Below, in pieces: positions 1 to 64,000 of a stretch of DNA of 64,000 nucleotides (positions are counted from its first letter, which is position 1; every line of letters starts with the position of its first letter). The notes under the pieces were generated by a model, which worked only from the letters and a program-made list of their open reading frames with translations, searched no databases and was not told the origin of the DNA. A program made the position numbers and the translations under genes. This stretch comes from the human T2T-CHM13v2.0 reference genome, Homo sapiens: NCBI RefSeq assembly GCF_009914755.1, contig NC_060925.1. The stretch is one strand, 5' to 3'.

Positions 1-2960
1 TTGGAACCAGTACCATGATGTTTTGGTTACTGTAGACTTGTAGTATAGTTTGAAGTCAGGTAGTGTGATGCCTGCAGCTTTGTTCTTTTTGCTTAGGATT
101 GTCTTGGCTATATGAGTTCTTTTATGGTTCCATATGAAATTTAAAGTAGTTTTTTCTAGTTCTGTGAAGAAAATCAATGGTAGCTTGAAGGGAATAGCAT
201 TGAATCTATAAATTACTTTGGGCAGTATGGCCATTTTCACGATATTGATTCTTCCTATCCAGGAGCATGGAATGTTTTTTGATTTGTTTGTGTCCTCTCT
301 TATTTCTTTGAGCAGTGGTTTGTAGTTCTTCTTGAAGAGGTCCTTGACATCCCTTGTAAGTTGTTTTCCTAGGTATTTTATTCTCTTTGTAGCAATTGTG
401 AATGGCAGTTCACTCATGATTTGATTCTCTGTTTATCTATTATTGGTGTATAGAAATACTTGTGATTTTTGCACATTTTTTGATTTTGTATCCTGAGACT
501 TTGCTGAAGTTGCTTATCAGCTTAAGGAGTTTTGGGGCTGAGATGATGGAGTTTTCTAAATATACAATCATGTCATCTGCAAACAGAGATAATTTGACTT
601 CCCCTCTTCCTATTTGAATACCCTTTATTTCTTTCCCTTGCCTGATTGCCCTGGCCAGAACTTCCAATACTATTTTGAATAAGAGTGGTGAGAGAGGGCA
701 TCCTTGTCTTGTGCTGGTTCTCAAAGGGAATACTTCCAACTTTTGCCAATTTAGTATGATATTGACTGTGGGTTTGTCATAAATTGCTCTTATTATTTGG
801 AGATATGGTTCATCAATACCTAGTTAATTTAGTGTTTTTAATATGAAGCGGTGTTAAATTTTATCAAAGGCTTCTTTCTGTATCTACTGAGATAATCAAG
901 TTGTTTTTGTCATTGGTTCTGTTTATGTGACGGATTACATTTATTGATTTGCATATGTTGAAGCAGCCTTGCATCCCAGGGATGAAGCCAACTTGATTGT
1001 GGTGGATAAGCTTTTTAATGTGCTGCTGGATTCAGTTTGCCAGTATTTTATTTAGGATTTTCACATCAATATTCATCAGGGATATTGGCCTGAAATTTTC
1101 TTTTTTTGTTTTGTCTCTGCCAGGTTTTGGTATTAGGATGATGCTGGCCTCATAAAATGAGTTAGGGAAGAGTCCTTTTGCTATTGCTTGGAATAGTTTC
1201 AGAAGGAATGGTACAAGCTCCTGTTTGTACCTCTGGTAGAATTCAGCTGTGAATCTTTCTGGTCCTGGGCTTTTTTTTTTTTTTTTTGGTTGGTAGAATT
1301 TTAATTACTGCTTCAATTTCAGAACTTGTTATTGGTCTATTCAGGGATTTGATTTCTCCCTGGTTTAGTGTTGGGATGGCGTATGTGTCCAGGAATTTAT
1401 CCATTTCTTCTGTGTTTTCTAGTTTATTTGCATAGAGGTGTTTATAGTATTCTCTGATGGTAGTTTGTATTTCTGTGGGATCAGTGGTAATATCCCCTTT
1501 ATCATTTTTTATCGTGTCTATTTGATTCTTCCCTCTTTTTCTTTGTTAGTCTGGCTAGTGGTCTATTTTGTTAATCTTTTCAAAAAAACAGCTCCTGGGT
1601 TCATTGATTTTTTTAAGGGTTTTTCGTGTCTCTATCTCCTCCAGTTCTGCTCTGATCTTAGTTATTTCTTGTCTTCTGCTAGCTTTTAAATTTGTCTGCT
1701 CTTGCTTCTCTAGTTCTTTTAATTGTGATGTTAGGGTTTCAATTTTAGATCTTTTCCTGCTTTCTCATGTGGGCATTCAGTGCTATAAATTTCCCTCTAA
1801 ACACTGTTTTAGCTGTGTCCCAGAGATCCTGGTACATTGTGTCTTTGTTCTCATTGGTTTCAAAGAACTTATTTATTTCTGCCTTAATTTCCCCAGAGGG
1901 GCACCCGTCAGATGCCAGCTGGAGCTCTCCTGTAAAAGGGGTCTATCAACCCCTGCTGAGATGTGTCTCCCAGTCAGAAGGCACGGGAGGAGGCAGTCTG
2001 TTCCTTAGCAGAGCTCAGGCACAGTGCTGGGAGATCTGTTACTCTCTTCAGAGCTGGCAGGCAGGAATGTATAAGTCTGCTGAAGCTGCATCCACAGCCA
2101 CCCCTTCCCCCAGGTGCTCTGTCCCAGGGAAATGGGAGTTTTATCTATAAGCCCGTGACTGGGGATGCTGCCTTTCTTTCAGAGATGCACTTCCCAGAGA
2201 GGAGGAATCTAGAGAGGCAGTCTGACTACAGCAGCTTTTCCAAGCTGCACTGGGCTCCATCCAGTCTAAACTTCCTGGTGGCTTTGTTTACACTGTGAGG
2301 GGAAAATTGCCTGGTCAACCCTCAGTAATGCCAGGAGCCCCTCAACCCACTAAGCTGGAGCACCCCAGGTTGACTTCACACTGCTGTGCTGGCAGCCAGA
2401 ATTTCAAGCCAGTGGATCTTAGCTTGCTGGGCTTTGTGGTGGTGGGATCCCCTAATCAAGACCACTTTGCTCCCTGGCTTCAGCCATTTTTCCAGGTGAG
2501 TGAACGGTTCAGTCTCACTGGCATTCCGGGTGTCACTGGGGTACAAAAAATAAAATTCCTGCAGTTAGCTCAGTGTCTGCCCAAATGGCCGCCCAGTTTT
2601 GTGCTTGAAACCCAGGGCCCTTGTGGTGTAGGCACCTGAGGGACTCTCCTGGTCTGTGGGTTGCAAAGACCATGGGGAAAACACAGTATCTTGGCCAGAT
2701 AGCACCATCCTTCACGGCACGGTCCCTCATGGCTTCCCTTGGCTAGGGGAGGGAGTTCCCTTACCCCTTGCCCTTCCCAGGTGAGGTGATGCCCCACCTT
2801 GCTTCTGCTTGCCTTCCGTGGGCTTCACTCACTATCTAACCGTCCCAATGAGATGAACCAGGTACCTCAGTTGGAAATGAAGAAATAACCTGCCTTCTGC
2901 ATTGGTCTCACTGGCAGTTGCAGACCACAGCTGTTCCTATTCAATCATCTTGCCCAGGAA
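1..2960 (-). mobile_element. LINE-1 (L1PA7/8-like), 5'UTR fused to mid-ORF2 by an internal deletion; 3' part runs off the window
   Basis: ORF 440..739 encodes the RT motifs [11 protein letters not shown] and LFADDMIVY. 1892-2960 is antisense L1PA 5'UTR, ending at 'ctgttcctattcaatcatcttg'. Confidence 0.93.
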
Positions 2961-3689
2961 TCTTTTTTTTAGACTCAATTTTTGAATATTATATAAGCTA
3001 AAGGTCCAACTCCATTTTTTTTTTTTTTTTTTGCACGTGGACATCAAATTTTCCCAGAACTATTTGTTGAAAATCTATCTTTTCCCATTGCATGGTCTTG
3101 GCAACCTTGTTAAAAATCATTTGACTATATACAAAAGAATGTGTGTTTCTGGGTTCTCTATTCTATGCCATTGGTAATATATGTCCACCTTTATGCCAGT
3201 ACCACACTTGTTTTGATTATTATAGCTTTGTAGCAAGTATGAGATGTACAATTTTATTCTTCTTTTTAAAGATTATTTTGACCACTAAGGGTGCCTTACA
3301 TTCCATATGAAGTTTAGAATGGATTTTTCTACGGCTGCAAAAAACTCCATTGGGTTTTGATAGAGAGTGCATCGAATCTGGGGATGGCCTTGGTTAGTAT
3401 CTACATTTCAACAGTGTTATGCCTTCAAATCCATGAACGCAAGATATGTTTTCATTTATTTATGTCTTCTTTAATTTTTTCCAGCAATGTTTTATAGTTT
3501 TCAGTGTACAAGTCTTTCACCTCCTTGGTTACATTTATTTCTGAATAATTCACTCTTTTTGATGCTATTGTCAATAGAATTGTTTTCTTAATTTTCATTT
3601 TGATTATTCATTATTAGTATGGAAATGCAACTAATTTTTGTATGTTGATTTTGTATCCAGCAGCTTTGCTGAATTCATTTACAAGATCT

Positions 3690-3726
<37 letters not shown>

Positions 3727-3808
3727 TGTTCTTTAGAGCTTTCTATTCTATACATAAAATTATATTATCTGCAAACTGAGGCAAATTTTTCTTCTTCCTT
3801 TCTAATTC
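2961..3808 (-). mobile_element. Older L1M ORF2 fragment
   Basis: Degenerate antisense ORF2 motifs, e.g. 'gtgtacaagtctttcacctccttggtta' and 'ttgattttgtatcc'. Confidence 0.8.
3693..3724. repeat. (TG)n microsatellite
   Basis: Directly visible. Confidence 0.97.
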
Positions 3809-3809
3809 A

Positions 3810-4550
3810 GATAGAAAAAATAAAAACTAAAACACCACAGTGGTATGTAATTTTATACCCACTAGATTGGCAAAAATTTGAAAAGTTGAAAACACCAAGA
3901 GGTGGCAAGGATATAAAGCAGAAAGAAATGCCATTCATTAATAATAGGAGTATAGTTGGTGCACCCACACTGAATAAATTCAACATTACCTAGTGAATCT
4001 AAACATGTTTACATTTTATGACTAGAAATTTTACTCCTACACATTTACACGCTCTAGAGATAAATTTTTGTATGTGCGTGTAACAAGATACACGTGCAAA
4101 TGTCCAAAGCAAAACTGTCCATGATAGTAAAGAGAAAAAAAAATCTATGGACAATAACATGGAAAAATAAACTATGGCACATTTCTAAAAGAGAAATAAT
4201 GTTAATAAATTACCTATAACATTAACATGGAAAAATTCCAATAGCAAAATTTTAGAGCAGGAGAAGCAAGTCACAGCCTGATACACACACCGTGATAAAG
4301 TTCATATGAAATTTGAAGACAAGTAAAACCGAAAACCTGTTTCTTATGAATTTATATATCAGTGAGAAGTTGTTTAAAAAACAAGAAAATAGTAAAACAA
4401 AATTCAGAATAGTAACTATTTCTGGGGAGTGATCTGGCAGGGCACAAAGAGGGCTTTTCAGTTATTAATGTTCTAGTTTTTAAATTGAGTGGTGAATGCA
4501 AAATGTTTGCTTTGTCATCATTTTCTGAAAGGTTCATGTATTTTAAAAAT
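3810..4550 (+). mobile_element. Ancient L1ME-like 3' end
   Basis: 'tacccactagattggcaaaaattt...ggtggcaaggat' resembles the L1M ORF2 C-terminus and 3'UTR. Confidence 0.65.
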
Positions 4551-5566
4551 TTTCATGTTATAACACATTAAAACTGTTATTATAACACAATATATATTAT
4601 AACACAATAAAAACTGTTAATCCAACAATAAGCTTAAACTTAAAATGTAACAACTACACATTTTCACAAAGAATTCATGCAAATAGACTCTTTGCCAGCA
4701 TGTGGTCTGGCATTAAGTGAGTATCAGGAAACAGACTCTCCTGCAGGTGCTAGCAGGAAAAGCAGAGAGCATTCATGGCAATTGTCCATGGTGATTAAGA
4801 TGCCGTTGAAAAGGGCTGTTCCCAGCACTGAGAATCTCTCCACACCTGTCTACTGCAATTCCAAACCTAAGACAGCAAGCAAGGAACCAGAGTCTAATAC
4901 TTTGATGACCAACAGTCTGAACCCATGATGTGATCAGATGAATGATCACATGGATAAAATGAGTGAAAAGACTATCCTAGAGAACTCAAGAGGTATACTT
5001 GCTTCTTGCCAGTCGTGTCTTTCCACCTTGTTCATAAACCAGTCAAGGGCAAAGTCTGTCTTCTACTTTCTTCTCTTTGTAACTTCTCTTTCCTACCCAG
5101 TGAGCTTTTGAGTAAAAATATTCGATGTCTGTCTAGCGATGGGATAGATTTCTTGATAGATATATAGTCCACTCTAAATAACTAGCTTGGGACATGTTTA
5201 TTTCCCCGTCAGCTGCCTTGGTCAACCCCAAAATGCTGCTATGGTTCAAGGCACTTTGGAAACCTCTTTTTGTAAGTCACACTCATGACACACACAAACA
5301 AATGTACAGAACCAGTCTCTTGACTTTAGAGTCACATCTTCAATTTTACTAAATAGATTTGCTCATTTGGATCAGCACTAGGTTCTCAGGTGCTTGCTTA
5401 GAATAGCAGTGCTTCCCAGAGAAGAATATGTTGTTTCTTTAAGGATATTTCAAGATCATGCCTCAGGCATCAAAAGCAATTCCAATTTAGGGGCATTTAC
5501 TAAAGCTCGTGAACCACTGTGGGTAATAAAAAGAGCCCCAAAGTTGGAGTTACAAGTTCTTCCTAG

Positions 5567-5568
<2 letters not shown>

Positions 5569-5603
<35 letters not shown>

Positions 5604-5625
5604 ATATATATATATATATATACAC

Positions 5626-5676
<51 letters not shown>

Positions 5677-5722
5677 ATATAGAGAAAATATACACATAAA
5701 AATATAAAGAGATATATATATA
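5569..5722. repeat. Compound (TA)n/(GA)n microsatellite
   Basis: Directly visible; it explains the YIYIYI ORFs. Confidence 0.97.
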
Positions 5723-5749
5723 ATAAAGAAAAACTGAAAATAAGAAATA

Positions 5750-5935
5750 GAAGAGGTTCTGAGTTCAGGTCTGCCACTCCCCAGCTGTGTTATCCTGAAC
5801 AGTGGTCTTAGTTTTTCTAGTTCTTAAGATTATTGATCTTTAAGAGTTGATTAACTCTGTTTGGTTGCTGGAAGAATCAAATAAGAGTTATATGAAATTA
5901 CTTTTTAAACTGTTAAGCACTGTACAAACGTAAGA
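5750..5935 (+). mobile_element. MIR/MIR3 SINE remnant
   Basis: 'tctgccactccccagctgtgttatcctgaaca' and the 'gcactgtacaaacgtaag' tail. Confidence 0.55.
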
Positions 5936-6069
5936 AGTCTTAATTACAAACTTACAAAGCAAAAATTGAGTTTCTTTTGTTAGAGATCAGGCTTTGAGGT
6001 TAGAAAAAGAAGATCTAAGTGGTTTTCTAACCTCTTCTAAGAGGTTAGGAAAAAACGGATTCTGAAACT

Positions 6070-6440
6070 ATCTTTACAATGGGGAAGATAAAACACAAAA
6101 ATAAATGACTATAGTGCAAAATGGAAGTAAACATGACATAAAAATGATATGGTTAGGTTCTACAGCAGTTCAGGGGATGAGAAATTCCTTAAAGCTGCAG
6201 GAATCAATGGAAGATTTATGAAGGAAGTGACATTTGATCTGAGCATTGAAGAATGATAGAACTTAATATATGCAGAAGGGAAGATACAGGAAAAGGAAGA
6301 ACAGGCACAAGGAAGACACGGCTTTTACAGAGCAAACTAGCTCTTTGACTAGATTAGAAAGCATGTAAAGACCATTACTGGGCTTAGTGCAAGAAGTTAG
6401 GCAGAACTCAGTCATGGAGGCTTTGAAACCTGGTCATGTA
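6070..6440 (-). mobile_element. L2 remnant
   Basis: Purine-rich 'gaaggaagtgacatttgatctgagcattgaagaatga' is typical of antisense L2. Confidence 0.55.
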
Positions 6441-8029
6441 TGGCACACAGCAGCCTTCCCCTCCAACTCCCTGTGAGTCGTCCTCTGTTCCTAATAGGAT
6501 ACATTCCAGAAAGTTACCATTTCAGGCTCCCCAATCAATGCCACAGGCTTATGTAAATCAGACCTGACACACTGCATCTCTCTGTTTTCTTACCCAGGAC
6601 ATTTCCCTTCTAGACTTGACAGGATCCACAGCCTCAGAGCAGCCCTGAGCACCAAGTTCTCACTTTTGCAGATCTTACCAAGAGATTTGTGGTGTGGCAG
6701 CTTGCCAGGCCCTGATCACTTAGCCAGGAAATCCTGCCATGGGGGAAGGAGTCTAACATGCAGAATCAAGAACGAGCCTCACTTTCCAAAAGCACTGCTA
6801 GAGCATCAGTGCTAAATTGTACTTGACATTTAATTCCAGCTTGGGGCAGTTTTGTGTGAAACTTGACTTCAGTGAGACATTGATCAACGTGAATCTCTTC
6901 ATGAGTTTTGACACAATCAGTTTTCTCCAGTGGATTGGGTGATTGTTAGCTGACTTACAGAAAGGCCTGGGTCACACACAGCTTTCTGTGGGCCTCAAAC
7001 CTGCAGGCAAGGAAGAAATTATGAGAAATTGCTGCTGGCAAGGGATCACCCCCGTCCCTACAGAACATAACCAATAAGAGTCTATGAAGAGCAGGCCCAC
7101 CTTTAATCTCATCAGCTCAGAATCTGGGTTTTTGAGAGACTTAAGGAAATCTAGTTGATTTAGGAAAAGGGAACAAAGTTGGATGAGACTGTTCACTCAA
7201 GTCGTCCTTTATAACCATGACTTGTTGTCTCAAACTTCCTTAACTTACTAGCTTCATCTTTATTTACCTAGAACTGGCTAGAGATGGAAAGAAAAATAAA
7301 GCACTTGATAAGTGTGGATCTGTATAATTTATTGTGAGACTTTGGTCAGTGAACCAACAGGCACTATTGGGTTCTTAGAAGCACTCTGCAGGCAGAACAA
7401 GATTTTAAAACACTAAACCCCACTCTTATAGTGCAAAACTGTCCTGCAACGTGTCAGTTTGAATAATTTTTTGAATTTATATGATTCACAAGAAACAAAA
7501 AGGCTTACTTCTCCAAAAACATGAACTACACCATCAGAAACAATGTCTACATTTGTGCCCAACTCTATGCCCAGTGGTCAGCTCAATGTCTGCTACACGG
7601 TTAGCATTCATTTAAAAAATGTCGAATGCACGAATGAATAATTCAGCTGTCGTATTCCTAATATTGGAGTACTTTTGGTAGTGAGTGTTACTAGAAGTGG
7701 TTCTAGAAAGCTCCCAATAAAAAAAAATAAATACTGACTTATTGGCACACCTGTATATGTCAGCATGGCATAGCATGTATTCAGTATTTCCGAATGACTG
7801 AACTTTGCTTATTCAGTCAATTTGGAATGTCAAGTGACAGGTAAATTTTCAGGTGAGGGAGCAGTCTTAAAGCACCACTGAATGTGCATTCCTAGAGACA
7901 CAGCTGTGATCAGCAAGAAGCAGAGAGACACCCGACTGCAGCATTCCCCAGGGAGTATTGTGCTATCCCCGCTACCAGAGCAACTGAGAGTCTAATAATC
8001 ACACAAGTAACCCCTACCTATCACTCATG

Positions 8030-8368
8030 TGTATTATTTCATTTTCACACCACTGTAAAGTACTACTCGAGACTGGGTAATTTATAAGAAAAGCGGCTTA
8101 ATTGATTCACAGTTCTGCAGACTGTACAGGAAGCATGGATGGAATGTCTCAGAAACTTACAATCATGCAAAGCAGGAGAGAGAGAGTGAAGGGGGAGGTG
8201 CTACACACATTCAACCAACCAGATCTCATGATAACTCTATCACAAGAACAGCATGGGGGTGATCCACTCCCATAAATCAATCACCTAGCAACCAGGCCCC
8301 TCCTTGAACATGAGGAGATTATAATTCAACATGAGATTTGGGTGGGGTCACAGAACAAAATCATATCA
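8030..8368 (-). mobile_element. MSTA-like MaLR solo LTR
   Basis: tgtatt...catatca termini; 'gagactgggtaatttataagaaaag' and 'catgagatttgggtgggg'. Confidence 0.88.
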
Positions 8369-8690
8369 CTATGACTTGAAAGATTGTTAGTAAGAGTGTC
8401 CTTAAGCATGTCTCCTTTTTCTAAATGCACTGGTCATTCTGCATCTTCATGAGGAGATACACCTTTCAATTCTTAAGATGGAGAAGATCTGTGGGGCCTG
8501 AACTAAATGGGCTTTGAATTAATTCTTCAAGAAAAGCTAGGACCTTTCTGACACAGAAACAATTTACCAGAAACTGGCAGATTGTGCAAGATAGGCCAGT
8601 CTCAGTTCTATCACACTTGAGACTCAAGAGCATCTAGTACAAATTAAATTGTATTTTATTAGATTTTTTTAATAAGTTGTATTTTTTTCC

Positions 8691-9102
8691 TGTGGTCAGA
8701 ATGTGTCCCCACCCCTAAATTCGTACCTTGAAATCCTTATCCCCAAAGTGATAAACTTAGAAAGCATGGCATTAGGAGGTGGGGCAATGGCACCCAAGGT
8801 GATAACATTAGGAGGGGAGGGCTTTGGGAGGTCATTAGGTCATGAAGGTGGAGCCCTCATGAATGGGATCAATGCTTCTACAAAAGAGATCTGAGGTAGA
8901 CTCCCATTTCTTACACCATGTGAGGTTGCAGCAAGGAGACTGCTGTTTATGAACCAGTAGAGGGTCCCTCACCATACACTGAATCTGCTGATGCCTTAAC
9001 TTTGCACATTTCAGCCTCTAGAAATGTGAAAAATAAATTTATGTTGTTTATAAGGCACCCAGTTTATGGTATTTTGTTATAGCAGGACAAATGACCTAAG
9101 AC
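8691..9102 (+). mobile_element. MLT1A-like MaLR solo LTR
   Basis: 'ggtggagccctcatgaatgggat' and the 'tatggtattttgttatagca...ctaagaca' end. Confidence 0.85.
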
Positions 9103-9139
9103 ATTTGTAAAACAAATGTCTTCATATTATTTCTTAAAG

Positions 9140-9340
9140 CGGTGGTTTGGAATTAAAAGACATAGATTTCAATCTTGTATATGCCCATCTTGGACATTTT
9201 CTTATTTTTTCTGGCCTGTTTCCTCAGCTATATAAACTGGGTATGATAGCTTTGCTGCCTCCCTTATAGTTTTTATAGGAATTAAATAAGATGATCAATA
9301 TGAAAGCTCATAGGAAACTGTAATTTACTGCACAAATGAA
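9140..9340 (+). mobile_element. MIR SINE remnant
   Basis: Core 'cctgtttcctcagctatataaactgggtatgatag'. Confidence 0.55.
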
Positions 9341-9985
9341 ATACAAGCTTTCATTAGTATATATAAGGTATAGCTTGACAATACAAATAATTCACATTTA
9401 TTACATGATATGTGTTGATACATAATTTTACATATATTGTTGAAAACCTCTAATTAGCGTTGGGTTTTTTATAGATAAGGGATGCTCACCTTAAAGAAAA
9501 GTAGAAATTTAGACCATTCTATTCTCAATATGATCTTCAACAAGTCACTTAGCTTCCTCAAGTATCAATTTCTCCATTTTTAAAATTGGTAAGTCCCCCA
9601 GCCCAAGGATATGGTGAGTGATTGTGTGACCTCCAGAAACCACACTTCTCCCATGGATCTTTGCAGCCCTCGGGTCAGGAGATCCCCTCATGAACCCATT
9701 CCACCAGGGCCTTTGGTCTGACACACATAGCTGCATGAAGTCTTGGCAGAGCAGCTGCTCAGTCATGCAGAGACACCCAGGAGTTTTATATTCTCTGGCT
9801 CTGGGATCCCTGCCAAAGGTGACTGCAACTCAGGCAAGGCAGGAAGTCCATATATGCCACTAGGAAGAGGGCTGGATCCAGGGGGCTGAGCAGTGTCAGT
9901 CTGTGGGCCCCACTGCCATGGAGCCTCACAGAATAAGACCCACTGGCTTGGAATTTCAGCCAGCCCCTAGCAGCAGTGTTGCACC

Positions 9986-10840
9986 TTCCTGGGACAGGAT
10001 GGAGTTCTCGGGGAGAGGGGAAGGCCACCATCTTTGCTGTTTAGATGACTCAGCCATTCCAGCCTGGGGGTTTAGGACAGCCCAAACCAACAGGGGACAG
10101 AAGGGATCCCCCAGCATGGCACAGCTGCTCTACCAAAATGTTGCCAGACTGCCTCTTTAATTGGGATCCTGATCAGTTCCTCATTTCTGGGTGGGACTTC
10201 CCAACCAGAGCTTCTAGCCATCCCTGCTTCTATCTGACAGAATTTTTGTTTCTTCCTGGGACAGAGTTCTCAGGGGAGGGGTGGGCCACCATCTTTGCTG
10301 TTTGGGTGACTCAGTTGATCCAGCCTGTGGGCTTTGGAGAGACCAAGTCAACTGGGACAGAAGTGGTACCCCAGCATGGCACAGCTGCTCTATGAAAGTG
10401 TGGCCAGGCTGCTTCCTTAAGTGGGTCCCCATTCTCTTTCTCTTCACTGGGCAGGACTTTGAACCAGAGCCTCCAGCCACTCCTGCCAATGTTCTCTGGC
10501 CAACAGAGGTCTGAAAACTTCCTGGGACAGAGTTCCTAGAGGGAGATGCAGGCCACCATCTTTGATGTTTTGGCAACTTAGCCATTCTAACCTTCAGGCT
10601 TTGGAAAGCCCAAGCTGACTGGAGGTGGAAGTGGTACCCCAGCACAGCACAGCTGCTCTACAAAAGCATGGCTAGGCTGATTCTTTAAGTGGGGCCCTGA
10701 TCCTATTCCTCCTGACTGGGTGAAACTCCCAACTGGGATCTCCAGACACCTCCTATAGCTGCATTTGGGCTGGCAACAGATCCATACCTCCTGGGACAGA
10801 GCTCCCAGAGGAAAGGGAAGGCTTCCATCTTTGCTATTTC
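9986..10840 (+). repeat. ~267-bp tandem unit (3 copies plus a partial) in the L1 5'UTR
   Basis: 'tcctgggacag...ccatctttg' recurs at 9986, 10253, 10519 and 10788. Confidence 0.9.
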
Positions 10841-11832
10841 ACAGACTTCAGTGGTGATACCTCCAGGTGACAGAAAATCCGAGGTGACTAGGGACTGGAG
10901 TAGATACCCAACAAACCACACAAGCCATGCTGTTAAAAGAAAAACAGACAAAACCTCATCCAAAAGTCAGCAACCTCAAAGACTGAAGGTAGATAAGCCC
11001 ACAAAGATGAGAAGGAATCAGTGAAAGAACACCAAAAACTTAAAAAGCCAGAGTACCCTCTGTCCTCCAAATGACAATATCAACCCTCCAGCAAGGGTTC
11101 AGAACCAGGCTGAAGCTGAGATGACTGAAATGGCAGAAGTAGACTTCAGAATGTGGATTAAAATGATATTCTCTGAGCTAAAAGAGCACATTCTAACTCA
11201 ATGCAAGGAAGCTAAAAATCATGATAAAACATTGCAGGAGCTGACAGTCAAAATAGCCAGTATAGAGAGGAATATAACCAACCTGATACAGCTGAAAAAA
11301 ACAGTACAAGAATTTCATAATTTAATCACAAGTATTAATAGCAGAATAGACCAAGCAAATGAAAGAATCTCAGAACTTGAAGACTATCTTTCTGAAATAA
11401 GACAAGCAGATAAGAATAGAGAAAAAAGAATTAAAAATTAATGAAACCTCTGGGCAATATGGGATTATGTAAAAAGACCAAATCTACAACTACATGGTGT
11501 ACCCAAAAGAGATGGAAAGAATGAAACTAATTTGGGAAACATATTTCAGGATATAATGCATGAGAACTTCCCCAACCTGGCTAGATGGGACAACATTCAA
11601 ATACAGGAAATGCAGAGAAACCCAATACTACATGAGAAGATCATCCCCAAGACACAATCATCAGATTATCCAAGGTCAAAATGTAAAAACAAGCAAACAG
11701 ATAAAACTGTTAAGAACAGTCAGAGAGGAAGGCCGGGTCACCTACAAAGGAAAGCCCATCAGACTAACAGTAGGACTCTCAGCAGAAACCCTACAAGCCA
11801 GAAGAGATTGGCATCCAATATTCAACATTCTT

Positions 11833-12131
11833 TTTCTTTTTTTTTTTTTTTAGAGATGGAGTCTCGCTGTGTCTCCAGGCTGGAATGCAGTGGTGTGATC
11901 TCATCTCACTGCAACCTCTACCTCCCAAGTTCAAGCAATTTTCCTGCCTCAGCCTCCCAAGTAGCTGGAAATATGGGTGTGGACTACCATGCCCAGCTAA
12001 TTTTTGTATTTTTAATATAGGTGGAGTTTTACCATGTTGGCCAAGATCGTCTCGACCTCTTGACCTTGTGATCTGCCCACCTCAGACTCCCAACATGCTG
12101 GGATTACAGGTGTGAGCCACTGCACCTGGCC
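11833..12131 (-). mobile_element. AluS (Sc-like) inserted in L1 ORF1
   Basis: Full dimer with poly(T); TSD TCAACATTCTT at 11822 and 12134. Confidence 0.95.
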
Positions 12132-13439
12132 CCTCAACATTCTTAAAGAAAAGAAATTCCAGCCCAGAATTTCATATCTCACCAAACTAAGTTTCATGAA
12201 TGAAGGAGAAATAAGATTCTTTTCAGACAATCAATGCTGAGGGAATTTGTAACCACCAGATCTGCTTTAGAAGAGTTCCTGAAGGAAGCACTAAATATGG
12301 AAAGGAAAAACCATTACCAGTCACTACAAAAACACACAGAAGTACACAGACCAGTGACACTGTAAAAGAACCACATAAACAAGTCTGCAAAATAACTAGC
12401 TAGCATCAGAATAAAAGGATCAAATCCACATAACCAATAGTAACTTTAAATATAAATGGGCTAAATGTCCCAATTAAAATACACTGTATGGCAAGCTGGA
12501 TGAAGACCCATGACCTATTGGTATGCTGTCTTCAAGAGACCCATCTCACATGCAGTGACACACATAGGCTTAAAATAGAGGGATGGAGGAAAATTTACAA
12601 AGTAAATGAAAAACAGATAAAATCAGGAGTTGCAAACCTAGTTTCTGACAAAACAGACTTTATACCAACAAAGACAAAAAAAAGACAAAGGGCATTACGT
12701 AATGGTAAAGGGTTTGATTCAACAAGAAGAGCTAACTATCCTAAACAGATATGCACCCAAGAGTGGAACACCCAGATTCTTAAAGCAAGTTCCTAGAAAC
12801 CTTCAAAGGGACTTAGACTCCCACATAATGATAGTGGGAGACTTTAACACCCCACTGACAGTACTAGAACACATCATCAAGACAGAAAATTAACAAAGAT
12901 ATTTAGGACCTGAATTCAGCTCTGAATCAAATGGACCTAATAGAGATCTACAAAACTCTCCACCCAAAAAACAACAGAATATATATTTTTCTTATTGTCA
13001 CATGGTGTTTACTCTAAAACTGACCACATAATATGAAGTAAAAAGCACTCCTCAGCAAATGAAAAATAACTGAAATAATAACAAATGGTCTCTCAGACCA
13101 CAGTGCAATCAAATTAAAACTCAAAACTAAGAAATTCACTCAAAACCATACAATTACATGGAAATTCAATAACCTGCTCCTGTATGACTTCTGGGTAAAT
13201 AATAAAATCAAAGCAGAAATCAAGAAGTTCTTTTAAACTAATGAGAACAAAGATAAAATGTACCAGAATCTCTGGGACACAGCTAAGGCAGTGCTAAGAA
13301 AGAAATTATAGCACCAGGCCACCCTGTGGAACCTAGGCCACAGCAACAGGCTCACTTGCATATAGATGTTGGCACTAGGGCTGCCCATGAATCCCAGACT
13401 GCAGCACCAGGTCTTCCTATCTATGGAGCACAGCACTAG

Positions 13440-16400
13440 ATAAAAATATTAAATCTCACTGGTGAAAGTAAATATATAAACAATCACAGAATAACATAAT
13501 ACTGTAATAATGATGTGTAAATCACTTTTAACCCTAGCATAAAAGTCAAAACAGAAAAACTGAGGATAACTGTAACCACAAAAAAATTGCTGCTAAATAC
13601 ACAATATAAAAAGAAATAAACTCTGACATCAGTAACATAAAGTGAGCAGTAAAAGTCTGGAGCTTTTATGTCATTAAAGTTGTCATTATCAGCTTAAAAA
13701 TTGAATGTTATACTATGAGAGTTTCAATGCAAGCCTCATACTAACTAGAGAGAAAAAACCTGTAGTAGATACACAGAAGATAAAAAGTATGAAATCATAT
13801 AATTACAAAAAGTCATCACACCACAAAGAAAATTAGAAAGAGATGAAGAGAAGAACAAAAGAACTACAAAGAGACAGAAAACTATTTTTTAAATGACAAT
13901 AATAAATCCTTCTGATGAATAATTATTTTAAATGTAAATAAACTTTTCACTCAAAAGATATAAAATAGCTGATAAAAAAACAAGATCCAGCTATATGCTG
14001 TCTACAAGGGACTTACTTTACATTTAAAGATACACATAAGCTGAAAGCACAGGGATGGAAATGGTAACCAAAAGAGAGCAGGGGTGGCTATAGCTATACT
14101 TATATCATATAAAATAGACTTTAAGTCATAAACTTAAAGTTAAAAATGTGTCACTAGAGACAAGATCACTATATAATAAAAGATCAATTCAACAGGGAGA
14201 TATAACAATTATAAATATATTTGCACCCATCCTCAGAGAACTTAATATATAAAGGAAATATTGACAGATATGAAGGGAAAAATAGATAACCATAAAATAA
14301 TAGTAGAAGACTTAAATAACCCACTTGCAGTAACGGACATATCTTCCAGGCAGAAAATCAACAAGGAATGAGCAGACTTGACAATCAAACTAGCAGACAT
14401 ACACAGAACATTCCAGCCAACAGTAGCAGAATATATATTTTTCTAAAGTGAACATGAAACATTTTCCAGGCTAGATCACATGCTAGGTCACAAAACAAGT
14501 CTTATAAATTTAAGAAGATTCAAATAATTCCAAATATCTATCCTGACCACAATAGAATTAAGTTAAAATCAATAAAAAAGGAAAATGGAAAAATTGATGA
14601 ATACATAAAAATTAAACCATGTACTCTTGAACAATCATTGAGTCAATACAAAAATCAAAGGGGAAATTATAAAATATCTCAGGCAAACAAAAATGAAATG
14701 TAACACACTGAAACTTACAGGATGCAGCTAAAGCACTACTAAGAGGAAAGTTTACAGCTATAAATACCTGTATTTAAAAATAAGAATGATTTTAAATGAA
14801 CAACCTAACACTACACCTCAAGGAACTGGAAAAAAAAATGAACAAGGCTTAAAGTTAGTAGAAGGAAAAAATAACAAAGGTTAATGCAGAGGTAAATAGA
14901 AAAACTTGATTAACTTAAGTGTTAGGGTTTTTTAAAAAGACAAACAAAGTTGACAAATCCTTAGCTAGACTAACCAAAAAAAAGAGAGAGAAGACTCAAA
15001 TAAATAAAATTAGAAACAAAGAGGAGACATGAAAATTGATAACACAAAAATAAAAAAGATCATAAGGGACTACTATGAACAATTACATGGCAACAAATTG
15101 GGCAACTTATAAAAAAGGAATAAATTTTTAGAAATGCACAATCTACCTACAACGATTGAAACAAGAAAAAAATAGAAAGACCAGTAAGAAATAAGGAGAT
15201 TTAATCAGTAATTGAAAACCTTGCATCATAGAAAAGCCCAGGACTAGATAGCTTCGTGGGCAAAGTCTATCAAACATTTAAAGAAGAATTAATATCAATC
15301 CTTTCTAAGCTCTTCCAAAAAATCAAAGAGGGAACATTTTCACACTATTTTTATGAGGCCAGCATTACATGATACAAAAGCCAGAAAAAAGACACCATAA
15401 GAAAAGAAAACTACAGGCTAGTATCTCTGATGAACACAGATACAGAAATAATTAGAAAATATTAACAAAAGAAATTCAACATCACATTAAAAGAACCATA
15501 GACCATGGGGATGAGGATGGGGATCTATCCCTGAAATGCATAAATAAGCCAATATGCAAAAATCAATTAATGTGATACACCACTTTAACAGATGATGGAT
15601 ATAAATTATGCAGTCATCTCAGTAGACGCAGAAAAAGCACTTGAAAATTTAACACTATTTTATGATAAAAATTATCTACATATTAGGTATAGAAGGAACC
15701 TATCTGAACACAATAAAGACCATATAAGACAAGCTTACAATTGATATCATACACAATGGTGAAAAACTAAATGCTTTTTCTCAAAGATCAGGAACAAGAC
15801 AAGGATTCCCACTCTTGACACTAATATTCCACATAGAACTAGCAGTCCTAGCTAGAGCAATTAAGCAAAAGTAAGAAATAGACATCCAAGTTGGAAATAA
15901 AGAAGTAAAACTGCCTCTGCTTGCAGATGACTGATCTTATATATAAAGCCCTAAGTACCCCACTGAGAAACTTTTAGAATACACGAATTCAGTAAAGTTG
16001 CAGAATACAAACCAACGTACAAAAATCAGTAGCATTTCTATACACTATCAAACAATGAACTATCAAAAAAGAAGCCAAAAAGTAATCTCATTTAGAATAG
16101 CATCAAAAATATAAAATAATTAGGCATAAATTTAACCAAGGAGGTGAAAGACTTGTACTCTGAAAACTATAAAACATTGATAAAAGAAATTGCAGAAGAC
16201 AAAAATAAATGGAAAGATATCAGTGTTGATGAATTGCAAGAGTTAATATTATTAAAATGCCCATACTACCCAAAGTGATGTACAAATTCAATGCAATACC
16301 TATTAAAATTTCAAAGACTTTTTTTCACAAAAATACAAATACCATCCTAAAATCATATAAAACCACAAAAATTCCAAATAGCCAAAGCAATCTTGAGTAA

Positions 16401-16750
16401 AAAGAACAATGTTGAAGGCATTACACTGCCTAATTTCAAATTTTACTACAAAGCTATAGGAAGCAAAACAGTTCAGTACTGGCACAGAAATAGACATATA
16501 GACCAATGGAACAGAATATAGATTACAGCATTAAGTGTATAGGTTTATGGCTCATCGATCTTTGACAGAAGTGCCAAGAACACACAATGGAGAAAGGACA
16601 GTCTCTTTAATAAATGTTCAGAAGACTGGAAATCCACATGCAGAAGAATGAAATTGAATCCTTGTCTCACAAAATATATAAAAATTAGCTCAAAATGAAT
16701 TTAACACTTACACATAAGACCTGAAACTGTTCAATTACTAGAAGAAAAGC
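13440..16750 (+). mobile_element. L1MA (MA9/10-like) inter-ORF region and ORF2, 5' part
   Basis: Decayed ORF2 from EN through RT ('gcttgcagatgac'); interrupted at 'ctagaagaaaagctt'. Confidence 0.85.
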
Positions 16751-18644
16751 TTTTTTGTTAATTTATTTTTAATTGACAAATAATTGTGTATATTTGTAGG
16801 GTACAGTGTGACATTTCAATCCATGTGTACATTGTAGAGAGACCCAATCAAGCTAATTAACGTATCCAATGCTTCACCAAATTCTCATTCATTATTTGGT
16901 GGTGAAGATATTAGCTTTCATTTTAGCAATTTCGATGCATACAATACATTATTAGTAACTGTGGTCACCATGCAGTGCAATAGATCACTAAAACTTATTC
17001 TTTGAATCTAACTGGAATTTGTACCCTTTGATCAACATCTCCCCTTTCCCCATGCCTGCCTTTCCCCTATCCCCAAGCCTTTGGCAACAACCATTCTACT
17101 CTCTGTTTCTATGGGATTGGCTTTTGTTAGATTCCACATACAAGTGAGATCATACAGAATTTGTCTTCCTGACCTCACTTATTTGACTTAGCATAATGTC
17201 TTCAAGTTCCATCCACGTTTTCTCTTTTACAGCTATATGGTATTCCATTTTGTATACATACCATATTTTCTTTATCCACTTATCTATTGATGAAAACTTA
17301 GTTTGCTTCCATATCTTGGCAAAGATATCTCTTCAACATACCAATTTCAATTCCTTTGAATATACACCCAGAAGTGGAATTGCTGGGTCATATGGCAATT
17401 CCATTTTTAGGAAGCTCCATACTATTTTCCAAAATGATTGTATTAATTTACATTCCCACCAACAGTGTATAAGGGCTAATTTTTCTCTGCATCCTCACTA
17501 GCACTGGTTATTATTCATCTTATTGATAATGGCCATTCTAACAGATGTGAGATAATATTTGATTGTGGTTTTAATTTGCATTTTCCTGATGATTTGAAAA
17601 CTTGGACTTTTTTTTCATATAGCTATTGGCCATTTACATTTCTTCCTTTTAGAAATGTCTGTTCAGATCATTTGCCTATTTTTTCACTGGGTTATTTGTT
17701 TTTTCTGCTGTTGAGTTGTTTTAGTTTTTTATGTCTTTTGGATATTTGTTCCTTATCTGAGTTATGGTTTGCAAATATCTCCTCTCAATCCCTGGGCTGT
17801 CTCTTCACTTTGTTCATTGTTTCTTTCACTGTGCAGAAACTTTTTAGTCTGATGCATTCCCATTTGTTTATTTTTGCTTTTGTTGCATGTGCTTTCAAAT
17901 CCTATCGAAGAAGTCATTGCCCAGACTAAAGTAGTGGAGCTTCTTCCTTGCTTTCCTCTAGTAGCTTTATGGTTTTAGGTCTTACATTTAAATCTTTAAT
18001 TCGTTTCTGTTGATTTTCTCTATGGTGTGACATAGAGTTCAATTTCATCCTCTGCATGGGGTTATCCAGTTTTTCCAACACTTTTATTGAAGAGACTGTC
18101 CATTTCCCATTGTGTGTTCTTAGCACCTTTGCTGAAAATCAACTGAGCATAAATACTTAGGTTTATTAATGGGCTTTTTATTCCATTCCATTGGTTGATG
18201 TATCTATTTTTATATCAGTACCATGTTGTTTCATTATAATCGCTTTATATTTGAAAATCAACCAGTGTGATGCTTCCAACTTTGCTCTGTTTGCTCAAGA
18301 TTGCTTTGACTATTCAAGATCTTTTCTGTTTCCATACAAATGTTAGGATTTTTTTGTTTCTGTGAAAATTGATACTGGGATTTTGATAGAAATTGAATCT
18401 GTAGATTACATTAGGTAATATGAACATTTTAACAATATTAATCCTTGCAATCCATTAACATTGATATCCATTTATTTGTGTATTCTTTAATTTCTTACAT
18501 CAATGTTTTATAGTTTTCAGTGTACAGATCTTTCATCTCCTTGGTTAAATTTATTTGTAACTGTTTTTATGCATTGTAAATGGGATTGTTTACTTGATTT
18601 CTTTTTCAGATACTTCATTTTTAGTGTATAGAAATGCTAATGAT

Positions 18645-18882
18645 TGTATTTGCTAGACTTTCTGTTACAGAAAAACCCATTCAACACTGTTATTGTTACA
18701 AAAAAAATGAATTTAAGAAAACTTACACGTAGCAGATAATTTGGCATTTTTCTCCACAACATATTTAAGCTTAAGGTTAGAAAATTTTATATTATATTTT
18801 TTTCTGTTTAGATCTGAAAAGGAAATTATGGAACTGTCATATTGGTAGTCATGAATAAAGTTTGACAAGAAAAAGAAAAAAA
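18645..18882 (+). pseudogene. Orphan polyadenylated retro-insert (processed 3'UTR fragment or orphan transduction)
   Basis: Non-L1 sequence with AATAAA at 18854 and an A-tail. TSD AGAAATGCTA(A/C)TGAT at 18630-18644 and 18883-18897. Confidence 0.8.
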
Positions 18883-18973
18883 AGAAATGCTACTGATCTT
18901 CATAAGTTGATTTTGTATTCTCCAACTTTACTGAATTCATTTAATTCTAACAAGTTTTTTGGTGGAGTCTTTA

Positions 18974-19270
<297 letters not shown>

Positions 19271-21044
19271 CTGGTGGAGTCTTTAGAGTTTCCTATATAT
19301 AAGATTATCCCATCTACAAACAGAGACAGTTTCACTTTTTCCTTTCTGATATGGATGCTTTTTCTTTTTTTCTCTTGTTTTATTGTTCTGGCTAGGACTT
19401 CCAGTACTATGTTGAATAAACATAGTAGTGGAGTAAAAGTAGTGAGAGTAGATATCCTTGTTTCGTCCCTGGTCTTAAAGAAAAAGCTTTCAACTTTTCA
19501 CATTTAGTATGATATTAGCTGTAGGCCTCTATTGAGGTACATTCCTTTTATATCTATTTTGTCCAGTTTTTTTTAATACTAAATGGATGTTGAATTTTGT
19601 TAAATGTTTTCTGTTATTGAAATGATCATACAGATTTAGTCCTTCATTTTGTTAACATGGTGTATTACATTTATTGATTTATGTATGTTGAACCATACTT
19701 GCATCTCTGGGATAAATCCCATCTGATCGTGATAAATGATCTTTTCAATGTGCTGTTGAATTCAGTTTGCTAGTGAAAAATGATCTTTTTAATGTGCTGT
19801 TGAATTCAGTATGCTAGTATTTTGTTGGGATTTTTGCATCTATGTTTATCAGGGATATTGGCCTGCAGTTTGCTTGTCTTGTAGGGTCATTACCTGGCTT
19901 TAGTATCAGAGCACTACTGGCTATATAAAATGAGTTTGGAAGTGCTTCTTTCTCTTAAATTTTTGAAAGAGTTTGAGAAGAATCGGTATTATTTCTTTCT
20001 CTGTACAGTAGAATTCAGCACTGAAGGCATTGCGTCTTGGGTTTTTCTTTGATTGGCTACTTTCTATTACTGATTCAATCTCTTTACTCATTATTACTCT
20101 GTTCAGATTTTCTATTTCCTCCTAAGTCTTGATAGGTAGCATGTTTCTAAGAATTCATTCATTTCTACTAGGTTTTCCAATTTACTGATGTGTAGTTGTT
20201 CATAGTAGTCTCTTATGATCCTTTGTATTTCTGTGTTAACAATTCTAATGTCTCATCCTTCATATATGATTTTGGTTATTTGAGACTTATCTCTTTTTTC
20301 CTTTGTTAGCCTAGCTAAAGTTTTGTCAATTTTGTTCATCTTTTTTCAAGAAACCAACTTTTAGTTTTGTTGATCTTTTTTATTGTTTTCTAGTTTCTAT
20401 TTTGTTTATTTCTGCTCTGATCTTTGTTATTTCCTTTCTTCTGCTAAGTTTGGGCTTATTTTGTTATTTCCTAGTTCCTTAAGATGTAACATCAGGTGGT
20501 TTAAGGTCTTTGTTCTTTTTTTATGTGGGTGTTTATTGCTATAAGCTTACCTCTTAGGACTGCACTGACTACATCCTGAAAGTTTTGGTATGTTGTGTTT
20601 CCATTTTTGTTTGTCTCAAATATTCTTTAATATATCTTTTAATTTGTTTTTAGACCCATTAGTTGTTTGGAAGCATGTTGTTTAATATCCACATATTTGT
20701 GAGTTTTTCAAGATTCCTCCTGTTATTGACTTTTAGTTTCATGCCATTGTAGTCAGAAAAGATACTTGATATGATTTAAATCTTCTCAAATTTGTTAAAA
20801 CTTGTTTTGTAGCTTAACATATCATCCATTCTGTAGAATATTTCATGTGAACTTGGGAAGAATGTGTATTCTGTTGCTGTTGAATGGAATTTTCTGTAAA
20901 TATGTTAGGTCAATTTGGTCTAAAGTTAGTTCAAGTCCAGTGTTTCCTTGTTGATATTCTATCTAGATTATCTGTCCAGTGTTGAAAGTGGGGTATTGAA
21001 GCCTCCTACTATTATTGTATTGCACTCTTTCTCTCCACTCAGAG

Positions 21045-21155
21045 CTATTAGTATTTGCTTTATATACTTAGGTGTGCTGATGTTGGGTGCATATATTGTT
21101 TATTGTTATGCACCCAACATCAGAACACCTAAATATATAAAGCAAATATTAATAG
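21045..21155. repeat. 49-bp inverted repeat with 13-nt spacer
   Basis: 21045-21093 versus 21107-21155: 46/49 complementary. Confidence 0.95.
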
Positions 21156-21186
21156 ATTACAATTGTTAGAACTTCCTAATTAATTG

Positions 21187-22465
21187 GGAAAAGCTTCTTG
21201 ACATTGCTCTGGATAATAATTTTTTAGATGTGACCCCAAAAACACAGGCAACCAAAGCAAAAGCTAAAACTAAACAGCTTCTGCACAGTGAAGGAAACAA
21301 GTGACTACACAACCTACGGAATAGGAGAAAATATTTGTAAACCATATATCTGTTAAGGGATTAATATTCAAAATAGATAAGAAACTCCTACAACTCAATA
21401 GCAAGAAAGAAAATAACCCAATTTAAAAATGGGCAAACCTGAATAGATATTTCTCCAAAAAAATATACAAATGGTCAGCAGGAGTTTGAGACAATGCCAA
21501 CATCATTAATCATCAGAGAAATGCAAATTAAAACCCATGACAATGATTTCACACCCATTAAAATTGCTATTATATATTTTTAAGATAACAAGTGTTGGTA
21601 AATTTTATAGAGAAAAGGGACACTTGTATACTGTGGGTGGGAATGTGAATTAGTATAGCCATTATTGAAAACAATAGGGAGGTTCCTCAAAATATTAAAA
21701 ATAGAACTACCATACGATCCAGCAATCCAACTTCTGGGTATTTATTCAAAAGAATTGAAATCAGAATCTCAAAAGGATACCTGCATTCATATGTTCATTG
21801 CAGCATTATTTACAATAGTCAACACATGGAAGCAACCTAAATGTCCATCAACAGATGTATAATTAAGAAAATATGGTATATTCATAAAATGGAATGCTAT
21901 TGAGCCTTATAAAAAGAAATCCTACTATTTGCTACAATAGTAGCCTGTGGGACATTATGTTAAGTAAAATAAGCCAGACAAAGAAGGACAAATATTACAT
22001 GATATCACTTATATGAATAATATAGGATAGTCAGACTCAGAAGCAGACAGTGGAATGGTGGTGAAAGGGAATATGAGAAGGGGGAAAAGACTAAGTACTA
22101 GTCAAAGTGTACAAAGTATCTGTTATACAAGGTGAATAACTCTTAGAGATCTACTATACAGCATAGTGCCTATAATTAAAAATAGTGCATTATATAGTTA
22201 AACTTTTATTAAAAGGATAGATCTTATGCTAAGTGTTCTTATCACAATAATAATAGTAATAAACAAAGAGGGCAAGAGAAATATTTGGAAGTGATGGATA
22301 GGTTTAGGGCATAGACTGTGGTGATGAATTCAAGGGTGTATACCTACTTTCATACTAAGTTGTATACGTACTTACTAAGTTGTATATACTAAGTTTATAC
22401 ATATGTAAACAAGGGTTAAATTTTATATGTCAGTTGTACCTCAATAAATGTTTTTTTAAATAAAT
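21187..22465 (+). mobile_element. L1MA (MA9/10-like) 3' part, continuing 13440-16750
   Basis: Resumes at 'gggaaaagcttcttgacattg'; ORF 21665..21862 (ELPYDPAI...QPKCPS); ends 'tacctcaataaa'. Confidence 0.85.
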
Positions 22466-23468
22466 ACAGTATCAAAATTCTATACACTCTTTTCTACATT
22501 AAGGAAGTTCTCAGGTGCAATTTAGAGCCACAATGTACCTTAGCAATTTGTTTGTAAAATAAGAGCATTGCAGCTGAGAAATGTTAAACAGCTAATCAGG
22601 TACAAAAGTCAGTATTTAAACTCAGGTGTTTCAAATTGTTTAGCACTTTCATTATTAATTGTTTCCAAGCATGTACAGCCTTTAAAAGTAAAATCTACAA
22701 ATTCTGGGAAATCTTTATTACAGAAGTCTTCACTTGGCAGGAGTAGAGAAGTTGTTAATATAACTAAAATTTTGCCATTAAAATTATGAAACAGTTAAGA
22801 AATGGAATAATTATAGAGCTAGACAGAAATATTTTGAGACAATCTCTGAGTGACTAAGGCATTATGTGCTATAAATATGTAACCATAAGTGTGTGAACAT
22901 ATTAAGAAAATTTCATTTTACAAGAAAGAGCCAGCCACGTTAACAGTCAAAAAATACATAACAAAGAAAGAAAGCTCAACTTTTTCCAACTAATGTCATG
23001 AGTTTGAGACAGTAAGAGTATAGAGACATAGAATTTCAATAATAATTTCAGTAATATTTATCTTTTGATATAATTTTATTATCTTTTGAAATGTGGCCTT
23101 ATCTCATTTAATCTGATTCTTGAAAAAATATAAATGTTATGTATAGACCTGATATGCCTATATTATTTATAATTTTAAAAGTATTTTTTATTAAGACAAT
23201 GTGATGTAAAATGAATGAGTTTAATTAAGGTCAATTTAAAGAAATATTACATCATCACCATAATATAATTGTTAGGTATAGATGGCAAAATATCATGTAG
23301 ATGGCATTACAATGTTTGAATATGGGAAAAAATAAAAGGAGAGGATAAGCCTCTGATATTTATTCTGCCATTCTCCCGAATTTATGGTCCCTCCTATGAT
23401 TCTATAGTTTTTAAATTCTTAAACTAGAGAAGTGCAACTCATCTCCAGACCGTGGGTTTAAGATGTGT

Positions 23469-23495
23469 ACACACACACACACACACACACACACA
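23469..23495. repeat. (CA)n microsatellite
   Basis: Directly visible. Confidence 0.95.
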
Positions 23496-23873
23496 TATCA
23501 CCAAGGCCAGTGTTTTCTCAACAGATGGACTCCCACTTATTAAAGCATAAATAACGAACAACTCTAAGAAATTTATTTTTAAAATGGTACTTGCATTAGG
23601 GATATATTAAAAGCAACAACCATTATTTTTACTTTGTACTTACATTATTTCCAGCCTTTATAATAGCTCTGAAAAGTAGTGGGTTTTTTTCTAATTTTAC
23701 CATTAAGAAAAATGAAGCTGATAGATTTTAAGAAATTGTCTTAAAATATCATTGAAGAAATAGAAGAAAGAAAATCGAGCTCCTATAACACTGTTACTAT
23801 ACTTTTAGCTTCTACTTGTGGTATAGTTTCTACCTTAAATTACATGTTTATAAAAACAATTTTTAAATTACAG

Positions 23874-25615
23874 TTACAAAAATAAGCACATAGACCAATG
23901 GAACAGAATAGAGACCCCCAAAATACACCTACAACAAACTCATCTTCAACAAAGTTAACAAAAATAAACAACGGGGAAAGGACAACCTATTCACTAAATA
24001 GTGCTGGAAAAACTGGCTAACCACCTGCAGAGGAATGAAACAAGACCCCTACCTCTCACCATAGACAAAAATAACTCAAGATGGAGTGAAGACTTAAAGG
24101 TAAGTCTTCAAATTACAAAAATTCTAGAAGAAAATCTAAGAAATACTCTTCTAGACATTGGCCTAGGCAAAGAATTTATGAAGAAAACCCCAAAAGCAAA
24201 TGCAGCAAAATCAAATGTAGACAAATGGGACTTAATTAAACTGAAGCACTTCTGCATGGCAAAAGAAATTCTCAACAGAGCAAACAGACAACCTACAGAA
24301 TGAGAGCAAATATTTGCAAACTGTGCATCTGACAAAGGAGTAATATCTAGAATCTATAAGGAACTGAAACAAATTAAACAGCCAATATGGTTTGGCTCTC
24401 TGTCCCCACTCAAATCTTATCTTGAATTGTACTCCCATAATTCCTACGTGTTGTGGGAGGGACCTGATTGTAGATAATTTGAATCATGGGAGCAATTTCC
24501 CCCATACTGTTCTCGTGGTAGTCTCACAAGATCTGATGGTTTTATCAGGGGCTTCCGCTTTTGCATCTTCCTCATTTTCTCTTGCCACCATCATGTAGGA
24601 AGTGCCTTTCACCTCCTGCCATGATTCTGAGGCCTCTCCAGCCATGTGGAACTGTAAGTCCAATTAAACCTCTTTTTCTTCCCAGTCTTGGTATGTCTTA
24701 ATCAGCCACGTGAAAACGGACTAATACACAAGCAAAAACCAAACAACTCCATTACAAAGTAGGCAAAGGACATGAACACTTCTCAGAAAAAGACATCCAA
24801 GTGGCCAAGAAATATATTTAAAAATGCTCAACATCACCAATCACCAGAGAGATGCAAATCACATCAGAGAGATTAAAACCACAATGAGATAGCATCTCAT
24901 ACCAATCAGAATGGCTGTTATCAAAAAGGCAAAAAATAACAGATGTTGGCAAGGTTGCAGAGAAAAGGAAATGCTCATACACTGTTGAGGGAAATGTGTA
25001 TTAGTTCAGCCCTTGTGGAAAGCAGTTTGGAGTTTTCTCAAATAAATAAAAATAGAGCTACCATTTAATCCAGCAATCCCATTACTGGGTATATACCCAA
25101 AGGAAAACAAATTGTTCTACCAAAAAGCACATGCACTCATATATTCATCGCACCACTGTTCACAATAGCAAAGACATGGATTCAACCTAGGTGCCCATCA
25201 ATGGTGGATTAGATAAAGAAAATGTGGTACATATACATCATGGAATATTATGCAGCCATTTAAAATTTTTTTTTTAAATCATGTCCTTTGCAGCAACATG
25301 GATGCAGCTAGAGGCTGTTATTCTAAGTGAACTAACACAGAAACAGAAAACCAAATATTGCATGTTTTCACTGATAAGAGGGAGCTAAATCTTGGGTTCA
25401 CAAGGACATACAGATGGAAGCAATACACACTAGGGCCTCCAAAAGGAAAGAGAGGTATAAAAGGAGGGAGGCAAGGGCCGAAAAACTTCCTATTGGATAC
25501 TATATTTACTATCTGGGTAATGGGATCAATAGAAGTACAAACCTCACCACCATGCATTATACCTTTGTAACAATCCTGCTCATGTACCCCCTGAATCTAA
25601 AATAAAATGGAAATT
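23874..25615 (+). mobile_element. 5'-truncated L1 (L1PA15/16 or L1PB-like), interrupted by THE1
   Basis: ORF 24001..24303 (KTPKA...DKWDLIKLK); 3' end 'catgtaccccctgaatctaaaataaa'. Confidence 0.88.
24383..24728 (+). mobile_element. THE1A/B solo LTR
   Basis: 'atatggtttggctc...gtgttgtgggagggacc...aaacggactaataca'. Confidence 0.92.
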
Positions 25616-26019
25616 TTTCAAAAGCAATTTAAAAAATGGTAATACCTGTCGTGTTTATCTTACAGATACTAGTGACAGTCAATTAACATTATTGATGGGA
25701 ATATCCTTTGAAAAGTATTAAGAACAATAAAAGTGTAAGGCATATTTTGTGTTTTTCTTTAAAAAAAATGTGGAAGCTTCACTGGGTATTGTCCAATGAA
25801 AGAACCACATTTCCTCTGTTGATGTTAGAGTCTTAGGAACTGTCTGCCTCTGAGCACAGCTCTCCTGTTCACTTAGAAAGACTTATAGGTACTGGCCAGG
25901 ATTTTTTTCAATATGCTTAATGCAGTAAAAATGAATAAAGTAATAGCCCTGGCCCATGGTCATTATCAGATTGCCACCCAAACACAATGTCTTCCTTGGA
26001 AAGGAGCAAATTCACCAGT

Positions 26020-26370
26020 CAGGGGCCACTGTACTCATCAGGGTAGTAATACCAGCAACTGTAACAAACTCCCAATTACCAGTGGCTTAACACAACTAAG
26101 GCTATTTTCTTACTTATGTCACAGTCCAATGCATGTTGGGTGGTTCTTCTTCAGGCTGCCTCCTTTTTGTGGCTTAGACATTATTCAACAGTTAGATGAA
26201 AGAATAATGAAAGTATGAGGAAGGCATGTCAGATACTTACCATCTCAGCCGTTGCAGCATTAACTTCTCACAATCCTTAGGTATGCTAGTCACATGGCCA
26301 ACTAACTGTGAGACAGGCTGGACAATGCAGAGGAACACAAAGGACAGAGATGGGCACTAATAGTCTCCAT
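26020..26370 (-). mobile_element. Old MLT1-type LTR remnant
   Basis: 'ctgtaacaaac...cagtggcttaacacaac' and 'ctagtcacatggcc'. Confidence 0.55.
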
Positions 26371-27347
26371 AGGACTCCATAAGCCTTAGTCCTAGTTCAG
26401 CAAACCACCTTCTGGTCCTACACACTAAACTGTAGCACAATCCACTCAGATAGAAACATTTGGTCATGTCTGTATTAAGACAAAATTGGATGAGATGCGA
26501 TAGGATGCAATGGGAAGAGAGGAGACAGGATGAGTAGACTGGCTCCTTACAAGCATCTCTATACCACTAGCACCTGCACAGTGTCTGTGCAGTATACAGA
26601 TGCTGGTATACCACCCTAATAAATGAGCAGTGTGCATCTGTTCCATAACAAAACAGAAGAATAATAGGTGACAGCAAATATCCAAAGAAGATGCCTCTTT
26701 CAGCAAACATAGGCTTAAGTTGTATGGTTCTCAGCAATCTTTAATTGTGATAGGGTTAATGAGGTTTAAGGATGGCAGGAGGCAGAGCAGTGATCCTCCT
26801 CTTTTCTTGGCTTGAATTTGGTTCCACAATATCTAAGCAAGCATAAATTACCTTCTTCACTCCATTCCTTGATTTTCAACTCTTTTTCTTTCCTTGCCTC
26901 TCCTGCTTTGCTCTCCAGATGGTTTTCTCCTTCAAATCCCCCTCCTTGATTTTCCTTCCATCTCCTAATACCAAGTAGCATGAGGGTTGGAGCAAATGTG
27001 GTCAAGATTTGACATGTGGTTAATGTTGGACAAATGTGAGCAAAACAAAGGGTGATCAGTCATTAAATAGAATTCTAGGTTTAAAAGGGACTCTAAAAAT
27101 TGTGGAGTTCACAAACAAATAGTACAAGTAGCAATTTCCTGCCCATCAATTATGATTTAAACTCCATCGGTATTATTTATTTTAGCTATTGATATTCTGT
27201 ATAAGATTCTGTGCCAAAAATATGAAAAAGAGTGATGAGGACCGGTCTTCTTATCTTATGAAAGAGAGAAATGAGCCATAGAAGAGAACGTCTTGGCCAA
27301 AGTCATACAATGAGTGATTGAGGGAAAGAGGGAGGGAGGGCTACAAT

Positions 27348-27648
27348 TGCACTGCCCAGTATGATAGCCACCAAGCACACATTGCTCTTGAGAATTAAAA
27401 GTGTTGCTAGTCAAATTTGAGATGTGCCATGGTGTACAGTACACACTGAGTTTCAAAGACTTGGTAAAAAGAACATAAAATATTTCAATAATTTTTTGTT
27501 CCAATTACCTGCCAAAATTATAATATTTCTATATTGGGTTAAATAAAATATATTATTAAAATTAACCTAATCATTTATTTTTAATGGGGCTACCAGAAAA
27601 TTTTAAAGCATATTTGTCACTCAAAATGTAATTCTATTGCACAGTGCT
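27348..27648. mobile_element. MER33-like hAT-Charlie DNA transposon
   Basis: Inverted termini 'gcactgccca' / 'tgcacagtgc' and the internal 'atattgggttaaataaaatatattattaaaattaa'. Confidence 0.75.
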
Positions 27649-27979
27649 AAACTAGGATACAGACCTTTTGTTTCTATGAGAGTTCTTTCCCTTGCCACAA
27701 TACTACTTTTATTTGCTTTGTTAGTTTGTCCGTTTGTTTGTTGGCTTGATTACTTTCTTAAGCACCAGTCATAACCCAGTCAGGACCTTATCACTTTTGT
27801 CAACCTTAAATCAAAAGAAATGTAAGTAAAAAAATCTAATCCTTCTGACTTCCTCCAAATGTGAACATGCTTTTCTATGCAGAGACAATTTTTCATATGT
27901 ACCCTTTATGTCGCTCTGGTTTTGCCTCACTGAGATGTGGCCTTAGAGTATCAGCTCCATACTTGAATCTTTCACACAC

Positions 27980-28185
27980 ACCAAGGATACTGCAGGCTCA
28001 GTGTCTGCTAATTCAGTGGAACTCTTTTGCAGGTTAGGACTTCAGCAAATGCCCAGGCAGTCCAGCCGTCTGTAGGAAGACCTGGCCTCATGGTTTGGGG
28101 AATTTGTCCTATTGAAACAGAAAAACTGTTACTAGTCCAACTACTCAGTCTTCTCTCCAGTCACAATCTGCTTTTTAGATCATCT
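27980..28185 (+). repeat. ~205-bp dispersed duplicate, copy 1
   Basis: Colinear with 31039-31245; shared core 'aaacagaaaaact(g/a)ttactagtccaactact(c/g)agtcttct'. Confidence 0.88.
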
Positions 28186-28595
28186 GCTTTTTATCAAGTT
28201 CTTCTTTGGTAGGAATTTAAACAGGAAGGAGTTCATAGGGCTCAGGACCAGTGCTTTTTATTCCATTGTGGACTTGGAGAGAAATCTAAAAGAAAAATTT
28301 CCTCTAGATGGAAGAGTAAGAGAAGAGTCAGAGAGAATACAATCTTCTGCTATTGTTGTATTGCCTTCTATTCCTTTTTATTTTTTCTTTTGGTTTATTG
28401 ATCTCTTTTATTCTGGTCTTATCCTCTCATCCTATTTTTCTCTGAATGCTTGTCACTGAAGGCTTGGTGGTAGAATAGAACAGCCTTTCAATCAGGCAGA
28501 ATCTGATGGCCTACTATATGCCAAAGATCTGACACTGTGCAGTGTGCTGCAGGAGGAAGAAATGAACCACATGGGGCCAGCCCTGCAACGTAATG

Positions 28596-28758
28596 CCCTG
28601 TGACATTTTCCAAAGTGTTCTGTCTATTCCTGCATTCAGAGAAAGTGAAAAGCCCATCTTAAAGAGATTATTTCTTTTTTTAATCACACAAATAACCATA
28701 GAGATGAATATAACACACACGAATGTACTTCTGCTTCCTCAAAGTCTTAACTTTTTAT
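28596..28758 (+). repeat. ~165-bp direct repeat, left copy
   Basis: Matches 29202-29366. Confidence 0.95.
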
Positions 28759-29201
28759 TTTTATTTTTTTCTTTTTTTTATTATATTTTATGTTCTAGGG
28801 TACATGTGCACAACATGCAGGTTTATTACCTATGTATACATGTGCCATATTGGTGTGCTGCACTCATTAACTCGTCATTTACATTAGGTATATCTCCTAA
28901 TGCTATCCCTCCCCCCTCCCCCCTCCCCCCACCCCACGACAGGCCCCTGTGTGTGATGTTCCCCTTCCTGTGTCCAAGTGTTCTCATTGTTCAATTCTCA
29001 CCTATGAGTGAGAACATGTGGTGTTTGGTTTTCTGTCCTTGCAATAGTTTGCTGAGAATGACGGTTTCCAGCTTCATCCATGTTCCTACAAAGGACATGA
29101 GTTCATCATTTTTTATGGCTGCATAGTATTCCATGGTGTATATGTGACACATTTTCTTAATCCAGTCTATCACTGATGGACATTTGGGTTGGTTCCAAGT
29201 C
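28759..29201 (-). mobile_element. 5'-truncated L1PA5/6-like 3' end
   Basis: Poly(T), 'ttctagggtacatgtgcacaac', ORF 28991..29218 (WNQPKCPS...MFSLIG). Confidence 0.93.
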
Positions 29202-29686
<485 letters not shown>

Positions 29687-30786
29687 TATTTGCTTCAAAT
29701 CTTTGTAATGCTCTTAAGGAGACTACTTCTGTACACAGTGTCCTTGCAGCTCAAGCCCAGTCAGAGATACCTGACAAGTGGTCAGTCTTTTTATTTTTAT
29801 TAATTTCTATCTCATTGATCCTTGTTGTAAAACCTTATTGGAGTTTGCCTGTGGCCAGGTCATGGATTAGAGGTTTCATTGCCACCAAGGAATAGCAAAG
29901 TCATTAGCAAACTCTGCCCGTGTGAGTTCCTGCATTGTCGGTATCTTTCAAATGTCTCCATCATCTACCACTGAATGTCTCTATTATTTTTGCAATAACT
30001 TCCAATGGGGGTGTTTTTCTCAGGACATATGTTCTGAAGCTTATGAAGGAAATCATGATGTATTACCTGAATAGGTATTTTTTTTCTCTTTGAAGATTTG
30101 TTCAGTGGAAACACAAAGGTCATTCACTTAGCAACCACTCCTACCGTTGACCCACGACATGAGAAGCAGAGGTGATTCTAGAGAAAGATAATCAGTCCAA
30201 GCTCAGCTTTTACTGGCAACCAGGAAGATTCCAGATTCTAAGGACAAACATAAATCCTGCCCCAGAAACAGATCCCTCCCAAACTGTCATCAGAGCCAAA
30301 CTATAAAAACCACAACTGTCACCTGGGCCCCCACTCTCAACACCCAGCTTCTGCTTGCTATCTTGGGTGATAATCAGCCACATCTTTGTCCAGATTCTGA
30401 GGGCCCCAGCCCATTCCCCTGGACAGTCTGTCACATTCTCTCCAAAGCGCATTTGTTCAGAGGCATTAATGTCGCACTTTAATTCAAATCACTTTACCCC
30501 TTTATTATTCTGAATAAAAACAAGAAAGGAAGTAGGAGGAGGTGGAGGGAGAGAGGACAGGTTTGTAGCAGGAAACAGAGATCAACCCTATGCTTATGTT
30601 TGGGGGTGACTGGATCAAGGAAAAGGTAGAAAGGAAGAGGGAAGAGTTGGTAATTAACCCCAGTAAGTTGCTTTCCTGAATTACCAGGAAAGGTCAGGAG
30701 TAAGACTTGATTTTACAAAAGATATAAAGCAAAGAATCTAAATCCATCTTTTAGAACACATTTTGAATTCAATGCTCTTGTCCCCT

Positions 30787-31542
30787 CTATTAGTTTTCTA
30801 TTACTGTGTAACAACTTACTCCAAAAATAGAGGCTTAAAATGACTAACATTTATCATTTTATAGTTTCTCTGAATCAGAAATCCAGACACAGCTTAGATG
30901 GGTATGTGTGGCTCAGATTGTCTCATGAAACTGCAGTCACGCTATGGGCCGGGGCTACAGTCTTATCTGAACACTTGACTGAGGGAGGTCTATTTCCAAA
31001 CGCATTCATGCGGTCATTGGCAGGATACAATTCCTCATACCAAGGATTCTGCTAGGACCACTGTCTGCTAACTCAGTGAAAACACTGGGCAATTTAGAAC
31101 TCAGCAAATGCTGAGGCTGTCCAACAACCCTCAGAGAGATCTGGCCTCATTGTTTTGGGAGTCTGTTGTTATTAAAACAGAAAAACTATTACTAGTCCAA
31201 CTACTGAGTCTTCTTTCTAGTCCCGACCTAATTTCTACATGATCTTTATAGTGAGGGTTCCACAAGGCTGTCTGGTAACATTGCAGATGGCTTTCCCAAG
31301 GGTGGGCAATCCAAAAGAGAGCAACAGAATATTCCCAAAATAAAAGTCACATTATTTTTATAACCTAATCTTAGAAGGTTATTTTTAAAAGTATGTAACG
31401 TAGAAGTTATATCTGAACACTTCTGCCATATTCTGTTCAGCAAAAGTGGATCAATTAGTCCAAGCCACATTTAAGGATGGAGGATTATTCAAAAGTATGA
31501 ATACTTGGGATCATTAAGATGGTCTTAGAGGCCATCTATTAC
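30787..31542 (-). mobile_element. MLT1-type MaLR LTR interrupted by a 205-bp insert
   Basis: 'tattagttttctattactgtgtaacaac...' start and 'ttagaggccatctattaca' end. Confidence 0.75.
31039..31245 (+). repeat. ~205-bp dispersed duplicate, copy 2 (inside the LTR)
   Basis: Colinear with 27980-28185. Confidence 0.88.
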
Positions 31543-32097
31543 ATTATTTATCATTGATTCACTTTAATTAAAGGGTTTGTTTTGTGTGAATTTATAGAAT
31601 TTGTTTCTTAAAGTTTTATGGATCAATTAGAGGTAACATATAGAAAGTATTACAATATGATGGATGATTTAGCCAAAAAAAATCTGACTGAAAGCAATTT
31701 TGTGGAAATAGAGTGGTCCAACAACAATTTGGTCAAAATATATCCTAGTCACTGGAGAAATGGATATATAAAAGTAAAATAAAAGTAGAAACTTCCCAAA
31801 TCCTAAAAGGCAGAAAAAAATTCCTGAAGATTCATAGGGGTTACAAAACAACTTTCCGTGATGTACCAAAATTAAAAATGTCATGAAACTAGAGACAGGC
31901 TATTCATACTCCAACACATGATTATATTGGTCAGCTTGCTTCATATGAAATTGTATTTGGTTAAATTGCCTTCAGTTGAATCACCCTATCTTGTTAGAAA
32001 AAAATTACAATTCACTTTGGAGCAAATTTGTTGCCAGCATTTTATGTAAAGATTTCCAGAGTCGGCGATTAGTGCTGGAAAGCTGAGAGATGGTGCC

Positions 32098-32600
32098 AAG
32101 TAACAAATTACTCCAAACTAGTCGTTTAAAATAACAATAATAATTTATCATGTCTCATGCTTTTTGTGGGTCAAGAATTTGAGGATAAGTTAGCTGGATA
32201 TTCTCACTTGGGATTTCTTATGAAAGAAGAATGCAGTCAGATGTCAGCTGTAGCTGCAATCAAGTAAAGATTGATAAGGGCTGGGCCACTTCCTAAGTGG
32301 CACAATTGCATGGTTGTCCAGTTGGTTTTGGGTATTGGTGGAAACCTCTGCCTTAGCACCTCCATGGAGCTCCTTGAGTATGTGTTACGGCATGGCAGCT
32401 AGCATCCCCCTGAGTAGAGGATCTAAGACATAAAGATGGAAGCTACAATGCCTTTAATGACTCAGCCTCAAGAGTCACATACTGTGATTCCCACCATATT
32501 TTATTGGTCACACAGATTCAAAGTGGAGGAACACTACACAACAGTGTGAATTCTAGGAGATATGAATCATTGGGGGTCATCTTGGAGGCTAGCTATCATA
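32098..32600 (-). mobile_element. MLT1-type MaLR LTR
   Basis: 'gtaacaaattactccaaac...tgtgggtcaagaattt...cattgggggtcatcttggaggctagctatcata'. Confidence 0.78.
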
Positions 32601-33207
32601 CAAACAAAGAAGATGGGCCATATCCAGCCAGTTTTTTACAAATCCTTCTCTCAAAGGCCCTTTGTCTCATTACAGAGATAAATACTGGCCTCTCCTTGGC
32701 TTCTATAGAGCCTAAGTCAAAGTGAATTGAGACTTTCAGTCTGCATCCAAGATGGGCAATTGAAGTACAGTTTATGGGAGGAGCCAGCCTTTAACCTAAG
32801 GGTGGCCTGGTGGAATAATAGGGACATAAGGGAAGGCTCTTACCCAGTAAAATATTAGTCCTGCTCCTGGGGCAATAAAGCTTAAATTCCTCTAGAAACA
32901 GGAAAAAAAATGCTATTACATATTTATAGGAAAATCTTAAAGTGGAAACATCCCAAAGAAATGTAACATACTGATCTAAATTTACATCAAGATATGAATA
33001 ATTTGTGACAGATATTGTTCTGAGAAGAAGCTTTCAGAGACGTTGGGCAACAAAAAGAAAGTGAAAAGAACCTTACAAAAAATATGGGAGAGGCTTCCAA
33101 AGAAGTGAAAGTTAAATCACTGACATTATCATTTTTCCCGGACCCACACTTGTTCTGTAACAGTTCAAAGACAGAATTATAGAAAATAAGATATAGTAGC
33201 GTAGCCA

Positions 33208-33515
33208 GGCCAGGCGTGGTGGCTCCCATCTCTAATCTCACCACTTTGGGAAGCTGAGACAAGAGGATTGCTTGAACCCAGGAGTTTGAAGCCAGCCTGG
33301 GCAACATGTTGACATATCATCACTATGAAAAATTTTTAAGAATTAGCTGGGCATGGTGGTGCATGCCTGTGGTCCCAGCTACTTGGGAGGCCAAGGCAGA
33401 AGGATCACTTGAGGCTGAGAGATTGAGGCTGCAGTGAGCCATGATCATGCCACTACACCCCAGCCTGGGTAACAGAATGAGACCCTCTCTTTAAAAAACA
33501 GTAAATAAATAAAAC
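33208..33515 (+). mobile_element. AluJ
   Basis: 'gaggattgcttgaacccaggagtttg' and 'gagccatgatcatgccact'; TSD-like AAG(A/T)TATAGTAG. Confidence 0.92.
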
Positions 33516-34554
33516 GAAAGTTATAGTAGTCAAAGACTAGAAATGGATGCTAAAATAGAGTGCAGTTAGAAACCAGTAATTTAAAGAAATGTAATTTTAG
33601 ACAAGTGATTAAAGTCTATAGTTAGTCAACTAAGACTTATTTTTGCCTATTGATGAATGGTCTCTCCTCACATGCCACTCTGCTGTTATACCTTTAACAG
33701 CTCTTACCTAAGGCAGTATCAATAGGAGAAGCACAAAGAAAGAGGAGACGGCATGGAGACCTGTGGAGGTACAGTCATAAACTACACTTGAACCAGAAAT
33801 GAATTACTGCAACAGAACTTCTGCTGATCATTTACACTATCTGGAATTGTTACAAACGGGCAGAAAAAAAGTATACCAATCTTGGCCTGTATTCCCACAA
33901 ATGACTAAGAGCTGGCTGTGTAAAAAGTTTTAGGTCAAATCTCGTGACAACGAGCTTCCAGAAGCATAAAGGGATGTCCCATTGCTTCCAGGATTTTGCA
34001 ATTTGGTTGTACCAAATATTGCTCAATATCACTCTCAAATACCTGAAAACCATTCCGAGGAAATAATCCTTACTCAAATTGATTATGACCCAAGATACAT
34101 AGATCACAGGCTATAATTTCCAAAAATGTGGATATTTTAATACCTAATTCCTTTGCCATTTTCCTTCCAGAACCAACTCTGCTAACACATTCCCTCTTTC
34201 TGCTAGAAAAGAAAAACTGCCACCATCTTTAATTCCCTCGGTCAGTCATGGCCACAAGATACCATTTTTTCATTACCAATGAGTGCTTCTAGGGACCATT
34301 ATGCTCACATACTATACCATGCAATCAAATGTTTCATATTTTGAATTTAGAGGAAAGTTCATTGGTGCAATTAGAAATTCTACACACACACACGTTAGAA
34401 AAAGTTCCTAATCAGAGTACCAGCATAAGTAAAAGTGTTCTTTTTAGTGGAGCCCTTCACAAATGAGACAAAACTTGTGATGTATTTGTCTCTAGCAAGA
34501 CACTACAGAATGCAGAACTTGATGCAGGTTTAAAATAGTGACCTTCGCCCTCTC

Positions 34555-34692
34555 CTTCGATTAGACTTTAATGAGCTGTGTCTGTCATGTTCACTGTTGT
34601 ATCTTGGTAAGCAATAAGGTGCCTATCATATAGTAGAAGCTCAATATTTGTGGAATGAATAAATGTGGATAAATAATAAATGAGTCAATGAA
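34555..34692 (+). mobile_element. L2 3' end
   Basis: 'gttcactgttgtatc...tagtagaagctcaatatttgtggaatgaat'. Confidence 0.6.
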
Positions 34693-35156
34693 CTGTATTA
34701 TGATTCTCCCCGCCACCCATCTGTGACCTGAATTCAATCCTATAAGTTTTTCCAAACCCTAAATCCAGCACTATATTCCAGATTCCTCTGGATTCCCAGC
34801 ACTCTGTCTCATCTTCTTACCAGCTGGCCCCGATTTTCAGACACCCATTTACCCCCTCCTCCCTTCTCAAACTCCCTCTAGTCCCTACTGATCCCCACAG
34901 TTAAGTCCGGCGTTCTTCTATCTCCAAGTACAGAACAAAATTAAAACGTGTGCAAGAGAAACGAGAGCTCAGGAAAAAACACCTACTAGCCTTTACTATG
35001 CCCCCATTCAAACCCTGATTTTAATCATTTGTGCATTTATGTATTAGTCCATTCTTTCTTTCAACAAATAATAGAGTGACTTCTGAATTCTGTTATTCAT
35101 ACTGATACATAGATACATCCAATATGGAACCTCCAGTAGTTGCAGTTCAATAATCA

Positions 35157-35461
<305 letters not shown>

Positions 35462-36052
35462 AATAATCAAGATCTGGCAAAGAAAGAACGTATTCCTAGT
35501 GCTGAAGTCCCAAGTTACTCCTAGTGCTGAATCCCATTTCAGTGATGAGTATAGGGAAACAAATATTACTGAGTCTCTACTATGTGCCAGGCACTATACT
35601 GCATGCTTTTCATATGTCATAAAGAATCATTACCATGGAACTTGAATGATGTCCTTGGATACTGTTTTAGTACATTGAGCCTGTGTGTCTAAGAGAGGTC
35701 TCCAGCTCCCTACACTTCAAGTCCTCTGGCTCTTGTAAAACAACTGAGTCACAAGTAACAGATGCAACTGTAACACAGTTACAGATCAAGACACAGATCT
35801 TGCTTGTGTTTACAGAATTGTGATCCCACTAGAGGAAACACTGGTTCCTTTGCCTGTGTTTACAAAATTGTAAGCCTGCCGAAAGAACCTTTTGTTCGAT
35901 GTTAGATTAGAATTGCATTACTCTCTGGCTTTATGAGAAACCTAATTTCAAGTTAGTCACAAAGAGGATGACTGAGTATCTGAGACAGAACATTAATAAA
36001 ATCAATAATACACTCATTGGAATATGTTCATGGCTTTATTAAATTTTGATCA

Positions 36053-36378
36053 GGATGGGTATAGTGTCTCATACCTATAATCCCAGAACTTTAGGAGGCT
36101 GAGACAGACAGGTTGCTTGTCAGTAGGTCAGGAGTTCGAAGTCAGCCTGGCCAACAGGGTGAAACCTGTTTTTACTAAAAATACAAAAATTAGCAGGATG
36201 AGGTGACACATGCCTATAATCGCAGCTACTCGGGAGGCTAAGGTGGGAAGATCACCTGAGCCTGGGGAGGTCGAGGCTACAGTGAGCCATGATCGCCCAC
36301 TGCAATCTAGCCTGGGCAACAGAGTGAGACCCTGTCTCAAATATATATATATATAAAAATATATATTTAATAAATAAA
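36053..36378 (+). mobile_element. AluJb-like with TA-rich tail
   Basis: Alu dimer; TSD TAA(A/G)TTTTGATCA at 36040 and 36379. Confidence 0.92.
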
Positions 36379-36543
36379 TAAGTTTTGATCAAATAATACA
36401 TCCATATTTCTTTTTCTTTTCTCATTTGAAACTGTGTCTTCTTTCCCGCCCCCTGCCCTTGTTCTCTGTTCCCACTTCCCATCTCTGAATATAAATAGTT
36501 GTTTTCACATTCTTTGGATTTGGGCACAATGAGCATAGCTCAC

Positions 36544-36714
36544 CATCCAAAATGCTTCTAGTTTTGAAGCCTCCTTCTGAGCATCAAAAAAGTTGAGATG
36601 ATTTGCCAGGTGTGCGAGTTCTTGCTGTGTGCCAAAGTAATGCGCCAAATCACTCAGGAAGAGACATAAGATTTTCCAGTGTCCAGATGAGCCAATGAAA
36701 TATGCTTTCAAATG
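36544..36714 (-). other. Candidate exon (171 nt, open in phase 0), product unknown
   Basis: tttatatttcaag|CAT...ATG|gtgagc; translates without a stop as HLKAYFIG...KLEAFWM. No homologue recognised. Confidence 0.3.
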
Positions 36715-37320
36715 CTTGAAATATAAATTGACTACCTTTTGTGAAAAGATTCTCTGTTATAACTGAAACCTGGCAAGAGTAGGAGCAACCTGAGGGGACT
36801 TTCTCCTCTCTGACTTGAAAGCCCTGGGGAAGTGGGGTTTCACTTTTAAGCAGGTCTGGTTGCCAATGAATTCAGTATGATTGGACCTCACATTTTAGAT
36901 GCCAGGAAATTTTCATTAAAAATAAAACTCTTGAAACTTGACCTTTTATGGTCATAAAATTCCACACCATTTAGCACATTAACTAGCACCTGAAATGATG
37001 AGGGAACGTCTTGATTTAGTTTAGCATAGAAAGCATCTGATAAAATGAGATCCGTAGGGGCATCTCTGAGGTTTTATAATTACCATGAGCTGTCATCAGT
37101 ACATTATATCTGTTGTCTTCCTGATTCATTAGGATCATTATAGCTAAATCCACTGTAAGTAAAATGGTGGAAATGTCCATAGGCCATCCACCATGTATTC
37201 CACAGATGAACAGAACCAACAGGGCAGATAAAGGCTGAATAAAGTGACAAAAAACACTTAGCTTTAACTTGGACCCCCTTCTAAACTGGTGCTATTTCAC
37301 AAAACCTTTGATTCCTCACC

Positions 37321-37501
37321 ACTTTCCTTTCCAAAAGTACAAAGTCAAAAAGGAAATGAGGGTAAAAGAGTGATGCGTCAGAGGTTTCATAATTATGTAA
37401 AAGTTCACTACCCTCCCTTCCAAAAGCACAAAAAGCCAAAAAGGAAACGAGGATAAGAGAGTGATGTGTCAGAAGGTTTTATAAATATATGAATGTTTAT
37501 T
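37321..37501 (+). repeat. ~90-bp tandem duplication, 2 diverged copies
   Basis: 'ttccaaaag(t/c)acaaa...aaaaaggaaa(t/c)gagg...agagtgatg(c/t)gtcaga' occurs twice. Confidence 0.9.
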
Positions 37502-40022
37502 TACACTAAATAAAATTATAATTTCCCCAAAGTTTCAGAGTTTCAGAATATTCCTGTCTTGTTTTTGTCTCAACCAAGCCGTGTTCTACAAATATTTACA
37601 CAATCATAAGGCAGATCTATTTCAGGAAATTGAAGAACTGAGAACATTCTCCAGATAATTTACTGTAAATTATTATCATCAATAATATGTTCTAGCTCCT
37701 AAACCTCTCTTCTTCTGAAGAAAATATTATATTTGGATGATGATGATGAGCCTCATAACCCCAGTCACATTCTGTTTCTTTGTGCCTGGGTAGGTCATGA
37801 ATACTGAGGACTTCCTCCTTTCCTTATATTTTTTATATGCAGATAAAACCTTACAAGGAAATTCACACAAAAAAATAATAACAATTAACTATAGATAATG
37901 GGATAAAGAGTCATATGTTTTTAATATTTTCAAAAATTTTAACTAGAATAATGTATTACTTTTCAAATAAGGAGGGAAAAGACCATAAAGTTTGTTTGAA
38001 GAAAGGTTCTAGGGCCCAGTTCTCATTTAATTAGGGTTTTTCCATATAGATGGAAGATACTCAATTACCTGGAGTTCATCTACATCACTTTATCTTCATA
38101 CATGATGAAGGACTCCCAAGTCTTTGTATTCACAACCCTGCACTCTTTCTGCCACCTTTCACCAATTAGCCTTTTTCTGCATCCTGACAAAATGGAATTT
38201 GCCTCTAAATTGTTTCTCAACCCACATACTTCCTCAGTGAGAATCAATGTAAGAAGCTACCATCCCTTACCAATGTATGAAACAAGGCCCTGAATATAAG
38301 ACCTTAACCATCTGCATTTATTCAACTCCTACTGATTGAGTAATTGAGAAGGCTTGGCAGATTCTAATCTGGTCACACTAGATTCTAGTTCTGCCTCTTG
38401 AAACCATAGAAGGAATAGAATACATAATTCTTCATTCCCTGTCTTCAAGTTCTGGGAAGCCTCTCAGGGTTAAACAGCTGCCGCATTCCACCTCTAATAT
38501 AGACACGTAGTGGAAGGTAAAATGATCCCAATAGTGAGTTTGTGCTTGAGCACAGAGAAAATTTTAAAGTGCTTTGAGATCTTTCAGGGTAGAAATATAC
38601 ATAGTTCCTAATTTAAAAACATGGGTTTCGTTGAATTTGAAGCTTAAACATTCTTCTAAATGGCCACACCTGTCAGCTAAATGAAATGGAGAGGGAAAAA
38701 GACAGAAACAGATTCAACAAAGCATTAGATACCAAAAAGACATGTTCAGTTGATTAAAGCTTTTTTTAGTCAGCTTGCTTTGATGTTGCCTAGACATATC
38801 TATTCTAGAAGAAAGGGGAAATTCACCTTCTCTGAGGTCTGCTAACATCCTTTAGGACTTGACAAGGTAATGGGGATGAGACAGCAGTGTCTCACCCAAA
38901 GGGACAATTGATAAATAATCTTCAAAGGGAGAATGCTTGGAAGCAAAATTGTCTTACGTTTGTAAGATGTCCATGTTGGATATCACGAAATAAATAAGAA
39001 TACGTGAGATAGCTTCTCCATAATGCTTCCCATTGTTTGATGCACCCAATATGGTTTTTTAAATATCTAGGAATACTTACATATCTTAGGAATTACAATG
39101 AGACATTATTCAGTAAGCCTATGAAAAGCAAAATTAATTTTTAAGTTTAGATGCCATAAAAGGGCACTTTGGTCTGCCTCAATAATTCTGATCATTAGCC
39201 AGATAAGACCTGCTGGCTACACTGTACTGCTGAAAAAAAAAATTACAAGAAAATGTAGAGTCTTCTCTCTAGTGTAACTCAGATAAAATGCTTAGGTTTT
39301 TATTAATCATTAGAAATAAATCTCTATTTGGAGATTCAGAATAGTAGCATCAAAAGTTATATTATAAAAACGCATAAATGCTACCTAAGACCAACTTTTA
39401 GGTTACCTGGAGGCCTCTCAAAACAATACTACAGGAGTCGTGGGTCTAAAGGAGAGCATACATAATAAAAAACATAGTAAAAAAGGATCTGCTCTGGACC
39501 TCACCTTGTTTATAACCTTATGTGGATCACTTCACTTAAATCAAATTATCTCTGCATGAACATCGAGGTGTAAATGTTTATACTAAGTATGAGTATTCTT
39601 CCTACAACAGGTGATTTGGCCAAAAATGCCCTCTGGTCCCAAGTTATATATTTTGATTGTGTGGACATCCATTCTCACATTTTAAGGGAATAACACAACT
39701 CAACACCCAGAAAGGTATAAAGATAACTGCTTTATGATTGTTTGAGGTTGGAGTATATATCAACATCTTATTTTTTTAAGTTTACCTCAAGATTAAACTC
39801 TGCCTTTTTAAAAACTTTGCCTTTTTAAAAACAAATCTTTTCCTTATGGTTCCAGCTTCAAGTGTTTATTAGATCACACAGACATCTGTCAATAGAAAGA
39901 ATTACTCTTTTCCCATAAAGGAAGATAAGGAAAGACCTCTCTGGAAATTGTGAAATTTCTAGAGGATGAGGCACCTACTTCTGCAAAGATTATCTGAGAT
40001 TTAGAAATTTGTGCAAAAAATT

Positions 40023-41875
<1,853 letters not shown>

Positions 41876-43642
41876 AAGAGGCATACTGTACTTCTTAGAG
41901 CAACCAATAAAAATTAGTAAAAAATATTTTTTAAAAAGAAATTTATACAGAGAATTTGCCTCAATTTTTTTTCAATTGAAAGCCATGTCTTCCTGGTAAA
42001 AAGAGAGATGCTAGCAGCAAGAGCAACTAGGGTTAATTCTGACTCCAGAGGGATTTCTGGTCTACACTGATAGGTTGGCCATTAGCATTGCTCAGATTCT
42101 TATATAAATTGTATAGACTCCCACAGGATGGACATAAACCACATTTAGGTAGAAACTAAATCATTGACAGAGAGTTTCAACAAAACACTAACTGGATAAC
42201 CTTTTCTTTCTGATGCTATAGCCAGGAGGACATGTGAAAGGATTGAATCACAAGGGAAAAAGTTTCTAACTATGAGCACAGAATGTTCTTCATAACATTT
42301 GGCTGTGCAAATATGTATAAAATCCTCCCACTTCTTTAGAAAATAACATTTGAATTAACAAAACAGCTCTTCATTGAAAGAGAAACCTTTCAGCATTTCT
42401 GAATATGTGTAAGTTTGTACAACAGCTAGTTGGAAAATACATAACTGGAAATGTGCGAATGTAATTCATGGAATCCATGATGTTTTGATAGAGACTATTT
42501 TAAAACTGATATTTGTACAATCTGGAAGAAAATGAGGATTTTTAAATGGTCTCAATTAGTAAATCAGCTGTATAGAAAAATTAGGTTTGCATAGGGCAGC
42601 GATCAGCATAAACGAGAACGAAGCATGAAAGCAGATCACTAGATTATGCAAAACCAGCACCTGAAACTGGAGGATCTATTGGACATTCCACACTCTCCAC
42701 TTCTGGTTAAAGAAATCAAAGACAGTGATGTGAGGATGAATCGAATAACTAATATCAAAACCACACTGCAATGATAACTGAATTATTCATAATTAATCAT
42801 TCTAAACCATTTCCCAGTGATACCAAATTTCTTCCTAATTATTAAATTCAAATGAAGTCATGTTGGACTCATTACTGACCTCCCTCCATAATATCCAGAC
42901 AATCATAGGTCTTTCCAGATATCCCTTTACTGCCACTTGCATTATATTTCCTCTCCTTCCTCTATATCAGTTTTTCATCAGTCAGTATCTGAATTACCCA
43001 ACACTCTTTCCTATCTTGAATACCACTGAAAACAAATCTTCCTTAAACGCTGTAATTGCACTGCTTGAAAACATACAGGAGCTCTCTGGTAAATACTGTC
43101 TCAAGCCCAGCCTTCCCTGCTAGCCTTTCTGGATTCCTTACAACCAGTCTTACCAAATTCATCCAATAGTACTTCCCAATAGCTGCCAACATACTTCCTC
43201 CAGTGGTAAAAAGTCACTTCTGGGCAACATGCCCTATTCCTTCTCAGACACAGAGGCTTCATTTTTTACTTCTGCCTCAATTGTCTCCCTTAACTCAGTT
43301 TCTTAACTATTTTGCAAATTTTGTGAATTTCATTCAATTCACTCCAATATACATAGATTAATGTTGGTAAGGAAAATATTCCAGATAAAAGGGCAACGGT
43401 TTTCAGAGGTAGGGAAGAGAACTGTAGAGTGACCTCGCATGACAGTGGCAGAGTAAAACGCTATAAAAACAAGCGGCAGGGGGAGGGTGCAAATCATAGT
43501 GATTACTGAAGCTGAGAAATGTATGCCAAACTGTTCTAATCTTTCTATCATTGAATTCTGTGCTTTGAATTTTAGTTATGTTTACATGTTCATATATTTT
43601 TACATAAGCACATGAATGTGATTGTTAACTAACACACTGAAT

Positions 43643-44428
43643 TTTTTTTGTCATTTGTATTTTATTTATTTATTTAATTTTTTTTCTGATATACACCAGC
43701 AACCATTTTATTAAAAAAAAATTCAAGAGTTAGAAAATTTATATACACTTTTTTGCTTAAACTCATTTCCAGTTATCTCCCCATAGGATTTTGCCCTAAT
43801 GTAATCATTTTTATTTCTAAAAGTTTTTAACTGATCCTCTGTCATACTTCTCTTCAATAAAAATGTACCTTAAAATTGAACTTTTAAATTGTGTTTAATT
43901 TTCTAAAACTGTAATGTTCAAACTAAGAAATATATGGAAATGTATTTCTTCTTTTTTTTTTTACCGCATGCATATTTATTTATTTGATTGCCAAATCCTA
44001 CGGCATGCATAGGAAATACCATTTTCTTTTTTTTTCAATAACAGGGTTATCATTTATTATTTTGATTAACTCCTCATTTAGCATTAGGTATATCTCCTAA
44101 TGCTATCCCTCCCCCCTCCCCCCACCCACAACAGTCCCCGGTGTGTGATGCTCCCCTTCCTGTGTCCATGTGTTCTCATTGTTCAATTCCCACCTATGAG
44201 TGAGAACATGCGGTGTTTGGTTTTTTGTCCTTGCGATAGTTTGCCGAGAATGATGGTTTCCAGCTTCATCCATGTCCCTACAAAGGACATGAACTCGTCA
44301 TTTTTTATGGCTGCATAGTATTCCATGGTGTATATGTGCCACATTTTCTTAATCCAGTCTATCGCTGTTAGACATTTAGGTTGGTTCCAAGTCTTTGCTA
44401 TTGTGAATAGTGCCGCTATAAACATACG
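43643..44428 (-). mobile_element. L1PA3-like 3' fragment (44065-44428) plus ~420 bp of 3'-transduced sequence in a single insertion
   Basis: TSD ACACACTGAAT at 43632-43642 and 44429-44439. The L1 part has 'catttagcattagg'. Three AATAAA+A-tract modules lie between the L1 and the left TSD. Confidence 0.85.
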
Positions 44429-44439
44429 ACACACTGAAT

Positions 44440-46620
44440 ATTTGTAAGTCTCCCCCCAAACACTTTTTTTTGGTTGGCTTCTTGTCACTCTTCTTTCCCC
44501 ATTTCTGTCCAAAATATCTTCACACCCACCAAAGAGGCCCACGTTTATAACCAATTTGTATTCATTTGCTTTTTTACTAGCATCATATAATTTTATGAGG
44601 CATATATACGCATACACACATATAAGAAAATCTTTTGAACATTGTTTTAACAAAAATGGAATAATACCATCTACATTTTTTTCCTACATCTTGTTTTTTA
44701 TCACACAATTCTTTATTTTAAAAAAAAGCCTCCAAGTAAACTGGCGTATCTTTAATTTTTTCCTTTTTATTACACAATTTACCCATTTGTGAATACATGA
44801 CTCATTTAATCACACCTATAAGGGTGGCCATTTGTTTTGTTTCCGTATTTTGCTCATACTAACATCACTGCAATAAATACAATCTATCCTGATAGGATAG
44901 ATTCCTGGAACTGAAATTTTTAGGTAAAAGAGTTTATGTATTTTTATTTTAACTTCTGAAAAAAAGCCATAATGCTTCTACTACAAAAGACTGTCTTTTT
45001 TCATACATCTTGTTCAGCAATTCTTATTATAGTTCTTTTAAAATTGTGCCTATCCAGTGGTCTAAATGTAATATCTCATCATTATTTGATATTATGTATT
45101 ATGATATATATGTAATATATCATATTACATTACAGTAGTCAGTTTCTCTGACTACTAGTAAATTTTGGCATCCTTTCATAGGTTTGTAGAAATTTGGATT
45201 TACTCTTAATTATTTGAATTTTTAAGGGTGAAAAGTTGAAGTATATAAAAAATACAAAAGTTAATGTAAGAGACACCAATGTACCCACCCTTTAGATTTA
45301 ATACTTTAACATTTTGTTTTATTTGCCTTAGAGTCTTTAAATAAATACAATGTTGCAAATATGGCTGACAAGTCCCCCTCTCCTACCAATCTTACTATAT
45401 CCCATGCATTTTTATTCCTTATAGGAAATAACCAATAACTTGAAGTTGATATGTATTCTTCTTTTCAGTGTTTGCATACTTTTTGATCACTCTGCTTGTC
45501 GGAATTACACCTTCTATCACTATTCCTTTAGTAGTTACCTTGCACTTTTAACTTGTATATTTGACATAACAAAATTGAAAATCACTATCTCTGTCCCCCA
45601 GAAAGATGCAGGACTCTAAAGTACCTTAACTATGATATCTTCCTCCCATATTTTGTATTTTTTTTTTTACAATTCGTGCTTGCTTACATCTATCCACTTT
45701 TTTTTATGGGCCCAGCACACTTCCGTTGCTATCTTATCTACTAAAAAAAAAAAAAAAGACTACATACATACCAACGTTTTTGCATTCTGTTCTTTGTACA
45801 CCTTTGCCTTCCATCTGGGTCCCTTTTTTTCTGAAGAAATGTCTTCAGAAATTCTTTTAGCGAGACCTGTGAATGGTCAATACTCACTCTTGAATAAGAC
45901 TAGAATTCTAGGTTGACAATATTTCTTCTTTGGCCTCCGGCTACATTTAATTTTTGTTTTATTCTTTGTTATACTAAAAGTTATGAATATGTTATACTAA
46001 AAGGTATGAATATATTTTTCTTGGTCTTGTTCAAGTCTCATTGTGCTTCTTCAAACAGGAGTTCACAACTGAAATTTTTATATCTCAGCTATGATATAAT
46101 CTTTAAATATTACCTTTTTCTTAGTCTCTCCATTTTTTCTGTTTGTAGCTCCTATTAGATATATATTATCCCTTTAATTCTAACCTCCATGATTCTTAAT
46201 TTCTCATTCATATTTTCTATCCTGTTATGTACCGAGGCTACATTCTGGGCATTGTCTTCATCTCTACTCTTCCAGGTACTAGCCTTACGCAGGGATTTGC
46301 ATTCTAGCTCCTCCCATTTATATGTCTACACCTATGTCTCCTGTTGTCTTAACAGTATTCAAATTTTGGCTTCTAGTTTCTTGGGCCTATATCTTAGTCC
46401 AGTATTCTGCTGCACTTTCAATAGGTTGATGCACGTCAATATAAACAAAGTAGAGATATGGGACAGGATGGGCCAGAATGGTAACAAGCCTCAAAATCAT
46501 GTCAAGTGGAGGGTTTGTTTATCCAAAAACAAATCTTTATTTCATTCTTACTCTTGAATAATAACACTTTTACTGGGTAAAAAAATTCTAGGTTTACATT
46601 TTCCTCCTCAGAATTTTAAG
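44440..46620 (-). mobile_element. Mosaic of ancient L1M(E) fragments
   Basis: T-rich degenerate L1 motifs 'ggatagattcctggaactgaaatt', 'atatctcatc' and 'agaattctaggttga'. Confidence 0.55.
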
Positions 46621-47064
46621 GAGTTTCACATGGAGAGACAATTTAATGTAGAAAATATAGGTTATCTTCAAAAATCTGAAGTGTTTGCCTGTAGAAGAAT
46701 AAATAAAATTTCTGTGTCGCCTGGCAAAATGAAACTAGGGCTACTATGTGTCTGCTACAAGGAATGGCTTCTGTTTCATACAGAGAATTTTCCAACATTC
46801 AGATCTGCCAAAGATAGCATGGACACTCTCAAGAGGTACTAAGATGTCCACAGCTACAGAGGTTTTCAAGTTTAAAGAGAATAACTAAAGTAGACAAACA
46901 TTTGGCACAGGTGTTATAGAAGAGGTTTAAGTAGCACAGATTGTTGAAATAATTGGGTTTTTAAGTTTCTTCTAGAACTTGGAATCTCTAGTTCTTTTGC
47001 ATCACCTAGATACAACCCCACAGCATTGGCTATGTGCCAACAGTTGTTTAGTGTTTATTGATTA

Positions 47065-47450
47065 GGTGAAAATTTCTGTACTATTCAGATCTCAAAACCT
47101 CAGTGTCTTATAACAACAAACTTTTGTTTGCTCACATTACATGAGGGTTGCAGCTTTGCTGTGGGTTTGTCAGGCTATGCTGAGAATACCTCAGTTTAGG
47201 CAGCTCCCTGTGCCTTCTCATTCTGAGACTCAGGTTGAAGGATGAGCCACTAACTGGAGCAAGCTGTTTCCAAAATAGAGGACAGAAGCTCAAAGTGGGT
47301 GGGGAGAGCAGAGCCAAACCACACAAGCAAGCACATTTAAACCTTTGAAGGTGGTTTATGTCATCTGCTCATATTTCAAGGCCCAAAGCAAGTTATATAG
47401 CCAATCCCAAAGTCAGTGGGGCAGGAAAGTAGATACCTCCTACAGGAAAG
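47065..47450 (-). mobile_element. Old MLT1 (I/J-like) LTR
   Basis: 'ctcagtgtcttataacaacaaac...gcccaaagcaagttatatagccaatcccaaagtcagtggggcaggaaagta'. Confidence 0.65.
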
Positions 47451-47471
47451 CTTAACTAGGGCATAAAGGAG

Positions 47472-47995
<524 letters not shown>

Positions 47996-49177
47996 AGGGA
48001 ACCAATAAGTGTAAACAAATAAAACTGGCTACTATTGTTTTCTTGGCAAACAGAGCCTCTGGGAGCCAAGCAGTAGCAATGGATGAACAGCACTTAAAAA
48101 ATCCTTCAAGGTGTGTCTCTTTTCTACACCCGAAAGGACATAGTGCTGATTTGTTCACTCAGAGGGAAGAACCAATATCCTTTAGACTCTCTTGCGTCAT
48201 CCTCTGGCACTGCAAGTTGAAGCCAAACCAAGGAGGTAAAAATCCATTCATCCTCCCCTCTCTCATCAACTCAGTTTAGGATCTTGTTTCTTTGACAACA
48301 TACCTGACACTGAAACTACTTCCACTTCCCACTTCTCCCTGCTACTTTGAGTGCATCCAGTAAAACACTTCCATGCCTTTCTGCTCTCTTGGCACACTCT
48401 ATTGCTGTCACCCCATATGAGCACTTGGGATAGTTTCCAGACGAAGCCCCTGGCTTTAGCACACAGTCCCCTCCTTAAACTGGGCTCTAATTGAGTCCAA
48501 CACTTTATTTCTGCAGTGTAGGCTGGACAGTGCTAAGTGCTGTCATTTAAGGAACTACAGGTGTAAGAGCTAGGCTTTCCAAACCCCATGCTGTCATCTG
48601 CCCACTGCCCACACTCACCAATTGGCCTACACTGCCAAGGTTTCCTAAACTAGTATCTGAAGTCAGGGGTATTTGTGGATTCCCCCTAGAGACTATGCCA
48701 TCCTAAGAATGATGAAAGGATTAAGAAGAAACCAACGTGAAATGATATCAATAGCTGTTGGTAGAACTGCCTCCCGAAAACACCCAGGCTGTGTTTCTAC
48801 ACAAAATCCATGGACATTCACCCGCTTTGTCCTTCCCTATTGCTCCCAATTTCCCTCTCTCAGCCTCTACCTCTTTCCCCACCTCCTCCACCCTGGAGAC
48901 CTGGTTCCAATTGCAAGGCCATTCCTGCAACAATCTCTGGCAACTGGAGTGAAAGGTGCCGACAAAGAGGCCCTCTCCACAGCTCCCTTTTCACAAGAAG
49001 CATGTATCCAATTAAAGGATTTTAATTAAAATGCTTTCTGTAGCATCCTGTTTTTACTCATTGTTATAAATTAAACTTGACATGCTCTGATTTAACAGGT
49101 GGGTGAGATTATTCTGAAAGCTGCCAGATGAGAGGAAATAGAAGCTGAGCTGAAAGAAGCTGTGTGCCTGGGAGTGT

Positions 49178-49204
49178 GAGAGAGACAGAGGGAGAGAGAG
49201 AGAG

Positions 49205-49235
<31 letters not shown>
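49178..49235. repeat. (GA)n(GT)n microsatellite
   Basis: Directly visible. Confidence 0.96.
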
Positions 49236-50713
49236 CTTCATGCACCACACAAGTGCACAATTATATGTGCATGTGTTTGTCTTTAAATTGGTTTTAAATT
49301 ATTGTTTTAAATGAGAAAGTTGCAATACAGCAAGGGGAACACCAAAAGAAAATAAAACCACAATCTAAAAAATTAGAATTTCATGCATCAACCTTAAAAT
49401 CTCAGCCAGCAGTACTCATTTGCACATTTCTCATTAGTGGCATTCCTTTTTGGAGCATCAGCTAAGAAATATTTGTAACCTCCATTTATTGTTTCTCATA
49501 AATGAAGTTTCAACCCATATTACTCATGCAAAGGAATAAAGATGGATGTTTTGTTGTTGACAATTAAAAGTCTCAGTCATTACAGATTTCACCTCCTCAG
49601 TGCTTTTAGACAGTCAGTAGTCAACTTAAATGCCCCAAAGAGTTCTCACAGACTGCGCATTACACCTTTTGGTATAAACTGGCCACTTCAAGGTCTCCCT
49701 TTGTTCAAACCAGAGTAGTTTACTCACAAATCCTTTGCTTGAAGGGTATTATCTAAATTCCATGCTGTTGTTCATAGAACAGTTTCCCCCTTCCTGAACC
49801 TCTTTTTTTCCAAAACTATCTATTCCTTCCAGATTCTGCTCTTTTTTTCTTCCCCGTGACATTATCCCTAACCACTCCAGCACAAACTTACTGATTTAAA
49901 TGCCTACCGTATGTATTCATTTATTCAACAGGATCAAGCAGTGTTGTCAGTATTCGAGATATAGCATTAAACAATAAGAAAATGAACAAATTTAAAGTAT
50001 GTTTAGTGGCAGATGCACACTAAGAAGAAAAATAAAGCAAGTTAAGGTGGATAGAGTGTTGTTTGCCTTTTCATTAATTCTGTTATTATTTAAAGTTTTG
50101 CTTATTGATGTTCCATTTTTTCAATTGGTCTGTTATTTCCTTGAGGATGGGAATTATCCCTAATATCTTGGAGTAATGATCAAAATATTTAACAGCTAAT
50201 ACATCAGGCACCAACCAGTGAGAGTGGAGCTCAGCCATTCTAGTGTGTCCCAGTTGGATATCAGCCCTACTAAACCTCATTGTGTCCTCCAGTTTACATT
50301 ACTCAATATATTTTGATCCAAATATTGATTTGATAATAATATCAATCATTGGTTTCTCATATTATGTAAATGGTACTCTAGTGGCCTAAAAGAGTAAATG
50401 TATTTTAATCAAAGGTTCTAACTTATTTTTAGAGACTATGCAGGTTAGGCAATCCTCAAGCAAGATAGTTACCATAAGCCAGTCTACGTGAATTTTCTTG
50501 TCCATCTTAACAACTCACTGGATATCCTATCCACATAGGACAGATTTCCAGGAAAAGCAGTTCTTTCAAAAATTTATTTGTCCTGAGAAAGTCCTAAAAT
50601 TACAGATTTACTGTTTAAGTCCCTAAGGAAAAATGCTTTATTTTGTAGTAGAAAGATCATGGACTTTGAGTTTAAACTACAATCTGTCCCAAGAACTTAT
50701 CCTGGTTAATTAC

Positions 50714-51049
50714 CTTTTTTTGTTTGTTTGTTTTTTCAGAGTCTCGCTCTGTTGCCCAGGCTGGAGTGCTGGGCAAGTATGATCTTACTTGTCCAAGTAA
50801 GATCATTGAGTGGCGTGATCTCGGCTCACTGAGAGCCAGTTTCCCAGGTTCAAGCGAGTCTCCTGCCTCAGCCTCCCGAGTAGCTGGGACTACAGGCACG
50901 CACCACCATGCCTGGCTAATTTTTGTATTTTTAGTAGAGACAGGGTTTCACCATATTGGCCAGGCTGGTCTCGAACTCCTGACCTTGTGATCCGCCTGCC
51001 TCTGCCTCCCACAGTGCTGGGATTACAGGCATGAGCCACTGTGCCCAGC
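50714..51049 (-). mobile_element. AluS carrying a 39-bp palindromic insertion, inserted in a MIR
   Basis: Alu dimer; TSD TGGTTAATTA(C/A)CTTTT on both sides; MIR core 'ctcagtatccttaattgtaaaatgg' follows. Confidence 0.93.
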
Positions 51050-52650
51050 TGGTTAATTAACTTTTCTAAGGCTCAGTATCCTTAATTGTAAAATGGAATG
51101 GAAAATACCAACTTTGCAGTGTTGCAAAAGATAAAGCAAAGTGAGAAAATTGCATGGTACCTACCTGATACAGAATTGATGCTTTGTGAATGATAGCTAT
51201 TATAGTTGCTGTCATTATCTACTGGTATCTATAATGGTCCAATCACCCATGTGGTCAGATTGTAAATTATACAGATAGATAGACTTGCTTTCACACGCTA
51301 ATGGATACCTATGGCTTATACCACAAAATGCCTAGGGTTCCACTTTTATGCCATTTCCACCACTTTATATCCAGGTAATACAAGCGGTATCTACACCTCA
51401 AATGTAGTAAGCTTCTCTACTAAACTGCAAGCTGCTTAAGGACATGAATCTCTACTTCCTTCTCTTCTGTATCTTCATTTCCTCCCACTCCATTTCTACA
51501 CCATTCCTGGTAGGAGGCTCCACCCACAGGAGGAAGCATAACATGGAGCTGGAGAAATAGAGAAGAGTAATAAAGTAATGGAAGAAGCGGGTGGGGGAAC
51601 TGGATAAGTTGTGAACACTCAAGATAGACTGAAAGGGGACATGCTAGAAATCTAATGAATCATAAGTCCATCTAGGGGACACACACTTTCATTAGGAGAC
51701 AACTGCCTGAACCTAGAAAGAGGCAAACTGAGAAGGAATAAATAAATGAGTCATTTGTCATGATAGATTTCATGATTATGGAACCCATTACCCCCAAGAT
51801 GTGAAACAAGCTGAAACTATAAATGGCTACACAAATAAGTGAGAAAAACCCATGGAAGATGACCCTATCATAGGATTCATTAAAGGAAATTAGAGTAGTT
51901 GAAGTGTAGTAGCAACCACCAGCAAGCATTTACTAAAGTCTCTCTGTGCCAAGAGTTGTGCTAAGTGCAGATGGAGAAGCAAAGAAGTAAAGAAAAGTCC
52001 CAGACCTGAAGAATGTTAAAAAGCAGGAGAGAAGAGACCCGCCCACAAATAGCCACAAGAACCTACAACAATGAAGTGCTATAAAAAAGAAAAGGAGAGA
52101 AAGCTATACCTTCTGTCTGAAGGATCTAAGGAAAATATAAGCATTTGAGATGCACACTGAAGAAGGAATAGAATTTGAGCAGTGAAAATCAGTTAGAATT
52201 GGGTCGTTGAGAGGGAATATAGGCCCTGGGGCAGAAAGATTGAACTAGGATTGATATGCAATATAATGGGGCCCAAATCCTGTTCTACTGCTGGGCCCAA
52301 CAATTCCTTTCGACCCACCCTACTTGGTAAAGCAGGGAGGGGAAATAGTAGAAAACTAAAGGCAAAGATAAGAAAGACATAAATACCAAAAAAGTTACGT
52401 GTCTATCAAATAATAGTGGAAAAGAGGTTGAAGAAGATAATATCTGCCATCTCCCCTTGCTCCAAATGTCCCTTGATTTATTTTATATCTAACTCTTGCC
52501 TGAAAGGAGTTAACACAGTGCACAACCACTCCACCCTGCAACACACTCACATAATACACTCCCATGTCTGTGAGGCTTAAAATTTGGCTCCACAAGCAGG
52601 AAGAAGCGTGCTATGTAACTTGCAAACTGGAGAAGAAAAGCCAACGTTGT

Positions 52651-53681
52651 GGCTTAGAGCCAAGATGGCCGAATAGGAAGAGCTCCAGTCTACAGCTCCC
52701 AGCATGAGCGACACAGAAGATGGGTGATTTCTGCATTTCCATCTGAGGTACCAGGTTCATCTCACTAGGGAGTGCCAGACAGTGGGTGCAGGACAGTGGG
52801 TGCAGTGCACCGCCCACGAGCCGAAGCAGGGCGAGGCATTGCCTCACTCGGGAAGTGCAAGGGGCCAGGGAGTTCCCTTTCCTAGCCAAAGAAAGGGGTG
52901 ACAGACGGCACCTGGAAAATCGGGTCACTCACACCCTAATACTGCGCTTTTCCAATGGGCTTAAAAAACGGTGCACCAGGAGATTATATCCCGCACCTGG
53001 CTTGGAGGGTCCTACGCCCACGGAGTCTCACTGATTGCTAGCACAGCAGTCTGAGATCAAACTGCAAGGTGGCAGCGAGGCTGGGGGAGGGGCGCCCGCC
53101 ATTGCCCAGGCTTGCTTAGGTAAACAAAGCAGCCAGGAAGCTCAAACTGGGTGGGGCCCACCACAGCTCAAGGAGGCCTGCCTGCCTCTGTAGGCTCCAC
53201 CTCTGGGGGCAGGGCACAGAAAAACAAAAAGACAGCAGTAACCTCTGCAGACTTAAATGTCCCTGTCTGACAGCTTTAAAGAGAGCAGTGGTTCTCCCAG
53301 CCCACAGCTGGAGATCTGAGAATGTGCAGACTGCCTCCTCAAGTGGTTCCCTGACCCCTGACCCCCGAGCAGCCTAACTGGGGGGCACCCCCCGGTAGGG
53401 GCAGACACCTCACACGGCCGGGTACTCCTCTGAGACAAAACTTCCAGAGGAACGATCAGACAGCAGCATTCTCGATTCATGAAAATCCGCTGTTCTGCAG
53501 TCACCACTGCTGATACCCAGGCAAACAGGGTCTGGAGTGTACCTCTAGCAAACTCCAACAGACCTGCAGCTGAGGGTCCTGTCTGTTTGAAGGACAACTA
53601 ACAAACAGAAAGGACATCCACACCAAAAACCCATCTGTACATCACCATCATCAAAGACCAAAAGTAGATAAAACCACAAAG
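52651..53681. promoter_or_regulatory. L1 5'UTR with sense and antisense promoter region
   Basis: YY1 motif CAAGATGGCC at 52661 and residual CpGs. The antisense promoter is an established L1PA feature; activity is not shown here. Confidence 0.7.
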
Positions 53682-54698
53682 ATGGGGAAAAAACAGGGCA
53701 GAAAAACTGGAAGCTCTAAAAAGCAAAGCGCCTCTCCTCCTCCAAAGGAATGCAGTTCCTCACCAGCAATTGAACAAAGCTGGATGGATAATGACTTTGA
53801 CGAGTTCAGAGAAGAAGGCTTCAGATGATCAAACTACTCTGAGCTACAGGAGGAAATTCAAACTAAAGGCAAAGAAGTTGAAAACTTTGAAAAAAATTTA
53901 GATGAATGTATAACTAGAATAACCAATACAGAGAAGTGCTTAAAGGAGCTGATGGAGCTGAAAGTCAAGGCTCAAGAACTACGTGATGAATGCAGAAGCC
54001 TCAGGAGCCGATGTGATCAACTGGAAGAAAAGGTATCAGTGACAGAAGATGAAATGAATGAAATGAAGGGAGAAGGGAAGTTTAGAGAAAAAAGAATAAA
54101 AAGAAATGAACAAAGCCTCCAAGAAATATGGGACTATGTGAAAAGACCAAATCTACGTCCGATTGGTGTACCTGAAAGTGACGGGGAGAATGGAACCAAG
54201 TTGGAAAACACTCTGCAGGATATTATCCAAGAGAACTTCCCCAATCTAGCAAGGCAGGCCAACATTCAGATTCAGGAAATACAGAGAATGCCACAAAGAT
54301 ACTCCTTGAGAAGAGCAACTCCAAGACACATAATTGTCAGATTCACCAAAGTTGAAATGAAAGAAAAAATGTTAAGGGCAGCCAGAAAGAAAGGTTTGGT
54401 TACCCACAAAGGGAAGCCCATCAGACTAACAGCAGATCTCTCGGCAGAAACTCTATAAGCCAGAAGAGAGTGGGGGCCAATATTCAACATTCTTAAAGAA
54501 AAGAATTTTCAACACAGAATTTCATATCCAGCCAAACTAAGCTTCATAAGTGAAGGAGAAATAAAATACTTTACAGACAAGCAAATGCTGAGAGATTTTG
54601 TCACCACCAGACCTTCCCTAAAAGAGCTCCTGAAGGAAGCACTAAACATGGAAAGGAAGAACCAGTAACAGCCACTGCAAAATCATGCCAAACTGTAA
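53682..54698 (+). pseudogene. L1 ORF1 (338 codons) with three nonsense codons
   Basis: ATG 53682 to TAA 54698 in frame; stops at 53826 (TGA), 54456 (TAA) and 54666 (TAA). Confidence 0.93.
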
Positions 54699-54761
54699 AG
54701 ACCATGGAGACTAGGAAGAAACTGCATCAACTAACGAGTAAAATAACCAGCTAACATCATA

Positions 54762-58584
<3,823 letters not shown>

Positions 58585-60179
58585 ACAATGAGAACACATG
58601 GACACAGGAAGGGGAACATCACACTCTGGGGACTGTTGTGGGGTGTGGGGAGGGGGGAGGGATAGCATTAGGAGATATACCTAATGTAAATGACGAGTTA
58701 ATGGGTGCAGCACACCAGCATGGCACATGTATACATATGTAACTAACCTGCACATTGTGCACATGTACCCTAAAACTTAAAGTATAATAATAATAAAATA
58801 AAATAAAAGCCAAAGTTGTAAAGTGCATAGGCAGACAAAGAGCTAAATGAGGAGTGAACATTGAACATATCAATACACAAATAATTACATACTTACAATA
58901 CATGATACACACTCTGCAGAAAGTGATGAGATCATGGTGCAGTGAGAGAGGGGGGTCGGGGAACATAAGAGTTTCCACCCCTCTGCATGGGAGAAGTAGA
59001 AATTTACCTCAAATGCCACATTTGATTTCTCAAATCATTTTCCAGCACCATCTCTTACCTGATTCAGGTCTAGTATGAAGAATTTACCTATCTGATGTGA
59101 AAGATCTGACAGTTAAAATGCACGCTGAACTATGGGAAAGCCCCAAATTTAACACAGAAAATGTTAGACTATAACTTTCATATAGAGCCACATTGAGAAA
59201 TTGTATTTTATTCCTCAGTGGAAGAAGAAAAAAGGGTCCCTTCAGCATAATTTCTCCAGTTCTTGACTTTTCTTTGCCCAAGCAGGTTCACCAACACAGT
59301 GGTACCCAAGCATGTTATTAACAACTGCTTCCTTTCACACTTAGAATATAAACCTATTCTTGCTCTGGGGTACCTGCTAATAGCATCTCAGGGAAACAGA
59401 AAAGAATAATAATCTTTCCTCCTGCTGATTCTCTTTCTATAATACAGGTAGGGCAACAAACTTTCCTGGACCTAGGACTGACCAAGTCTTAGCACTGAGA
59501 ATCCCACATCCCCAAATAAACCGTTAGTTTCAGGTAAAGCAAGAAGGTTGGTCGTCGTCTCTGAACATACCACGTGAAGTCCTGAGTTGCCACTAAGCAC
59601 ACACAGCAGGACTGGGGAGTAGCATGGAAGTGGTAACTGGAACAACACAATAGACTAACTACCTCCCTCACAGTTTTGTAGAGACCCAGGTCTTGATTGA
59701 AGAAGAGCTTTAACCCATTTTTTTGAGACTAAAAAATATGAAAATTCAAAAATGGGTAGAATATTCCCCAAAATTCTTTTATTCTGGATAAATTAGGATG
59801 CTTCAACTAAAAAAATCTAAAATAAAAGCCACATTTTTTCATTTTAGTTGTTTCAAATTGAAAACAACTAGCCTTTGTGGTGAAATATTGAAACTATGGA
59901 AAATGTCTTAGGGAAATGTTGACCTTCTCTTAAAAAAGTTTAAAAGTTAAAATATAATTTCTCAACTGTAAAGTTTACTTTGAATTAATGGGGAAATGTG
60001 AAAGAATGATCCTAACTGAATGCAGACAGCAAAACTCCGAGATTCTATGGAGCTTTCAGCTCATAATCAAAGAGAACAGTCTGAAAACAGGGAAGAATAG
60101 AACAAGCACTATTTAAAAGTAAATTTTGTCTCAGAAGGATGAAAAGCGATAAAAGATAATTTGTATCTCTTATTCTTAA

Positions 60180-60353
60180 AAAATATTGCTGTGTAGATTG
60201 GCTACATCAGAATTACTTGGAAAACTTATAAAGGACACAGATTCCCAACCCCAATTCTAACAGACACTGATTTAGGTCTGCACAGAGCAGGGAGTCTTAT
60301 TTTAACAAGCTTTCTAGGTGATTTTGATGAGCAGCTGGTTTTGGAAACAGTGA
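60180..60353. mobile_element. MER5A-like hAT-Charlie element
   Basis: 'catcagaattacttgga...ttttaacaagctttctaggtgattttgatg...ttggaaacagtg'. Confidence 0.75.
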
Positions 60354-60449
60354 TTTAGACAATTAAAATGGTTTAAGTGGCAAGTTCACATGGATTATTC
60401 TCCAACCTCTTGTCAAGGAGCAATAGGACTCGATGGTCAAAAGATCAAG

Positions 60450-60675
60450 TTCTCTTAGGATATAACAATCTAGCATACAATCTTGGCTCTGCTGCTTGTG
60501 AGCTATATGATCTTGGACAAGTAAATACACTTTCTCCTTCATTTCCCCCTTTTATAATGGAAATAATAATAGTAATCTCCCAGAATTTATTTATTTATAT
60601 ATAAATACATGTCATACTCTTAGAAAAGTGGATGCCAAATAATAAGTGTTCAATACATGTGAATAGTTCTTATTA
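60450..60675 (+). mobile_element. MIR SINE
   Basis: 'aatcttggctctgctgcttgtgagctatatgatcttggacaagt'. Confidence 0.7.
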
Positions 60676-61149
60676 ATGCTAAAAGAAGAAACAGAAGAGA
60701 GCTCATAACCTCCATCAATGATTCTATATAATTTAGCATATGAAAAAAGTGGCAGAAGGCTAAAGATAACTATACTAACTAATCTGCAAGAAAGAGCAAA
60801 ACAATGTTTTCCAGAAACTTCGTTGACTTCTAAGAAAGTTTTCAAGCATATGTGTGTGCTGCTTACTGTGAGTACTCAGGGAAATAAATCACTATAAGAA
60901 AGTGAATAATGCGTGATGTGTAAACTTCATTTCAAACATTTAAGTTTCCTTTAATAGCTTTTCCTTTTTTATTTCAGGAAGCTTTTCCTAACATCTTTAT
61001 GTACACAACAAGTTGAAGCTTAAGGGAGTGGTATTCAAGATGAACATGTTCAGAACAGAACTCTTAATTCTCCCCACTACCACCTAACCTAACTCTATCC
61101 CAGTCTCACTCAACCCAGAAATGGTACCATCATCAATACAGAAACCTGG

Positions 61150-61477
61150 TATATTAGCCCATTTTCATGCTGCTGATAAAGGGATACTCTTACAAAAGAA
61201 AGAGGTTTAATGAACTTAACAATTCCACGTGACTGGGAAGGCTTCACAATCATTGCGGAAGGTGAAAGGCATATCTCACATGGCAGCAGACAAAAGAGAG
61301 CTTGTGCAGGGAAACTCCCATTTTTTAAAACCATCAGATCTCATGAGACTTACTCACATCATGAGAACAGCACGGGAAATACTCGCCCCCATGTTCAATT
61401 ATCTCCCACTGAGTCCCTCCCACAACATGTGTGAATTCAAGATGAGATTTGGGTGGGGACACAATCAAACCATATGA
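61150..61477 (-). mobile_element. THE1A/B solo LTR
   Basis: 'attttcatgctgctgataaag...gagatttgggtggggacac'; perfect 5-bp TSD CCTGG at 61145 and 61478. Confidence 0.93.
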
Positions 61478-61910
61478 CCTGGGAATCATCTTGATCCCTA
61501 ATTCCCACACAGACACATGTGCAAATCATCAAATAAGTCTCATAAATTCTCCCTCCAAACTATATCTTGAGTTTATCTACTTGTCTTCATCCTGACTGCT
61601 GCCAACTTGGTATATCCCATGACTGTCTCTCATCTAGAATCTCACAATAGCCACCTAACTGACCTCCTCATTTCCACTCCTAGTCCCTACAAGGCATTCT
61701 CCATGCAGAAGCCAGAGTAGAACTTTTAAAATATGTTTTATGTTCTTTCCCTGCTTAAAACCCTTCCATAACTTCTGTGATAGTTAATTTTATGTGTTGA
61801 TCTGACCGGGCCATTGAGTACTCAGATTTTTGGTTAAACATTATTTATTGGTGTATCTGAGGCAAGGGCGGTGTTTCTGGGTAAGATTAACATTTGAATG
61901 AATAGACTGA

Positions 61911-62359
61911 GTATGCATCTGAGCTGCTATAACAAAATACCTCAGAGAGGGTAATTTATAAACAACAGAAATTTATATTCTATAGCACAGCATAACACAA
62001 TATTACCATGTAACAAAACTGCACATATACCCCCATATCTAAAATAAAATTTGATAATCTTTTTTAAAAAGAAAGACATTGTTCACAGTTCTGGAGGCCA
62101 GGTAGTCCAAGATCAAGATGTCAGCAGATTCAGTGTCTGGTGAGGGCCCATTCCTCATAGATGGTGCCTTCTTGCTGCATCCTCACATGGCAGAAGGGGA
62201 TAACAAGCTTCCCTGGATCTCTTTATAAGGGCACTAATTCCATTCGTGATGACAAAGTTCTCATGACCAAAAAACTTCCCACCCCTTAATATTATCTCAT
62301 TGGGGATTAGATTCCAATATATGAATTTTGGGGGAACACAAGCATTCAGACGATGGCAC
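61911..62359 (-). mobile_element. MLT1A0-like LTR containing a ~90-bp L1 3' tail (~61985-62072)
   Basis: 'gctgctataacaaaatac...cacagttctggaggc...gtccaagatcaag'; L1 tail 'catgtaacaaaactgcacatatacccc...ctaaaataaaa'. Confidence 0.85.
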
Positions 62360-62717
62360 TGACTAAAGTAGATTGGCCTCCATAATATGGGGTGGGGAGC
62401 TCATTCAATATATTATAGACCTGAGTAGAATAAAAAGCTAAGGAAGAAAGAACTCTTTTGCTCTGGATAGCTGTCTTTGAGCTGGGATATTGACCTTCTC
62501 CTGCCTTGAGACTCAGAATTAGACTGGAACTTACATCATTGGCCTTACTGTTTCTCAGACTCAGACGCACACTCACACATACATCATTGGCTTTCCTGCT
62601 GCTCAGACCTTGGAATTTGTGCCGAAACTGTACCACCATCTTGCCTGGATCAGGACTTCTCAGCCTCCATAATCCTGTAAGTCAATTCCTTATTTAAAAA
62701 ATCCTCCCCACCCATAG

Positions 62718-62719
<2 letters not shown>

Positions 62720-62764
<45 letters not shown>
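62720..62764. repeat. (CA)n microsatellite
   Basis: Directly visible. Confidence 0.96.
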
Positions 62765-62765
<1 letters not shown>

Positions 62766-64000
62766 CCTATTGGCTCTGGTCCTTTGGAGAACTCTGACTG
62801 ATATACCTTCCCATTGCACTTGGAATACTAAGTCTAAATTCCTTATTAAAGCCTGCAAGTCCTGCATAATGTGCCCCCATTCACCCCTGTCCCCAGTGAC
62901 TTCTCCAATCCAGTTTCCTGCCACTCCCCCTTCCTCATGCACACCAGCCACACTGACCTTCTTTCAGTTCCTCAGCATGTAAGATTCACCCCACAGCCTC
63001 TGAGCTTACTGTTTGACCAATCTGGAGAAAAGATTGCTCTTCCCAGCTTTTTACATGATGGGTCTCTTCCCATTGCTCACATCTCAGTTTAAATGTCTCT
63101 TCACAGAGAAACCTTCTCTGACCAGCCCTGCCATATCTAAAATATGATCCCTCATTATTCTGTATAGCTGTGCCCTATTTATTAGCTTTGTACTGCCAAC
63201 AAAACTTCAAGCAGCACAAGAACAGAGACCATGTCTGTTTTACTCAGCAATACATCCCAAGCACTGTATCCAGCTTATGGTGGATGCTCTAGTATTGTAT
63301 AAATGAATACATTAATGAGCAGGTAAATGCACAGCCAAATAAACAACCATACCCAAAGACTTTACTAAAGCTTATGTTTTTGTTTAATAATGATTCAACA
63401 CATGTAAGGTTTTTTTCAGGAAGGAGTGATATGGAATAAAATATTTCATCTTCCTAGTACAATTTCAGGAAGCACTAAAGGGCAGCAGCTCATGAGATAT
63501 CCCTGAAATCAGCCTTTTACTTACATAGAAAGCAGCCTTTTACTTCTCTCAAGGCCTACTTTATGAGCATTATTTAATTTGAATTGTCTCTGTCTTCCTT
63601 TCTCTTCGCTGCACGATGCTCAACCAGATTCACAAATGGTGGTAACTAAACTGGCCACCAGTGAAAAATTTTGAAGCAAATTAAATAACCATGGAGTAGG
63701 ACGACAGTTAATGCAACCAACACTTAATGATTTGTGGCATCAGTGTAAGCAGTGCTGGGAGTGGGTGAGGCCAATGTCGGTAACTCAGCTGAATAAAACC
63801 CCACATATGCCAGGGATCAATTTACCTCGTCTCTAGGTTACTCCTCCTAACAAAAGCTACACAAGGGTTGCTGGCCAGAAGCCAGAGGGGCCGATGGGAC
63901 TTCCACACCCACTCACTCCTTCCCAGGCCCAGGTCTCTGGCCGAGGTGCTAATGAGCAGTAAAAAGGCCAGAAGGTGAAAAGAAGTAGGGGGAAAGAGGG

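What the first reader, a model, noticed from the sequence alone, without database searches (positions are those of the whole stretch)
43632..44439. L1 lacking its own 3' end carries three stacked AATAAA+poly(A) modules inside one TSD: candidate serial 3' transduction lineage
Seen: ACACACTGAAT occurs at 43632-43642 and again at 44429-44439, directly at the L1 5' truncation point. On the minus strand the L1PA3-like fragment stops at 44065, about 95 nt short of the normal L1 end (compare 58700-58804 in this window), and runs into non-L1 DNA. Three modules follow. Module A: AATAAA 44058-44053, 17 nt, A-tract 44035-44022. Module B: AATAAA 43980-43975, 12 nt, A-tract 43962-43945. Module C: ~240 bp of unique DNA, AATAAA 43712-43707, 21 nt, degenerate A-tail 43685-43643. 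Known: L1 read-through causes 3' transduction, and poly(A) is added about 10-30 nt after AATAAA. Inference: a source L1 that had lost its own poly(A) signal jumped repeatedly and picked up a new flank each time, so this insert records up to three ancestral loci in order.
Basis: partly seen in the sequence, partly recalled or inferred. Interest (0 to 1): 0.82.

Follow-up and report, generated by a model that had tools for sequence, protein, structure and literature searches.

The report
Three-step L1 serial 3' transduction
A truncated L1 jumping-gene copy carries three short pieces of DNA picked up one after another from three other chromosomal sites, a known process (serial 3' transduction) seen here in an L1 lineage that had lost its own tail end.

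Summary
An 11-bp duplication (15 bp with one mismatch) brackets a minus-strand, 5'-truncated L1 (44428-44065). The L1 stops about 90 nt before the normal L1 end. Three AATAAA + A-tract modules follow.

The three modules map to three different places in the same genome. A maps to chr1:118.42 Mb, where it is native inside an old repeat. B maps to chr8:81.65 Mb (65/66). C maps to chr7:112.68 Mb (261/266). None of the donor sites has the A-tracts, and B and C begin at TT|A-rich L1-endonuclease-type sites.

The L1/A junction occurs exactly once more in the genome. That copy is a near full-length L1 at chr1:231.03 Mb. It also carries three stacked modules (A, X, Y) inside one 14-bp duplication and shares only A with the window copy. 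It also shares one derived base that is absent from 16/16 of the closest L1 copies.

Serial 3' transduction by a 3'-deleted, read-through-prone L1 lineage is therefore well supported (about 0.85).

Caveats:
- No identified donor site holds the source L1 in this assembly.
- Primate orthologues could not be checked.
- Module X lacks a canonical signal.

Serial transduction is already described in print, so this is a tidy new example and not a new mechanism.

The parts
44429..44439 (-). 5' target-site duplication (ATTCAGTGTGT in L1 sense). It extends to 44443 as a 15-mer with one mismatch.
   Evidence: (D3)
44065..44428 (-). 5'-truncated L1 fragment (364 nt) ending at GAGTTAAT. It lacks about the last 90 nt of L1 and the native poly(A) signal. 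G at 44151 is a derived base shared with the sibling copy.
44036..44064 (-). Module A (29 nt), with AATAAA at 44058-44053. Its native copy is at G000:C1:118422910-939, inside an old interspersed repeat.
44027..44035 (-). Poly(A) 1 (9 A). It is absent at locus A, where the sequence continues TAAAGATAAAG.
43961..44026 (-). Module B (66 nt), with AATAAA at 43980-43975 and 43984-43979. The donor is G000:C8:81648909-81648974 (+), 65/66 identical. Donor context is CCTTTT|GAAAATGG...GCGGTAA|TTGTTT.
43951..43960 (-). Poly(A) 2 (9 A plus one G), absent at donor B.
43685..43950 (-). Module C (266 nt), with AATAAA at 43712-43707. The donor is G000:C7:112680427-112680692 (-), 261/266 identical. Donor context is CTCATT|AAGAAATACA...ATCAGA|TTACTG. 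The donor reads GATAAA at the signal position.
43643..43684 (-). Terminal degenerate poly(A) tail (42 nt), absent at donor C.
43632..43642 (-). 3' target-site duplication.

Best explanation
This is one L1 retrotransposition event: minus strand, 5'-truncated, dead on arrival. Its RNA template came from the third generation of an L1 lineage that had lost its last ~90 nt and its native poly(A) signal.

The founder sat at chr1:118.42 Mb and used an AATAAA 7 nt into the flank, which became module A. A progeny copy landed at chr8:81.65 Mb, read through, and was polyadenylated 66 nt into that flank (module B). Its progeny landed at chr7:112.68 Mb, read through again for 266 nt (module C), and that RNA was inserted here.

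A sister branch from the same founder picked up two other modules (X from chr5:180.5 Mb, Y from another L1's 3' end). It is preserved as a near full-length copy at chr1:231.03 Mb.

Shown: the anatomy, the three separate donor loci, non-templated A-tracts, endonuclease-type boundaries, the shared junction and the shared derived base.

Inferred: the existence and later loss of the intermediate full-length sources, the way the founder lost its 3' end, and that read-through is a property of the lineage.
For: (1) A single TSD brackets L1+A+B+C. The motif occurs only twice in the window, and 0/100 shuffles reach 2 matches.

(2) The modules map to three chromosomes: C at 261/266, B at 65/66, and A within a 34/34 match between the sibling and locus A.

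(3) All three A-tracts are absent at the donors. Each starts 12-22 nt after an AATAAA.

(4) In the donors, B, C and Y are each preceded by TT and start A/G-rich (TTTT|GAAAA, TT|AAGAAA, TT|AAGAAAA). This is the L1 endonuclease target type TT/AAAA, as quoted in 10.1101/2025.02.02.635956 (passage seen). The Y context is taken from the other L1 in this window because Y's own donor was not found. In the window only 8.5% of such A-rich starts follow TT (157/1842), which gives about 6e-4 for 3 of 3. X fits too if one small change is allowed.

(5) The 25-nt L1/A junction occurs exactly twice in the 3.1-Gb genome. The native locus A matches with 2 mismatches. The 3-mismatch hits are no more frequent than the reversed-pattern control (10 matches versus 11 control).

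(6) The second copy is about 6.1 kb of L1 plus A+pA+X+pA+Y+pA inside one 14-bp TSD, AAGAAGTGACATGA.

(7) Window 44151 G is shared with that copy, against A in 16/16 of the closest other L1 copies.

(8) All 4 post-founder generations captured new flank. At published per-insertion transduction rates of 8.8% (PMC12350158) or ~25% (PMC13009371), 4 of 4 has p = 6e-5 to 4e-3.

(9) A is native at locus A. Paralogous copies of the old repeat (72-77% identical) align straight across the junction point.
Against: None of the four identified donor loci (A, B, C, X) holds an L1 with the deletion in this assembly. There is no L1PA-like hit within +-1.5 kb, or within +-5 kb for B and C apart from an unrelated 74-78% L1 2.3 kb away. 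Every intermediate therefore has to be postulated as a lost allele.

Donor C reads GATAAA where the insert reads AATAAA.

Module X of the sibling ends without any AATAAA/ATTAAA in its last ~40 nt.

The X boundary needs a T->AA change to fit TT|AAGAA, and its donor match is only 90% (next best <=81%; 40 of 358 candidates scored).

Y's donor could not be identified (best 93%; 40 of 6499 candidates scored).

A-rich segment starts are inherently ambiguous against a preceding poly(A).

No outgroup genome was available to show an empty site.
Confidence: 0.85

Rival explanations
1. This is a template-switch chimera. During one TPRT event the L1 reverse transcriptase started on a polyadenylated RNA from chr7 (C), jumped to the poly(A) tail of an RNA from chr8 (B), and then jumped to the tail of an L1-A read-through RNA. 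No intermediate genomic L1 copies ever existed at the B and C loci.
For: Donor loci B and C carry no L1, which this model predicts directly. L1 chimeric insertions made by template switching or RNA ligation are documented (10.1101/2025.02.02.635956, passages seen). A-rich segment starts could give microhomology with a poly(A) tail.
Against: The documented chimeras put the other RNA 5' of a 5'-truncated L1 (passages). Here the L1 is the 5' part.

The TT immediately upstream of B, C and Y in the donors is not part of the copied sequence, so it is unexplained by RNA-level switching.

The model needs two switches, each landing precisely on a poly(A) tail. It then needs the same rare double event again in the only other copy with the L1/A junction.
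Confidence: 0.08
2. These are nested later insertions. L1+A+poly(A) inserted first, and short orphan retrocopies of B and then C later landed in its poly(A) tail. Poly(A) tails are good endonuclease targets, and the outer TSD would stay intact.
For: A-tracts flank B and C on both sides, so A-only TSDs of nested events would be invisible. The outer TSD does not distinguish this model from a single insertion.
Against: It requires two independent, extremely 5'-truncated retrocopies (66 and 266 nt) of otherwise uncopied loci; B and C have no other copy in the genome. Both would have to hit the same tail in the same orientation. Their 5' ends would also have to coincide with TT|A-rich sites in the donors. 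The sibling shows the same stacked architecture with different modules.
Confidence: 0.04
3. This is a single transduction from one composite donor, or a post-insertion rearrangement or assembly artefact.
For: None found.
Against: A, B and C map to three chromosomes, with no contiguous A-B-C block anywhere else in the assembly. The boundaries are clean and sit inside a perfect TSD.
Confidence: 0.01

Closest known systems
Serial (multigenerational) L1 3' transduction
   Same: The insertion has L1 followed by flank-derived segments, each ending in its own poly(A), all inside one TSD, and the 3'-most segment is the youngest. [quoted passage not shown] PMC13009371 describes a reference L1 -> germline insertion -> somatic insertion cascade that carries two tags (passage seen).
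   Different: Here there are three tags, not the two of the example I read. The event is old and fixed, with modules 1.5-2% diverged from their donors, not polymorphic or somatic. The L1 itself lacks its native 3' end. None of the source copies survives in the assembly.
L1 transduction families traced to a lineage progenitor (e.g. PMC6425141)
   Same: Several insertions share one progenitor-derived 3' tag, and some add tags of their own. The tag identifies the founder locus (passages seen).
   Different: That family has 14 members and an extant, active full-length progenitor with a normal L1 3' end. This lineage has 2 surviving members and an empty founder site, and its tag replaces the deleted L1 terminus.
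3'-truncated L1 insertions by internal priming or endonuclease-independent insertion
   Same: This is a possible origin of the founder. L1 sequence is joined to locus A without poly(A), 90 nt short of the L1 end, with TAAT/T microhomology at the joint. Internal priming is described as 'a type of 3'-truncation' in PMC4859970.
   Different: This is only an inference. A later microhomology-mediated deletion of L1 end + tail + flank would give the same joint. The founder allele is not available to inspect.
L1 chimeric retrocopies (U6/L1, Alu/L1, mRNA/L1)
   Same: Several unrelated sequences are joined in one orientation inside one TSD (10.1101/2025.02.02.635956).
   Different: In those chimeras the non-L1 partner lies 5' of a truncated L1, and the parts are not separated by poly(A) tracts preceded by AATAAA. 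Here the partners lie 3' of the L1 and each has its own signal and tail.

Membership tests
L1 3' transduction (serial) | One target-site duplication brackets L1 plus all extra segments. | tested here: met
   The 11-nt exact (15-nt, 1 mismatch) repeat lies at 43632-42 and 44429-39. It occurs only twice in the window, and 0/100 shuffles reach 2.
L1 3' transduction (serial) | Each extra segment is a copy of unique DNA found elsewhere, in the same orientation as the L1. | tested here: met
   A maps to chr1:118.42 Mb, B to chr8:81.65 Mb (65/66) and C to chr7:112.68 Mb (261/266). These are three different loci.
L1 3' transduction (serial) | Each segment ends in a non-templated poly(A), 10-30 nt after a poly(A) signal. 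| tested here: met
   The A-tracts are absent at all three donors. AATAAA lies 17, 12-14 and 21 nt upstream. Caveat: donor C reads GATAAA.
L1 3' transduction (serial) | The segment begins at the source element's insertion site, an L1 endonuclease TT/AAAA-type site that is the source's 3' TSD. | tested here: met
   The donor contexts are CCTTTT|GAAAAT and CTCATT|AAGAAA. The background frequency of TT before such starts is 8.5%.
L1 3' transduction (serial) | At the donor locus the segment lies immediately 3' of a full-length source L1. | tested here: not met
   No L1 with the deletion is present at any of the 4 identified donor loci in this assembly. This is compatible with lost or unfixed source alleles, but it is not shown.
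L1 3' transduction (serial) | Related insertions share the older tag(s). | tested here: met
   The exact L1/A junction is present once more, at chr1:231.03 Mb, in a near full-length copy with two further modules of its own. One derived base is shared.
L1 3' transduction (serial) | The empty site is present in species that diverged before the insertion. | not testable with these tools
   No primate genomes other than the window's own assembly are held.
Template-switch L1 chimera | The non-L1 partner is joined 5' of a 5'-truncated L1, with no poly(A) signal + tail between the parts. | tested here: not met
   The partners lie 3' of the L1, and each has AATAAA plus an A-tract. The chimera architecture is taken from passages.
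L1PA3 subfamily | Subfamily-diagnostic bases in the 3' UTR/ORF2 end. | not tested
   No classifier or consensus library was available. The closest scored genomic L1 copies are 96-97% identical, and there are 6 private differences in 364 nt against the majority of 16 of them.

The most novel reading that the evidence does not exclude
The 3' deletion made this an obligately transducing L1 lineage. With the native terminus gone, every one of at least five successive germline jumps (founder->A; then B, C; and X, Y in the sister branch) captured new flank. The lineage stayed mobile long enough for its two surviving copies to differ about two-fold in age. If so, it is a natural in vivo demonstration that the last ~90 nt of L1 are dispensable for repeated retrotransposition, and that their loss turns an L1 into a serial DNA shuffler. 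A bolder and less likely add-on is that the return of the final copy to within 413 kb of the founder locus is not chance.
Probability: 0.45. Interest if true: 0.55.

Novelty: new member of a known kind. Interest (0 to 1): 0.4.

Why it matters
The insert is a readable travel log. One 786-bp insertion names, in order, three earlier genomic addresses of an L1 lineage whose full-length members have all vanished from this genome. Together with its sibling, it reconstructs at least six retrotransposition events and five lost source copies from two fossils.

It also gives natural evidence that an L1 without its own 3' terminus and poly(A) signal can keep propagating, and that such an element transduces flank at every step. 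That bears on how L1 shuffles genomic DNA. The mechanism itself is textbook, so the value is as a clean worked example and as a testable prediction for ape genomes. It is not a new principle.

Tried and rejected
- Source L1s at the donor loci were sought with BLAST against the window's full-length L1 and with a genome-wide junction pattern. None was found.
- Y's donor was sought. It cannot be identified among L1 copies: the best hit is 93%, and only 40 of 6499 candidates were scored.
- Lineage signal in the L1 body was sought. The sibling is not among the 40 best-scoring matches to the window's L1 fragment (95% versus 96-97%), so the L1 body alone does not link them. Only the junction and one shared derived base do.
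- Relative dating gives only a suggestion that the sibling is older. C versus its donor is 5/266 and X versus its donor is 7/135 substitutions (my count from the alignment). Private L1 differences are 6 versus 13 of 364. Each comparison alone is not significant (p=0.12 and 0.16), and the pooled p is 0.027.
- Splicing as the origin of the L1/A joint was rejected because there is no GT at the break in the L1 sequence.
- Literature: the exact phrase 'serial transduction' occurred in none of the 20 papers listed. 'Two consecutive transductions', 'multiple transduced' and 'tandem transductions' occurred in none of the 15 papers listed. The concept was found under 'serial 3'-transductions' and 'multigenerational ... 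cascade'. I ran no search aimed at a 3'-deleted, always-transducing L1 lineage, so I make no claim about whether one is in print.
- Gene annotation of the donor loci was not available, so I could not test whether B or C are 3' ends of known transcripts.

Full report
**1. The observation**

On the minus strand (L1 sense) the sequence reads as follows: flank; ATTCAGTGTGT (44439-44429); an L1 fragment (44428-44065); non-L1 DNA (44064-43643); ATTCAGTGTGT (43642-43632).

- The 11-mer occurs only at these two places in the 64-kb window. The expected count is 0.05, and 0 of 100 shuffles reach two matches. The repeat extends to 15 nt with one mismatch (D3).
- The L1 part ends at GAGTTAAT. The large L1 elsewhere in the window continues from that motif for about 90 more bases and an A-rich tail (58703-58809).
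- There are two small corrections. The first A-tract is 44035-44027, because the following GAAAA belongs to module B. Module C is 266 nt rather than ~240 nt.

**2. Where the three modules come from**

I searched the window's own 3.1-Gb assembly with 44064-43643. Besides the self hit, this gave three separate origins.

- Module C (43950-43685) matches G000:C7:112680427-112680692 at 261/266.
- Module B (44026-43961) matches C8:81648909-81648974 at 65/66.
- Module A (44064-44023) matches two places on chromosome 1.

Neither B nor C has any further copy. At the donors the sequence runs straight on where the insert has A-tracts:

- donor B: ...GCGGTAA|TTGTTT
- donor C: ...ATCAGA|TTACTG
- locus A: ...TTATTGTAAAGATAAAG

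The A-tracts are therefore non-templated tails, each 12-22 nt after an AATAAA.

**3. Locus A and the L1/A joint**

One chromosome-1 match (C1:118422910 onward) has module A with no L1 in front of it...CTGTAAT|TCAAAATAATAAATGATAAC.... It lies inside an old interspersed repeat. The other copies of that repeat (72-77% identical) align continuously across the point where the L1 joins A in the insert. A is therefore native there, and this is the founder locus.

The joint shows TAAT/T microhomology between the L1 and the flank. Three routes would give this joint:

- the founder inserted by internal priming;
- it inserted by an endonuclease-independent route;
- it lost its end, tail and some flank by a later small deletion.

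This cannot be decided because the founder allele is absent. Splicing is unlikely, since there is no GT at the break.

**4. A sibling**

The other chromosome-1 match is contiguous with L1 sequence across the identical joint (385/406 identical over L1+A). A 25-nt pattern spanning the joint occurs exactly twice in the genome, in the window and at this site. Locus A matches at 2 mismatches. The 3-mismatch hits are no more numerous than for the reversed-pattern control.

Fetching 10 kb showed a minus-strand L1 that aligns to nearly the whole 6.1 kb of the window's large L1. It is followed in order by:

- module A;
- 12 A;
- a ~145-nt piece, X;
- 13 A;
- a 374-nt L1 3' end with a normal terminus, Y;
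- a tail.

The whole composite sits between two copies of AAGAAGTGACATGA, 6.7 kb apart. Its reading frames are broken; the longest open stretch is 300 codons.

X matches C5:180506252-399 at 90%, while all other scored hits are 81% or less (40 of 358 candidates scored). At that donor a 5'-truncated Alu has since inserted at the start of X.

Y's donor cannot be singled out among L1 copies.

The only other carrier of the joint therefore also has three stacked modules, and it shares only the first.

**5. Common descent beyond the joint**

Over the 364-nt L1 fragment, the sibling (95%) is not closer to the window copy than many other L1 copies are (96-97%). I aligned the fragment and the sibling with the 16 best of those copies.

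- One position (window 44151) has G in both the window copy and the sibling, and A in 16 of 16 others.
- There are 6 private differences in the window copy and about 13 in the sibling.

Module-to-donor divergence points the same way: C is 5/266 and X is 7/135 substitutions, the latter by my count from the alignment. Pooled, the sibling looks older (p=0.027). Each comparison alone is not significant.

**6. Why serial transduction and not the rivals**

Two rivals need no source L1 at the donors:

- reverse-transcriptase template switching onto the poly(A) tails of unrelated RNAs;
- later nested insertion of tiny orphan retrocopies into the first tail.

Both are favoured by one fact. None of the four identified donor loci holds an L1 with the deletion in this assembly. 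Three observations weigh against them.

First, B, C and Y start exactly after TT at an A/G-rich run: CCTTTT|GAAAAT, CTCATT|AAGAAA and GGATT|AAGAAAA. For B and C this is read at the donor. For Y it is read from the other L1 in the window, because Y's own donor was not found.
- This is the L1 endonuclease target type (TT/AAAA, as quoted in 10.1101/2025.02.02.635956). It is what is expected if a source L1 once sat immediately upstream.
- The TT is not part of the copied segment, so RNA-level models do not predict it.
- In the window only 157 of 1842 such A-rich starts follow TT, which gives about 6e-4 for three of three.
- X fits as CACTT|AAGAA only if a T->AA change is allowed, so I do not count it.

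Second, the documented chimeras place the foreign RNA 5' of a truncated L1, which is the opposite of the layout here.

Third, both rivals need a rare double event to have happened independently in each of the only two copies that carry the joint. A read-through-prone lineage explains both copies at once.

All four post-founder generations captured new flank. At published per-insertion transduction rates of 8.8% (PMC12350158) or about 25% (PMC13009371), that has a probability of 6e-5 to 4e-3.

**7. Inferred history**

- Window branch: founder at chr1:118.42 Mb (L1 without its end, using the AATAAA 7 nt into the flank) -> copy at chr8:81.65 Mb -> copy at chr7:112.68 Mb -> this 5'-truncated copy at chr1:118.83 Mb.
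- Sister branch: founder -> chr5:180.5 Mb -> inside another L1 at GGATT|AAGAAAATG -> chr1:231.03 Mb.

That is at least six retrotransposition events and five full-length sources. The four whose sites were identified are absent from the assembly; Y's donor site is unknown. Their loss is plausible because most new insertions never fix, but it is an inference.

A likely reason for the persistent read-through is this. Module A's AATAAA worked at locus A with its native U/GU-rich downstream sequence (...GAGTTTTTCAATTTTGTC...). After each jump that downstream sequence is replaced by an A-tract and new flank. This explanation is also an inference.

**8. Weak points**

- The intermediates are missing.
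- Donor C has GATAAA where the insert has AATAAA. The direction of that change is unknown.
- X has no canonical signal before its tail.
- Boundaries next to poly(A) are inherently ambiguous by a few A's.
- No outgroup genome could be examined.
- Gene annotation at the donors was not available.

**9. Comparison with what is known**

[quoted passage not shown] It also lists internal priming as a form of 3' truncation (passages seen).
- PMC13009371 describes a two-tag multigenerational cascade (passage).
- PMC6425141 describes a 14-member transduction family with an extant progenitor (passages).

The mechanism is therefore established. What is particular here:

- there are three tags in a fixed, old copy;
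- the L1 lacks its own terminus;
- a sibling has an independent three-tag stack.

I ran no search aimed specifically at a 3'-deleted, always-transducing L1 lineage. I read passages only and no supplements, so I make no claim about whether such a lineage is in print.

**10. Verdict**

Novelty: a new member of a known kind. Interest is moderate (0.4). It is a clean, checkable example with a clear prediction for ape genomes, not a new principle.

Noticed in passing
window 43643-44428 versus G000:C1:118422910 (locus A): The final insertion lies only 412.7 kb from the founder locus of its lineage, and the only sibling is on the same chromosome. Yet the immediate parent inferred for the window copy was on chr7. 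The chance is about 2.6e-4 for this pair, or about 0.006 over 21 pairs of lineage loci. No mechanism is known to me, and it may be coincidence.
   Followed up: partly
L021 (G000:C5:180504752-180507899), about 1650-1880 on the minus strand: At the donor of module X, a 5'-truncated Alu with its own ~10-nt duplication (ACATATTCTG / ACCTATTCTG) sits within about 10 nt of the point where the lost L1 source must have inserted. Two independent retro-insertions therefore hit almost the same spot.
   Followed up: partly
L008 about 7437-7427 (minus strand), G000:C1 near 231035430: Eleven extra bases (TGCATTCTGTT) lie between the sibling's 5' target-site duplication and the start of its L1 (CCAAGATGGCC...). 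This may be a short 5' transduction from its unidentified parent locus, or untemplated addition.
   Followed up: no
window 52654-58818 (+): This is a near full-length L1, about 6.1 kb, with a normal 3' end. I used it as the in-window reference. It is about 87% identical to the sibling's L1, so it is a different, more diverged copy.
   Followed up: partly
window 43962-43974 and 43999-44011: A 13-nt direct repeat (TACCGCATGCATA / TACGGCATGCATA) lies inside module B (D4). Both copies are also present in the chr8 donor, so it is native to the donor and not a product of the insertion.
   Followed up: yes
L007/L009, G000:C1:118422100-118422600: An older L1 3' end, 85% identical to the window fragment, lies about 300 bp upstream of native module A. 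It has its own normal terminus and tail, so it is not the founder of the deleted lineage.
   Followed up: yes
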